Positions 1-59,435 of a stretch of 59,435 nucleotides of DNA are shown here, one piece after another. This stretch comes from a bacterium. Its GTDB lineage: Bacteria > Patescibacteriota > Minisyncoccia > UBA6257 > HR35. The notes under the pieces were generated by a model that saw only the letters and a list, made by a program, of their open reading frames with translations, made no database searches and was not told the origin of the DNA. The stretch lies in assembly GCA_041640295.1 (NCBI GenBank), contig JBEQAR010000005.1:1-59435 (forward strand). The letters run 5' to 3'. The translations under genes and the position numbers were made by a program. Numbering within the stretch: the first letter of the stretch is position 1; each line of letters starts with the position of its first letter.

Positions 1-157
1 TGACAATTTAACTTTTCAGTATAGACTTTCGTCAACAACTGAACCATTTACTCATTATAAAGATCATTTAGGTAATGATTATATTTTTGATAATAATTCA
101 ATAAACTTAGAAATTTCACCAAGAAGTGGTTTAATATTATATAATCCGAATCCTTAA
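1..157 (+). CDS. 3' end of a gene entering from the left (partial; ...LEISPRSGLILYNPNP*)
   Basis: Frame 2 is open from base 2 to TAA at 155-157; product not assignable. Confidence 0.5.
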   Translation, partial: DNLTFQYRLSSTTEPFTHYKDHLGNDYIFDNNSINLEISPRSGLILYNPNP

Positions 158-307
158 CCAGGTAGTAATCAAGATTTAAATCAAAATTTATGGTAAAATA
201 ATTTCTTTAAATTAGAAAAGTTATTTATTTTTAATGGTTAAATTTTTTAAAATTGGTAGATTAAGGTTATAATTTAAATATCTTATTGAAATTAATAAAA
301 ATCTAAA

Positions 308-811
308 ATGCTTGAAATAGATTATCAAGAAATATTTAATAAAGTAAAAAATATTATAAAAAAAAGATTGCTTGATAAATATATCAAAAAGTTGATTCAG
401 TATGAGACAGTAACTGCTTCTAAGCCAGGCGGACAACATATGCAAAGAAAGCATACAAAAGTAAAAGCTAAATTTAAGACTGTTGAATTAGAAGGAATAT
501 TACTTAAAAATTTTGAAATTGAACTTAATACTAATCAAAAAATTACTCTCCGAGAAAAAGAAAGATATTTAATAGCTATTTCTGAAGATACACGAAGTCA
601 ACAGGAAAATAAAAATTTAGCCACCGAAAGATTACTAAATAAAGTCTATCAATTAGTTAACGAACTGTTTCCACCGATAAAAAGCCAATTAATGCAAGAA
701 CCCTTTGAAGCAGAAGAGAAGAGAATTAAAGAGAAAAAAATTAGAAGTCAAACTAAAAAATTAAGAAGAAAAATTAAAAATATTACTCAGATACCAGAGG
801 AACAAAGCTAA
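308..811 (+). CDS. arfB: ArfB/YaeJ-like peptidyl-tRNA hydrolase (ribosome rescue)
   Basis: ASKPGGQH (GGQ motif), RSQQENKNLA, basic C-terminal tail EEKRIKEKKIRSQTKKLRRK. Confidence 0.8.
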   Translation: MLEIDYQEIFNKVKNIIKKRLLDKYIKKLIQYETVTASKPGGQHMQRKHTKVKAKFKTVELEGILLKNFEIELNTNQKITLREKERYLIAISEDTRSQQENKNLATERLLNKVYQLVNELFPPIKSQLMQEPFEAEEKRIKEKKIRSQTKKLRRKIKNITQIPEEQS

Positions 812-1415
812 AGCCATAGTAATGATATTTTTCAATTTGCCCATTCTCTTTTTTAATTATTTGATTAATACCAGTCTTATCCGGTATCACTAATATACCA
901 TTCAAATTCAATTGATCAATTAAATTTTGCGGAATCTCGTCTGCCGATGCACTAACCAAAATTCTATCAAATGGAGCATATTCTTTCCAACCCTTTGAAC
1001 CATCACCTCTCTTAATTTCAACAATTTTTTTCTTAATAAAATTATATTTCTCTATATTTTTTTTACCGAAATCAAATATTTCAGGAATAATTTCTATTCC
1101 GTAAACCCTACCTTTTTCACCAACAATTTCTGCTAAAAGACAAGTTGTCCAACCAGAACCAAAACCAACATCTAAAACTTTATTTTCTTCTTGAGGTTGT
1201 AATAATTCTAACATAAAAGCTACTGTCCAGGGTTGTGAGATTGTTTGTCCATATCCAATAGGCAGGGGATAATCAGCATAAGCTTCAAATTTATTTTCAT
1301 CTCTAATAAAATCAATTCGATCAATTTTTAAAAATGCATTGATAATTTCTTCAGATTTTAACACACCATTTCGAATTAAATAATTAACTAAATCTCTATT
1401 GGTTTTAAAAAGCAT
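783..1415 (-). CDS. pcm: Protein-L-isoaspartate O-methyltransferase
   Basis: AYADYPLPIGYGQTISQP, VLDVGFGSGW, APFDRILVSA. Confidence 0.93.
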   Translation of the reverse strand: MLFKTNRDLVNYLIRNGVLKSEEIINAFLKIDRIDFIRDENKFEAYADYPLPIGYGQTISQPWTVAFMLELLQPQEENKVLDVGFGSGWTTCLLAEIVGEKGRVYGIEIIPEIFDFGKKNIEKYNFIKKKIVEIKRGDGSKGWKEYAPFDRILVSASADEIPQNLIDQLNLNGILVIPDKTGINQIIKKENGQIEKYHYYGFSFVPLVSE

Positions 1416-1427
1416 ATTATAAATATT

Positions 1428-3509
1428 TTAACTTAAAATAAATTCATTTCTTTTTTGAACCTCACGTCTTAATAATGGATAGCCCTTTAAAAGATAATTT
1501 TCACTGACTAATTCTTCCGCCAACCTTTTTGCTAAATCAACTATCTCCATATTTTTTAAAGCTTTCATTGCTAAATCTGGGAAACCAGATTGTTTGCTAC
1601 CAAAAAGTTCCCCTGGTCCTCTTAATTCTAAATCTTTTTCAGCAATATAAAAAGCATCTTGTGATTCTTCTAAAATTTTTAATCTTTTGTAAGCAAGAGG
1701 AGAATAATTTTCAGGTACTAAAAAACAATAACCTTGATGAATTGATCGACCAACTCTTCCTCTTAATTGATGAAGTTGTGATAAACCAAACCTTTCTGCC
1801 CCTAAAATAATAATCACAGTTAATAAAGGTAAATCAATTCCAACCTCCACTACAGACGAAGCAACTAAAATTTTTATTTCATTATTTTGTAGTTTTTTTA
1901 GTATACTTTCTTTTTCAGTAGATTTTATTTTTCCGTGAATCATTGCTGATGATATTGAAGGAAATATTTTTTTTATTTTTTCATATTCCTCTTTAACGCT
2001 TTTAATTTCCAATAACTCGTTTGCCTCTACCCTTGGACAAATAACAAAAACTTGATGATTATGATTTATTTCTTGTTTAACAAATTCCCAAACCTTATCA
2101 ATATTTTCAGGCTTAATAATTCTAGTAATAATTTCTTTTTGACCAAATGGTTTTTCTTTTAAAATAGATAAAGATAAATCACCATAAAATGCTAAATGTA
2201 AACTACGAGGGATAGGTGTGGCTGTCATTGTTAAAAAATGTGGTAGATAATTTTGGTTAGATTTATCAATTATTTTTTTTCTTTGCTCAACACCAAAACG
2301 ATGCTGTTCGTCAATAATTATTAAACCAACATCTTTGTATTGATGTTCAACTTCTAAAATCGAATGGGTGCCAATAAGAATTTTAATTTTATTTTGGCTA
2401 ATTAGACGAATTAATTCCTCTTTCGATTTCTTTGCTTTAAATCCACGAATTCCATAATAACCAGTTTTTTTAATCATTAATCCAAGACCAATTTCATAAA
2501 AAGAGAAATCTTTTAAAAAACGATAAAAATGTTGAGTAGCTAACAATTCAGTTGGAGCCATTAATATTGTTTTGTAATTTGAATTAGCGGTTAAGAAACT
2601 TATTATTTCAGATATTAATGTTTTGCCAGAACCTGTTTCACCTTGAAGCAATCTGTTCATAGGGTAAATTCCAGCTAAATCAGATAAAATTTCTTCTAAA
2701 ACATTTTCTTGATTTTGGGTTAGTTTAAGATTAATATTATTTAAAAATTGATTAATGAGATTGCGATCAATGATAATATTAGGAGCACGTTGATTGATTA
2801 ATAAAAATTTCTCTTGAGTAATTTTTGTTTGAAGATAAAAAATTTCTTCAAAAAATAATCTTTTTTTAGCAATATGAACATCTTCTAATTTTTTTGGTTG
2901 ATGAATACTAACAAGTGTTTCGCCTAAAGAAATAATATTTGCTTTTATCCTAATAATTTCTGGTAGTGGATCTTGAAGGTTTTTAATATTAAACTTTGAA
3001 ATGATATTTTCAATTAATTTTTGAGTAAAATTAGTTGAAATTCCCGCTAACTCATAGTAAATGGGAACAATTTTTGGTTTAAATTGATAATTATTTTTTA
3101 TAATTTCAAATTCCGGGTTTGAAAGATGTAAGCCATAATTGTTTTTAATGACTTTACCATAAGCTAAAATTTTAGTTCCTGTCTTTAGAATTTTTAAAAG
3201 AAAAGGTTGATTGTACCAAATAGTTTTTAATAAACCAGTTTCATCTTCTAAATAACCAATAATAATAAAAATTTTCTTTTTAGGTGTTTTAATAAGTTTA
3301 ATATTTTTTATTTTAGCCACAATTACTATATTTTCATTGATTTTAGCATCTTTAATTTTGATAGGACGAGTTAAATCAAGATATTTGTAAGGTAAAAAAT
3401 AAAGTAGATCCTTAATAGTAAATATTTTATTTCTTTCGAATTTTTCCGCTGTTTTTACTCCTATTCCTTTAAATTCTTTTAAGGAAATTTCTAAATCATC
3501 TAAAGTCAT
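1428..3509 (-). CDS. recG: ATP-dependent DNA helicase RecG
   Basis: RLLQGETGSGKT, MAPTELLATQH, DEQHRFGVEQR, QLHQLRGRVGR, DLELRGPGE. Confidence 0.97.
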   Translation of the reverse strand: MTLDDLEISLKEFKGIGVKTAEKFERNKIFTIKDLLYFLPYKYLDLTRPIKIKDAKINENIVIVAKIKNIKLIKTPKKKIFIIIGYLEDETGLLKTIWYNQPFLLKILKTGTKILAYGKVIKNNYGLHLSNPEFEIIKNNYQFKPKIVPIYYELAGISTNFTQKLIENIISKFNIKNLQDPLPEIIRIKANIISLGETLVSIHQPKKLEDVHIAKKRLFFEEIFYLQTKITQEKFLLINQRAPNIIIDRNLINQFLNNINLKLTQNQENVLEEILSDLAGIYPMNRLLQGETGSGKTLISEIISFLTANSNYKTILMAPTELLATQHFYRFLKDFSFYEIGLGLMIKKTGYYGIRGFKAKKSKEELIRLISQNKIKILIGTHSILEVEHQYKDVGLIIIDEQHRFGVEQRKKIIDKSNQNYLPHFLTMTATPIPRSLHLAFYGDLSLSILKEKPFGQKEIITRIIKPENIDKVWEFVKQEINHNHQVFVICPRVEANELLEIKSVKEEYEKIKKIFPSISSAMIHGKIKSTEKESILKKLQNNEIKILVASSVVEVGIDLPLLTVIIILGAERFGLSQLHQLRGRVGRSIHQGYCFLVPENYSPLAYKRLKILEESQDAFYIAEKDLELRGPGELFGSKQSGFPDLAMKALKNMEIVDLAKRLAEELVSENYLLKGYPLLRREVQKRNEFILS

Positions 3510-3615
3510 TTTATTAAAACTTGTTTAATTGATTAGTGAATTAAAATTTCTATTCTATTTCTAATTTATAATAAATATTTTAAAATATAAATCTTAATTA
3601 AAATCAACTTATCAA

Positions 3616-4320
3616 ATGCTACAGAAAAAATTAATTTTCCTCCATGGCTGGGTAGGTAAGTATATTATTAATAAGAATGAAAACATTTATGATTTTTATA
3701 AAGGATTAATAGAAGAATTAAAAAAATTCTTTGATGTTGAGTTTATTATTTTACCAGGATTTAGCAATAATCCAGAACCAGATAAACCCTATACTTTAGA
3801 TGATTATGTAGAATATTTAAAAAAATTTTTAGAAGAGAAGGGAATTGATCAATTTTATTTAATGGGACATTCATTTGGTGGACAGGTAGCTTGTAAATTT
3901 GCTTACTTATATCCGGAAAGAGTTGAAAAATTAATTCTTTATAATGCCGCTTGTGTTAGAAAGAAAAACTTTAAAAGATTAGTTTTTAAAAAAATTTCAA
4001 AATTATTTAAAAATATTTCTAATATCTTTATTAAAAAAATTATTTATAAAATCTTAACTGGTACTACTACACCTGCTTATTATTCAGAGGTAATGAAAAA
4101 GACAATGTCTAATGTTATTGAAGAAGACTTAACTGAAATTTTACCTCAGGTTAAAGTGAATAGTTTAATTATCTGGGGTAGAAAAGATAAATTAACACCC
4201 ATGTGGCAAGGAAAGCTAATTCATCGCTTAATAAAAAATTCTCAGTTAATCATCCACCCTGCAGGCGATCATAATTTTCACAAAAAAGATCCGATGTTTA
4301 TAGTTAATCATATTATTTAA
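3616..4320 (+). CDS. Alpha/beta-fold hydrolase
   Basis: FLHGW, GHSFGG nucleophile elbow, WGRKD, C-terminal His. Confidence 0.88.
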   Translation: MLQKKLIFLHGWVGKYIINKNENIYDFYKGLIEELKKFFDVEFIILPGFSNNPEPDKPYTLDDYVEYLKKFLEEKGIDQFYLMGHSFGGQVACKFAYLYPERVEKLILYNAACVRKKNFKRLVFKKISKLFKNISNIFIKKIIYKILTGTTTPAYYSEVMKKTMSNVIEEDLTEILPQVKVNSLIIWGRKDKLTPMWQGKLIHRLIKNSQLIIHPAGDHNFHKKDPMFIVNHII

Positions 4321-5777
4321 ACCTTAAATTCTTCTTTTAATTTTTTATCAATTTCTAATTCTATTTCTTTTATTTTTTCTTCCCCAGTTTCGGCTAATTT
4401 TTTTAATTCTTCATCATTCAATTTACCAAGTTTTTCAATTCTTGCTATTAAATAATCGCGATTATTTTTTTTATTATCCTCAATAACTTCATTTAATAAA
4501 ATTTTTAATATCCAGCCAACTTTTGGTCCTGATGGTATTTTTAGAATTTTCATTACATCATTGCCATTGATTTTTAACATTTTCGGAGTAATAGGTTCTA
4601 TTTGGGCTTTGTGAATTAGATATTTTAAATATCTTAATCTATAAGGAATAGCTTTTTTGACTCCTGAACCAATTCTATCAGCTTCTCTCAACTTAAAGAA
4701 ATCTTCTAAATTTTCTAAACCTAATCGACGAGCTAATCTTCTAACTGCCGACATTGTCACTTTATCGATTTCCAAATAAAACATATGATTTTTAACTAAA
4801 TGGACAACTTTTTCTATTATTTTTTTAGGAAAACGTAATCTCTGTAATATATTTTTTGTCATTTTAGCTCCAACAATTTCGTGATTATAGAAGGTGCAAT
4901 CTGGACCATCGCCCTCTTTTGTTAATGGTTTACCGATATCATGAAAAAGTGCTGCCAATCTTATTTCTAACGAAAAATTTTTATTAACAGCATATTCTAA
5001 TGATTTTAAAAGATGAGTATATACATCATATTTATGATGTTTATTTTGTCCAACATTATAACATCGTAAAAGTTCTGGTATTAATTCAATCAATAAATTA
5101 CTTTCTCTTAAAAGCTCAATACCTTTGACGGCATTTTTACTCATTATTATCTTTACTAATTCATCTCTTACTCTTTCTTTGGCAATTAATTGAATAAAAT
5201 TAGATAAATTTTTTATAGCTTTTAAGGTTTTTTCTTCAATATTAAAGTCTAATTCGCAAGCTAAACGAATGGCTCGAATCATTCTTAGAGGATCTTCTTT
5301 GAATCTTTTTTCAGGTTTACCTACAGTTTTTATTAATTTATTTTTGATATCATTTAAACCATTAAAATAATCAATAATCGTATAATCTTTATTAAGTGCT
5401 AAAGCGTTGATAGTAAAATCTCTTCTTTTTAAATCATCTTCTAATTTTGAAGCAAAAATAACTTTATCGGGGTGGCGAAAATCTGAATATTTCCCCTCCA
5501 GCCTAAAGGTAGTTATTTCGATAACCTTTAAAGTTAGATCATCGCTGTCAGTTTTTACCCCAACAGTAAAAAACCGATTTTCATAAAAACTATTAGGAAA
5601 GATTTTTTGAATTTCTTCCGGCTTAGCATTAGTAGTAATATCCCAATCCTTTGGTTTTCTATTTAAAACTAAATCTCTTACGCATCCGCCAATCAAATAT
5701 GCTTCATACTGATTTTCAATTAATCGAAACCAAATATTTTTAACAATATTAGGAATTTGTTGAGAGGATATTTTCAT
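4317..5777 (-). CDS. cca: CCA-adding tRNA nucleotidyltransferase / poly(A) polymerase family with HD domain
   Basis: GGCVRD, DWDITT, RRDFTINA, EDPLRMIRA, ALFHDIGKP; start moved to ATG 5777 because the ORF-track extension runs into the tRNA-Gly. Confidence 0.9.
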   Translation of the reverse strand: MKISSQQIPNIVKNIWFRLIENQYEAYLIGGCVRDLVLNRKPKDWDITTNAKPEEIQKIFPNSFYENRFFTVGVKTDSDDLTLKVIEITTFRLEGKYSDFRHPDKVIFASKLEDDLKRRDFTINALALNKDYTIIDYFNGLNDIKNKLIKTVGKPEKRFKEDPLRMIRAIRLACELDFNIEEKTLKAIKNLSNFIQLIAKERVRDELVKIIMSKNAVKGIELLRESNLLIELIPELLRCYNVGQNKHHKYDVYTHLLKSLEYAVNKNFSLEIRLAALFHDIGKPLTKEGDGPDCTFYNHEIVGAKMTKNILQRLRFPKKIIEKVVHLVKNHMFYLEIDKVTMSAVRRLARRLGLENLEDFFKLREADRIGSGVKKAIPYRLRYLKYLIHKAQIEPITPKMLKINGNDVMKILKIPSGPKVGWILKILLNEVIEDNKKNNRDYLIARIEKLGKLNDEELKKLAETGEEKIKEIELEIDKKLKEEFKV

Positions 5778-5786
5778 ACAAATTTT

Positions 5787-5858
5787 AGCGGATGACCGGA
5801 TTCGAACCGGCAATCTTCTCCTTGGGAAGGAGACGTGTTACCATTACACCACATCCGC
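5787..5858 (-). tRNA. tRNA-Gly(CCC), no encoded CCA
   Basis: GCGGATG/CATCCGC acceptor, TCTCC-TT-CCC-AA-GGAGA anticodon arm, GGTTCGAATCC T arm. Confidence 0.95.
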
Positions 5859-5871
5859 GAATAATTTTAAT

Positions 5872-6771
5872 TTATATTGTCATATTCCTTAAAGCCTGTA
5901 TTCTTTCTTCAACAGGAGGATGAGTTGAAAAAAGATTACCCAACCAATTTATGATTCCTTTTTGATTTTTGAATGGATTAACAATAAATAAGCCTGCTAC
6001 TGCTGGTGAAACATCCATTGGTTGTTTTTGAGAAGATATTTTTTCTAAAGCTTTAGCTAAACCAAGAGGGTTGCGAGTAATTAAAGCTCCAGTAGCATCG
6101 GCTAAGAATTCTCTTTTTCTTGAAATAGCTAATTGAATAAGTTGAGCAAAAATTGGAGCTAATAAAGCAAGAATAAAACCAATAATAAACAAAAAGACAT
6201 TTGATTTGTTATCTCTATCCGAACCACCTCCGTATAAACTAAATCTTAAGAAGAAATCAGCCATAATAGCAATTATTCCAGCTAAAATTGTGGCTATCAT
6301 CATTACTTTAATATCATAATTTTTGATATGAGCTAATTCATGGGCAATTACACCTTCTAATTCTTCTTTGTTTAAATTATTTATTAAGCCAGTTGTAACA
6401 GCTACTAAAGCATTTTTGGGATTTCTTCCTGTAGCGAAAGCATTCATTACCGGAGTATCAATTAAATACAAATCTGGTGTTTTTGGTAGTCCAGCAGTGA
6501 TTGATAAGTTTTCTAATATTCGGTAAACTTCAGGCAAATTCCTTTCTTCAATTTTTTTTGCTTTTGTTAAAGCAACAATAATTTTATCACCATAAAAATA
6601 TGACCAGATATTCATTAATAAGCCAAAAATTACCGCTAAATAAAATATCCATTGATTTTCAAAGATATAAGCAAATAAGTAGCCTAAACCAAAAACTAAA
6701 ACTAAAAACAATGTCATCAAAAACCAAGTCTTCAAATTATTTATTTCAATAAATTTATATGGTGTTGCCAT
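5872..6771 (-). CDS. htpX: M48 zinc metalloprotease HtpX
   Basis: NAFATGRNP, AHELAH, SRKREFLADA, FSTHPP. Confidence 0.95.
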   Translation of the reverse strand: MATPYKFIEINNLKTWFLMTLFLVLVFGLGYLFAYIFENQWIFYLAVIFGLLMNIWSYFYGDKIIVALTKAKKIEERNLPEVYRILENLSITAGLPKTPDLYLIDTPVMNAFATGRNPKNALVAVTTGLINNLNKEELEGVIAHELAHIKNYDIKVMMIATILAGIIAIMADFFLRFSLYGGGSDRDNKSNVFLFIIGFILALLAPIFAQLIQLAISRKREFLADATGALITRNPLGLAKALEKISSQKQPMDVSPAVAGLFIVNPFKNQKGIINWLGNLFSTHPPVEERIQALRNMTI

Positions 6772-6802
6772 TTTTAATTATTTTTAGATGATTTTAATTA
6801 AA

Positions 6803-7417
6803 CTAAAATTTAACTGTTGGGGTTTTTTCTTCCTCTGCTTGAGCATCAAAAAACTCGACTGACTTGAAACCGAAAATTGATGAGATTAAATTATTAGGAA
6901 ATTGACTAATGAATGTGTTATATTCCATCACTACTGAATTATAAAATCTTCGAGCTGCCATAATTTTGTTTTCGGTGTCAGTTAGGTCTTGTTGAAGCTG
7001 AAGAAAATTTTGATTAGCTTTTAAATCAGGATAATTTTCAGCAACAGCAAATAAGGTTTTTAAAGCTGAAGCAATCATATTATTTGCATCTATTTCTTCT
7101 TTAATATTTTTTGAATTAAGAAAGTTCGTTCTTGCTTGAGTAATATTTTCCAATAATGTTTTTTCATGAGCAACATAACCTTTGACCGTTTCTATTAAAT
7201 TAGGAATTAAATCAAATCTTCTTTTTAATTGAATTTCAATATCGCTTTCAGCCTCTTTTACTCTTTGACGTAAATTAATGAGTGAATTGTAAATAATAAT
7301 AAACCAAAGAACAATAGCCGCTACTAAAGCTGGAATATTAAATTTCCAGGGAATAATATTGAAAAATCCACTTAAGATTAAGCCGATAAATATCAGAATA
7401 AATAGAATATTTTGCAT
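6803..7417 (-). CDS. lemA: LemA family protein
   Basis: LKRRFDLIPNL, AVAENYPDLKANQNF, ARRFYN; upstream of htpX. Confidence 0.95.
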   Translation of the reverse strand: MQNILFILIFIGLILSGFFNIIPWKFNIPALVAAIVLWFIIIYNSLINLRQRVKEAESDIEIQLKRRFDLIPNLIETVKGYVAHEKTLLENITQARTNFLNSKNIKEEIDANNMIASALKTLFAVAENYPDLKANQNFLQLQQDLTDTENKIMAARRFYNSVVMEYNTFISQFPNNLISSIFGFKSVEFFDAQAEEEKTPTVKF

Positions 7418-7631
7418 TTTTTGAGGTTAATATTGTTATTAGCAATTAATTACGACTTTGTTATTTTAATATAATTTTAATTGAATTCCGCCTCCAAGTC
7501 AAAAATTGTTTTCACTATATTAAATTTTATAAATATTTTTTAAAATATTAAAGTCAAGTAATTAAAGTAAAAATATATTAAAATTTAATTCAAATATCTT
7601 GATTGAGCAACACTAAAGAAAATATTAAACA

Positions 7632-8228
7632 ATGACCAAAGAAGAAAAATTAAAAATTTTTAACAAAATTTATGAAAATATTGATGGTTTTTCTTTATCT
7701 CTTGCAGAAAGAAAAGAATTAGGTATTGAAGATAAATCTTTTGTTTATGGTGAAATTGTTCCAGAAAGTTTTTGTGAAATATTAGAAAAATTAAATATTA
7801 ATAAAAATACTATATTTTATGATTTAGGATCAGGTGTGGGTAAGGCTGTTATTTTAACTAAATTAATTTTTGATATTAAAAAATCAGTTGGTATTGAATA
7901 TTTAAGTTCACTCTATCAAGCAAGTATTCAAGCTTATCAGAAATTAAAAGAAATTATTAATATTGAAGATAATTCAATTTATTTTATTAAAGGTGATTTT
8001 TTCACTGTTCCTTTTAATGATGCTAACTTAGTTTTTATTAATTCAACTTGTTTTAGTGAAGAGCAGATGGAAAGAATAGTTAATTTATCATTAAATTTAG
8101 AGCGAGGAAGTAAATTAATCGTGTTAACAAAAAAAATAACCGATAACCAAAATTTTGAATTATTAACGGAAAATCAATATCCTTTTTCTTGGGGTTATGC
8201 TACAGTTAGAATTTACGAAAGGAAGTAG
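7632..8228 (+). CDS. DOT1-like class I SAM-dependent methyltransferase
   Basis: FVYGEI, FYDLGSGVGKAV, SVGIEY, FINSTCF, FSWG. Confidence 0.7.
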   Translation: MTKEEKLKIFNKIYENIDGFSLSLAERKELGIEDKSFVYGEIVPESFCEILEKLNINKNTIFYDLGSGVGKAVILTKLIFDIKKSVGIEYLSSLYQASIQAYQKLKEIINIEDNSIYFIKGDFFTVPFNDANLVFINSTCFSEEQMERIVNLSLNLERGSKLIVLTKKITDNQNFELLTENQYPFSWGYATVRIYERK

Positions 8229-8229
8229 T

Positions 8230-10017
8230 TTATTTTTTTATTTTATCAATAAATTCTTGAAGAGTAATCATTCCTAAATCACCCTTCCGGTGTTCCCTTA
8301 TAGAAATTTTATTTTCTTTTATTTCTTTATCTCCTATGATTACCATATAAGGTATTTTCTCTTTTTCAGCCAAAAGAATTCTTTTTGCTAATGTTTCGTT
8401 AGGTTCAAAAATTTTTATTCTAAAATTCTTTTTTAGTTCATTAAAAATTTTTTCTGTGTACTTTAAATGGTTAATATTTATAGGTAAAAGAGCAATTTGA
8501 ATAGGTGAAAGCCAAAAGGGAAAATTACCACTATAATGCTCAATCAATAAGCCGATAAATCTTTCTATTGAACCCAATAGCGCTCTATGAATTAAATAGG
8601 GATGTTTTAGTGTATTATCTTGATCTGTATAGGTTAAATTAAATTTTTTAGGTAAATTAAAATCTAATTGGATAGTAGATATTTGCCAATCACGATTAAT
8701 TGCATCTTTAACAATAACATCAATTTTAGGACCATAAAATGCTGCTTCCCCTTCCATTATTTCATAATTCCAACCAATCTTTTCTATTGCATTTTTTAAA
8801 CTATTAATAGCAAATGTCCATTCTTTATTAGTACCAAGATATTTCTTTTTTTCTTTTTTACCCCAAATACTTAAAGAAACCTTGAAATCTTTAAATTCAA
8901 ATTTTTCTAAAATTAATTTCACTAAATTTAAACAATTTTCTATTTCTTGCGGAATTTGTTCAAAAGTACATAAAATATGTCCATCATCTTGGGTAAAACC
9001 ACGAACACGAGTAAGTCCAGATAATGTTCCTGATCTTTCGTATCGATAGACTGTTCCTAATTCAGCGTATCTTATTGGTAAATCGCGGTAACTTTTTACA
9101 CTTTGTTTATAAATAGTTAGATGAAAAGGGCAATTCATTGGTTTAAGATAATAATTTTCATTTTCAATATTAATAGGAGAATACATATTTTCTTTATAAT
9201 AAGATAAATGACCAGAAATTTCGAATAATTTTTGTTTAGTAATGTGCGGAGTAAAAACTAATTGATAATCATTTTTTTTATAAATATCAATAATAAATTC
9301 TTGAATAATTTGTCTAATAACTGATCCTTTAGGTAACCATAAAATTAATCCTGAACCAATAGTATCATCAATAGCAAACAATTCTAATTCCTGTCCTAAA
9401 ATTCTGTGATCTCGCTTTTTAATTTCTTCCTGCCATTGAAGATATTTTTCTAATTCCTCTTTATCGTTAAAAGCAACGCCGTAAATTCTAAGAAGCATTG
9501 GATTCTTCTCATCGCCACGCCAATAAGCACCAGCAATTTTGGTTAATCTAAAAGCATCGGGATTAATTTCTTTAGTGCTTTTTATATGACCACCTCGGCA
9601 TAGATCAATAAAATCACCAGTTTGATAAATTGTAACTTTGTTTAGTTTTTTTGGTTTTTTCTTTTTTTCTTTAATAAGTTGGATTTCATGGTATTCAGTT
9701 GTGCCGTATTTTTTTAAGTCATTTAAAAGTTCAAGTTTGAATGGTTGATTTTTAAAAATTTTTCTTGCTTCATTAAAACTTACTTTTTTGCCAACAAATT
9801 TTAAATTCTGCTTTATTAAATCTCTCATTATCTCTTCAAGTTTTGGCAAATAACTTTCATCAATTTTTTTAGAAGTTAAAAAATCATAATAAAAACCTTC
9901 TTCAGTTGTTGGACCAATACCTAATTTTGCCTGAGGATCAATTTTTAAAAAAGCACTAGCTAAAAGATGAGCTAAGGAGTGTCTAAGATTATGTAATTTA
10001 TCTTTTTTATTATTCAT
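8230..10017 (-). CDS. thrS: Threonine--tRNA ligase
   Basis: RHSLAH, DLCRGGH, RDHRILG, LKPMNCP, RVRGFTQDD, AAFYGPKID, GSIERF. Confidence 0.98.
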   Translation of the reverse strand: MNNKKDKLHNLRHSLAHLLASAFLKIDPQAKLGIGPTTEEGFYYDFLTSKKIDESYLPKLEEIMRDLIKQNLKFVGKKVSFNEARKIFKNQPFKLELLNDLKKYGTTEYHEIQLIKEKKKKPKKLNKVTIYQTGDFIDLCRGGHIKSTKEINPDAFRLTKIAGAYWRGDEKNPMLLRIYGVAFNDKEELEKYLQWQEEIKKRDHRILGQELELFAIDDTIGSGLILWLPKGSVIRQIIQEFIIDIYKKNDYQLVFTPHITKQKLFEISGHLSYYKENMYSPINIENENYYLKPMNCPFHLTIYKQSVKSYRDLPIRYAELGTVYRYERSGTLSGLTRVRGFTQDDGHILCTFEQIPQEIENCLNLVKLILEKFEFKDFKVSLSIWGKKEKKKYLGTNKEWTFAINSLKNAIEKIGWNYEIMEGEAAFYGPKIDVIVKDAINRDWQISTIQLDFNLPKKFNLTYTDQDNTLKHPYLIHRALLGSIERFIGLLIEHYSGNFPFWLSPIQIALLPININHLKYTEKIFNELKKNFRIKIFEPNETLAKRILLAEKEKIPYMVIIGDKEIKENKISIREHRKGDLGMITLQEFIDKIKK

Positions 10018-10145
10018 TTCGTAAAAATTAATCGATTCTTAAAAGATGATGATAATTATTAATAACTAATTTTAAACTAAATTTTTCTATTTCTAATTTT
10101 TCATAAAGTTAAAAATTTTTTAATTTTATAAGAAAGAAATTATAA

Positions 10146-10177
10146 AATAAAAAGGAGGCAAGTAAAAACTTACCTCC
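10146..10177 (-). terminator. Intrinsic terminator after the orphan basic ORF
   Basis: Minus strand GGAGGTAAGT-TTTT-ACTTGCCTCC followed by TTTTTATTTT, 11 nt after the stop codon. Confidence 0.8.
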
Positions 10178-10188
10178 GTAATAAAAAC

Positions 10189-10452
10189 TTACTTACGCCG
10201 CTGGCGCTGGTCGGACTTTTTGGGGTGGTTATTGAGGTTTCTACAGAACTCCCTCCAACGATTATATAGCCGGCCGAGCGCTTGGCGTGCGGGGACCTTT
10301 TTTAGCAGCAGCTCGTCAAGAAACTGCCTTTCGAGCCTTTCTCTTTCTTCAAGGGGAGATGGAAACGAAGAGAGAGAATGATTTTCTTTCTGTTCCTCCT
10401 TCTTTCGCTTCCACCTCTTTTTGCGGGTTTTACCACTCCATCCATTGCCCAT
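10189..10452 (-). CDS. Orphan 87-aa Arg/Lys-rich protein (MGNGWSGKTRKKRWKRKK...)
   Basis: Strong SD-like GAAGGAGGAGAGGAG directly before ATG 10452, own terminator, about 50% GC. Confidence 0.6.
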   Translation of the reverse strand: MGNGWSGKTRKKRWKRKKEEQKENHSLSSFPSPLEERERLERQFLDELLLKKVPARQALGRLYNRWREFCRNLNNHPKKSDQRQRRK

Positions 10453-10541
10453 CTCCTCTCCTCCTTCGGGCTGGTCTAGTGTGCAGTTTCTTGCCAGCCC
10501 TAAAAATTGTTTTCTAAAACAACTTTTAGCGCTGGTAAAAT

Positions 10542-10566
10542 AAAAAAAACCGGCCTTTTGCCGGTT
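10542..10566 (-). terminator. Attenuator terminator
   Basis: Minus strand AACCGGC-AAAAG-GCCGGTT followed by a T tract. Confidence 0.75.
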
Positions 10567-10605
10567 AGGTAAAGATTTTTTAAAATAATATAACACCTAA
10601 CCGGC
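10560..10605 (-). promoter_or_regulatory. Antiterminator hairpin, mutually exclusive with the terminator
   Basis: Perfect 11-bp inverted repeat gccggttaggt (10560-10570) / acctaaccggc (10595-10605); one arm overlaps the leader stop codon, the other the terminator stem. Confidence 0.7.
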
Positions 10606-10659
10606 AGGCGGTTTTGTTAATAAGATAATAAATAACTTTGTATAACCTTTATTTTTCAT
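10597..10659 (-). CDS. Putative leader peptide MKNKGYTKLFIILLTKPPAG* (20 aa)
   Basis: ATG 10659 to TAG 10597; TATAAT at 10672-10677; stop codon lies inside the antiterminator arm. Confidence 0.6.
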   Translation of the reverse strand: MKNKGYTKLFIILLTKPPAG

Positions 10660-10687
10660 TTATTGTTTTTTATTATATTAAAAAATT

Positions 10688-11581
10688 TTATTTATCAACC
10701 TTAAATTGTGGATAACTGATCTTGTAAAAAATTAATCCCAATAATGGCAAATAACTAATAATCAATCGATAAAAAACAATTGCTAAACCAAATAATGCAC
10801 TATCATAACCTAAATTATGAATTAAGATAATAACAACCAATTCGCTTGTACCGCTACCATAAAGGAAGGGGAAAAAGCTACTAATTAACATCCAGATGAA
10901 ATAAATAATTAATGCTTCAAAAAAATTAAATTGGAATGTAAATAATTTTAAAGAAAAGTAATAAGCTAAAAAACTAAAAAATTCATTTAAGAAAGAAGAG
11001 ATTGTTAATTTTGAAAAAACCACTTTATTAATTGAAATATTTAAAAATTTAAGTAAATTATTTTTAATTATAAAATAACCCAAAATAATTAATCCTAAAA
11101 CAGCTATGATAATAATTGGGTAAAGAATCAAAATCATTAAAAGAAAAAAGATAATAGAACCTAAAGTGATAAAATAGATGTAAATAGAATAAATTATGGT
11201 AGAAAATTTAAGATCATTGTTGATGTTTAAAATTGGTGAAATTGGTCCGAGAGGAGAAAATAATCTTTTGAAATGAATGAAAGAAAATAAAGATAAAGAT
11301 TGAAAATAAGTTAACTTGATTTTATTGAGTTGAAAAATTTCTTTCCAAAGAATAATGTGAGTGTTAATAACCAAGAAAACCGAGATTAAGGCTAAAATTA
11401 AAAAAGAAAAATTTTCATTGATAAAAATATCAAAAGTGTAGAAATAAAAAACAAAATTTTCTTTGAAATTTTCTAAATTTTTAATAACAATATATAAAAG
11501 TAAGGAGATGATAAACAAATTTTCTATTATCAAAAGTATTCTTAAGATATTTTTTTTAGTTAAAATATTTTTAAGTGCCAT
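10688..11581 (-). CDS. Polytopic membrane protein, lysylphosphatidylglycerol synthase TM/YbhN-like
   Basis: Multiple TM helices, GSGTSE and IVFYRLIISYLP motifs. Confidence 0.6.
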   Translation of the reverse strand: MALKNILTKKNILRILLIIENLFIISLLLYIVIKNLENFKENFVFYFYTFDIFINENFSFLILALISVFLVINTHIILWKEIFQLNKIKLTYFQSLSLFSFIHFKRLFSPLGPISPILNINNDLKFSTIIYSIYIYFITLGSIIFFLLMILILYPIIIIAVLGLIILGYFIIKNNLLKFLNISINKVVFSKLTISSFLNEFFSFLAYYFSLKLFTFQFNFFEALIIYFIWMLISSFFPFLYGSGTSELVVIILIHNLGYDSALFGLAIVFYRLIISYLPLLGLIFYKISYPQFKVDK

Positions 11582-11614
11582 AATTAAAAATTATATTACA
11601 TTTAGCCTACAATA

Positions 11615-13432
11615 ATGTTAGAGAAAATTAGAAATTTTGCTATTATTGCTCATATTGATCACGGTAAATCAACTTTAGCTGATCGATTTTTAGAGATTAC
11701 TCAAACAATTCCTTCGGAAAAATTATTACCACAGTATTTAGATAGACTATCCTTAGAAAGAGAGCGGGGTATTACAATAAAAATGCAACCAGTCAGGATG
11801 AACTACAAAGGATATGTTTTAAATTTAATTGATACACCTGGTCATAGTGATTTTTCTTACGAAGTTTCTCGTGCTTTAGCTTGCGTTGAAGGAGCTATTT
11901 TACTTATTGATGGTACTCAAGGAATTCAAGCACAAACTTTCTATAATCTAAAATTGGCACAAGAATTAGGTTTAGTAATTATTCCTGTTATCAACAAAAT
12001 TGATTTAAAAACTATTGAATTAGATAGTTTAGTTAAAGATATTACACAATTGGTTGGTTGTCGTGAAGAAGATATTTATTTAATTTCAGCTAAATTAGGA
12101 ACAGGGGTAGAAGAATTATTAGAAGCAATCATAGAAAAAATACCACCACCACAAAACAATAACATATTAATAAACGACAAAGAAAACTCCTCTCTTGCGT
12201 TGATTTTTGACTCACATTTTGATAATTATCGAGGTATTATTGCTCATATAAGAGTTTTTAGAGGGAAGATTATTAAAGATCAGATATACTACTTACTTTC
12301 TAATAATTTTAAATTTAAATCTTTAGAGGTTGGAGTATTTACTCCAGAAATGAAAAAAACCGATGTTTTATCTGCAGGCGAGATTGGTTATTTAGCAACA
12401 GGAGTAAAAGAATTATTTGATGAAAGGAATGAATTAATTAATGTTTTTAAAATTGGTGATACAATCTCTGACAATAATAACAGCCAACCAATCAAAGGAT
12501 ATCAAGAGCCAGTTCATATAGTTTTCGCCAATATTTATCCTTCAGAAGAGATAAGTTATGAAAAATTTAAAGATAATATTCTGAAATTAAAACTTAATGA
12601 TTGGGCAGTCAAAATTGAACCATCAACTTCGCCTATTTGGGGAAGGGGATATACTATTGGTTGTTTAGGGTTACTTCATTTAGACATTTTTCAAGAACGA
12701 TTAAAAAGAGAATTTAATGTTAATGTTATCATAACTTTACCTTCGGTAAAATATGAGATTGTTTTAAAAAATGGTAAAAAAATTAAAATTGAAAATATCA
12801 ATGATTTACCAGACTTTAGCAAAATTGAAGAAATTCGTGAACCATGGGCAGAGGTAGAAATTTTTACTTCGTTAAATTATATTGAATTGGTTTCTAATTT
12901 AATAAAAAATAAAAGAGGAATTATAAAAGAACAAAAAACTTTAACATCTTTTTTGATTATCAAAGCAGAAATTCCTATCGATGAGTTATTAACAGGATTT
13001 TACGATGATTTAAAATCTTTAACTTCGGGTTATGCAAGTCTTAATTGGAAATTTTTGGAGTATCGACAAGGAAATTTAGTTAAATTAGATATCTTAGTAG
13101 CAGAGGAAGTTCAACCAGCCTTAAGTCGATTAGTTGTAAAAGATAAGGCAGAAGAAATAGGTAGAAAAATAATTGTTGAACTAAAAAAAATGTTACCTCG
13201 AGAACAATTTCCTGTAAAACTTCAAGCAGCTATTGGTAAAAAAATAATTGCTCGTGAAACTATTCCTGCTCTTAAAAAAGATGTTGCCGGTTGGTTATAT
13301 GGTGGTGATATTACAAGGAAAATGAAATTATGGCAAAAACAAAAGAGAGGTAAGAAAAAATTAGAAAAATTGGGAAAGGGAAAAGTAAAAATTCCTAATG
13401 AAGTAATTATTAAAATATTAAGATTGAAATGA
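11615..13432 (+). CDS. lepA: Elongation factor 4
   Basis: IRNFAIIAHIDHGKSTLADR, DTPGHSDF, GLLHLDIFQERL, YGGDITRKMKL. Confidence 0.98.
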   Translation: MLEKIRNFAIIAHIDHGKSTLADRFLEITQTIPSEKLLPQYLDRLSLERERGITIKMQPVRMNYKGYVLNLIDTPGHSDFSYEVSRALACVEGAILLIDGTQGIQAQTFYNLKLAQELGLVIIPVINKIDLKTIELDSLVKDITQLVGCREEDIYLISAKLGTGVEELLEAIIEKIPPPQNNNILINDKENSSLALIFDSHFDNYRGIIAHIRVFRGKIIKDQIYYLLSNNFKFKSLEVGVFTPEMKKTDVLSAGEIGYLATGVKELFDERNELINVFKIGDTISDNNNSQPIKGYQEPVHIVFANIYPSEEISYEKFKDNILKLKLNDWAVKIEPSTSPIWGRGYTIGCLGLLHLDIFQERLKREFNVNVIITLPSVKYEIVLKNGKKIKIENINDLPDFSKIEEIREPWAEVEIFTSLNYIELVSNLIKNKRGIIKEQKTLTSFLIIKAEIPIDELLTGFYDDLKSLTSGYASLNWKFLEYRQGNLVKLDILVAEEVQPALSRLVVKDKAEEIGRKIIVELKKMLPREQFPVKLQAAIGKKIIARETIPALKKDVAGWLYGGDITRKMKLWQKQKRGKKKLEKLGKGKVKIPNEVIIKILRLK

Positions 13433-13436
13433 GATT

Positions 13437-14417
13437 ATGAATATTAAATTAATTTTTATAACTGGATTAACTGCCAGTGGTAAATCAGACTTAGCCATCT
13501 TTTTAGCTAAAAAAATAAACGGAGTAGTTATTAATGCCGATTCGCGACAAGTTTATAAATATTTAGATTGGGGGAGTGCGAAAATAGAAATTAATAAAAC
13601 AGAAAAAAAGATAATTAATGGTAAAAAATTTTTTGTTTCATATTCTCGTGATGGTAATATCCCTCATTATTTAATTTCTCAAGTTCATCCTAAAAATAAT
13701 TATTCGTTAGGTAAATGGTTAAAAGATGTTGATATTTTAGTCAAATATTTAACAGAGAGAAAAAAACAAATAATTCTTTGTGGAGGGACAATCTTATATC
13801 TTAAAGCTATCAAAGAAGGTTGGCAATTACCCAAAGTTAGTCCTGATTGGAAATTAAGAAAAGAATTAGAAAAAAAATCTACTCCAAAACTCTATAATTA
13901 TTTACTTAAATTAGATCCGCAAAGAGCAATGTTGATAGATAAAAATAATAAAATTAGATTAATTCGCGCAATTGAAATAGCCATTAAGCAGGGCAATGTT
14001 CCCCCTTTAATGAAAATACCCAAATATGAATTATTAGTTTTGGCTCCAGCTTTTAATTGGTCAGATATTGAAATTAAAATAAGAAAAAGATTAGCTAAAA
14101 GAGCGTTTAATATTATTAGAGAAATAATTAAATTAAGAACTTTAGGCTTGAGTTTTAAAAAAATAATTAGCTTTGGATTAGAATACCGTTGGTTTGGTTT
14201 ATTGGTAAAAAAATTAAAATTAAAAAAAATCAACAAAGATAAATTTAATAAAATAATTTCTTCAACTGATTATCAAGATATTTTTGAAAACTGTTATCGG
14301 GATATAAGACGATTTGCTCGTAAACAATGGCGCGAATTAAAAAAAATGAACGATATTCATTGGGTAGATAGTAAAAAAGATTGCTTAGATTTGGTGGATA
14401 AATTTTTAAACGATTAA
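13437..14417 (+). CDS. miaA: tRNA dimethylallyltransferase
   Basis: GLTASGKS, NADSRQVY, GGTILY, RLIRAIEI, FARKQ. Confidence 0.93.
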   Translation: MNIKLIFITGLTASGKSDLAIFLAKKINGVVINADSRQVYKYLDWGSAKIEINKTEKKIINGKKFFVSYSRDGNIPHYLISQVHPKNNYSLGKWLKDVDILVKYLTERKKQIILCGGTILYLKAIKEGWQLPKVSPDWKLRKELEKKSTPKLYNYLLKLDPQRAMLIDKNNKIRLIRAIEIAIKQGNVPPLMKIPKYELLVLAPAFNWSDIEIKIRKRLAKRAFNIIREIIKLRTLGLSFKKIISFGLEYRWFGLLVKKLKLKKINKDKFNKIISSTDYQDIFENCYRDIRRFARKQWRELKKMNDIHWVDSKKDCLDLVDKFLND

Positions 14418-14900
14418 AGTTAGTTGGAAAAAGAATAAGGCAATAACTAAGATAATAATTTGAATAATTAATACCCTTAATCGACTATCTTTTTCTGATA
14501 ATCTAAAATGAAAATTTTTATGGAAGTTAAAATAAATACTAAAAGGGAAAAATTTGCCCAATTTATTTTTAAAAAATATTCTTAATAAATCCGGGAATAA
14601 TGATCCTAAACTAAGATAGAAAATAATTAAGCTATTTATGTTGTGGATATCAACAAAATAATAATAAACAAAAATAGCACCAATTAAAAATTCTAAAAAG
14701 AGTATTATTTTCAATTTCAAAGGTAGTTGAAATATTGAAAAATCATTATATTTTGTGGATTTTATTAAGTTTAAATCTAAGTGTGGCAACCTATCGGCTA
14801 AATGATGAGAAATTATTCCTAAAATAAAAGCAGATAAATGAGATTGCGTTAGGTTAGAAAAAAGGGCATTAGCAAAAATTAAATGGCTTCCTGCTAACAT
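14406..14900 (-). CDS. Membrane protein with His/Asp motifs (possible metal-dependent hydrolase)
   Basis: SH...SHHLADRLPH, LFPD, FHKNFH; TM helices. Confidence 0.5.
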   Translation of the reverse strand: MLAGSHLIFANALFSNLTQSHLSAFILGIISHHLADRLPHLDLNLIKSTKYNDFSIFQLPLKLKIILFLEFLIGAIFVYYYFVDIHNINSLIIFYLSLGSLFPDLLRIFFKNKLGKFFPFSIYFNFHKNFHFRLSEKDSRLRVLIIQIIILVIALFFFQLTLIV

Positions 14901-15000
14901 TTTTATTATTAATTTTTAAAATTTAATTTATAATTAATATTTAAAATTAATTTTAACCCATTTTAAATTTTTTATTTTAAAATTAAATTTATCATTATGG

Positions 15001-15369
15001 ATGGAAAAGAAATTATATCAGAAAAGTTTAGAAATTTTAAGTGACTTTTTAGAATGTGATTTTGATTTGAGTAATTTTTCTTTTATTTCTCGGCAATTGA
15101 AAAAAATTATTCTTAGGCAAAAAATCAAAATATTAAAAACCGATTATCATCTATTTAAAAAAAATAATGGTGTAACTCTAATTTTTATTTTATCTAATTC
15201 TCATTTAGCCTTACATACTTGGCCAGAAAAGAGATTAGTTAATTTAGATTTGTTTATTTGTAATTTTACTCGGAATTACGAAAAACAGATTAATAATATT
15301 TATAGAGAAGTTAAAAATTTACTAAAGCCTAAAAAAACAATCTTGAAAAAAATAATCCGAATTACTTAA
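15001..15369 (+). CDS. speD: S-adenosylmethionine decarboxylase family proenzyme
   Basis: GVT...LSNSHLALHTWPE, DLFIC. Confidence 0.75.
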   Translation: MEKKLYQKSLEILSDFLECDFDLSNFSFISRQLKKIILRQKIKILKTDYHLFKKNNGVTLIFILSNSHLALHTWPEKRLVNLDLFICNFTRNYEKQINNIYREVKNLLKPKKTILKKIIRIT

Positions 15370-15579
15370 ATGAGTAATTTTATTATAATCCTTGGTTTAA
15401 TTTTATTAATTGTAGGTTTGCTATTAAAAATTTTTGAACTCAAAATTATCAAATTACCTATTTTGCCGGGTGATATTTTAATCAAAAAAGAAAATTTTAT
15501 TTTTTATTTTCCAATAACAACCAGTATAATAATAAGTATCTTAATATCTTTAATTTTATGGTTATTATTAAAAAAATAA
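15370..15579 (+). CDS. DUF2905-like small membrane protein
   Basis: LPGDILIKKENFIFYFPITTSII. Confidence 0.85.
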   Translation: MSNFIIILGLILLIVGLLLKIFELKIIKLPILPGDILIKKENFIFYFPITTSIIISILISLILWLLLKK

Positions 15580-15589
15580 TTTAGAATTT

Positions 15590-16465
15590 ATGATTAAAAA
15601 AAAGATTATAGATATAAAAAATATTATTTATACAAACAAAAAAAGAGCCTTACTTCATATCAATATTGCTACTTATGAACAATTTAAAGCTGGTGTGGAA
15701 GCGGTAAAAGAAAGTAAGATTCCTTTAATTATCGGTGTTTCAGAAGGAGAAAGAAGTTTTTTAGGTGTTAATTTTTTTGAAGACTTAATTGATGAAGCAA
15801 AAGAGAAGGGAATTAATATCTATTCAAACGCTGATCACACTAAAAACATTAATAAAGCTTATGAGGCAATAGATTATGATTTTGATTTTGTTTTGTATGA
15901 CGGAAGTGAATTAGATTTTGAAGAAAATATTTTGCGAACCAAAGAAGTGGTTGAATATCGAAATAAAAAAAATAAAAAAACTTTAATAGAGGGAGAATTG
16001 GGTTATTTAACTGGTCATTCAGATATAGAAAATATTATTGAATTAAGAGAAGAATTTTTTACTGATCCAGAATTAGCAAAATATTTTATTGATAAAACAC
16101 AAGTTGAATTATTAGCAATTTCGGTTGGTAATGTTCATGGTATTCCTAAAAAAATCAAATTTAAGGGTAGGGAATTAACTAAACCGAAAATAGATTTTAA
16201 AAGGATAAAAGAGATTAAAGATAAAGTTAAAATACCTCTTGTTTTGCATGGTGGATCTGGGTTAACAAAATTTGATTTTATTCAAGCTATTAAAAATGGC
16301 ATTTCAATTATTCATATTAATACTGAATTAAGAAAAATTTGGCGAAATGAATTAGAAAGGTCATTAAAAATCAAAACAGTTGTTCCATATAAAATTTTAG
16401 ATAAAATAGTTGAAAAGTTAAAAAGAAAAATTATTTATTATCAAAAATTATTTTGGCGCCCCTAA
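15590..16465 (+). CDS. fba: Class II fructose-bisphosphate aldolase
   Basis: NADH, YDGS, EGELG, SVGNVHG, VLHGGSG, HINTE. Confidence 0.92.
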   Translation: MIKKKIIDIKNIIYTNKKRALLHINIATYEQFKAGVEAVKESKIPLIIGVSEGERSFLGVNFFEDLIDEAKEKGINIYSNADHTKNINKAYEAIDYDFDFVLYDGSELDFEENILRTKEVVEYRNKKNKKTLIEGELGYLTGHSDIENIIELREEFFTDPELAKYFIDKTQVELLAISVGNVHGIPKKIKFKGRELTKPKIDFKRIKEIKDKVKIPLVLHGGSGLTKFDFIQAIKNGISIIHINTELRKIWRNELERSLKIKTVVPYKILDKIVEKLKRKIIYYQKLFWRP

Positions 16466-16548
16466 ATATTTGCTTTATAATTTAATAAAAATAAAGTCAT
16501 AAAGGTAAAAGTAATTAGGTCGATAAATTAAAAAATAAAACAAATACT

Positions 16549-17851
16549 ATGAAAACTAAACATTTCTTCTTAATAATAACATCATTTTTTTTATTTTTTC
16601 TATTATCTTTACCATTAATAACTTATTCTCAGCAAAATAATAAAACTATACCTAAAACTAAAAAATTTATACTATTCCTAAAGGAAGCAAAATAGATATA
16701 ACAATAGAGGGGCTTGGTAAATATGGAGTTGTAAATTTTTCACCAAATTTACAAAGGGTAGTTTTATTATTAAAAACAAAAGAAGGTAAATATTTCGTAG
16801 TCTTAGATGGTAAAGAAGGAAAGAAATATGACAATATTGATATTTTCTCTTTAAAATTCTCCTCAGATAGTAAACATTATGCTTATATAGCTGAAGAAAA
16901 AGGGAAATACTTAGTTGTTTTAAATAATAAAGAAAAAAATACGATATGGTTTATAATCTTTCTCTTCAATTTTCCTCCAATGGAGAACATTTTGTCTATA
17001 TAGCTAAAGAGAAAGGAAAAGAATTCATAGTTTTAGACGGAAAAGAAGGAAAAAAATATGATAGAGTTTATAATTTCAAATTCTCTCCAGATAGCAAGCG
17101 GTTTGCTTATGTAGCTCAAGAAAAAGGAAGATATTTTATGGTTTTAGATGGTAAAGAAGAAGAACATATTTATGTTGATAGTAATTTTGAATTCTCTTCA
17201 GATAGTAAACGCTTTGCTTATATAGCTTCCAAAGATATAGATGTAGAACTAGGAACACAAGAAAAATACTTTGTAGTTTTAGATGGAAAAGATTTGGGAA
17301 AATATCATGATTATATTTCTTTTCTTGCTTTTTCTCCCGATAGCAAGCATTTTGCTTATATAGCTGGAGAGAATTGTGAATTCATTGCAGGAGGTACCGA
17401 GTGTTTGCAAAATTATGTTGTTTTAGATGGAAAAGAGGGGAAAAAGTATGAAAGAATCTTTCCTTCTATCTTTACTTTCTCTCCTGACAGCAAACATTTG
17501 GTTTACAGAGCTGGAGAAGATTGTGAACTAGGTGGTTATTATAATGAAACTAATATGTGCTCAAGATATTTTGTAGTCTTAGATGGTAAAGAAGGAAATA
17601 AATATGATTATATTGAAAATTATTCTTTGATATTTTCTCCAGATAGTAAACATTTTGCTTATATAGGTGGAGAAAACTGTAAACAATTTCATGAATATAT
17701 TAAATGTTCAAAATATTTCATAGTCTTAAATGGCAAAGAGGGGAAAAAATATGATTATATTTATCCTCCTACCTTTTCCCTCGATAACAAATATTTTATC
17801 TATTTTGCCAAATTAAACAACGAAATCTGGCAAATTGTTGAAAAATTATAA
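16549..17851 (+). pseudogene. Secreted WD40/TolB-like beta-propeller repeat protein 1, two frameshifts
   Basis: Signal peptide MKTKHFFLII... from 16549; frame breaks at A6 (16660-16665) and A7 (16933-16939), each repaired by one extra A; repeats FSPDSKHFAYIA...FVVLDGKEGKKYD. Confidence 0.8.
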
Positions 17852-17881
17852 ATGAGACTATTGGAGGATAGTTATCTTGTA

Positions 17882-17911
17882 CAATATTATTCAATATTAT
17901 TCAATATTATT
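17882..17911. repeat. Tandem repeat (CAATATTATT)x3
   Basis: Three exact 10-bp units between propeller genes 1 and 2. Confidence 0.85.
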
Positions 17912-17986
17912 AATTTATAATAACACTAATCTTAATCAAAAATAATACTCGTTAAATTGTCGATAATTAAAATCAAATTAGGAAAT

Positions 17987-20152
17987 ATGAAAACAAAATA
18001 TTTCTTATTAGTAGCGCTATTGATCTTCTTTTATTTGGCGTCTTTTAATTTTACATTGTCTCAATCTCCTCAATCTCAGAAATATTCTGGTAAAATAGGT
18101 AATTATCAAATTATTATTGAACCATTCACATTAAAAGATGATAATAAAACAATAGAAGGAAGATATCAAAATCAAAAATTAGGAAAATGGTTTATATTAA
18201 AAGGTCAAATAGATTATACAAATAATAAAGTAATCATTGATGAATATGACGAAACTAACAATAATACCGGACAATTTGCAGGAAAATATCTAAAACAATT
18301 TAATGTTGTTAAGTTATTAGCAAGTAAAAAAATAGAGAGGAGGAAAGAAGCTATTATTTATAAAGACAAATTATTATTTACTATTTCTGATAAATATATA
18401 AAAGATAAAAAATATAATAGTGGTTATAAAAGAACAATTATAATTTCACCAAATTTGAAAAGATATGCCATTGTTTTTAGAAAGACAGGAGGAACAATGT
18501 GGGTGGTAGAAAAAAAATTCCATCCAAAAGAATTTGTAATTCTTGATGGTAAGGAAAGCAAAAAATATGATTATATTGATGAAGCATTCTTTACTTCAGA
18601 TAGTAAATATTTTGTGTATCTATCTTTTACTGAAGGGGGAGAGAAATATATTGTAGTTATTAATGGCCAAGAAAAATCATATGAAGAAATTAAATCTGAA
18701 GGTAAACCAGTTAATAATTTAATAATCCGTTCTTCAGATGGAAATAGCTTTGCTTATGTAGCTGGAGAAGGTTGTGGACAGAAAAATAAACTAAGTAGTG
18801 AACCCTACTCAGGAACATTGATAAAAAAATGTAATTATTATTTTGTAGTTGTAAATGGTAAAGAAAATAAAAAGTATGAATATATTGAGAATTTAACTTT
18901 TTCACCTGGAGGTAAGCATTTGGTTTATATAGCTCAAGAAGGTAGAAAAAAATTTGTAGTTATAGATGGTAAAGAGGGGAAAAGATATGATGATATTTGG
19001 GGATTAACTTTTTCACCTGACGGCTCAAGATTTGCTTATTTAACAATGGAAGGAGAAGATAGATCTGTGCTTAAAAAAAGGAAAATATTAGTAGTTATTG
19101 ACGGTAAAGAAAGTAAAAGATATGATAATGTTCTTAGCCCTCTTATTTTTTCACCTAATAGCAAACATTTTGCTTATATAGCTGTTGACTATAATCAAGA
19201 AAGTCAGCGAGAAGAATTTATAGTTCTTGATGGAGAGGAGGGTAATAGATATACTAGAATTATCAATATAATTGATCCAGGTTAATCAATGATTTTTTCA
19301 CCCGATAGTAAACATTTTGTATACACAGCTCAAAAAAATAATAAGACTTTATTAGTATTCGACGGAGAAGAAAAAGAATTACCAACTTATGTTAATTATA
19401 TTGGCAATTTAACATTTTCTCCTAATAGTCAACGATTTGCTTATTTGGCTTATGATGAAGAAGAAAATAAATTTTTTGTAGTTGTTGATGGTAAGGAAGG
19501 AAAAAGATATGATGGTGTTGAAAATAAAGACAAACAAACAATTTTGTTTTCGGAAGACAGTAACCATTTTGCTTATATAGCTTTTGAGAATGAAGATATG
19601 TTTGTTGTAGTTGATGAAAGAGAAGGAAAAAGATATAAGAGAATTGATTATTCCCTTGATCCATTTTTTTATAATAATAAGCTAGTTTACATTTACACAG
19701 AAAATGTTTATACTATAAATATTAATAAACCAAAGTCAATATTATCTTATCTTGTAATTGATGAACAAAAATACCCTAATATTATTAATAGTGAACTGAT
19801 TTTTTCTCCAGATAAAACACAATTTGCTTACAGATCTATAAAAGATATGAAGAATTTTAAGGAAATTATAATTTTAAATGGTAGGGAGATAGGCAAAGCT
19901 TATACTCATATAAGTGAATTAACATTTTCACCCAATAGTAAAAATTTAATTTATATAGGAGAAACTGATGATGAAGAATTTTTAGTTATTAATGGTGAAG
20001 AAATTGAGGGATATGACGAATTTATACCATACAGAAGTTGGAAAACTAATAAATTTTATGAATTTTTTACTTTTTCCTCTGACGGTAAGAAACTTACTTA
20101 TATTGTTCGCAAAGGTAATCAGATATGGCAAATCACTAGAGAACTAGAGTAA
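17987..20152 (+). pseudogene. Secreted beta-propeller repeat protein 2 (about 720 aa) split by an in-frame TAA
   Basis: ORFs 17957-19285 and 19289-20152 share a frame (IIDPG*SMIFSPDSK); TAA 19283-19285 interrupts a repeat unit; signal peptide from ATG 17987. Confidence 0.8.
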
Positions 20153-20404
20153 AAATTTTTCAATTATCAAAATTTATTTTCGGGAATTTAAAAAGAAAAA
20201 CTGTAAAATAAAAGTGATATGAAAACTTATTGATGTTGGATAGGTTGAAATATTCGTGCTATTCTTATAAGCATTTATCTATTTATATTATCCACAAAAC
20301 GCAATAGATAAAATATGTTTTAGGAGTATAATTATAGGAGAAAAATTAAGCCTTAAAAATACAATAGGGTCGATAAATTAATTAATCTTTTCACTGTTTT
20401 AAAA

Positions 20405-20965
20405 ATGTCTAAAGAAAATCCTTTTAGAAAAATGGGTATACCGTCAGAAGAGCAACAAAAAAAACAAAAAGAGTATATAGAAAAAATGAAACTTGAAGAA
20501 GAGAGGAGGAGAGAGGAAAGAGAATTAAGAGCAGAAGCAAAGAAATTGATTGAAGAAAGGCAAATAAAAACTGAACAAATTAGAGTAAGAACAAATGGAG
20601 AAAATGTTGTAATTATAGATATACCTTTTATATATGGCCCAAATGGTCGTGAACCAGAAGGTTATATAAAAGTGGCTCAACTTAATGATGTTAAAGAGGC
20701 TGTAAAAAAAGTTGCTCAAAGAACTGCAGATAGAATCACACAATGGGAGGATGCGAAAAATATGATAATTGATGAACTAAGGTCAAATAAAAAATTAATA
20801 ATTATTCATCCTTCTGAAATAATACATAATGTTGAAGAGGGTGAAGAAAAAGCGTACGAATTTTATAAACTTAAGGAAGAATGGTATAAAGCAAGATCTG
20901 AATATCTTAAGGAGGTATATAATCAAATGAAAAAATTAATTGACAGAATTAAGGGGGAAACTTAA
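20405..20965 (+). CDS. Hypothetical charged/coiled-coil protein
   Basis: 186-aa ORF with plausible composition; no family recognised. Confidence 0.65.
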   Translation: MSKENPFRKMGIPSEEQQKKQKEYIEKMKLEEERRREERELRAEAKKLIEERQIKTEQIRVRTNGENVVIIDIPFIYGPNGREPEGYIKVAQLNDVKEAVKKVAQRTADRITQWEDAKNMIIDELRSNKKLIIIHPSEIIHNVEEGEEKAYEFYKLKEEWYKARSEYLKEVYNQMKKLIDRIKGET

Positions 20966-21006
20966 ATAACTTTTTGCTGAGCTTTAAATTTTTAAGACCC
21001 ATAATA

Positions 21007-21036
21007 AAGTTCGCCAAATATATCTTTTGCGAACTT
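21007..21036. terminator. Hairpin between convergent genes, possible terminator
   Basis: aagttcgc...gcgaactt 8-bp inverted repeat with A/T-rich flanks. Confidence 0.45.
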
Positions 21037-21089
21037 AAAATATACGAGATCAAATTAGTGAATTTCTGATAAATTTATAGAGTTATTAA

Positions 21090-22604
21090 TTAATTTAAAC
21101 TAATTGTAGTTTTGTAAATATTATTACCTTCTTGAACGAAATAAATTAAATATTTATTATCTTCAGAAAAAGATGGTTTATTTAAAATTTCTCCTTTATA
21201 AGATAGTTTAATTTTCTTTTTTGTAGTTTTTTCAAATATTACTATTGATTGTTGTACAATAAAATCATTTAAGGTTTCATTTAATTTACTTTCATCTACA
21301 ACATAGATAATATATTTTCCATTAGGAGCAAATGTTAGAAATAAAATACCAGTAATATCCATATATATACTACAACAATTGCTTTTATATTCTCCTATTA
21401 TTTCATTATTTAAGGTTATTATACTTTTTTCTCCTTCATAAGACAAAGGGTTATCTGCGTTATCTATATCAGTAAAAGATGATTGTCTGAAGATCTTAAC
21501 AAAGTCAAAATCATTAGTAATAGGAGAAAAATTTAAATAATCTATATAACCGGGATTACCATAATAATAGTAACTTTTCACCTCTTTATTATTAACCACA
21601 AGCATAATTTTATTTCCATCTATTGCTACATAAGCTAATTTTTTACTGTCGGGAGAAAATTTTATTTCACTAACCCAATCATATCTTTTACCCTCCCGAT
21701 TATTAAAAACAACAAATTTTTTTGAACAACTTAAATATTTATCGCAATTTTCACCAGCAATATAAGCGATATTTTGATTATTGGGAGAAAAATAAATTTC
21801 CTCAATTTTTTGATAGTTTTTACCCCTTTTACCATCTACAACAATAAACCAATTATCTCCTTCTCTTGCTACATAAGCCAATTTTGTACCATCTGAAGAA
21901 AACTTTAGTTCACTAATTTCATCATATTTTTGACTTTCTTTATCATTTAAAACAACAAACCATTTATCTCCTTCTCTTGTTGTATATACTAACTGCTTAC
22001 TATCTGGGGAAAATGTCAATTGACTAATCCAATCATATCTTTTACCTTCCTGATTATTTAAAACAACAAAATATTTTTTTGTTTTTGTTTCATAAACACT
22101 ATAGGCGATATGTTTACTATTAGGAGAAAATACAAAGTCTAAAATATCATCGTAAGCTTCAAATTTTAGATTATCCCAAATGATAAAATATTTATCTTTA
22201 CTTTCTGTTGAATATCTATAAGCAAAGCTTTTGCTATCAGGAGAAAATTGAAAATAAGGTGGGGGTTCGTATAGTATATATTCCCTTCCATCAAAAAGAC
22301 CAGAGAATGGATTTTTGTTATATTCTATATGATTTTTACCATCAACTACTAAGATAAATTTATTATCATTATTTCTTTTTAATAACATAGCCCACCTTTT
22401 TTTATCTGGAGATAACGCTAACCACACAATACGTTTGTATCCTTCGGGAATAGTATATACCAATTCTTTAATTGTTTTATAATTACGCTGAGCAAAAGAA
22501 AAATTTTTATGGAATATATTTAATAAATTTAATGAGATAAAAATTATAATGGTTGCTATTATAAGAAAAAATCTTCTTAATATTATTTTTTATTTTTTAT
22601 TCAT
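21090..22604 (-). pseudogene. Secreted beta-propeller repeat protein 3 with in-frame TAA at codon 5
   Basis: ATG 22604 reads MNKK*KIILRRFFLIIATII...SFAQ in frame with ORF 21090-22463; TAA at 22590-22592; same repeat family. Confidence 0.7.
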
Positions 22605-22767
22605 TGCTTTTTCATAGTTTTTATCAGTTTTCTTTTAGTTGTAAAATTAATTATATTGCATAATTAAAAGATTATAAAGAGCGATAAACATTATATTAAT
22701 TATTACAATTACAAAATTGGTAAAAATTTTAATTAAAGATTAAAATTATTAATGAAATTACTTCCCT

Positions 22768-22838
22768 GCCCCTGTAGTTTAACGGAAAAACACAGCCCTG
22801 CGGAGGCTGAGATCCAGGTTCGATTCCTGGCAGGGGTA
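22768..22838 (+). tRNA. tRNA-Arg(GCG), no encoded CCA
   Basis: GCCCCTG/CAGGGGT acceptor, CAGCC-CT-GCG-GA-GGCTG anticodon arm, GGTTCGATTCC. Confidence 0.92.
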
Positions 22839-22933
22839 ATCTTTTCTGTATTAAGATTTTATTTTAAAGTTGTTTCCCCAAAATAAATTTAGCTCTACAA
22901 CTTCTCAAAAGAAACTTTATTTGGAAGTTTAAT

Positions 22934-23815
22934 TTATTTAGCTAAAGGATTTTTTAATCCTCTGGTTTCAAAATGTAAATGACAGCCTGTAGCTCCTAAA
23001 GTAAAACCAGTATTTCCAACTGTAGCAATTAATTCGCCCTTATTGACATAATCGCCTACGTTAACATAAATATTGCCTAAATGACCATATAAAGTTTCAA
23101 AACGATCGTGTTGAACTAATACATAATTACCATAACCACCATTATAACCTCCTTGTTTTGCCTCTACTACTATACCATCAGCAGCAGCATAAACGGGTGT
23201 ACCACAAGGTCCCGAAATATCTACTCCATTATTGCTATGAATTTTCTTTTGATTTAGTCCATCGGTAGGAATTAAAATTTCACCTGCCTCTGTTAAAGCA
23301 TTAACATAAGAAGCTTGGGTTCTTTTTTGTGAATAAGTTGCTGGTGGAGTATTGACATTAGCTATTTTACCTGTTATTTTTACTGATCCAGGAATTAAAA
23401 TTTTCCTTCCAGCGATGATCTTATCGTTTTTTAAATCATTAATTTCTTTTAATTCTTGAAGGCTTACCCCAAATCTTTTGGCAATTTTTTCTAAGCTATC
23501 TCCCTTTTTAATAGTATATTTAAAAGTACTATTTTTGTTTAAAACTGTATTATAAACAATACTCCTTTCAATTTTTCTTTTCATTTCCTTTTCTATCTCT
23601 CCGTTAGTTAAATAATAGTTTATAGAATAAGCATCTTCTATACCTATATTAATATCCCCCGAATTATTTAAAGCTATTGTTTTGCTATTAAGTTTATTAG
23701 TATGATTAATAAAAAAGTTATTAGAATCAGAAAAATAACTAAAATAAACATTCTCCTCGGTTGAGGAGTTGGGTTTAATTAAAAAGTAACTCGAAAAAAT
23801 CAAGATGAAAAGCAA
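22934..23815 (-). CDS. LysM + M23 peptidase (peptidoglycan endopeptidase)
   Basis: YTIKKGDSLEKIAKRFGV (LysM); HSNNGVDI, YGHL, HLHFE (M23); the true start may be TTG 23850 across an A6 slip. Confidence 0.9.
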   Translation of the reverse strand: MLFILIFSSYFLIKPNSSTEENVYFSYFSDSNNFFINHTNKLNSKTIALNNSGDINIGIEDAYSINYYLTNGEIEKEMKRKIERSIVYNTVLNKNSTFKYTIKKGDSLEKIAKRFGVSLQELKEINDLKNDKIIAGRKILIPGSVKITGKIANVNTPPATYSQKRTQASYVNALTEAGEILIPTDGLNQKKIHSNNGVDISGPCGTPVYAAADGIVVEAKQGGYNGGYGNYVLVQHDRFETLYGHLGNIYVNVGDYVNKGELIATVGNTGFTLGATGCHLHFETRGLKNPLAK

Positions 23816-23902
23816 TAAATAGCTTAACTTACTAATTTTTTCTTATTCAACTTTTAATTGCGACAGATTGTCTTAAAATTTATTATAACATAAAAACAAA
23901 AA

Positions 23903-24682
23903 ATGAAACTTAAACCTAAAAAAAGTTTAAGCCAAAATTTTTTAAAAAATAAAGAAATTTTAAATATTTTAGCTAATTCTTTACCAGATATCCACAATGA
24001 AGTTGTTGTTGAAATTGGAGGTGGTTTGGGAAACTTAACTCAATTTTTAGTTTTAGCCAAACAATTAATAGTTTATGAAATTGATAATGTTTTGTCAAAA
24101 AAACTAAAAGATAAATTTAAAGATTATCAAAATATCAAAATAATTAATTCAGATTTTTTAAAAGCAAACTTAAAAAAATTTAACCATAAGTATTATCTAA
24201 TAGGTAATATTCCTTATTTTATTACTGGTAAGATTTTAAGAAAAATTTTTAATATTAATAATTATCCTAAAATAGCTGTTATTACTTTTCAAAAAGAATA
24301 TGCTCAAAAAATTTTAGGTAAAGATGGTAATAATTTTCTTTATTCCTGGATTAAAACCTTTTCTTCAGTTAAAAAGATTGTCGAAATTAAGAAAAACAAC
24401 TTCTTCCCTGCCCCCAAGGTTGATTCGTTGGCTTTAAAATTTGAATTTTACTCCCAACCATTAATAAAAGAATTAAAAAAATTTGAAAATTTTTTAAAAA
24501 CACTTTTTAAATTTAACAAAAGGACCATTCTAAATAATTTAAAATTAAAATATAGTAATAAAATAATAAATAAGCTTGAATCAAACTTGTTAGCAAAAAG
24601 GCCCCATCAATTAACATTTGATGAGACATTAGAATTATTTAATATATTAAAAAACAATGAAAAAAATAATAAAAAAGTTTAA
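23903..24682 (+). CDS. rsmA: 16S rRNA dimethyladenosine transferase
   Basis: KKSLSQNFL, VEIGGGLG, GNIPYFIT, FFPAPKVDS. Confidence 0.93.
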   Translation: MKLKPKKSLSQNFLKNKEILNILANSLPDIHNEVVVEIGGGLGNLTQFLVLAKQLIVYEIDNVLSKKLKDKFKDYQNIKIINSDFLKANLKKFNHKYYLIGNIPYFITGKILRKIFNINNYPKIAVITFQKEYAQKILGKDGNNFLYSWIKTFSSVKKIVEIKKNNFFPAPKVDSLALKFEFYSQPLIKELKKFENFLKTLFKFNKRTILNNLKLKYSNKIINKLESNLLAKRPHQLTFDETLELFNILKNNEKNNKKV

Positions 24683-25466
24683 TGAAGAAGAAATTTTTGA
24701 TGAAGAAAAATTTTGTAAGAATTTAAGCAATATCGGTATTGATCAATCAACTTCAAATAAGATTTGTCGAAAAATTTATGATAAATTACCTTCTGTTGTA
24801 AAAAGTGAAGATGTTTTTAAAATCACCCTGAATGAATTAAGAAAAATTAATTCTTATTATGCCCTGCGTTACAATTTAAAAAGAGCTATTTTTAATTTAG
24901 GACCTACTGGTTATCCATTCGAACAATACTTTGCCAAAATTTTAGCTGAGTATGGTTATGAGACAATTATCAATGAATTTATTGAAGGTCAGTGTTTAAA
25001 TTATGAAATCGATATTGTTGCTGTTAAAGAAGATAAACATTATATAATTGAATGTAAATTTCATCACAGCTTTGAAATTCCATCAGATTTAAAAAATGTT
25101 CTTTATGTTTATGGTCGTTGGGTTGATATTAAAGAAAAATATCCCTATGTTATTCCTTGGTTAGCGACTAATACTAAATTATCTTCTGAAGCTATCGATT
25201 TTGCTAATTGTCGTAATATTAAATTAACCGCTTGGAAATATCCGCCAGGAGAATCTTTAGAAAAATTAATTGAAAATAAAAATTTATATCCAGTAACTAT
25301 TATTTTAAATGCTAATAAGTATATTATTCAAAAGTTTATTGATAATCACTATGTGTTAACTAATGATTTATTGCGAGATGATATTGATAATATTGTTAAA
25401 AAAACGGGAATTGATAAGAAAAAAATTAAAAAAATAATAGAAGAGATTAAAGTTTTAGGTATTTAG
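24657..25466 (+). CDS. ATP-cone-like domain + Mrr-like PD-(D/E)XK endonuclease
   Basis: FDEEKF N-terminus, LGPTGYPFE, EIDIVA...IECKFH, TNTKLS. Confidence 0.7.
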   Translation: MKKIIKKFNEEEIFDEEKFCKNLSNIGIDQSTSNKICRKIYDKLPSVVKSEDVFKITLNELRKINSYYALRYNLKRAIFNLGPTGYPFEQYFAKILAEYGYETIINEFIEGQCLNYEIDIVAVKEDKHYIIECKFHHSFEIPSDLKNVLYVYGRWVDIKEKYPYVIPWLATNTKLSSEAIDFANCRNIKLTAWKYPPGESLEKLIENKNLYPVTIILNANKYIIQKFIDNHYVLTNDLLRDDIDNIVKKTGIDKKKIKKIIEEIKVLGI

Positions 25467-25474
25467 AATAAAAA

Positions 25475-26821
25475 TTAATTTTGTGGTTCTTCTAATATTC
25501 TTTGATATCTTTCTCTTATCCGATTATTAAATACTTGATAATATTTATAAAGTATTCTTTCCCTATAAGAAAAATTTATTCCAATAGAGTGTTCTGTATA
25601 ATCTTTAATTAAATCATTTAATAAGTTAAACTCCGATGAATTTTCTAAACCAATATTAAACTTTCTTAGAAACCTTTTATCTTCTGGTAGTTTAAAATAA
25701 ATGCGAGTGATGATTTCTTTAAGGACATTCACATAAAAAGGAAATCCTTTGATTTCTGATAAGTAAATTGTAAACTCTTTTCTACTTGCCGCTTCTGGTC
25801 TATTAGGATCAAGTATTTTTCTTAAGTCATCTTGCTTGATTTGAAAAATTAATTCCATAATTCTATTATCAGTAAATAAATAATATAATTTATTAGCTAA
25901 ATAAAAAATAATACCCCTGAATTCATGTAACTTGTCCGGGACAATTTTTAAATTTTCAATAATTTTTTTTAATTTACTTAAAAAATATTCTATATCATCT
26001 TGATACTGTTGGTAATTTTCACTTCTTCTGAATTCATCCTTTAAATCATTAATATAGTTTTCAGATAATTGAATATAAAATTCTAATTTATTTTGTCTAT
26101 TCTCTTTAGAAACTAAAAATTGATTAAAGATTATTTCTTCTTCTTCAATATCTTCATCTTTTAATTGTTCTTCTAAATTGTTAGCTATAGGAGATAGAAA
26201 TTCTCTTAATTGAATTTGGTGATCTAAAAAATAAAAATTCAAATATTGTTCAATAATTTCTTCTCGATTATTAATTCCAATATTTTGTTTTTCCGCGATA
26301 TTATTAATAACTTCTAAAAAAGTATTCTTAAAAATTTCTTTATAAAATTCAATTATATTATTTATCCATTTCGTTTTATAAGTTTTGGTAGCTCTAACCT
26401 CCAACTCTCTTAAAAAAATTAAAAACCACAAATATTTTCTTTTCCCTTTAAAAAAAAATTTAGTTAACTCTTGGTTAATATTTTCTATTAATTGGTAAAT
26501 ACCTAAAATTATTCCATTTTCAGCTTGTGATAATCTTGAATCTGATGTTAACCTTTCCATTTCATCCCCGTAAAGAATAAAATGTCTCTCTTCTATAGTT
26601 GGTAATATTCTTAAAGTTGTTTTTGAGTTTTTTTCTATTATTTTTAAGATATCAACGAATAAATCATCAAACCATTCAGCTAATTCAGATAATTTCTTTT
26701 TTGGAAAATAAGAGTAAATTCTATTTAAGAGATTATTAATATTTTCAGCAATAAAATGAGCTTTTTCTGGATTTTTTTCTCGACTGAAATAATACTTTAT
26801 TTTTTTAAGTGGATTTTCCAT
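25475..26821 (-). CDS. Hypothetical helical protein (448 aa)
   Basis: Long ORF; start moved to ATG 26821 because the extension overlaps tRNA-Pro. Confidence 0.7.
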   Translation of the reverse strand: MENPLKKIKYYFSREKNPEKAHFIAENINNLLNRIYSYFPKKKLSELAEWFDDLFVDILKIIEKNSKTTLRILPTIEERHFILYGDEMERLTSDSRLSQAENGIILGIYQLIENINQELTKFFFKGKRKYLWFLIFLRELEVRATKTYKTKWINNIIEFYKEIFKNTFLEVINNIAEKQNIGINNREEIIEQYLNFYFLDHQIQLREFLSPIANNLEEQLKDEDIEEEEIIFNQFLVSKENRQNKLEFYIQLSENYINDLKDEFRRSENYQQYQDDIEYFLSKLKKIIENLKIVPDKLHEFRGIIFYLANKLYYLFTDNRIMELIFQIKQDDLRKILDPNRPEAASRKEFTIYLSEIKGFPFYVNVLKEIITRIYFKLPEDKRFLRKFNIGLENSSEFNLLNDLIKDYTEHSIGINFSYRERILYKYYQVFNNRIRERYQRILEEPQN

Positions 26822-26822
26822 T

Positions 26823-26893
26823 TCGGGGTGCCGGGAATTGAACCCGGCCCACACCCACCCCAAGGGTGCGTACTACCGCTATACTACACCCCG
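26823..26893 (-). tRNA. tRNA-Pro(GGG)
   Basis: CGGGGTG/CACCCCG acceptor, CACCC-TT-GGG-GT-GGGTG anticodon arm, GGTTCAATTCC. Confidence 0.95.
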
Positions 26894-26916
26894 TTATTTT
26901 TATAAAATTAAAATTT

Positions 26917-26989
26917 TGCCCCCAGGAGGAGTCGAACCTCCAACCTTCTGGTTAAGAGCCAGCTGCTCTGCCAATTGAGCTATGGGGGC
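26917..26989 (-). tRNA. tRNA-Lys(CTT)
   Basis: GCCCCCA/TGGGGGC acceptor, CTGG-CT-CTT-AA-CCAG, GGTTCGACTCC. Confidence 0.95.
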
Positions 26990-27005
26990 TATTATTTTTA
27001 AAACT

Positions 27006-27090
27006 TGCCCGGGGTGGGAGTCGAACCCACACGGCCTTGAGGGCCATATGATTTTGAGTCATACGCGTCTGCCAATTCCGCCACCCGGGC
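27006..27090 (-). tRNA. tRNA-Leu(CAA)
   Basis: GCCCGGG/CCCGGGC acceptor, TATGA-CT-CAA-AA-TCATA, long variable arm. Confidence 0.95.
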
Positions 27091-27203
27091 ATAAATATAA
27101 TTATATTATATATCCTTTTTTATTTAAATTTTTAATAATAATCAAATCATAGATTAATAAATTAATAAGACAATTTAATAAGATTTTTAATAAAGGTTTT
27201 TGT

Positions 27204-28199
27204 CTAAAAATATTTTTCGAAAAAGTAGGTGAGGTAATATTTAAGATTAAAAATATAATCTAATGTTGGTAAGAAATTAATTTCTTTGCCACCAAAACCT
27301 TTTTTGAATTGTGTTAGCCCATACCAAGGATGTTCTGGACCCTGATTAGTTATTCCCCAAAAATTATAATATCGGCAATTCATTTCTTTAGCATCTAAAA
27401 TTATTTGCCAGTGAAGTTTATAATTTAAAGGTTCTTTGATTTTGATTGAAGCTCCATGATGATAGTAAGCACAATTGTGATCAAAAATTATTAAAGCTGC
27501 TGAATAATATTTATTCTCTATTTTACCCAAATACCACCAAGCTTTATTTTCTTGAGAAAAAACTTCAAATTCTTTTTTTATTAATTCATAACTATAAGGA
27601 TTAAACTTTTTTTCTTTAGCTAATTGAAGGTAAAGATTCCAAAATATATCAATCAGCTCAATACTATTTGATTTTTCTATTATTAAATACGGTTTTTGGA
27701 GCGAAGTTAAAATCTGCTTACGATGATGTTCGGTCATTTCACTTAACAATTCCTCATCTGATTTATTTATTTCTTTTAACCAAAAATTTTCACTAACAAA
27801 CCACCTAGGAGCTAATTTAAACCCTGAATTTAATAACTCTTTTAAGGTTTTTTGATTGTACTCGATCAAAAAATTAGCTCTTAAGAAATTATATTTTTTA
27901 TTTAATTTCCATTCTTTTATTTTTTCTATTATTATCCTAATAATTTCAGTTAAATTTTTTTGGTAGTCATTTTTAATAATTGGTCCATGGGCGATAGTTA
28001 AAAAATTACCTCTTTTTGCTTGATGACCAACAATTTGAACTACACCAATTAAATTTTTATCATAAATTCCCCAACGGATAACTTCTTTATTTAGTCCTCT
28101 TTCTACTTCCCCCCACTCATAATTTTGTAAAAAAGAAATTGGCTTTTCTTGATTAATAAAACTTTTATATTCTTCTTCCGAAATATTTCTAATTTCCAT
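27204..28199 (-). CDS. FemAB/FemX family aminoacyl-tRNA-dependent transferase
   Basis: SFLQNYEWG, YYHHGAS, YNFWGI, GLTQFKKGFGG. Confidence 0.88.
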   Translation of the reverse strand: MEIRNISEEEYKSFINQEKPISFLQNYEWGEVERGLNKEVIRWGIYDKNLIGVVQIVGHQAKRGNFLTIAHGPIIKNDYQKNLTEIIRIIIEKIKEWKLNKKYNFLRANFLIEYNQKTLKELLNSGFKLAPRWFVSENFWLKEINKSDEELLSEMTEHHRKQILTSLQKPYLIIEKSNSIELIDIFWNLYLQLAKEKKFNPYSYELIKKEFEVFSQENKAWWYLGKIENKYYSAALIIFDHNCAYYHHGASIKIKEPLNYKLHWQIILDAKEMNCRYYNFWGITNQGPEHPWYGLTQFKKGFGGKEINFLPTLDYIFNLKYYLTYFFEKYF

Positions 28200-29436
28200 C
28201 TTTATATTTTTTTATTAATTCAGTTATTAAATAAGCATCATCAGGAGTTGTTAGAATATTGGTCGGTAAATTAAAAATTGATAAAGATAAATTTTCAGCA
28301 TTAGGACACATTCCATAATAATAACCAAATCTATCTAATCTTTTCTTTAGAGGAGCTAGTGGTGAATCATACCAATTACCTAAATAAATGTTATACTTCT
28401 TTAATCTTTCAATCAATAGATGTGGTTTAAGGGTAGTAAGCGGAAATCTTAAATAATAAAATTCAGCATTAGTAACTAATTCACTATAAGGAATTAAACC
28501 TTCTTTGATATATATTTTAGTAATTTTTTCGCGATGTTCACTAAATTTGAAAATTTTTCTTAATTGTAAAATAGCAAGATGAGCAAAAGCATTTGGCATT
28601 TTTTTTATCGTGTATGATTCAGTAATACCACGCCTTTCTTTTTTTGAAATATCTAATACACCTAAATTAAGTTTTCTGATAACATACATTAAATATTTAC
28701 CGTAAGAAGAAAAATTATTTCTCAATTTAATCATTGCTAAAGCATAAGATAAGGTTCTAAAAATAAAATTTTTGTTAGGGTAATTTAAAAGATTATAAAA
28801 TTTTTTAAATTCCTCAGCTAAGTCTTTATCATTAATGATTAATACTCCTCCGAAAATTGATGAGATGACTTTTGATCTTCCCAAACTAACTAAAGCTACT
28901 TGTCCATTGTTGCCTAAATATATATTATTAATTTTTCCACCGAAACTATGAGCTAAATTTTCTATAATAAAAATATTTTTTTCTTTTAAAATATCAATTA
29001 TTTGATTTAAATTGTTAGGCACACCAAATGTATTTTGCAAAATAATTATTGACAAATCTGGATGATTTTTAAGTATTTCTTCTAATTCCTTTTTAGTAAA
29101 ATTTAAACAGCCCTTTCCAATATCAATATAAACAGGAGTTCCTCCAGCATTAATAATTGCTTTAGGAACAACAAAACAAGTAAAAGCCTGGATGCCAACT
29201 TTCTTTTGATTGGTTTTTCTTAAATAAAATTTCAAAAAATATTCTAAAGCCCCCCTTTCGGTTGTAAAAAGAAATATTTCACCTTTAGGAAAAAATTTTT
29301 TTAATTCGTAATTAAGAAATTCTAATTCCCTGCCCTTTTGCCAACTATTTCTATCTTTTAAAATTTTTTTTATTAACAAATAATCATCATTTTCAAAATT
29401 TGGAAAAAAATCAGGTGAGATTAATTTTTTATTCAT
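28189..29436 (-). CDS. DegT/DnrJ/EryC1/StrS PLP-dependent sugar aminotransferase
   Basis: AFTCFVVP, IENLAHSFG, SLGRSK (PLP Lys), CPNAE, NLPT. Confidence 0.85.
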   Translation of the reverse strand: MNKKLISPDFFPNFENDDYLLIKKILKDRNSWQKGRELEFLNYELKKFFPKGEIFLFTTERGALEYFLKFYLRKTNQKKVGIQAFTCFVVPKAIINAGGTPVYIDIGKGCLNFTKKELEEILKNHPDLSIIILQNTFGVPNNLNQIIDILKEKNIFIIENLAHSFGGKINNIYLGNNGQVALVSLGRSKVISSIFGGVLIINDKDLAEEFKKFYNLLNYPNKNFIFRTLSYALAMIKLRNNFSSYGKYLMYVIRKLNLGVLDISKKERRGITESYTIKKMPNAFAHLAILQLRKIFKFSEHREKITKIYIKEGLIPYSELVTNAEFYYLRFPLTTLKPHLLIERLKKYNIYLGNWYDSPLAPLKKRLDRFGYYYGMCPNAENLSLSIFNLPTNILTTPDDAYLITELIKKYKDGN

Positions 29437-30995
29437 AGTTTTTTAATTTCATTTAGTAATCTTTCGGGAATTCTGCCTAAAATTAATATTCCTAAATTCT
29501 CCAATTCAAAATTAGTTAATAATTCTAATAATTTTTGTCCTTGATAGAGAACAATTTTTTCTTTTAATTCATTGATAAATATATCGGTATAATCTTTAAA
29601 AGTTAAAATAACTAAATCAAAGTTTTTGAAATAATCTATCAATTCTTTATAAATATCTTCAGTTTCAATACCCAGCTCTATAATGCCAGCGAAAATTAAA
29701 ATTTTTTTACCAGAAAAAATTTTATTAAAAAATTCTATTTCTTTTTTAACACCAACAATATTGGCATTATAGGAATCATTGATGATTAATGGATTTTCTT
29801 TTTTAACTAACTCAAATTGGTTTGGTAAAAGTTTAAAATTAAGTAAGTTTTCTTTTATTTGATCAGGTTTGATACCCAAAAGATAGCATAAGGCTAAAGC
29901 TCCGATTAAATTTTCTAAAAATTGACTACCTACAAGATTAGTTTTTAATCTTATTTCTCCATCAGGATAGACAAAAGTAAATTCTGTACCATCTAAGGTG
30001 AAAATTTCATCTTTACAATAAAAATGACCCAAATGATGACCATAGAGATATTTTTTAACTATTGGTAAGTCATCAAAGATTTTTCTAACGAAAGGATCAT
30101 TACCATTTAAAAAGGCTAAACCATCAGGAATTGTTTTTTTGAATATTTCTAATTTACCTTTAATAATATTTTCAAATGATCCAAAAGTTGCTATATGTTG
30201 TGGAGCAAGTCCGGTAAGAAAAGTACATTTAGGATGAAAGATATCTACCATTTGTTCAATTTCACCAATTTGTCTTGCTCCTAATTCTAAAATAATAATT
30301 TCATAGTTTTCTAAATTGTTTTCTAAAATAAATTTTGCTAAACCTATTTCAGCATTCAACCTTAAGGGTGATTTTAAAATTTTAAATTTCGATTGTAATA
30401 GATGAGAAATTATTTCTTTAGTAGAAGTTTTACCATAGCTCCCTGTTAAACCAATCACCATTCTTTTTTTGTCTTTATTCAGCCACGAAATTATTTTATT
30501 TTTCGCTTTTTTAAATAAAAAGTAACTATAAATTTTTGTTAAAATATTGGCGAGATAAACAGAAAAAATAGTAATAGAAAATTGAATAGCGGTTGTAGCT
30601 AATAAAATTATTATTGCTAAATCATTATTAGTTAAATTTAAGAGCCGAGCGTTGATTAATATTATTAAAGAAAAAATAAAAATTCCCTTAAGGTTCCATT
30701 TGATATTTTTTATCTGTTCTTTTCTTAAATAAACCAGCACTAATAAGATGACTAATAAAAAAACTAAACTATTGTTAGTTATTGAAATTTTGCTGAATAA
30801 AATACTAAAAATTAAAACTATTAGCCAAAGTAAAATTAGTAATAATTCTCGTTTTCTAAAAAAAATCACATAACTTGATGGATAATCAAAATGGGCCCAC
30901 AAAGATGGGAAAAAATAATCTTTAAGCTGGACTAATCTTAAAATACCGATTCCTGAAAACAAAAATATTATCAAAGATAACAAAAAACTTATCAT
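29433..30995 (-). CDS. murF: MurF-like Mur ligase with N-terminal membrane helices
   Basis: GLTGSYGKTSTKE, LELGA, INDSYNAN, GIIELG. Confidence 0.8.
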   Translation of the reverse strand: MISFLLSLIIFLFSGIGILRLVQLKDYFFPSLWAHFDYPSSYVIFFRKRELLLILLWLIVLIFSILFSKISITNNSLVFLLVILLVLVYLRKEQIKNIKWNLKGIFIFSLIILINARLLNLTNNDLAIIILLATTAIQFSITIFSVYLANILTKIYSYFLFKKAKNKIISWLNKDKKRMVIGLTGSYGKTSTKEIISHLLQSKFKILKSPLRLNAEIGLAKFILENNLENYEIIILELGARQIGEIEQMVDIFHPKCTFLTGLAPQHIATFGSFENIIKGKLEIFKKTIPDGLAFLNGNDPFVRKIFDDLPIVKKYLYGHHLGHFYCKDEIFTLDGTEFTFVYPDGEIRLKTNLVGSQFLENLIGALALCYLLGIKPDQIKENLLNFKLLPNQFELVKKENPLIINDSYNANIVGVKKEIEFFNKIFSGKKILIFAGIIELGIETEDIYKELIDYFKNFDLVILTFKDYTDIFINELKEKIVLYQGQKLLELLTNFELENLGILILGRIPERLLNEIKKL

Positions 30996-31001
30996 AGTTA
31001 T

Positions 31002-32471
31002 TTATTTAATTTTTACTATTACTTTTAGAATTTTAAGGCTAATTTCTTCTTTGAGCAATATTAAAGCAATAAAATATAATAATATTCCTAATAAAATTAA
31101 GATTACAGTATTAAGATTAGATAACAAAATCAAGATACCGGCCATTATTAATGAAGCAATAAGTGGTTTTAGTATTCCTGAATAGATATTAAATTCAACA
31201 TATTTGTTTAAAATAAAATAACCAAAAAGAAAACTTAAAAAACTACTTAGGGTGGTAATATAAGCAGCACCCAAAAAATCAAAATAAGGAATAATCAGAA
31301 GATTGCCAATAAAATTAATTATAATAACTATAAATTCATAAATTAATAATTCTATTCTTTTATTCAAAGCTATTAATAATTGAGAAAAAATCATAAACAA
31401 AGAACTTGCTAAAAGCGAAGGGATTAAAATTTTAAAAGCATAATGAGCAGATAAATATTCATTACCAAAAATAAATAAAATTAATTTTTCTGACAGTAAA
31501 AAACCGCCTAAAATGATCGGCAAAATTATCAAGTAAGTTAACTGAAAAGAAAATTCTAAATTTTTTCTTAAACTACTCTTATCTGATAAATTTTTAGAAA
31601 AGATTGGTAACATTGCTAAAGCGATTCCTGTTGGAAAAACTATAAGAAATTCATTGATTTTAATAGAAGAAGTATAAATGCCTACTACATAATTTGGAAA
31701 AAACCACCCCAAGATTATTGAATCAATAAATAAGAGCATTAAATACAAAGCATTAGCTAAAGCAATGGGCCAAGAAGAATTGAAATAATATAACCATAAA
31801 CGATAATTGATACTAAATTTAAAATTTCTAAAATAATTAAATAAAAATAGATTACTGATAATAAAGCCAATGGTAATAGCAATAAAATAACCATAAGCTA
31901 AGCTAATTGATGTTCTGAAATTGATTAAAACAGAAAATCCAATGATAAACAACAAAAGATTGGTTAAGAAATGAAAAATTCCCTGAAGTTCGCTTTTAAG
32001 TTCTGCTCGGTAAACAGCATAAGCAAATTCTCTTAAAATATCAAAAATTAACATTAAAGCTAAAATAGGTAAAATTATTTTTGCTACTGAATCTTTCAGA
32101 AAGAAGTAACCTAAAGTAATAATTAAAAAATATGAGATGATGCTTAAAATTAAAGAAATAATTAAAATGTTATTAAAGATAGAATATTTTTCTTCTTGAT
32201 TATTAGCTTTAGAAATTTCTCGAGTAAGAATAGCTGTTAATCCTAATTCAGGTAGAAAAGAAAACAATAAAACAAAATTCATTGCTAAAGAAAAGCTTCC
32301 ATACTCACCTGCACCCAAAAACCTTGCTGCTAAAATAACCAACAACGCTCTTAAAACACCCGAAATAAATTTACCGGCAACAATCCAAAAACTGTTCCTT
32401 AAAATAATTTGGCGATGAGTTAAATTTTTAAAAAATAGATTTATAATTTTATTAATGGTAACTGAGTTCAT
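31002..32471 (-). CDS. Wzx/MOP-superfamily polysaccharide flippase
   Basis: ARFLGAGEYG, VGIYTSS, GAAYITT; many TM helices. Confidence 0.85.
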   Translation of the reverse strand: MNSVTINKIINLFFKNLTHRQIILRNSFWIVAGKFISGVLRALLVILAARFLGAGEYGSFSLAMNFVLLFSFLPELGLTAILTREISKANNQEEKYSIFNNILIISLILSIISYFLIITLGYFFLKDSVAKIILPILALMLIFDILREFAYAVYRAELKSELQGIFHFLTNLLLFIIGFSVLINFRTSISLAYGYFIAITIGFIISNLFLFNYFRNFKFSINYRLWLYYFNSSWPIALANALYLMLLFIDSIILGWFFPNYVVGIYTSSIKINEFLIVFPTGIALAMLPIFSKNLSDKSSLRKNLEFSFQLTYLIILPIILGGFLLSEKLILFIFGNEYLSAHYAFKILIPSLLASSLFMIFSQLLIALNKRIELLIYEFIVIIINFIGNLLIIPYFDFLGAAYITTLSSFLSFLFGYFILNKYVEFNIYSGILKPLIASLIMAGILILLSNLNTVILILLGILLYFIALILLKEEISLKILKVIVKIK

Positions 32472-32979
32472 TTTTAATTTATTAAAGAATAATTATAAAA
32501 TATTTACAATTTTAGATGTTGCGCGAGATATCTTCTTAGCTTTAATTTTTGTTCTTTCTTTTGGCAGTTTAGTTATTAACTTTTTTTTAAATAAAAAATT
32601 AAACCGCGTTTATCTGATAGAATTAATTTTAGTTATTCTTTTTGTTTTATTTTTTTCAATCTTACTAAAAAACACAATATCTTCAATTAGACCAATTAGT
32701 TATTTTTCATTTCTTGAAGAGCAAAAATTTGATAGTTTTCCCTCGCAACATACAGCTTTAGCTTTTGGTATTAGCTTTATTACTTTTATTTCTAATTTTC
32801 AATTAGCGTTTTTCTTATTGATTTTATCTCTTTGGGTAGCTTTATTAAGTTGGTTATCGTTGATGCATTGGCCTATAGATATTATTGGAGGTATTATTAT
32901 TTCCCTAATATCAACTTTTTTGACTTCTTGGTTGGTACAATCTTTCTTTAGGTTTTATATTAATAAGATCAAAGCCTAA
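32455..32979 (+). CDS. PAP2 family phosphatase (undecaprenyl-diphosphatase-like)
   Basis: K...RP, SFPSQH, HWPIDIIGG. Confidence 0.8.
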   Translation: MVTEFIFNLLKNNYKIFTILDVARDIFLALIFVLSFGSLVINFFLNKKLNRVYLIELILVILFVLFFSILLKNTISSIRPISYFSFLEEQKFDSFPSQHTALAFGISFITFISNFQLAFFLLILSLWVALLSWLSLMHWPIDIIGGIIISLISTFLTSWLVQSFFRFYINKIKA

Positions 32980-34581
32980 TTCTAAAATTTTTTTTAGATA
33001 ATAAACAAAAATTATTTTATACTTAATTTCTTTTGCTTCACCAGAAATAATTATTTCCTTTTCGTAAAAATTATTTAATTCATCAGCTAATTTTAAGAGA
33101 TAATTAATAATCAAATTAGGCTTAAGATTAACTACTGCTTCATAAATTACTAAGGGAAATTGATGAATTCTTCTAAAAATTCTTAAAAAAGATTCTTGGT
33201 TAACAAGATAAATAAAACTTGATCCTAAATTAGTTTTAATATTCTTTCGATAATCAAACATTATTTTTCTTTTTTTTGCTTTTTCTAATATACTATTAAG
33301 CCTTGCGTAAGTATACATTAAATACCAAATTTGATTATTAACCGTTTCTTTCTTTACTAAATCAATATCAAAATTAATAGTCATCTCAGGAGAATATTTG
33401 GCAAAATAAAATCTGATTGGTTCGGTTCCCACTTCATCAATTAAGTCATTTAAGCTTACAAATTCACCCTTTCTTTTTGACATTTTAAATGGTTGCCCGC
33501 CCTTTACTAAATGAACCATTTGATATTCAATAAATTTAAATCGGCGAGGTTCAATATTAAAAACATATTGAAATGTTTTCTTTAATCTTCTGATATGGTC
33601 ATGATGATCGCTGCCTAAAATAATATAAGAATAATCGTAATTTCTAATAAAAAATTTATCGTAATTATAAAGAATGTCTGAAAAGAAATAAGTTTGCTCA
33701 CCGTTTTGTTTTATTAAAACTTCATCTTTTTCTTCGCCATATTTAGTCAAATTAAGCCATAAAGCACCATCTTTTTCATAAAGTAATTCTTTTTCTTTAA
33801 AAATCTTTAAAATTTTTTTATCTAAGTGTTTTTGGTAAAGTTCAGTTTCAAAATAAAAATTATCAAAAAAAGTTCCAAATTTCTTTAATGTTTTTTTAAT
33901 CAACTTATCTAAAATATATTTAATTGTAAATATTTTTAATTTTTCATAATCAAAATTTAAAAGTTCTTTACGATATTGATCAACAAATTCTTTTAAATAA
34001 TTTCCTTGATAAAAATTTTCACTATAATTTTCTTTACCCAAATAATACAAAATAGTTTTAGTTAATAAATCTATCTGATTACCACGATCATTAACATAAT
34101 ACTCTTTTGTTACCTTAAAACCCGAAAGTTTCAAAATATTGCACAATATATCTCCCAACACAGCTCCTCGGCCATTACCTATATGAAGCGGTCCAGTAGG
34201 ATTAGCAGAAACATATTCTATAATTACTTTATCTTTTTTACCTAAATTATTTTCTAAAAATTTATTATTAGCCAAAAGAACAGTTTTAAAATCATCAAAA
34301 AATAATTTTTCATTAATAAATATATTTAAATATCCATTAACAATATCAGTTTTTTTAATATAAGATAATTTTTCTAACTCGGTCTTGATTTTTAAATATA
34401 CTTTTTCTGGTTCTGATTTTAGTTCCTTAGAAAGAAGAAAAAGAAAGTTAGAAGAATAATCACCATAATCTAAATTTTGACAATTAGTAACTCTTAAGTC
34501 GTTCCTTAAATTATGAAAAGATTTACCGATTAATTTTCTTCCCAAAATTTTTAATCTATTTTCAATTCTTTTAACTAACAT
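32911..34581 (-). CDS. argS: Arginine--tRNA ligase
   Basis: EYVSANPTGPLHIGNGRG, GSDHH, KMSKRKG, YTYAR. Confidence 0.97.
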   Translation of the reverse strand: MLVKRIENRLKILGRKLIGKSFHNLRNDLRVTNCQNLDYGDYSSNFLFLLSKELKSEPEKVYLKIKTELEKLSYIKKTDIVNGYLNIFINEKLFFDDFKTVLLANNKFLENNLGKKDKVIIEYVSANPTGPLHIGNGRGAVLGDILCNILKLSGFKVTKEYYVNDRGNQIDLLTKTILYYLGKENYSENFYQGNYLKEFVDQYRKELLNFDYEKLKIFTIKYILDKLIKKTLKKFGTFFDNFYFETELYQKHLDKKILKIFKEKELLYEKDGALWLNLTKYGEEKDEVLIKQNGEQTYFFSDILYNYDKFFIRNYDYSYIILGSDHHDHIRRLKKTFQYVFNIEPRRFKFIEYQMVHLVKGGQPFKMSKRKGEFVSLNDLIDEVGTEPIRFYFAKYSPEMTINFDIDLVKKETVNNQIWYLMYTYARLNSILEKAKKRKIMFDYRKNIKTNLGSSFIYLVNQESFLRIFRRIHQFPLVIYEAVVNLKPNLIINYLLKLADELNNFYEKEIIISGEAKEIKYKIIFVYYLKKILELGFDLINIKPKERLYQPRSQKS

Positions 34582-35776
34582 TTTCTTTTAAAAATTTCCA
34601 AATTTGATTATTATCTTTAAAAAATCTACCTAATTTTATAGCTTCTAATTCGCTAATTTCTTTGGGATTATTGCTTAATTCACTATTAATAATGATTAAA
34701 GGAATAGGACCAAATTTATGCTCACCATCTTTTACATTAGTAATATGATCGCCAGTAATAACAATAATATCATTAATTATTTTTTTGTATATTTCCTTTA
34801 AAAATGAATCGAATTTTTCAAAAAAATTCTTTTTGCCCTCAAAATTTTTATCATGACTAAACTCGTCAGCTTTTTTAAGATGACAATAAATTAATTGATA
34901 AGAAAGAAAGTTTTTAATAATAGCTCGCTTAAGATTTATCAATTCTTGAGATATTGTTTTTGGGTAATCTAAATCATATTTATCAAAACCAACCGACAAA
35001 CAAGTACCTTTATCTACTCCATTAGTAGCAACAATCACGCCATTATTAAATTTATGTTTTTTAAAAAAATTTTCTAATTTTAAAATTTTATTTCCTGGCT
35101 CCCTTAATAAAATAAAATTAGCTGGCAGAATTTTCTTTTCTTTTCTTTTCTTATTAATCTTGCTTTTTTCTAAAGTTAAATAAACTAAATCTAAGAATTT
35201 ATTTATTAAAAAAGCTGTTTTAATGGATAAATTATCTTTAGCTAACGGATTTATTTTTTTTATTTTTTTACCAATTTTATAAGGGTCATTTTCAGAAATT
35301 TTATCTGATAGTGGATATTTAAAAATTAAAACTCCGCGATGACCAGAAGTATGATAAAATCTAAACGGAATCTCGAATTTAATACTATTAATTTCTTTTA
35401 CCAGAACTTTAAAACCATAATTATTTCTTCCTGCTCGGCGATCAATAACTTTTAAATTTTTATCAATAGTAGCAAAATTAGCTCTGAAAGCTAACCAACC
35501 GTTTTTATACTCTATATTACTTCCAATTGCTTCATATGGTCCCCGTTTAAATTGATTAGGTTTAATTTTATAACCAAGAAGATGTAAATTAGCAATACCA
35601 CTTACACTATAATTACCTTGTTTAGGCCAATATTTTTTTTCAACCGGATAGATATAAGATAGATGAATTTTATTTTTGATGCTGTCTAAAAAATTTTTCT
35701 TTGCTAATCTTAATGGTGTTTTCCTATCAGCAAAATCCGCTAAACCATCTATTAAGAAAAAAATAATTTTCTTCAT
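34571..35776 (-). CDS. apgM: 2,3-BPG-independent phosphoglycerate mutase, ApgM type
   Basis: DGLAD, RGPYEAIG, AFRANFAT, DRRAGR, DEFSHD, TGDH. Confidence 0.85.
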   Translation of the reverse strand: MKKIIFFLIDGLADFADRKTPLRLAKKNFLDSIKNKIHLSYIYPVEKKYWPKQGNYSVSGIANLHLLGYKIKPNQFKRGPYEAIGSNIEYKNGWLAFRANFATIDKNLKVIDRRAGRNNYGFKVLVKEINSIKFEIPFRFYHTSGHRGVLIFKYPLSDKISENDPYKIGKKIKKINPLAKDNLSIKTAFLINKFLDLVYLTLEKSKINKKRKEKKILPANFILLREPGNKILKLENFFKKHKFNNGVIVATNGVDKGTCLSVGFDKYDLDYPKTISQELINLKRAIIKNFLSYQLIYCHLKKADEFSHDKNFEGKKNFFEKFDSFLKEIYKKIINDIIVITGDHITNVKDGEHKFGPIPLIIINSELSNNPKEISELEAIKLGRFFKDNNQIWKFLKENVS

Positions 35777-35838
35777 AATAATTTAATTATAAAAGAAAAA
35801 AAAGGAGGGCTGTGTGGGATTATTCTTTTTAATAAAAT

Positions 35839-36069
35839 TCATTCATAAATTTCATCGATTTTTACAGATGCAGAAATTTTATTATTACCCCACACATCAC
35901 AGTCCCTCCTCTCGCAAATTATTGCAAGACACTGGCCCTCTTCTTTTCTTTCAGAAAGCCAGTACCTTATTGCACCTTCCTTTCCGAAGGGGCAATCTAA
36001 ACACAAATCTAAATCAAGTGGGGAATACATCCCCACTAAAAATGATTCGGAAACTACAAATATTTTCAT
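35839..36069 (-). CDS. Small Cys-rich orphan protein A (76 aa)
   Basis: AGGAGGTG SD before ATG; CLDCPF...CERRDCD. Confidence 0.7.
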   Translation of the reverse strand: MKIFVVSESFLVGMYSPLDLDLCLDCPFGKEGAIRYWLSERKEEGQCLAIICERRDCDVWGNNKISASVKIDEIYE

Positions 36070-36098
36070 ATCCGACCCACCTCCTTGTAGTGTGATGG

Positions 36099-36131
36099 TT
36101 GAAATTTTAATATATTTTTTGTAAAATTCAA
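36099..36131. promoter_or_regulatory. Overlapping bidirectional sigma70-type promoter
   Basis: Plus: TTGAAA(36099)-N17-TAAAAT(36122); minus: TTGAAT(36131)-N16-TAAAAT(36109). Confidence 0.6.
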
Positions 36132-36146
36132 GTAGGAGGTGAAACT

Positions 36147-36404
36147 ATGGAAGAAGTTCTTGATTTACTTCTTTTACCGAATGGTCAAGTTGTTGGACCG
36201 GTAGAAGAAGTAAATGATTTCTGTAGGAAGATAAATTGCCCCTTCCTCGATGTCGAGGGGTCTAATTTTTATGAGTACATCTCCCCAGATGGAGATAGAT
36301 ATTTACTAAGAATTACCCCCTGCTTACGCAGGGAATGTGATAATCACTTTTATGAAGAGGGTTCTATCAATATAAATGATGACAACTTAAAAGCCCTCTT
36401 CTAA
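36147..36404 (+). CDS. Small Cys-rich orphan protein B (85 aa), paralogue of A
   Basis: AGGAGGTG SD; CRKINCPF...CLRRECD. Confidence 0.7.
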   Translation: MEEVLDLLLLPNGQVVGPVEEVNDFCRKINCPFLDVEGSNFYEYISPDGDRYLLRITPCLRRECDNHFYEEGSININDDNLKALF

Positions 36405-36420
36405 AAGTGGTTTGGGCCTA

Positions 36421-36909
36421 TCAATTCAAATTGGTAGGCTCTTTTATTTTTTTATATATTATAACACAAAAATTTTTCATTCTTTCTATAAAATTTAATT
36501 TCTCCTCTATATTAAAATTTCTGTAATTTTTAGCTGTTTCAAATAATTCATCAAATTCTTTTTTAAAATTTTCATCTTCTAAAAACATATTATTTAATTC
36601 TATTAATTCTAAAATAGGAGAAAAAATATTCGCCCTCAACCTATTATTTAAAATAAATTCAACTTGTTGAGGATCAAGCGAGTCTATAAATTCTCTTCTC
36701 TGCTGATGATTTTCAAAGGTATCAATAATAATATTAGCAGATAAAAATTTGATTATTGCTTTTACGAGTAATTTAATGTTTTCATTTGATGTATTATTCA
36801 AAATATCCTCAAATTTTTTTATTAAGATTTTATCCTCTTCGCTTGGTTCTATTATTTGCTTAATTTGATCAGGTAAATTAGAATTATTACTAGATAATCC
36901 TTCTTTCAT
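36421..36909 (-). CDS. Hypothetical protein
   Basis: 162-aa ORF, ATGA-coupled to tatD. Confidence 0.65.
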   Translation of the reverse strand: MKEGLSSNNSNLPDQIKQIIEPSEEDKILIKKFEDILNNTSNENIKLLVKAIIKFLSANIIIDTFENHQQRREFIDSLDPQQVEFILNNRLRANIFSPILELIELNNMFLEDENFKKEFDELFETAKNYRNFNIEEKLNFIERMKNFCVIIYKKIKEPTNLN

Positions 36910-37721
36910 TTTAGATTAAAAAGCTTTAAGCTATTTTCTAAAATTTGGTCAGATAAAATTTCAGGATTAATATTTAATAATTTTGATAAAAATTGAAAAA
37001 TTAAAACTAAATTTTCTGGTTTATTAGGATAAAATCTAATTTCCTCTTTATGAGTTTGATGTTTAATAAAACTTCTAATTGGTTCAGGTAGTAAAAATGG
37101 AGAATCTGTTTCTAAAACAATTAGTTCTAAAGGTACTTTTTTGATAAATTGTTGTTTTACTTCATTATAAGTTAAATCACCATCAAATCCTAAATAGAGA
37201 TTTTTTTCTTTAGCAAATTTTAAAATCTTTTCATCTGGTTCAGTACAATGGAAAACAATATTATGTTTAAAATAATCATCCCATTCATTTTTTAAAATTT
37301 TTAATAATTCTTCGCTCATTTCTCGATTGTGAATAATTAAAGGTTTTTTATACTCTTTGGCTAATTTTATTTGCAGGATTAATAATTCTTGTTGTAATTC
37401 AAAATTACCCGCCTTTCTATCTAAACCTATTTCTCCAATAGCGATTACTTTATGATTCTCAAAATGTTTTTTTAAATCATTTAAGTCTAAAATTAATTCT
37501 CTTAAGTCTCTTTTAGTTAATTCATTAGGGTGAAATCCAAGCGCAGAATAAACATTATCAAATTGATTAGAAATTTCCAAAGCGGTTAAACAATCTTCAT
37601 AATTAGTTCCAGGGATAAGAAAATATTCAATATTATTCTTTTTAGCGTCCTCAATAACTTCTAAATATATCTCTTTTAATGGAGGAATATTTAAATGGCA
37701 ATGAGTATCAAAAAGTTTCAT
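36906..37721 (-). CDS. tatD: TatD family DNase
   Basis: DTHCH, GFHP, IGEIGLD, IHNR, FHC, LETDSPFL. Confidence 0.93.
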   Translation of the reverse strand: MKLFDTHCHLNIPPLKEIYLEVIEDAKKNNIEYFLIPGTNYEDCLTALEISNQFDNVYSALGFHPNELTKRDLRELILDLNDLKKHFENHKVIAIGEIGLDRKAGNFELQQELLILQIKLAKEYKKPLIIHNREMSEELLKILKNEWDDYFKHNIVFHCTEPDEKILKFAKEKNLYLGFDGDLTYNEVKQQFIKKVPLELIVLETDSPFLLPEPIRSFIKHQTHKEEIRFYPNKPENLVLIFQFLSKLLNINPEILSDQILENSLKLFNLK

Positions 37722-37785
37722 TTTTTAATTATTAATTATAAATTAATTTTATTTAACTTTTGAATTAAAATTAATTAATAAGAAA

Positions 37786-38196
37786 ATGGAACAACTAAGA
37801 TTCAATTTTGAAGGCGGAGAGCATTATTTTGAAAGTGAACAAGAATGGGAACAAGTGACTGCTTCCGAAAGTGTTAAAAAACAGCCAGTTTTTGTTGGTT
37901 ATGATGTTTGGAATAATTTTAGAATTAATTTCGAAATAATCAACAGACATAATGTAACATTAGTAAAAAGTTTTATTTTCCCTCCTGATTATTCTCAAAC
38001 TCGTCGTTTTAAAACTCAAATAGTTTCTGCAGAAGGTCCTATCGGAGTCAATATTAATAATGATTTTAGAACTTATACTGAAGTTTCAAGAAAATGTTTT
38101 AGATATTTAGCACGAAAAGCTGTTGCTATTTACAAAGAAAAAGTTGAAAGAAATAATAATCAGGGAAACAACGATCAATTAAATTTAGATTTTTGA
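37786..38196 (+). CDS. Hypothetical protein
   Basis: 136-aa ORF, no family recognised. Confidence 0.6.
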   Translation: MEQLRFNFEGGEHYFESEQEWEQVTASESVKKQPVFVGYDVWNNFRINFEIINRHNVTLVKSFIFPPDYSQTRRFKTQIVSAEGPIGVNINNDFRTYTEVSRKCFRYLARKAVAIYKEKVERNNNQGNNDQLNLDF

Positions 38197-39021
38197 AATT
38201 AGAGAAATAAAACCTTTACTTAAATCTGGCTTGCTAACAATTAGATCAAATTTACCTAATAAATTATTTGCAAAATCACTCCAGTCATATTTTTGTCCAT
38301 TGAATTTATATATTTCAGCACCAGCTTCTTTAACGAAAATTAATCCAGCAGCAATATCCCATAAAGATATTTGAGTAGTATAATAAATTTCCGCTCTTCC
38401 TAAAGCAATCCAAGCTAATTCCAAAGCAGCCGAGCCTAATTTTCTTACCTCTTTTACATAAGGATAAATATTTTTAAAAATTTTCAATATTCTCTTTTTA
38501 TTTTTTTCGCTTCCCTCACAATAGATTACATAACTATTTTCTAAAATATTTATCGATGATAACTTGGCAATCTTTTTTTCTATTTTTTTATTTAAATCAT
38601 AATGATAGGCACCCTTACTTTTGATAGCAATAAATCGTTCCCTTAAAATTGGTGCTTCAATTACACCCAATAATGGCTGATTTTTATACCACAAAGCAAT
38701 AGAAACAGAAAAAAATGGATTGTGATTAACAAAATTTCCTGTTCCATCAAGAGGATCAATTATCCACAAATAGTCAGAATTTTTATCAACTAAACCTGTC
38801 TCTTCTGTTAAGTAAGAGTGGTCTCTGAATTTCTTTTCAATTCTTTTTTTAATAATTTCATCAGTTAATTGGTCATAAAATGTTTTTATTTCCTTTGATG
38901 TTCCTCTAATAATAGCCTCTTCTTTTCTAAAAAGTTTTTCCAATAATTTCCCGCTTTCTTGAGCAATACTTATAGAAAAATTTATCAATTCTTTTAAATT
39001 AATTAATTTATTTTTACTCAT
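38185..39021 (-). CDS. suhB: Inositol monophosphatase family protein
   Basis: EETG, WIIDPLDGTGNF, GSAALEL, WDIAAG. Confidence 0.88.
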   Translation of the reverse strand: MSKNKLINLKELINFSISIAQESGKLLEKLFRKEEAIIRGTSKEIKTFYDQLTDEIIKKRIEKKFRDHSYLTEETGLVDKNSDYLWIIDPLDGTGNFVNHNPFFSVSIALWYKNQPLLGVIEAPILRERFIAIKSKGAYHYDLNKKIEKKIAKLSSINILENSYVIYCEGSEKNKKRILKIFKNIYPYVKEVRKLGSAALELAWIALGRAEIYYTTQISLWDIAAGLIFVKEAGAEIYKFNGQKYDWSDFANNLLGKFDLIVSKPDLSKGFISLISKI

Positions 39022-39043
39022 AGTTTATTAAATAATTTTTAAT

Positions 39044-40294
39044 TCAAGAAAAAAAATTTAAATGTAATTTAGCCCTTTCTAAATAAGTTTCTACATTTTC
39101 ATTAAAACTTCTTTTGCTTTCTGGTTTTAAAAATTCTTTCAAATTACTTTCACCACCATGATGACAAGCACAAATCATCATTAATAGATCATTATAAACT
39201 TCTTTTCTTTTTTCTTCTCGATTTTTTATCATAGTTATTAAATTAGATATTCGCTGTTTATCTAATTTTTTAATATAACGACATAAAAAATAGTAAATTA
39301 AAAATATTTCTCCTAAATAATGATCTCGATTCCTAAAATTTTCTAAATTAGTTGGCAATTGATATTTCCTAAATTCATCTTCATCTTTTAAACATTCATT
39401 AATTTTTGTAATAGGATAATTTGCGTCAGATGTATTTTCGCCAACTACCCTGTCGGTTAATTGAAATGGTCCAAAAGATAATTCTTCGTCATAAACTGCA
39501 GGTATACAACTTATAAAATTAATTCCGAAATTAGAAATTAGATACTCTAAAACAATAAGATTAATTTCCGGATTCTCTTTAGAACAAAAACTTATTTCAT
39601 TGAGAATGATAATTATTAAAGCTAATTTTAAATATTTTATAAATTCTTCATCCTGAAAAAGAATTTGGGCTAATGTTTTTTGATCTTCAGAAAAATTAAA
39701 TTCCATCGATATTTTTTCAAAATCAATCAATAATAAACTTTCACCTAAACATAACTCAAGATATTCAAAAAATTTTTTTAAATCAATTTTTGCTCCTGGG
39801 TTTTGTTTATAACTTTCTAAAATTGCCGATTTTAGTTTTTTGAAAAATTCCTTCTTATCATTATTTTCTACTATGCTGATTTTTGCATCCCATAAATTCT
39901 CTAAAATTTTATAAGGGTTTATTTTGTTATCTTTATTGAAATATTTTTCTATTAAGTCACTTAAATAATTTGTTTTAATAAATTCTTCTAAATATGAATC
40001 TAAGTTGACTGTTATTTCCTGATCGGGATTAAACGATTTTTCGTTCTCAATTTTTTCTAATTTTTCGTTTATTTCTTTCAATATTTCTTTTTCCTCTTTT
40101 TTATGTTCTGGTTCTTTAGAAAAAATTAATTTTGATAGCCAATTCCGTCCACCTAAGAATAGTATTATTCCTACTACCCCTAATGATTTTAAAAATCTTC
40201 TTCTATGAGGATTAAAAGGAATTTCATTTCTTCTAATTCTCCTTGGTCTATTTCTTCTTCGATAATTTTCTTCTCTATTTGGATAATGAAGCAT
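39044..40294 (-). CDS. Exported hypothetical protein with possible lysozyme-like domain
   Basis: RRRFLK + TM helix; NE, SFGPFQLT and ACHHGG resemble lytic transglycosylase motifs. Confidence 0.5.
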   Translation of the reverse strand: MLHYPNREENYRRRNRPRRIRRNEIPFNPHRRRFLKSLGVVGIILFLGGRNWLSKLIFSKEPEHKKEEKEILKEINEKLEKIENEKSFNPDQEITVNLDSYLEEFIKTNYLSDLIEKYFNKDNKINPYKILENLWDAKISIVENNDKKEFFKKLKSAILESYKQNPGAKIDLKKFFEYLELCLGESLLLIDFEKISMEFNFSEDQKTLAQILFQDEEFIKYLKLALIIIILNEISFCSKENPEINLIVLEYLISNFGINFISCIPAVYDEELSFGPFQLTDRVVGENTSDANYPITKINECLKDEDEFRKYQLPTNLENFRNRDHYLGEIFLIYYFLCRYIKKLDKQRISNLITMIKNREEKRKEVYNDLLMMICACHHGGESNLKEFLKPESKRSFNENVETYLERAKLHLNFFS

Positions 40295-40296
40295 CT

Positions 40297-40692
40297 TTAT
40301 AGAAAAAATATAAGAAAAAGATTGATAATAGAAATAGAATCAACTGTTAAACAATAAATACATAAATTTTTTAAGATAAAGATTTGAATGTAAATTAAAA
40401 TTAACCCCACACTTGCCCCAATAAAATTATATAATATTAGATATTGTTTTTTAAATCTATTTTTTAAAAATAAATATAACAACACTAAATTAATAAAAAA
40501 ATAAATTACTCCCAATAAAGAAAGCGGAATACCCAAAAATTCACTATATTTGCTTGTTAAGACAATATCACATTTAGTATTTATAATACAATAAGGTAAT
40601 CTTTTGTTATAATGTTCAATAGTTAAATAAATTGAGGTCAATAACGCAATAAGTGATAGAAAAAATAAAAGATAAATTCTTTTTTTAAACAT
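40297..40692 (-). CDS. Vitamin K epoxide reductase (VKOR) family, disulfide formation
   Basis: C-x5-C loop, SKYSEFLGIP, CIYC. Confidence 0.9.
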   Translation of the reverse strand: MFKKRIYLLFFLSLIALLTSIYLTIEHYNKRLPYCIINTKCDIVLTSKYSEFLGIPLSLLGVIYFFINLVLLYLFLKNRFKKQYLILYNFIGASVGLILIYIQIFILKNLCIYCLTVDSISIINLFLIFFL

Positions 40693-40707
40693 ATTTAATA
40701 ATTTAAA

Positions 40708-41118
40708 ATGACTAATATAAATAAAAAAATTTTAACTATAAAGACTAAGAAAAGCAAAGAAATTATTGATATTACTAACGATATTGAAAAATTTTTATCC
40801 CTTCAAGAATATCAAAATGGTTTAGTTTATTTATTTCTTCTTCATACTACTTGCGCTTTAACAACTACTGATTTAGATCCAGGAGCTGAAAAAGATTATT
40901 TAACTGCCCTTGAGAAAATTACACCTAAAGGAAATTATATTCATCCTCATAATCCAGAACATTTCCCTGACCATTTTTTATCTTCAGTTGTTGGTACTTC
41001 CCTACTTCTTCCCTTTGAAAATAAAAAATTAATTTTAGGTACTTGGCAAAGAGTAATCTTAATTGAATTTAACGGACCAAGAGAAAGAGAAATCTTTATA
41101 AAGATTTTATTGAATTGA
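40708..41118 (+). CDS. yjbQ: YjbQ/UPF0047 family protein
   Basis: HTTCAL, LGTWQ, EFNGPRER. Confidence 0.9.
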   Translation: MTNINKKILTIKTKKSKEIIDITNDIEKFLSLQEYQNGLVYLFLLHTTCALTTTDLDPGAEKDYLTALEKITPKGNYIHPHNPEHFPDHFLSSVVGTSLLLPFENKKLILGTWQRVILIEFNGPREREIFIKILLN

Positions 41119-41120
41119 GA

Positions 41121-41951
41121 TTATTTTTGTCGTCCAGAAAGTTCTTTCTGCCTTTGTTCTAAGCTTTTTACTAATCTTTTTAAATTTTCTAATCTTTTAT
41201 TTATTTCTTCTTGATCTATTCCCTTAACTAAATTTTTCTTTAGATCGATCTCAGAAATTATTAACTGAATTAAATTAATTACAAATTCTATAAATTTATT
41301 TTCTATTTCGGGATTATCGAATTGTTCTACTAATTTATAAAGATGTTTCTCATCTAAAGCTATATAAATAATTGGAATCCCCTCAAGATATTTAGTAATG
41401 ATTATTTCTTTGCTTTCTTTATCAATACTTAAACCGTATTTTATAACCCCACCTTTGTTCAAATTCCTGTTAATAATATTTTTCTTTTTAGTGATAAATC
41501 TTTGCGACATAGTATCAGCAATATCATCAATAGCCGCAATCACTTCTCCAGTATTTTTATCTAAAATAATATTGTCTACTCCGTTGAAATAATCGTCATA
41601 TTTAGAGGTTCTTACAATAACATAATCTTGACTTAAAATTTTATTGAGTAAAGCTGTTTTATAAATCTCTAAAACTTCACCACTACTAAAATCTATTCCA
41701 ATTGGTTTTTTTTCTTGAAATTGTTGTTCTCTTTCTGATACTTCATTTAAATCTTGATCAATCTCATTTTTATTAATGATTGTTATAAATTTCGCAGGAT
41801 CTATCCTTAAACTATCATCAATTACTAAGTTAGGATAATTTTGGCGTAAATAATCACGGCACCATTCCAAAATTTTTCTAATTCTTTGCTGAGTTTCCTT
41901 TAGTGTTTCTGTATTAATAACAACTCTTTCAGGGTTTTCTCTGTTTACCAT
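41121..41951 (-). CDS. Hypothetical protein with possible PD-(D/E)XK-like acidic motif
   Basis: GEVLE...TSKYDDYFNGVD...AAID. Confidence 0.55.
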   Translation of the reverse strand: MVNRENPERVVINTETLKETQQRIRKILEWCRDYLRQNYPNLVIDDSLRIDPAKFITIINKNEIDQDLNEVSEREQQFQEKKPIGIDFSSGEVLEIYKTALLNKILSQDYVIVRTSKYDDYFNGVDNIILDKNTGEVIAAIDDIADTMSQRFITKKKNIINRNLNKGGVIKYGLSIDKESKEIIITKYLEGIPIIYIALDEKHLYKLVEQFDNPEIENKFIEFVINLIQLIISEIDLKKNLVKGIDQEEINKRLENLKRLVKSLEQRQKELSGRQK

Positions 41952-41957
41952 AATAAT

Positions 41958-42671
41958 TTATTTAATTTCATAAGTAATCGTAACGGTAATTTTTATTTCT
42001 TGAGAGCCAGGTTCAATTTTAGGTGTTGGTATAGATTCAGCCTTTTCAGCTGCAATCCCAAAATAAACTGGCGGTGGCGTGTATAACGATTCAGTAATAC
42101 TTATAATTTTCCCCAATCTGAATCCTGCAGCTTTGGCAATTTTTTCAGCTTTTTCTTTTGCTTCTTTAATTGCATTTTCCCTAGCTTTATCCAAATAAAC
42201 CTTCTCATCTTCAACAGTAAAATTTGGACCTGAAACATTATTCGCACCATTTTTTACAGCACCACCTAAAATTACTCCAACTTTGTTTAAATCCCTAACT
42301 TTTACTGAAAGACTTTGACTAACAGTATAACCAACTATCTCCATAACTTTATCGTAACGATATTTTGGTGTAATTGAATAATTTTCTGTTCTAATATCTT
42401 TTTCATTAATTCCCTGCTCTTTCAAAAAATTTATTACAAGATTAAATCTTTCTGTATTTTCTTTTTGGACTTCAACTAAATTTTTCCCTTCACTGATAAG
42501 ACCAATTTTTAATTCAGCAATATTAGGAATAGCAATTTCTTTGCCCTCTGCTGAAACTGAAAAAGTTCTTTGTGGCTGAATGGTTTTTGAATATTCATAG
42601 ACAAACCAAAATGTTGTTAGAATAAAAAGAAATATTCCGGCGATGATTGAACTTTGCAAACTTTTATCCAT
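41958..42671 (-). CDS. SIMPL/DUF541 family protein
   Basis: VSAEGK...PNIA, GANNVSG, AKEKAEKIA, IEPGSQ. Confidence 0.9.
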   Translation of the reverse strand: MDKSLQSSIIAGIFLFILTTFWFVYEYSKTIQPQRTFSVSAEGKEIAIPNIAELKIGLISEGKNLVEVQKENTERFNLVINFLKEQGINEKDIRTENYSITPKYRYDKVMEIVGYTVSQSLSVKVRDLNKVGVILGGAVKNGANNVSGPNFTVEDEKVYLDKARENAIKEAKEKAEKIAKAAGFRLGKIISITESLYTPPPVYFGIAAEKAESIPTPKIEPGSQEIKITVTITYEIK

Positions 42672-42746
42672 TATTTTTTAAGTGGTTAATAACGACTATA
42701 AAAATTTTAAATCATCTTAAAAATTGCCCAATAAGCAAATTTTAAA

Positions 42747-44087
42747 TTATTTAATAACTTCAATTACTTTATTCACTGGTTTATTTGAACTAATCGTTTT
42801 AATTTCTTTAGTTTTTTCAATTGAAGGTAAAAAATCTCTACCGATAATTTTATCATCATCAAGCCAATAAACATCTAAATCAACAAAAGTATTTTTATTC
42901 CAGAAATAACGAATTTGTTTATCAGGAAAAATAAAAATCATACCATCAAAATCAAGAGAACGCTGACTATCGCAGACTATACGCGGACTACTGCAAAGTT
43001 TAACAAACATTAAACCCTGCTCCCATTCTTTTGGTTCATCGGCAATCTTTAAAAGAAGAGATCTACCATTTAAATCATAGACTAATAAAGGTTCACTAAT
43101 TTTTTCTATTTGAAAATTATTATTTAAATAACTCCATCTAAAATAAATATTTTTAATATTTCGATTTTCAATTTCTAATTCAACTAATCCACCACGCATT
43201 GTTTCTTTTGAAAAATTTTGATCAAAAATAAAGTTACCTAAAGAGTAAAAAATAAATTTATTTTTATACCTTTCGATTTTTTGAACTATGTGTGGATGAT
43301 GACCAATAATTAAATCAGCGCCCAAATCAATTGCCAATCGAGCAAAATATTTTTGTTTTTTATTAGGTTCATATTGATACTCATTCCCCCAGTGAAAAGT
43401 AATTATTAATATATCAACTTTTTTTCTTAATTCTTTGATAGATTTTTTAAAAATTTCTTCATCTAAATAAGCAATCCCTGCTTTATTGTCATTTGCTTGA
43501 ATATTTTTTAAAAATTCACTGAAACCAATAATTCCAATTTTATTATCATACTTTTCTAATATTAAACCACCGTAGGCTTGATTTTTGTTTTTTCCAGCAC
43601 CAAAATAATAAAGATTGTTTTTCTCTAAATTAAATAAAGTATCTAAAAAAGCCTCTTGACCATAATCCCAAATATGATTATTAGCTAAATTAAGAATTTT
43701 AATGTTAGTATCATTTAGAGCAGATAAAATCTTTGGACTCATTCTAAAAGAGTAAATACTTCCTACCTTTACTCCCCTATTAGATACTGGTCCTTCTAAA
43801 TTAACTACCACATAATTAAATGAATTAAGGTAATCTTTAATATTATTAAAAAGACTGGAATAATCTCCATTAAACTTTTTTTCAACTTTAATTTTTACAC
43901 TTCTGTCTAACATTATATCTCCAGCAAATAATAATTTTATTTTTTTATTTTCTTGAGTTGGAGTTGAGATATTAATAGGATTATTGTTAATTGTTTCTAT
44001 GCTTAGTGTTTTATTTTTTATCAATAAAATTAATCCCCAGAAAAGTAAAAAAAATATTAAAACTAAAAATAAGAAATTTTTTTTCAT
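42747..44087 (-). CDS. CapA-family metallophosphoesterase fused to C-terminal DUF192
   Basis: GDIMLDR, NLEG, LANNH, HWGNEY, GHHPH, YSLGNFIFDQ; GLMF...GMIF...FWNKNT...VIE. Confidence 0.85.
   Translation of the reverse strand: MKKNFLFLVLIFFLLFWGLILLIKNKTLSIETINNNPINISTPTQENKKIKLLFAGDIMLDRSVKIKVEKKFNGDYSSLFNNIKDYLNSFNYVVVNLEGPVSNRGVKVGSIYSFRMSPKILSALNDTNIKILNLANNHIWDYGQEAFLDTLFNLEKNNLYYFGAGKNKNQAYGGLILEKYDNKIGIIGFSEFLKNIQANDNKAGIAYLDEEIFKKSIKELRKKVDILIITFHWGNEYQYEPNKKQKYFARLAIDLGADLIIGHHPHIVQKIERYKNKFIFYSLGNFIFDQNFSKETMRGGLVELEIENRNIKNIYFRWSYLNNNFQIEKISEPLLVYDLNGRSLLLKIADEPKEWEQGLMFVKLCSSPRIVCDSQRSLDFDGMIFIFPDKQIRYFWNKNTFVDLDVYWLDDDKIIGRDFLPSIEKTKEIKTISSNKPVNKVIEVIK
42961..42991. repeat. Three degenerate CGCnGACTA 10/11-bp units inside the CDS
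   Basis: cgctgactat cgcagactat a cgcggactac. Confidence 0.6.
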
Positions 44088-44263
44088 AAATTTTTGTTTT
44101 TGCTTAAATTTACTCCTTAAATTATAACAAATAAATTGCTATTCAATTTAAATTTTTCTTTTGTTATTCACAAATTGAATACTTTGGTCAAAAATTAAGC
44201 TTATAATTAAATTAGAAATATTATAAAAATTTATTAGTCGGGATTTATAAACATATTTTAAAA

Positions 44264-44791
44264 ATGGACAAAAAAGCCCAAATATTTTTAGGTCTTTTAA
44301 GGTTGTTTATAGGTTTTATTTTTCTTTGGGCATTTTTTGATAAATTTTTAGGTTTAGGTTTTGCAACCTGTCGTGATTCACAAACACAAATAGTTAATTA
44401 TTTTTGTGAAGAAGCTTGGATTAATGGTGGTTCACCAACTTTTGGTTTTTTAAAATTCGCCACTAAAGGACCTTTTGCTTCTTTTTTCCAATCATTAGCA
44501 GGTAATCCAGTCATTGATTGGTTGTTTATGTTAGGTTTGTTAGGTATAGGCTTAGGTCTATTTTTAGGTATAGCAATGAAGCTTTCAACATTTTTTGGTG
44601 TGGTTATGCTTGCTTTAATGTACCTTGCTGGCTTTTTACCTCCTGATCATAATCCGCTGATCGATGAGCATATTATTTATATTGTAGTTCTTATAGTTCT
44701 TTATTTAACAGATTCAGGAAAATATTTAGGCTTAGGTTTACAGTGGGAAAAAATTGGGATTGTTAATAAATATAGTAACTTACTAAAATAA
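44264..44791 (+). CDS. DoxX family membrane protein
   Basis: LRLFIGFIFLWAFFDK, GGSPTFGFL, NPLIDEHIIY. Confidence 0.85.
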   Translation: MDKKAQIFLGLLRLFIGFIFLWAFFDKFLGLGFATCRDSQTQIVNYFCEEAWINGGSPTFGFLKFATKGPFASFFQSLAGNPVIDWLFMLGLLGIGLGLFLGIAMKLSTFFGVVMLALMYLAGFLPPDHNPLIDEHIIYIVVLIVLYLTDSGKYLGLGLQWEKIGIVNKYSNLLK

Positions 44792-44802
44792 GAAAGTAGA
44801 TT

Positions 44803-46182
44803 TTATTTTTCTATTTTATTCCAATCAAAATTCCAAGGATCATCTTTTCTTTCTGGAGCGATATCTTGATGTCCCAAAATATATTTTATATTGTGTCGAG
44901 ATTTAATATCTTTAATTAATCTATTTAAGCTTGCATATTGAATTTCATTAGGTGATTCATTTTTATGGTAAATTAATTCTATACCAATAGAAAAATAATT
45001 AACACCTGTTCTTCCATCAGGCATTTTGCTTTTTCCGGCGTGATAAGCAATATTTTTCTCATCCACTAATTGATAAATATTACCCTGACGATCAATTAAA
45101 TAATGAGCAGATACACCATAATTTTTATAAATTTGTAAAATTTTATTGACATTATAATAGTCATTACCGAAAGGATTGTAGGATGAATGAATAATAATCG
45201 TATCAATTTCTCTTTGATGATTTTCTTCATATCCCCAACTTATTTTTTTCATTAGATTGTGAATATTTGCTTGAAGGTTAAAATTTTCTACCTTAGTTGA
45301 TTTAATTTCAGAAAATAAAAAATTATTAGCGGTGGTTAAAAATTTCATAGGATCAATTGATTGATTATTAACCTTAATTGATAAATGTAAATGAGGTTCT
45401 AAAGAGTACCCCGTGTTGCCAACCTCACCGATTATTTGTCCTGGTTTAACATATTGATTTTCATTAACATAAATTTTATTTAAATGTAAATACAAAGAAT
45501 AAATACCTCCGCCATGATCAATAATGATAGTATTGCCATAATTAATTAATTTTTTAGCCAAAACTGCTTTCCCTTCATTCATAGCATAGACGGAATCTCC
45601 TAATTTACCATCGAGATCAACTCCTAAATGTTGAACTTCATTATTACCGTTTTTTCTTATATTACCATAATCGCCCACGATTTTAATTTGTTTTAATGGT
45701 GGTTGAAATTTTTGTTTGAAATAAATTTGGTTAGTAGATCTCGAAGTAATGTTATTGACAATTTCATTTTCGTATTTCAGATTATTGACTATTCTTTGAG
45801 GCGTATATCCTTTTTTTTCTAATTCTGGTGTAGTTTTTAGTTCAGTAATTGGAAAATTTCTTTTATAAATCTTTATACTTCTTTCAATTTTTTCATTATT
45901 AGTGAGGTAAATATTTAGTTTATAATTTCCAGGCTTTTCTTTAGCTCCGATGCCTACAAAAGCAATAAACTGATTATCTGTAGTTTGGATAAAGTTAATT
46001 TTTATTTTGCCCAAATAAGCTTCTTGAATAGCTATTTGATTAGGTAATGATAATTTAACAATTAAAACATCACCTTGATATAATTTATCGCTAGAAAGAA
46101 ATAATTTGTAATTTTGATAATCCTGTGCGAAAGCAAAACCTAAAACCAAAATTAAATTTAAGAAAAATATTTTTTTTATCAT
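44803..46182 (-). CDS. Secreted M23 peptidase + N-acetylmuramoyl-L-alanine amidase (Amidase_2) fusion
   Basis: HLGVD, YLHL, HLH (M23); IIIHS, SAHYLIDR, AYHAG, SIGIE, GHQDIAPERKDDP (AmpD-like). Confidence 0.88.
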   Translation of the reverse strand: MIKKIFFLNLILVLGFAFAQDYQNYKLFLSSDKLYQGDVLIVKLSLPNQIAIQEAYLGKIKINFIQTTDNQFIAFVGIGAKEKPGNYKLNIYLTNNEKIERSIKIYKRNFPITELKTTPELEKKGYTPQRIVNNLKYENEIVNNITSRSTNQIYFKQKFQPPLKQIKIVGDYGNIRKNGNNEVQHLGVDLDGKLGDSVYAMNEGKAVLAKKLINYGNTIIIDHGGGIYSLYLHLNKIYVNENQYVKPGQIIGEVGNTGYSLEPHLHLSIKVNNQSIDPMKFLTTANNFLFSEIKSTKVENFNLQANIHNLMKKISWGYEENHQREIDTIIIHSSYNPFGNDYYNVNKILQIYKNYGVSAHYLIDRQGNIYQLVDEKNIAYHAGKSKMPDGRTGVNYFSIGIELIYHKNESPNEIQYASLNRLIKDIKSRHNIKYILGHQDIAPERKDDPWNFDWNKIEK

Positions 46183-46191
46183 ATTTAAATT

Positions 46192-46824
46192 TTAACCTGC
46201 CCTTAATCTCTCTCTGATATGAAATTTTGGATCTAAAAATAATTTTAATAAAGTGATTGCTAATAAAGAAACAAAATTAAGTTTAAACATTAAAATAGTG
46301 AAAAAAACAATAAAAATTGATATATGAACAACCGCTATTCTGTTATAAGGCAATGTAAATAAATATTTTAATGTATATTTTTTATATTCCTCTTTGTCAA
46401 TAAAATTAACCTTAAAAGATATTCCATGGCTAAAGAAATAAAAAAGCAAGCCCATTAGAATTTGGTGTGAAAAATTATAATTTGTAAGCATTATATTTGT
46501 ATTATTAGAGATGCTTTCTGAGAGGATAATAATAACAAAAAGAAGATGACCAAAGACGAATCCTGAATAATGAATCATAAAAACTAATATTAAGCCTATA
46601 ACTTTATAAATATTAATTTTTTTGTAAATACCAACCTTGATCATTTTTAGTACAGTATAGAAGCCAATAGGAATATTTTCTAATGCATAATAAAACAATA
46701 TTTCTGCTGAATTCCAGTTGAAGAAAATTAAACCAATTAATGGTATACTATTAGCTATTAAGAGAGGAATAAGACTCGGATAATATTTTTGATATAAAAT
46801 TTTACTTTTTTTATTATTTTTCAT
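46192..46824 (-). CDS. DUF6498-like membrane protein
   Basis: ANSIPLIG, YALEN, HYSGF, PYNRIAVVH. Confidence 0.65.
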   Translation of the reverse strand: MKNNKKSKILYQKYYPSLIPLLIANSIPLIGLIFFNWNSAEILFYYALENIPIGFYTVLKMIKVGIYKKINIYKVIGLILVFMIHYSGFVFGHLLFVIIILSESISNNTNIMLTNYNFSHQILMGLLFYFFSHGISFKVNFIDKEEYKKYTLKYLFTLPYNRIAVVHISIFIVFFTILMFKLNFVSLLAITLLKLFLDPKFHIRERLRAG

Positions 46825-46888
46825 AATTATTTTTATTTGCTAAATTTTTGTAGAATAACCATTTAAGAACATTTAGTAATTATTTAGT

Positions 46889-47563
46889 CTATTGATTATT
46901 TCCACATATTTTAACAAAATATTCTTTTAATTCATTAGTTACATTTTTACATATTTCTGTACAATATTCTTTTTGATATTTTTTGCTTAAGTTTTTGTCA
47001 TATATTAACAATCCATTTTCTTTGTCAAAAAAATAGGCAACCGCAGAACAACTATCTCCCGTAGAGTTGTAGGCATAATAATTAGCTTGATATACTATAC
47101 CTTGCTCTGGGAGGATTTGAAAATCAAAGCCATATCTACCTGCTCCACCACTTCCTTGGCTTAAAAACATAGTATTTATTTTGTTATCTTCTGTTTTAGT
47201 TTTAATTAATTTTAATTTATTGTTTTTTATTTGAAATAATAAATAAACATCAACCGCTGCTCCACCCCAATCAGCTAATCTAACTAACAATTCTTTTTCT
47301 TGATCTTGGTATAAATCTATTTCTTTCTCAATTTTTATTTCTCCAATTTGTTCTTCTTTCCAAGTAGGTATGTTGTTTAAGATTTCTTTCTTTATTTCGC
47401 CTATTAAAAAAGGATTTCCTTTATTTTTAGTAAATGATTGCCAGAAAAGCATGAAAAAAATTATGAAAAACAGAATTTCGATTACAAAAAATATTGACAA
47501 TGTTATTATTTTGAATAGCTCATATTTCCTTTTTTTATGTTGGTTATAATCTGTTGATTTCAT
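46889..47563 (-). CDS. Membrane-anchored exported hypothetical protein
   Basis: N-terminal TM helix, four C-terminal Cys. Confidence 0.65.
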   Translation of the reverse strand: MKSTDYNQHKKRKYELFKIITLSIFFVIEILFFIIFFMLFWQSFTKNKGNPFLIGEIKKEILNNIPTWKEEQIGEIKIEKEIDLYQDQEKELLVRLADWGGAAVDVYLLFQIKNNKLKLIKTKTEDNKINTMFLSQGSGGAGRYGFDFQILPEQGIVYQANYYAYNSTGDSCSAVAYFFDKENGLLIYDKNLSKKYQKEYCTEICKNVTNELKEYFVKICGNNQ

Positions 47564-47649
47564 TCCATTTATTATAAATTAACTTATAACTTATTTTTAA
47601 TAAAACCATTAAAATTATTAATAAAGTAAAATTACGATAATATTAAAAG

Positions 47650-48444
47650 ATGCCCGAATTACCTGAAGTAGAAACAATCAAAAAATATTTGGATCATTAT
47701 ATTCGAAATAGAAAAATTTTGGCAATAAAAATTTTTAATAAAAAATCTTTCCGAGGTGACAAAAATAAAATAATCAATAAAAAAATTATTGAGGTAGAGA
47801 GAAAAGGAAAAATTCTGATAATCAAATTAAATAATTCTTACGATTTGATGATTCATCTAAAAATGTCTGGTCAATTAATTTATACACAAGATTGCAACGA
47901 AATAACAAGACATACTAGAGTAATTTTTAAACTAAATAGAGGTTGTTTAATTTTTAATGATTTAAGAAAATTTGGTTGGATAAAGATTATTGAAAAAAAT
48001 AATTTAAATCAAGAAATTAATAATTTAGGCAAAGATGCTTTAGAAATAACTTTCAACGAATTCAAAAAAATTTGTTTAAATTCCCAACAAAAAATTAAAT
48101 TATTATTAATGAATCAAAATAAAATTTCTGGCATTGGTAATATCTATGCTAATGAAATATTGTTTTTATCGAAAATTAACCCCTTTCAAAAAGCAAATCA
48201 ACTTAACCATCATCAATTAAAAAAACTTTTTCAGGCAATTAAAACAATTATAAAAAAAGCAATCAGGCACGAGGGGACAAGTTCAAGGCTATATCTTAAA
48301 CCAGATAAAAGTAAAGGCAATTATCAAAATTATTTTTTGGTTTATAATAAAGAAAATGAACTATGCCCAATTTGCCGAACAAAAATTAAGAGAGTAAAAA
48401 TAAATAATAGAAGTACTTTTTATTGTGTTCGATGTCAAATATGA
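47650..48444 (+). CDS. mutM: Formamidopyrimidine-DNA glycosylase
   Basis: MPELPEVET, HLKMSG, GIGNIYANE, CPIC...CVRCQ. Confidence 0.97.
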   Translation: MPELPEVETIKKYLDHYIRNRKILAIKIFNKKSFRGDKNKIINKKIIEVERKGKILIIKLNNSYDLMIHLKMSGQLIYTQDCNEITRHTRVIFKLNRGCLIFNDLRKFGWIKIIEKNNLNQEINNLGKDALEITFNEFKKICLNSQQKIKLLLMNQNKISGIGNIYANEILFLSKINPFQKANQLNHHQLKKLFQAIKTIIKKAIRHEGTSSRLYLKPDKSKGNYQNYFLVYNKENELCPICRTKIKRVKINNRSTFYCVRCQI

Positions 48445-49373
48445 ATCCAGAGTTAAACTTAACTAATAACAACAATAAAAATAATCAAGAAAACCATAGC
48501 AAGGAAAGAATACCTCGAGGCAAAATATTAATTTTTGAACATCAGCCCCACGAGAATGTTTATAATCCCTCAAGACCTTTTATAATTAATGGAGAAAAAT
48601 ATATTTTAGCTAGGGTTGAAGATACTCGAACTAACAGTTCAAAAGTTTATCCATTTGTGTTTAAAAATGGGATTTGGCAAAGAAAAGACTGGCATTTATC
48701 TCAATTTGAATTTGAAGATCCACAAATAACAACTATAAATAATAACTTACTTTTAGTTGTAGTAAGAGTTTTAGACAAAACTGATCCTGATAATTGGATA
48801 ATTAGAAGTGAATTTTATTTTGGACCCAATTTGGATAATCTAAAGAAAATTACTGAAGGACCAATTGGTATGAAAGATATTCGCTTAATAGAATTTGAAG
48901 GAAAAATCGGTGTATTTTTAAGGCCTAAAGTAGGAAGAGACAAAAGAGGTAGAATAAGCTACTTGGAAATTAATAACTTAGATGAACTTCAAGTTATTAA
49001 CCAAAATACGGGAAGAATGATTCAATTACCAATTTCAGACAATGAATGGGTAGGAACAAACGATGTTTATTATTTAGGTAATGGTATTTTAGGCGTTTTA
49101 GCCCATAAAGGCGATCAAGATCAAGAAGGTAATCTTCATTATTGTGCTATTGCTTTTAAATTTAATCCTCAAGATTTTTCAATTTATGATTATCAAATAA
49201 TTGCCCAAAGTAATGATTTCCCACTTAGTGTAAGCAAATCTCCGCGATATGAAGATGTAATTTTTCCTGGTGGATTTGAAAGATTTCATAGAGATAATAA
49301 AGAATTAGAATTGTATACTGGGCTAAGAGATGCCGAAGTTGGCTGTATCCTTATTAAGAATCCATATTTATAA
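48441..49373 (+). CDS. DUF1861 / MTP-type five-bladed glycoside phosphorylase-transferase
   Basis: VYNP, ARVE, EDP, GMKDIRL, DVIFPGG, GLRD; ATG 48441 coupled to the mutM stop. Confidence 0.7.
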   Translation: MNPELNLTNNNNKNNQENHSKERIPRGKILIFEHQPHENVYNPSRPFIINGEKYILARVEDTRTNSSKVYPFVFKNGIWQRKDWHLSQFEFEDPQITTINNNLLLVVVRVLDKTDPDNWIIRSEFYFGPNLDNLKKITEGPIGMKDIRLIEFEGKIGVFLRPKVGRDKRGRISYLEINNLDELQVINQNTGRMIQLPISDNEWVGTNDVYYLGNGILGVLAHKGDQDQEGNLHYCAIAFKFNPQDFSIYDYQIIAQSNDFPLSVSKSPRYEDVIFPGGFERFHRDNKELELYTGLRDAEVGCILIKNPYL

Positions 49374-49395
49374 ATTTTATTAATTTTTGAAATAA

Positions 49396-51081
49396 ATGAT
49401 AGAAATCCCATTTTTATTCAAACTTTCAGTCATATTAGTAATATCACTAATAATTAGTTTAATTCTTAATTTAATAAGACAACCTTTGATAATTGGTTAT
49501 ATATTAACCGGTGTTTTAGTTAGTAGTTATTTAATCTCTTCATTGGAAACTAAAAGTATTGTAAGTATTTTTGCTGAATTAGGCGTTGCTTTTATGTTAT
49601 TTATTGTTGGTTTAGAGTTAAAGTTAAAAGTAATCAAAGAAGTTGGTAGGCAATCAATAATTATTGGTACTCTTCAAGAAATATTTACTATATTAATTGG
49701 TTTTCTGTTTTCATTATTATTAGGATTTAATTATATTGAAGCTTTATATTTGGGTATTGCTCTCTCTTTTAGTAGTACAATTATAATGATTAAACTTATC
49801 TCAGATAAAGGTGATTTAGAAAAGCTGTATGGTAAATTAGCAATAGGATTTTTAATTGTTCAAGATTTAGTTGCCATACTCTTATTGATCATTTTTCCTC
49901 TATTGCCTATTGGTGAAAAAATTATTAATACTGATAATCTAGTTATTTCTTTAATATTAGTAATACTAATTCCCTTGCTAAGTTTTTTGTTTTTCCCATT
50001 AATAGAAAAATTGGTTGTTAGATCGAAAGAAGTTATATTTCTCTTTTCAATTTCCTTTTTGTTATTAATTGCTTCAATTTTCAAAATATTAGGTTTAGGT
50101 TTAGAAGTTGGTGCTTTAATAGCAGGTATGACATTAGCTAATATGTCTTTTAGTTCAGAAATAAAATTTAGATTAAAGCCAATTAAAGATTTTTTTTTAA
50201 TAATTTTCTTTATCTATTTAGGATTTAATGTTTTTGTTCCGTATATAGATAATTATATAATTCCAGCAATAATTTTTTCTTTATTTGTAATATTTGGTAA
50301 TCCTATAATAATGTATATTATTCTTAGACTATTGAAAATTAACCACAAAACATCTTTTACTTTAGGCTTAACTTCTGGTCAAATTAGCGAATTTTCTTTT
50401 ATATTTATCGCTTTAGGAAATAAATTGGGTTATTTAGGTAATGAATTCCTTTCTTTAATATCATTAATTGGCTTAATAACTATTTTCGTTTCTACTTATT
50501 TAGTTTATCATTCCGAAAGTATATTTAATTTTATTTTTAGACGCTTATTCAAGATAAAAGATAAACACAATATTGATGAAAATATTTTAAAAAATGATTA
50601 TGATGTTTTACTAATTGGTTGTGATAGAACAGGTTATAGTTTTTTGGCTAATTTTGAAGAATTAAAAAATAAAATTTTAATTATTGAATATAATTATGAT
50701 AAGTTTAAAAAATTACTAAAACAAGATTATAAAATAATTTACGCTGACGCGAGCGAAATTGATTTATGGGATGAAATTAGATTAGATAAATTTAAATTAA
50801 TATTCTCTACCATTCCTGAATTTGAGATAAATATTTTTATCTTAGAAAATTATAAAAAACTTAATCCTAGGGGAATATTTATTTGTAATTCATCCAATTA
50901 TTTTCATACAATTGAATTATACAAAAAAGGTGCTGATTATGTTAATATGTATCATTTTTTAGGAGGAGAAAAAATAAGCAAACTAATTAAAGAATTTGGC
51001 TTCCAAAACGAAAATTACGAATTAGTTAAAAAAGAAGATTCCGAAAAGATAAAAAATATAATTAATTATTTATCTAATTGA
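49396..51081 (+). CDS. Kef-type cation:proton antiporter (CPA2) with TrkA-N domain
   Basis: GIALSFSST, LIVQD, GQISEFSF, IGCDRTG. Confidence 0.9.
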   Translation: MIEIPFLFKLSVILVISLIISLILNLIRQPLIIGYILTGVLVSSYLISSLETKSIVSIFAELGVAFMLFIVGLELKLKVIKEVGRQSIIIGTLQEIFTILIGFLFSLLLGFNYIEALYLGIALSFSSTIIMIKLISDKGDLEKLYGKLAIGFLIVQDLVAILLLIIFPLLPIGEKIINTDNLVISLILVILIPLLSFLFFPLIEKLVVRSKEVIFLFSISFLLLIASIFKILGLGLEVGALIAGMTLANMSFSSEIKFRLKPIKDFFLIIFFIYLGFNVFVPYIDNYIIPAIIFSLFVIFGNPIIMYIILRLLKINHKTSFTLGLTSGQISEFSFIFIALGNKLGYLGNEFLSLISLIGLITIFVSTYLVYHSESIFNFIFRRLFKIKDKHNIDENILKNDYDVLLIGCDRTGYSFLANFEELKNKILIIEYNYDKFKKLLKQDYKIIYADASEIDLWDEIRLDKFKLIFSTIPEFEINIFILENYKKLNPRGIFICNSSNYFHTIELYKKGADYVNMYHFLGGEKISKLIKEFGFQNENYELVKKEDSEKIKNIINYLSN

Positions 51082-51095
51082 AATATTTATTCCTT

Positions 51096-51500
51096 CTAAT
51101 TGGTTGATTCATTAAGTAAATTTTTTATTTTTTTTATTAACTCATCTAAATCTTCAGATTTATTTATTACCCCTACTGCCCCGATTGATTTTGCAAAATC
51201 ATTGTTGATTGCTTCTCCGCTATCAGTATACTTAAGATTAGTTAGTATTAAAATTGGAGGACATTTTTCTCCTAAATCTTTCTTTAGGTGAACTAATAAT
51301 TCTAAACCATTCATTTCTGGCATAGAAATATCTAATAAAATTAAGTCTGGTAAGTTTTCAAAAATTTTTAATAAAGCTTCTTTGGCGTTGTAAAAACATA
51401 TTATTTCAAAACCCTCTTTTTTTAGAGCGAAAGAAATAACCTCACAAAATGATTTTTCGTCATCGATTAGCATCAATTTTTTAGGCCTTTGCTCGGCCAT
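51096..51500 (-). CDS. Single-domain response regulator
   Basis: IDDE, DLILLDISMPEMNG, ILTN, NK; ATG at 51500. Confidence 0.9.
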   Translation of the reverse strand: MAEQRPKKLMLIDDEKSFCEVISFALKKEGFEIICFYNAKEALLKIFENLPDLILLDISMPEMNGLELLVHLKKDLGEKCPPILILTNLKYTDSGEAINNDFAKSIGAVGVINKSEDLDELIKKIKNLLNESTN

Positions 51501-51694
51501 AAAATAATTATAAACCAATAATTAAAAATTTAAAAAACAACCCCAATTTGTTAATATCTATATTCAAATAAAAACTTCCTACCAAATTTTCCTTAATCTA
51601 TATTAGTTTATTGAATTTTTGAAATATTTTCCTATTTGTATTATTTATTTCTCTAGCTATTTTCTTATTAAAATCGATAGGTAAACGATTATTT

Positions 51695-53315
51695 TTATAA
51701 TATTATTCTTTGCGTAGGTTTTAGATTATTGATAAAATATTCATCATGGGAAACGAAAATAATAGTTCCCTGGTAATCCTTTAAAGCAGATTCAAGTTCT
51801 TCTATTGTGTAAACATCTAAATGATTTGTAGGTTCATCTAAGATCAAAAGGTCTGGATTTTTAAATAAAATAGCTGCAAGCTGAAGTCTTCTTATCTCAC
51901 CGATACTTAAATTTCTAAGTTCTAAGTTAAAAACATTGGGAATTTTTATTCTATTAAGAATAGCTTTAATCTCTCCTTCATTAATGCTGTATTCATTTTT
52001 TAGAAATTGATAAACTTTTTGGTCAATATTTTCGATTTTAGGTGATTGGGGTAAGTATCCGATTCTAATACCTTCTTTAAGAGTTATTTCTCCTTCTGAT
52101 GGTTTTATTTCACCAAGAATTATTCTAATCAAAGTTGTTTTTCCTGAACCATTTGGTCCTTCAATTAAAAGTCTCTCTCCGGCTTCTAAAATTAAATGAG
52201 GGATATTAATTAAAATCTCGTTGTTAAAAGAATAAGATAATCCTTTAATTGAGAGTATGGTTCCTTTAAAAACTTCTGGCTGAGGTTTTGAAAACTCTGG
52301 TCTTTCCGGAGGTTTAGGTTCTGTAAGTTGAGAAAGTTCTCTTAAAATTCTTTCTTCTTGAACCTTAGCTTGTTTGGCTATTTTAGCTCCTTTTGCTCTA
52401 TAAAAAGCATCACGACTCATTTTTTCAAACTCTTGAGATTTTTTCTTTAACTCCTCGATAGCTTTCTCTAGTCTTTTCCTCTTTCTTTCTTGTTCCTCAA
52501 ATTTCCTTATCCTCGCTAAAAACTCTTCCGCTTTTTCTTTTTTATAAAATTCATAATTCCCTCCCCAAACTCTTAAAGTTTTGGTTTCTTCATCTATCTC
52601 GAAAATCTTAGAAGAAATATTTAAAAGTCTTCGATCGTGAGTAATATATAAAATTCCTCCCTTAAATCTTCTCATTTCTTCAAAAAGTAGATCTATAGAG
52701 TCTTTATCTAAATTGTTAGTTGGTTCATCAAGAATCCAAAAATTAGCATCAGAAAGTAAAACCCCGGCTAAAGCTATTTTTGTAGCTTCACCGCCAGATA
52801 TTTCTTGAATATTTCTTTTGAGAATTTCTGAGCTGATGTTTAATTTTTTTAAAATTCTACGCCTTCTTCCTTCATAATCCCATAAATTAAATTGAGTCAT
52901 TCTTTCAATTATTTGAGAATATTCTTCTGTTTCTTCAGGTGAAAACTCCTCTTTTTCGGAAAGTTCTTTATATCTTTTAACTAATCTTGCAAATTCACCA
53001 CCTGTCCATTCTAAATATTCTTCAACAGTACCAGAAAATTGTAGTTTAACTTCTTGAGGTAAATAAGCTATTTTAAATTCAGGGGATATAAAAACATTAC
53101 CAGAAAAATCTATATCTTCGGGAACAGTTTTTTTTATCATAAAAATTTATAATTAATCTAATCAAGGTCGATTTCCCACTTCCATTTCTTCCAATTAAAG
53201 CAACTTTTTCTTTTGAATGAACCACAAGTTGACTATTATGGATTAATGCTTTATTTTCAATTCTTAAGAATTTAATATCGCAAAATAAAATAGAATGTAT
53301 TTTAAAACTTATCAT
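51695..53315 (-). pseudogene. ABC-F family ATPase, frameshifted near the 5' end
   Basis: Walker A GRNGSGKST in ORF 53097-53315 continues in ORF 51695-53140 after an A8 run (53128-53135; A7 restores frame); two ABC cassettes, no TM helices. Confidence 0.85.
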
Positions 53316-53376
53316 AAGATTAACATAAATTAATCATTTTAGTAAATATAATGTATAGCCTCCATATATTTTGAGT

Positions 53377-53385
53377 ATTATACCA
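53377..53385 (-). promoter_or_regulatory. Extended -10 promoter (TG-N-TATAAT) of the ABC-F gene
   Basis: Minus strand TGGTATAAT about 60 nt upstream of the start. Confidence 0.55.
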
Positions 53386-53538
53386 CAGAAGATGATTAAG
53401 AGGTTTATTGTTGAATTCATTTATATTTTTAAAATTTACCTTCAAATTATCTACTTCTTAAGTCGATAGATTGATATTTTATTGTATTGTAAAATTTTAT
53501 TATAAAAATTTTCAGGTTATTATGATAATTAAGCATCA

Positions 53539-54006
53539 ATGAAAAATAATAAATTATATTTACAAATCTACGAAAAATTACGAGAAGCAAGAGAAAAAGA
53601 TACTTATTATGGAATTAGTAAAAATTTAATTAAGAAAAATACAGAAAATATTAGAAAAGCTTTATTAGATTTTTTAAGAGAATTAGAAAATTTAATTAAA
53701 AGTCCTAACTTAAAATACTCAGATATTTCTTTATTTTATATTGATTCTAAATTTCTTTTTCCTCAAAAAAATGTTAATCTTAGTTTAGAAAAAGGTGGAC
53801 CAGTGTTAATAATTAGCACTAAGGGTTTACTATACGAATTATTTAAAGCTATAGATTTAGAAAAACATTTTAGTTTAATTATTAAATTACAAAAGTCTAT
53901 AAGTAATTTGAATGAAACTCTTTCGGAAGGAAGAAAAAAAGAGGCGATAAAATATAAAGAAAAAACCTTTAAAATTATTAAAGAAATTAAAAATATATTA
54001 GCTTGA
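53539..54006 (+). CDS. Hypothetical protein
   Basis: 155-aa ORF, no family recognised. Confidence 0.6.
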   Translation: MKNNKLYLQIYEKLREAREKDTYYGISKNLIKKNTENIRKALLDFLRELENLIKSPNLKYSDISLFYIDSKFLFPQKNVNLSLEKGGPVLIISTKGLLYELFKAIDLEKHFSLIIKLQKSISNLNETLSEGRKKEAIKYKEKTFKIIKEIKNILA

Positions 54007-54252
54007 TATTTAAAAATGTACCAATTTAATGGCCGTTTTGTTTATTTAGAAAAATTAATCACAGAAAATGACCGGGGAAATTTTTAAATTGATAAAAAAT
54101 AATAAGGGGGATATAAATATTATGTAAGTGATCAACCAATAACCAATTATTATGAAATGTTTGTAAAATGATTAAATTAGCAAGAAAAATAGGCGCTGAA
54201 GAATTAGAAGTAAAAAGAAGTGATTCTAAAAGAATTTCAAAATACTTACCCA

Positions 54253-54638
54253 TTAATTAATCTTTAGAATTCTTAATAATTCTTTAGCAAAAGAAAACAT
54301 TTTGTTGATTTGTTCTTTGGAAAATTGAGCGGGTAAATATCTCTTTCAATGTAAACAATATTTAAATCATTAATAGTCTCATCATGCTTTTGAATAAATT
54401 TTTTTATTTTTTCCTTTTGATTACTAGCTTTTGCGTAATACTCAAGAAGCTTTTCTATATTATGAATTTTCTCAAAATCTCCAAGAATCTTCCAAAGAGA
54501 ATATTTAAAATATAATTGGATTGATTGTTCGATGTGAAAAGCATTAAGGTCGTAAAATTCTTTTTTATAAACCTCTTTGCCAATTCTAAAAAATCTTTGC
54601 TCTCTTATTTTTAAAATTTCTCCTTCTTTTATTATCAT
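54253..54638 (-). pseudogene. HEPN domain protein, frameshifted
   Basis: YDLNAFHIEQSIQLYFK, KIHNI; one base missing at about 54341-54345 restores YIExRYLP...ILKIN* ending in a TAATG overlap at 54253. Confidence 0.7.
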
Positions 54639-54745
54639 AAAAAATTATATCTTATTAGATTGAAATCTTAAAGTATTAAAATCATAATTGTTAAACAAAC
54701 CGAAAGTATAAACGAAGTTTAAGAAAGTATTTTAATTAAAATGAG

Positions 54746-56327
54746 CTATGATTTATCATAGTCAAGGGGTAATTTTATATAAAATTTACTTCCTTTGCCT
54801 TCGCCTTCGCTTTCTGCCCAAATTGTTCCTTTATGAGCTTCAACAATATTTTTAGCAATATAGAGACCAAGTCCTGTACCTCTAATTTCTTTTTTAATCG
54901 AAGGATCACGAACAAATTCGCCAAATAGTTTTGATTGTAATTCTTTTGACATCCCTATACCAGAATCACTAACTTCAATTATCAATTCTTTATGATCTTT
55001 ACTATAAACTTTAACCTTTACCCATCCTTGGGGTGTATATTTAATAGCATTATCAATTAAGTTTTGAATCACCTGGGAAAATCTCACTTTATCTACTTTA
55101 ATAATCATCTGTTCTAAATTTGTTTCAAAACTAAGTTCTAAATTTTTCTGCTTAGCAAGTAAATTTAAATTATTAACAATTTCTTTTATTAAACTAATAA
55201 TTTCTACTTCTTCAAAATGTAATTCTAATTTTCCTTCTTCAATTCGTCGATAATCCATAAATTCTTCAATGAGAACCAAAAGATTATTAACTGATTCCTC
55301 TATTTTTTTAGCAAAATCTTTTGCTTGTTCGGGAACATTATCAATATTTTTAGCAATAAGTTCAGCATAACCTTTTACTACTGCCATTGGTGCTTTGACT
55401 TGATGCGAAGCAAAAGAAAGAAACTCCGATTTTATTCTATTAAGTTGCTCAAGTTTTTCTTTTTGTTCAACTTCCCTGTAAACAGAATTTATTAACATAA
55501 TTCCAATAGGTATTAAAAGTATTAGAATAATAAAACTATATACAATCTCTTCAATGTTTTTTAATAAAAAGAATCTTAAAATTACAGATGACCAAAGAAG
55601 AAAGATAATATACTCAGCTGAGATTAATTTAATATTAAGAAAAGTGAGTTTACTTATAATTAAAAATACTAAAATTAGCCAAAAATAAATAAATAAAGGT
55701 CCCAGCCATGTATATTCAAAAATTTTAAAATAAGGGAAAAAAAGATCGAAAATAAGTACAGGAATAGAAGCCAATAAAGATGCTGTTAGAAGTATTTTAA
55801 AAATTTTTTTATCTAATAATAAAGCATTATAAAGTTTTTTTATCTATAATTATATCAGATTTAATTATTTTTAAAATTAGAACTAGAAACCCTAGTAAAA
55901 AATTTATGATAATATAAGAAGCATATATCAAATACCAATAACCTATTTCATACTCAATCCTTATTGCTCTTCCTATTATTTTATTAGAGAATAATAAATA
56001 ATAAGAAAAAAATAGTGTGGGAATAAATAAAATAAAATAAATTATTTTATTTTTTAAAATAGGCGTTTTATAATATGAGACAAATAAGAAAAACAAAAAG
56101 CTAATAATTAGACCAAAAATATGGGTAATTTTAATCCATATATCTCTGTATAATATTAAATATTCATAAAAAAATCCTAATATTCCAATACTCCATATAC
56201 TAATAGATAATAATAAAAAAGAAAAAATAAGTTTTTCCCAATTTTTTTCTTTTTTTAATAAAATACTTATGCTTAATAAAAAATTAGCTATAGCTATAAT
56301 AGATATTAAGTATAAAGCTACAGACAT
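54746..56327 (-). pseudogene. Sensor histidine kinase with HisKA_7TM-like membrane input domain, frameshifted
   Basis: N-part 55827-56327 (TM helices) joins C-part (ASHQVKAP, NLIDNAIKY, DSGIG, GTGLGL) if one A is removed from the A7 run at 55835-55841. Confidence 0.8.
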
Positions 56328-57100
56328 TTATTTAAAAAATTTTTAGTTAGAAATTTTATTTTTAATTTTAACAAAAGTCTATTTAAATAAGTATTTTTAA
56401 ATATTAAACTATTTTCCCCATAAGGTTTAAAATTTTTCCAATTAAAAATGGTATTTAAAAATTTTTCCAGAGGATCTCGTAAAAAATATACAGGCCTTAC
56501 CGGGTCTTGGAAATTATTAAAATATCTAAACAAAATTCCTTCTTTAGGATAATTTTGTTTATATTTCTCAATATACCCTAAAGGAAAGTTTATAGCCTTT
56601 AATTTCTTTTCTAGGCTTAATTTTATAAAAGCATAGCCTCCTAAAAAATTATATTTTCGGCTATAGTCAACAAGTGTTTTAAATAAAATTAACATTATTA
56701 AATGCCGGGGCAAATATTCTTTATTATTTAATTTATATGGTTTTACAATTAACCTTCCAATTTCCACTAAATTTTGTTTATCTATCTGCCTTATTTCGTT
56801 AGGTTCTTCAAATTCAAAATAAAGTTGTGTTGGTAAAGGATAATCTTTAATTAATCTTACTGTACCTATAACTTCATCCGCTATTGAAGCTATAAAATAT
56901 GTTGACTTATTATTTAAGTCATATTCATCTTTTTCTAGGCCATCAGGAAATTTATTAGGGTTTATATAATTCTTTGAAGCATAAATTTCATACCTCAATT
57001 TAAACATTTTTATTAATTCTTCTTCTGAATCCGGTATGCCAAATTTAATTTCTATATTTTTAGATTTATTATTTATAATAAGTGTATTATAAATTATCAT
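56318..57100 (-). CDS. Autoinducer-synthase/GNAT superfamily acyltransferase (LuxI/FeeM/ExoAT-like)
   Basis: FKLRYEIY, GLEKDEYD, IGTVRLI, LP, VEIGRL. Confidence 0.78.
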   Translation of the reverse strand: MIIYNTLIINNKSKNIEIKFGIPDSEEELIKMFKLRYEIYASKNYINPNKFPDGLEKDEYDLNNKSTYFIASIADEVIGTVRLIKDYPLPTQLYFEFEEPNEIRQIDKQNLVEIGRLIVKPYKLNNKEYLPRHLIMLILFKTLVDYSRKYNFLGGYAFIKLSLEKKLKAINFPLGYIEKYKQNYPKEGILFRYFNNFQDPVRPVYFLRDPLEKFLNTIFNWKNFKPYGENSLIFKNTYLNRLLLKLKIKFLTKNFLNKCL

Positions 57101-57819
57101 TGTTTTGGTTTAAATCCTTTGTTTAAAATACCTTGATTGGCATATACAAATTTAGTTTCAGAAATATTGATAAAACCAGCTTCCTCTAAAAAATATTTTT
57201 GTTCATTATAATCAAACAGATTGTTAGTGTCGAATTTATGCACCTTTTGAATTATTCTATTGTAATAAAACATTTTAATAGTTGGTACGAGTAGTCTAAG
57301 TACAGTTATTAAAGTTCGCATAAACCCCATTTGTTTAATTGATTTTTTAATTCCATCAATATAGATAACAAAAGGTTTAAAATTTTTATGAATATTAGAG
57401 GTAACTATTATTCCTCCTGGTTTTAAAACTCTAAAAAATTCTTTAAAAACTTCCAACCTTCTCTCTCTCGGAATATTATAGATAGTATTATTTGTAACAA
57501 TTTTGTCAAAATAATCATTATCAAATGGTAATTTCTCTTCTAAATTGTGAAGTACTATTCTTGCTTCTGGATTTTTATTTTTGTAAATATCTAAAGCGTC
57601 CTTAGAATAATCTAAAGCAATTACTTTTGCTTTCAATTGTTCAAGAAGAACTGCTAAATTGCCTGTTCCTGCCCCTGCATCTAAAATTAATTCTCCTTCT
57701 TTTGGCTCTGTCTCTTTTATAATTTCATTTAGTAATTCTTGGTAAGGAATTAAAAGATTTAAGCAATCATAAATTTCGAAATACTTCTTCCAAAAATTAG
57801 GCCCTAAAGTTTTTTTCAT
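57097..57819 (-). CDS. Class I SAM-dependent methyltransferase
   Basis: ILDAGAGTG, ALDYS, LPFDNDYFD, RVLKPGG. Confidence 0.9.
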   Translation of the reverse strand: MKKTLGPNFWKKYFEIYDCLNLLIPYQELLNEIIKETEPKEGELILDAGAGTGNLAVLLEQLKAKVIALDYSKDALDIYKNKNPEARIVLHNLEEKLPFDNDYFDKIVTNNTIYNIPRERRLEVFKEFFRVLKPGGIIVTSNIHKNFKPFVIYIDGIKKSIKQMGFMRTLITVLRLLVPTIKMFYYNRIIQKVHKFDTNNLFDYNEQKYFLEEAGFINISETKFVYANQGILNKGFKPKQ

Positions 57820-57838
57820 ATTATTTCCGATAATAAAT

Positions 57839-59435
57839 TCATAAATTTTTTTGGTGGGTAATAATCCAATGAATTTTTAAAGGCTCTTCGTATATTTTAG
57901 TCTCTGATAAAGGAATTTTCGAGGAATGTACAATTTTACTTAAAGCTATGATATCTCTATAATACATAGGGGGCCAGTTTATTTTTTTTATAAACTTTAC
58001 TTCATTGTTAGGTCTTATATTTCCCCAAATTAATACTCCGCCCATGTCGAGAAGATTATTGAATATATAATTCAAAAGATTGGCAGCTTCGCTATCATCA
58101 AAATAGTCTAAAAGACCTACTACTTCTATAATATCGAATTTTTTATTTAATTTAAGCTCATTAATTTTTTTTGCGTTTAAATTAATTCCCTTATATTCTA
58201 CAAAGGTTAAATTATAATCATTTAAATTTTTTTTAACTAACTCTAAAACATCTTGATGTTTATCTATATTTGATAATTTGATAAATTTGTTTTTAAAATT
58301 AAAATTTTCTTTGCGCGAGATATGATAAATAGCATGAATAATAGCTCGACAAGATCCTCCGCCTATTGAGAGAATTTCTAAATTGTCTTTATGACGAAGT
58401 TTTTCTTTAATTATTTCTATAAGAAGTGATTCTACAATTTTTAATCTATTTCTAACAGCTTTAGGTTGAGAAAGAATATTGTGCCAAAATAAAGTAAGCA
58501 AACCGTGTAGGAATCCTTTTTTGAAAATTTCTTGTTTTCTTGAATGAATAGTGTATAAAACTTCTAAAGCATGAGTTGAACCTCCTTTTTCTAAAACAGG
58601 CTTACTATCTTCTGTTGTTTTTCTCAAAATCTTTTTTATTAAAAATGGCGGTATGTTATTAATTATTGGAATAATTAAAAATCTTAAAGTTTTTATTACA
58701 AAATTATGAGTTTCAAAAGGATGAAGAGGTTTAAATTCTTGTACCATTAGATAATTATTGTCTCTTGTTTCTTCCATTAAATTTTTTATTTCTTCCATAA
58801 CTATTGAGGCAATTTCTTCTATTTCAAGATTGGAAATATCAACAATTGGTTCTCCTATATAAATTTTAACTCTTTTTTTGCCAGTTAAAAATAATAATAA
58901 ATTTTTTAATTTAGTACATTCATAAACATTTATCAACGCCATGGGAATAATAGGAGCTTTTGTTGATTTGTGTAAATAGCCAATACCCCTTTTGCCTTTT
59001 TGTAATTTTCCATCTTTACTCATTTTACCTTCTGGAAATATAAAAATTTTGCCACTATTATTTAATGCACCAACTGCATTTTTTAATTTATTTTCTAAAT
59101 TATCATTTGAACCTCGTATAACTGGAATGCTTCCATTAAGCCTCACATAAGAAGCAACTATAAGTGAAATTGGAAATATTGGTGGAGCTTTGAAAAAATT
59201 AAAATATTCGACAGCAGCAATAAATCTAATTGGCAGTATTTTTGAAAAAGGATATTTCAAAGACCGTAAATATTTAGTAAAAGCCCAAGCTCCTATTGTT
59301 GAATCCAGAAAATGAGTATGATTAGCTGCGATAATTAATTTTTTAGATGGATCAATTTTGTTTAAATTTTCAATTTCTTTTATTTCAATTTTAAAAACTA
59401 ATTTTGCAATAGGATAAAAGAAATAATAAAGAACA
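57839..59435 (-). CDS. PlsC-type acyltransferase fused to a PhcB/YnbC-like methyltransferase domain (5' end outside window)
   Basis: Frame open to the window edge and includes ANHTHFLD (NHx4D) and FPEG; C-domain AVRNR, ILSIGGGSCR, VGLLDYF, GNI. Confidence 0.8.
   Translation of the reverse strand, partial: VLYYFFYPIAKLVFKIEIKEIENLNKIDPSKKLIIAANHTHFLDSTIGAWAFTKYLRSLKYPFSKILPIRFIAAVEYFNFFKAPPIFPISLIVASYVRLNGSIPVIRGSNDNLENKLKNAVGALNNSGKIFIFPEGKMSKDGKLQKGKRGIGYLHKSTKAPIIPMALINVYECTKLKNLLLFLTGKKRVKIYIGEPIVDISNLEIEEIASIVMEEIKNLMEETRDNNYLMVQEFKPLHPFETHNFVIKTLRFLIIPIINNIPPFLIKKILRKTTEDSKPVLEKGGSTHALEVLYTIHSRKQEIFKKGFLHGLLTLFWHNILSQPKAVRNRLKIVESLLIEIIKEKLRHKDNLEILSIGGGSCRAIIHAIYHISRKENFNFKNKFIKLSNIDKHQDVLELVKKNLNDYNLTFVEYKGINLNAKKINELKLNKKFDIIEVVGLLDYFDDSEAANLLNYIFNNLLDMGGVLIWGNIRPNNEVKFIKKINWPPMYYRDIIALSKIVHSSKIPLSETKIYEEPLKIHWIITHQKNL

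Follow-up and report, generated by a model that had tools for sequence, protein, structure and literature searches.

Synthase genes for hydrophobic signals lie beside genes for polytopic membrane histidine kinases in LuxM/LuxN, AinS/AinR and CqsA/CqsS (LqsA/LqsS), where each kinase is a hybrid that itself carries a receiver domain. LuxI/FeeM enzymes normally require acyl-ACP or acyl-CoA, and FeeM/FeeL has an adjacent dedicated ACP. The ornithine-lipid pathway likewise uses acyl-ACP and brings a PF13444-superfamily N-acyltransferase (OlsB), a PlsC-family O-acyltransferase (OlsA) and a SAM N-methyltransferase (OlsG) to bear on one lipid, from genes with no known 7TM-kinase linkage, and this combination of PlsC, N-acyltransferase and methyltransferase is also a recipe for a bulk aminolipid. 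The Phc operon of Ralstonia, as described in PMC6580516, groups a class I SAM methyltransferase gene with sensor-kinase and CheY-like receiver genes (PhcB/PhcS/PhcR/PhcQ), and its signal is a methylated fatty-acid derivative with the methyltransferase PhcB as sole synthase. The pairing of synthase and kinase in CPR bacteria has itself already been published in silico by Bernard et al. 2020 (mSystems, PMC7567580), who report 36 CPR LuxI homologs identified by HMM, 18 of them beside a sensory kinase, with Trp-35 replaced by other aromatics, and who assume AHL as the product. The same paper lists HdtS (PlsC-family) homologs in CPR, for which no kinase adjacency is given there, reports no match to the PhcS sensory region in any CPR homolog of PhcS, and in its main text has 0 occurrences each of a methyltransferase or acyltransferase partner.

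The window analysed here is the whole of the 59,435-nt contig JBEQAR010000005.1 (GCA_041640295.1) of a very small, symbiont-type Patescibacteriota bacterium, and the cassette lies on the minus strand at its 3′ end. A first-pass annotation had described tightly packed minus-strand genes for a PlsC-methyltransferase fusion, a methyltransferase, an acyltransferase and a membrane histidine kinase, and this was borne out by the ORF and domain calls. These are a PlsC acyltransferase–MT20 fusion (57839..59435; 531 aa, with the 5′ end lost at the contig end and about 4–8 residues missing), the class I SAM methyltransferase MT2 (57097–57819; PF13649, 66.4 bits), the LuxI/FeeM/OlsB-superfamily N-acyltransferase NAT (56318–57100) and the sensor kinase, with a spacing of 19 bp between the fusion gene and MT2 and overlaps of 4 bp (MT2/NAT) and 10 bp (NAT/kinase). 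The kinase has the HisKA_7TM, HisKA and HATPase_c domains but is not a single intact ORF, as the gene consists of two: an N-terminal fragment (55827–56327) that covers the beginning of the HisKA_7TM membrane sensor (PF16927, 38.9 bits, profile positions 2–165 of 224), and a C-terminal part (54746..55843) with the last membrane helices, HisKA (49.5 bits) and HATPase_c (102.7 bits). A receiver-only response regulator of 140 aa (51096–51518; receiver domain 70.7 bits) is encoded on the same strand, and 3,228 bp separate its start from the stop of the kinase gene.

NAT scored above the cut-offs of three Pfam models, with the LuxI model (PF00765, 52.8 bits) and the FeeM-type model (PF21926, 52.5 bits) near-equal and the OlsB-type PF13444 at 31.6 bits (cut-off 22.4). 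The tie gives no preference to the N-acyl amino acid synthases, nearer to which the first-pass annotation had placed the enzyme. It also resembles the PEP-CTERM/exosortase-associated acyltransferase TIGR03694, its best NCBIfam match, at 53.6 bits and thus far under the cut-off of 111.95. The motifs listed for it in the first-pass annotation were all seen, namely R36, Y-x-x-Y (37–40), E56-x-D58-x-x-D61, R82-L83 and E113-x-x-R116, and the majority of them do not vary across an alignment of 32 homologs; the LuxI Trp had been noted as missing, and inspection of the motif stretch found no Trp. MT2 adjoins NAT in 24 of 31 NAT loci and was not found in five. Among solved structures it comes closest to phosphoethanolamine N-methyltransferases (E 4e-9). 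It is MT2, rather than the fused MT20 domain, that is the conserved methyltransferase partner.

The PlsC part of the fusion protein matches PF01553 (53.2 bits, cut-off 23) and the solved PlsC structure PDB 5kym (E 1e-5), with the HX4D (HTHFLD) and FPEG motifs visible. On sequence grounds we assign the C-terminal MT20 domain to the PF12147-type class I methyltransferases, with a score of just 16.4 bits that is under the cut-off of 21; no MT20-specific NCBIfam model was matched in the NCBIfam profile comparison, and its ALEVLY, AVRNR, GLLDYF and GN motifs are kept in 32 homologs. PlsC–MT20 fusions were found in the window, L012, L055 (a full-length ortholog of 535 aa), P0037–39 and P0111, PlsC–MT2 fusions in L009 and L011, and NAT–MT2 fusions, in both domain orders, in three cluster representatives (P0156, P0185 and P0232). 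All four enzyme domains are therefore joined by natural fusions, and because of these connections we take them to act in one pathway. The fusion gene is the sole PF01553 gene in the genome; PlsC is present in just 17 of 61 relatives, yet in all six of the NAT-positive ones, and PlsC, with or without MT20, also occurs beside 7TM proteins in loci without NAT (L035, L042 and L054). PlsC here belongs to the cassette and is not a housekeeping gene, a reading that is new with the present analysis, as are the PlsC–MT20 arm and the fusion chain.

A same-strand 7TM-sensor gene lies immediately downstream of NAT in 28 of the 31 loci across Patescibacteria (window included), and this pairing persists down to a NAT identity of about 25–30%. 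In the remaining three the sensor is convergent (L021), the contig ends before the position (L013), or NAT and MT2 are found with no kinase within a 3.4-kb contig (L015). All ten loci from the phylum-sample matches (eight distant homologs with E 1e-9 to 1e-24, plus two strong ones) are also paired. Because related genomes are not independent, fewer independent events underlie these linkages than the counts suggest. The first-pass annotation had named enzymes occurring without the kinase in other genomes as the finding that would count against its reading, and the 28 paired loci do not show this. Among 61 relatives, six carry NAT and 14 have 7TM kinases without it; in the phylum sample, NAT occurs in 12 of 401 genomes. 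The cassette is an optional Patescibacteria unit with a constant core of NAT followed by a histidine kinase with a seven-helix sensor.

PF16927 was found in all nine of the kinases and kinase-like neighbours from NAT or PlsC–MT20 loci that were run through Pfam, and 7TM-GAF kinases are among its carriers in such loci, as are 7TM proteins that have no kinase part; PrsK was absent among the best 25 NCBIfam matches of three orthologous kinases. In a quick tree of 59 sensor-domain rows with many long branches (SH-aLRT support), all 26 NAT-linked sensors fall inside one 39-row group (support 84), within which the window's sensor family joins distant lineages (99*) and not the non-NAT kinases of its own order. 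A separate clade (support 92) holds the ThiF-set sensors, and another (100*) the PlsC/MT20-only sensors. Enzyme-set labels change 16 times on this tree compared with 30.0 in shuffles, none of 200 shuffles being as low, and the sensor clades track the neighbouring enzyme set. The receiver gene, which had been remarked on as a lone gene some 3.2 kb downstream on the same strand, belongs to the cassette by adjacency: an ortholog (74% identical) adjoins the cassette in genome G002, and a receiver gene comes straight after that of the kinase in L031, L044, L046 and L048. The three receiver genes of the genome are all in frames of 126–141 aa, and the receiver-only protein is the probable phosphoacceptor of the kinase.

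We propose, with about an even chance of being right, that the cassette is a make-and-sense circuit in which the enzymes would build a methylated fatty-acyl amino-acid lipid and the adjacent 7TM kinase would sense it. NAT would N-acylate an amino acid or amine with a fatty or other acyl group, MT2 would methylate the product, e.g. to a methyl ester or N-methyl derivative, and in the window's lineage the PlsC–MT20 fusion would contribute extra acyl and/or methyl decoration; the lipid would then enter the membrane and bind the 7TM sensor of the kinase, from which phosphate would pass to the 140-aa receiver-only protein 3.2 kb away. Support comes from the domain identities and the fold, the tight linkage over deep divergence, the fusions and the enzyme-set-matched sensor clades, while the product chemistry, its sensing by the kinase and the output are what we infer, as is any reporting of host contact. 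Counterpoints include the interrupted kinase gene in the present assembly and the SH-aLRT value of 84 only for the 39-row sensor group. The absence of fatty-acid synthesis that had been expected of CPR bacteria in general applies here: in the 98%-complete genome we found no ACP, CoaE, AMP-binding/acyl-activating enzyme, ketoacyl synthase, PlsY, DegV or CdsA. MetK is encoded and would supply SAM. With no genes found for ACP, for making CoA or for activating acyl groups, the acyl donors are probably host-derived.

The circuit would share with LuxM/LuxN, AinS/AinR and CqsA/CqsS a synthase and a polytopic kinase without a large extracytoplasmic domain, but the LuxM/AinS-type and PLP-dependent CqsA synthases are unrelated to NAT, the cassette sensor is HisKA_7TM, and the cassette kinase has no receiver of its own, the receivers being separate single-domain proteins. 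NAT resembles the FeeM-type N-acyl amino acid synthases in passing PF21926, but the cassette lacks the adjacent ACP of FeeM/FeeL. The neighbourhood of class I SAM methyltransferase, sensor kinase and receiver genes recalls Phc (PMC6580516), in which the methyltransferase alone is the synthase, whereas the constant kinase partner here is the N-acyltransferase. The CPR pairs of Bernard et al. are of the same kind and from the same bacteria. Beyond their account, we describe the fusion chain of MT2, PlsC and MT20, identify the sensor as HisKA_7TM, report sensor clades that sort with the enzyme set, and find no acyl carriers. NAT and MT2 together would be expected to yield, at the simplest, an N-acyl amino acid methyl ester, similar to the NAMEs (N-acyl alanine methyl esters) that Roseovarius tolerans makes, which are described in PMC11580390 as structural analogues of AHLs that took no part in AHL signalling and for which that paper knows no candidate synthase gene; nothing there ties NAMEs to CPR.

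The same enzymes could instead remodel membrane lipids, with NAT in the role of OlsB, PlsC in that of OlsA and the methyltransferases in that of OlsG or PmtA, all working from scavenged acyl chains, yielding a methylated two-chain aminolipid and leaving the 7TM kinase to monitor the membrane state, DesK-like, with no diffusible signal. The PF13444 score of NAT, the fusion of PlsC to either methyltransferase, the relatives of MT2 and the presence of a sole PlsC in a genome that lacks genes for phospholipid synthesis all fit this, as does a report of CPR bacteria being unable to make membrane lipids and enriched in lysolipids (10.1101/465690). We nevertheless consider it unlikely: the cassette is rare and patchy, and therefore no essential lipid route, PlsC is present in just 11 of 31 NAT loci compared with the kinase in 28–29, no ACP was found in the genome for OlsB/OlsA-type donors, and the enzyme-set-matched sensor clades are more in keeping with specificity for a ligand than with general membrane sensing. 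Much less probable still is that NAT is a genuine LuxI-type synthase making acyl-homoserine lactone from SAM, with the methyltransferases and PlsC unrelated neighbours or serving a separate product. The AlphaFold2 model of NAT (pLDDT 93) has the AHL synthases BjaI, LasI, RpaI, MesI, EsaI and TofI as its closest PDB folds, with the CoA-dependent BjaI, RpaI and MesI at the top, which would suit such a synthase, as would the PF00765 score, the conserved R, D-x-x-D, R and E-x-x-R, the presence of MetK, the public annotation of NAT homologs as AHL synthases and the interpretation of CPR homologs by Bernard et al. (PMC7567580). However, NAT lacks the LuxI Trp and has Tyr in place of Phe, it passes the FeeM and OlsB-type models as well as the LuxI one, the NAT–MT2 fusions argue that methylation belongs to the same product, neither ACP nor CoaE was found in the genome, and the partner of NAT is a kinase, with no LuxR-type receptor involved.

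The circuit may instead be decaying in the window's genome, with the kinase a true pseudogene and the enzymes remnants or working without sensing, which we regard as possible though doubtful. The N-terminal fragment aligns to residues 1–150 of the intact 512-aa G002 kinase, and the C-terminal frame is open from 55843, with homology to G002 starting at 55813, upstream of the first start codon (TTG at 55774; ORF 54746–55774). The break (55804..55844) contains 31 extra bases compared with G002, flanked by a direct repeat of 10 bases (minus-strand sequence GATAAAAAAA; 55835–55844 and 55804–55813), and this looks like a real duplication and not a simple homopolymer miscount; moreover, no contig from four runs bridges it with another length, and NAT is also broken, by stops inside the match, in G006 and G016. 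Against decay, the kinase pieces are open apart from this one break, share 57–70% identity with G002 and show every catalytic box, and in run X1 no contig bridges 55812–55838, the contigs ending at 55811 and 55839. Each copy of the repeat contains an A7 run, and such runs can reportedly be rescued by slippage in AT-rich reduced genomes. The proposed make-and-sense circuit in this assembly may run on a split or slippage-rescued kinase, or be open. A further point against decay is the nearby ABC-F gene, whose frame is likewise broken, at an A8 run, with a coexisting intact-length variant in run X1; this points to homopolymer error or population variation.

The window, an entire contig, comes from a 655 kb genome that is 98% complete and has about 25% GC, and its proteins have homologs from Patescibacteria. 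At its right end are five tightly packed minus-strand ORFs encoding a PlsC acyltransferase fused to a methyltransferase domain (PlsC–MT20, 531 aa and cut by the contig end), a stand-alone methyltransferase (MT2, 240 aa), a LuxI/FeeM-fold N-acyltransferase (NAT, 260 aa) and, in two ORFs jointly, a HisKA_7TM histidine kinase. The MT2 and NAT genes overlap by 4 bp and the NAT and kinase genes by 10 bp, and a receiver-only protein is encoded 3.2 kb downstream of this cassette. The motifs quoted for these proteins in the first-pass annotation were all found in the window and are conserved among homologs. A scan for regulatory sites, which has little meaning at 25% GC, returned 74 promoter-like sites compared to 55.3 +/- 8.1 in shuffles, and no terminator-like sites on the minus strand.

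NAT matched the Autoind_synth profile (PF00765) with 52.8 bits (cut-off 24; residues 26–181 on profile positions 7–161 of 183), the FeeM profile (PF21926) with 52.5 bits (cut-off 27) over positions 2–105 of 158 only, and the OlsB-type Acetyltransf_5 profile (PF13444) with 31.6 bits (cut-off 22.4). The protein retains R36, D58, D61, R82, E113 and R116, lacks the LuxI Trp (Trp-35 in the numbering of PMC7567580) and has a Tyr at the Phe position (Phe-29 in that numbering). Its structure model (pLDDT 93) had BjaI (E 1.6e-8), LasI, RpaI, MesI, EsaI and TofI as the top Foldseek matches with TM-scores of 0.46–0.68, and FeeM was absent from the 50 PDB fold matches listed. The family is small, with 35 proteins in an index of 5.8 billion sequences and, out of 1.84 billion, 132 cluster representatives that match with E <= 1e-30, and NAT occurs in 6/61 relatives and in 12 of the 401 phylum genomes sampled. 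It should be noted that NAT also scored 53.6 bits with TIGR03694 (PEP-CTERM accessory), below the cut-off of 111.95, and that the NCBIfam cut-offs for the PEP-CTERM module (TIGR03694 plus PrsK) were not reached by the cassette; a link to PrsK was rejected, since the 25 best matches that NCBIfam gave for three orthologous kinases did not include this family.

The first-pass annotation had placed the synthesis enzymes and the kinase in a single operon, and conservation of the gene neighbourhood supports this grouping. We assembled 31 distinct NAT loci, counting the window, and in 28 of these a 7TM-sensor gene follows NAT on the same strand, in some with MT2 or a short ORF in between; the exceptions are L021 with a convergent kinase gene, L013 which ends at the contig edge, and L015 (3.4 kb) which has none. 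The pairing was seen in all ten loci from the phylum sample, eight of which carry distant homologs with about 25–33% identity. MT2 adjoins NAT in 24/31 loci, as counted by searches with the window's own MT2 sequence, PlsC is present in 11/31 and a receiver in 6–7/31. One related genome, G005, has a doubled cassette (L013 5854–8945): after MT2 and NAT come an MT20 that stands alone and another NAT, 39% identical to that of the window, before the contig ends. We note that the cassette frequently lies where a contig ends or on a short contig of 6.8–8.9 kb (window position 59435; L009–L012, L055 and L058), which suggests strain variation or flanking repeats that hamper assembly.

The MT20 domain of the window scored 16.4 bits with PF12147 (Methyltransf_20), below the cut-off of 21, and the homologs in locus L042 passed it with 24.5 and 31.0 bits; this family is precomputed on most of the MT20 homologs listed and is carried by 72–98% of the members of the nearest Atlas clusters (score 0.97), and on these matches MT20 probably belongs with the PF12147-type class I methyltransferases. 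Fold matches to natural-product C- and O-methyltransferases, cyclopropane fatty acid synthase and the FAS pseudo-methyltransferase gave no specific assignment, NCBIfam had no specific match for the fused domain, and MT2 had generic class I matches only (PDB, NCBIfam and Atlas). In a literature search PhcB, to which the fused domain had been likened in the first-pass annotation, was not tied to PF12147 or to any Pfam family. The PlsC part was recognised by PF01553 (53.2 bits, cut-off 23) and by PDB 5kym (E 1e-5), with the HX4D (HTHFLD) and FPEG motifs visible. It is the sole PF01553 gene of the genome, and such a gene is found in just 17/61 relatives, yet in 6/6 NAT-positive genomes: in this order, PlsC is a cassette gene and not a housekeeping gene. 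PlsC, with or without MT20, also lies beside 7TM proteins in NAT-less genomes (L035, L042 and L054). In G002, which belongs to the same genus, MT20 is absent and a 299-aa Shikimate_DH-like (NAD-binding) protein is encoded between a stand-alone PlsC and MT2 (L008 6049–6948), and the tailoring arm is therefore exchanged between close relatives.

Further connections between the enzymes are provided by natural fusions. A word-index search for NAT fusions returned P0156 and a full scan returned P0185, P0214 and P0232, and three of these database proteins (P0156, P0185 and P0232) join NAT and MT2, with both domain orders represented. PlsC–MT2 fusions were found in two related genomes (G021 and G016), and PlsC–MT20 fusions in the window, in G006 and G015, and in four database proteins. 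Judged by these domain architectures, NAT, MT2, PlsC and MT20 would all be tied into one pathway. In the remaining fusion, P0214 (617 aa), the partner of the NAT homolog is an aminotransferase domain of class I/II (PF00155, 162.9 bits), a family that also includes the CqsA-type autoinducer synthases.

The window kinase contains PF16927 in its N fragment (38.9 bits, cut-off 28.6) along with HisKA (49.5 bits) and HATPase_c (102.7 bits), and in other loci seven related proteins, some of them kinases and others 7TM proteins with no kinase part, have PF16927 scores of 34–59 bits. The 7TM neighbours vary in form: besides 7TM-HK and 7TM-GAF-HK there are additional, divergent 7TM kinases as well as 7TM proteins that lack a kinase part, with PF16927 present in 9/9 of the kinases or kinase-like neighbours scanned by Pfam. 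In contrast to LuxN/CqsS-type kinases, which are hybrids with their own C-terminal receiver, the cassette kinase has no Response_reg domain by Pfam and receivers are separate genes. There are three receiver genes in the genome and a classical DNA-binding output is unlikely, because all of them lie in frames of 126–141 aa. Judged by its listing, the HisKA_7TM literature deals with archaeal and eukaryotic kinases and names no ligand.

A tree of 59 sensor domains, excluding the window's broken gene and matches shorter than 120 aa, placed 26/26 NAT-linked sensors in one group (support 84). Within it the window's family clusters with distant lineages (99), apart from those kinases of its own order that are not linked to NAT, and the sensors linked to PlsC/MT20 only were found in another clade (100), as were those linked to a ThiF gene set in a separate clade (92). 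The enzyme-set labels required 16 changes compared to 30.0 in shuffles, with 0/200 shuffles as low, which we take as support, and not as proof, that sensors sort with their enzyme sets, because the tree was built quickly, its branches are long and kin share labels. The ThiF set consists of four genes placed before a 7TM kinase gene in NAT-less Patescibacteria, encoding ELFV-dehydrogenase-like, unknown (~500 aa), nitroreductase-like and ThiF-like proteins; it was identified with its HisKA_7TM kinase by Pfam in L032 1625–8007, and assigned from gene sizes and order in L034, L038 and L037, the last with a looser layout in which a 294-aa ORF abuts the kinase gene and three similarly sized ORFs are ~3 kb away. 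It resembles a further synthesis set, for small molecules or modified peptides, that is paired with the same sensor family.

The kinase gene of the window is interrupted at 55804–55844 (minus strand). The intact 512-aa kinase of G002 aligns to the window in one frame to residue 150 and in another from residue 162, and the second alignment begins upstream of the TTG that starts the second ORF. In its DNA the window carries 31 additional bases, bounded by a direct repeat of 10 bases with an A7 run inside the repeat, and one base fewer would give an uninterrupted kinase in which a loop is longer by 10 residues. Contigs from the sequencing run X1, which holds 91% of the sampled words, were compared with the window at this break and at a second one nearby: they stop at 55811 and resume at 55839 with no indel or joint listed there, and because none bridges the break it may be a real lesion, a population variant or an assembly error. 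A kinase that is dead in this genome, whichever of the other readings applies, we consider somewhat unlikely. The second break is in an ABC-F type ATPase gene (51695–53315, minus strand), split into 72-aa and 481-aa ORFs by a frame shift at the A8 run 53128–53135, for which X1 also has a variant contig, shorter by one base (depth 10.7 of 30.5), and this would restore one frame.

A circuit which both makes and senses a lipid is the explanation that fits the cassette best, and we regard its chance as about even. In such a circuit NAT would produce an N-acyl amino-acid-type lipid which MT2 would methylate, PlsC–MT20 would tailor it further in this lineage, and the 7TM kinase would detect the product and signal via receiver-only proteins. 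The main rival is an aminolipid route resembling OlsB/OlsA/OlsG, with the kinase monitoring the membrane: as in the OlsB/OlsA pathway, the cassette has an OlsB-type N-acyltransferase (PF13444) and a PlsC-family partner, and fusions tie this PlsC to the other enzymes. We consider this route unlikely. A NAT that truly makes AHL has still lower odds and is in our view very improbable. LuxI-type enzymes use acyl-ACP or acyl-CoA, and neither donor route was found in the window's genome. MetK is encoded, and this 98%-complete genome gave no match for ACP (PF00550), AMP-binding ligases (PF00501), ketoacyl synthase (PF00109), CoaE (PF01121), CdsA, DegV or PlsY; the obvious guess is that activated acyl groups for both acyltransferases are host-derived.

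A more elaborate version of the make-and-sense circuit combines a supply of host lipids, with the circuit reporting on the host, and 7TM sensor clades that are each paired with their own synthase set, and we judge the two together to be quite unlikely. If true, both acyltransferases would draw acyl chains from host-derived lipids to give a methylated lipoamino acid read by the 7TM kinase, and the circuit would report contact with the host's membrane or the supply of its lipids and not the density of its own cells. More generally, the HisKA_7TM sensors of Patescibacteria would be a receptor family with the partner sets NAT/MT2, PlsC/MT20 and ThiF/nitroreductase/ELFV-dehydrogenase according to clade, amounting to a modular chemical-communication toolkit of ultra-small bacteria.

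CPR bacteria (Patescibacteria) live attached to other microbes and, to our knowledge, almost nothing is known of how they sense their partners. A compact cassette of 3–4 enzyme genes and one kinase gene which can be expressed in E. coli offers a direct route to a lipid made by CPR bacteria and to the receptor for it, the fusions show which enzymes to combine, and the lack of an acyl carrier poses a concrete biochemical question, namely the donor used by the LuxI/FeeM-fold enzyme and by PlsC. The core of the cassette, the pairing of synthase and kinase, is not new and is of a known kind that is purely predicted: Bernard et al. 2020 (PMC7567580) reported LuxI homologs in CPR with 18 adjoining sensory kinases and also gave CPR homologs of HdtS (PlsC-family), and the main text mentions no methyltransferase and no acyltransferase partner. 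By title or abstract, none of the papers found by a literature search is about a cassette combining a synthase of N-acyl amino acids, a methyltransferase and a histidine kinase in CPR. What is new is the PlsC/MT20 arm and the chain of fusions, together with a PlsC that is accessory, sensors that sort with the enzyme set and the absence of acyl carriers.

Several other features were noted in and around the NAT loci. Anti-phage defence was considered and rejected, as the PADLOC match was only to the generic methyltransferase domain of MT2 (mad2, 77 bits) and the other seven proteins had none. Directly downstream of the kinase gene a 121-aa HEPN-domain protein (54273–54638, minus strand; 43.1 bits) is encoded alongside a 64-aa ORF, and these may form a small toxin–antitoxin-like pair, for which there was no PADLOC match. 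One cluster of homologous 361–446-aa proteins is encoded within a few kb of NAT at L021 5747–6856, L025 1985–3070 and L028 5720–7060, and Pfam identifies the L021 protein, the one member scanned, as a radical SAM/SPASM protein.
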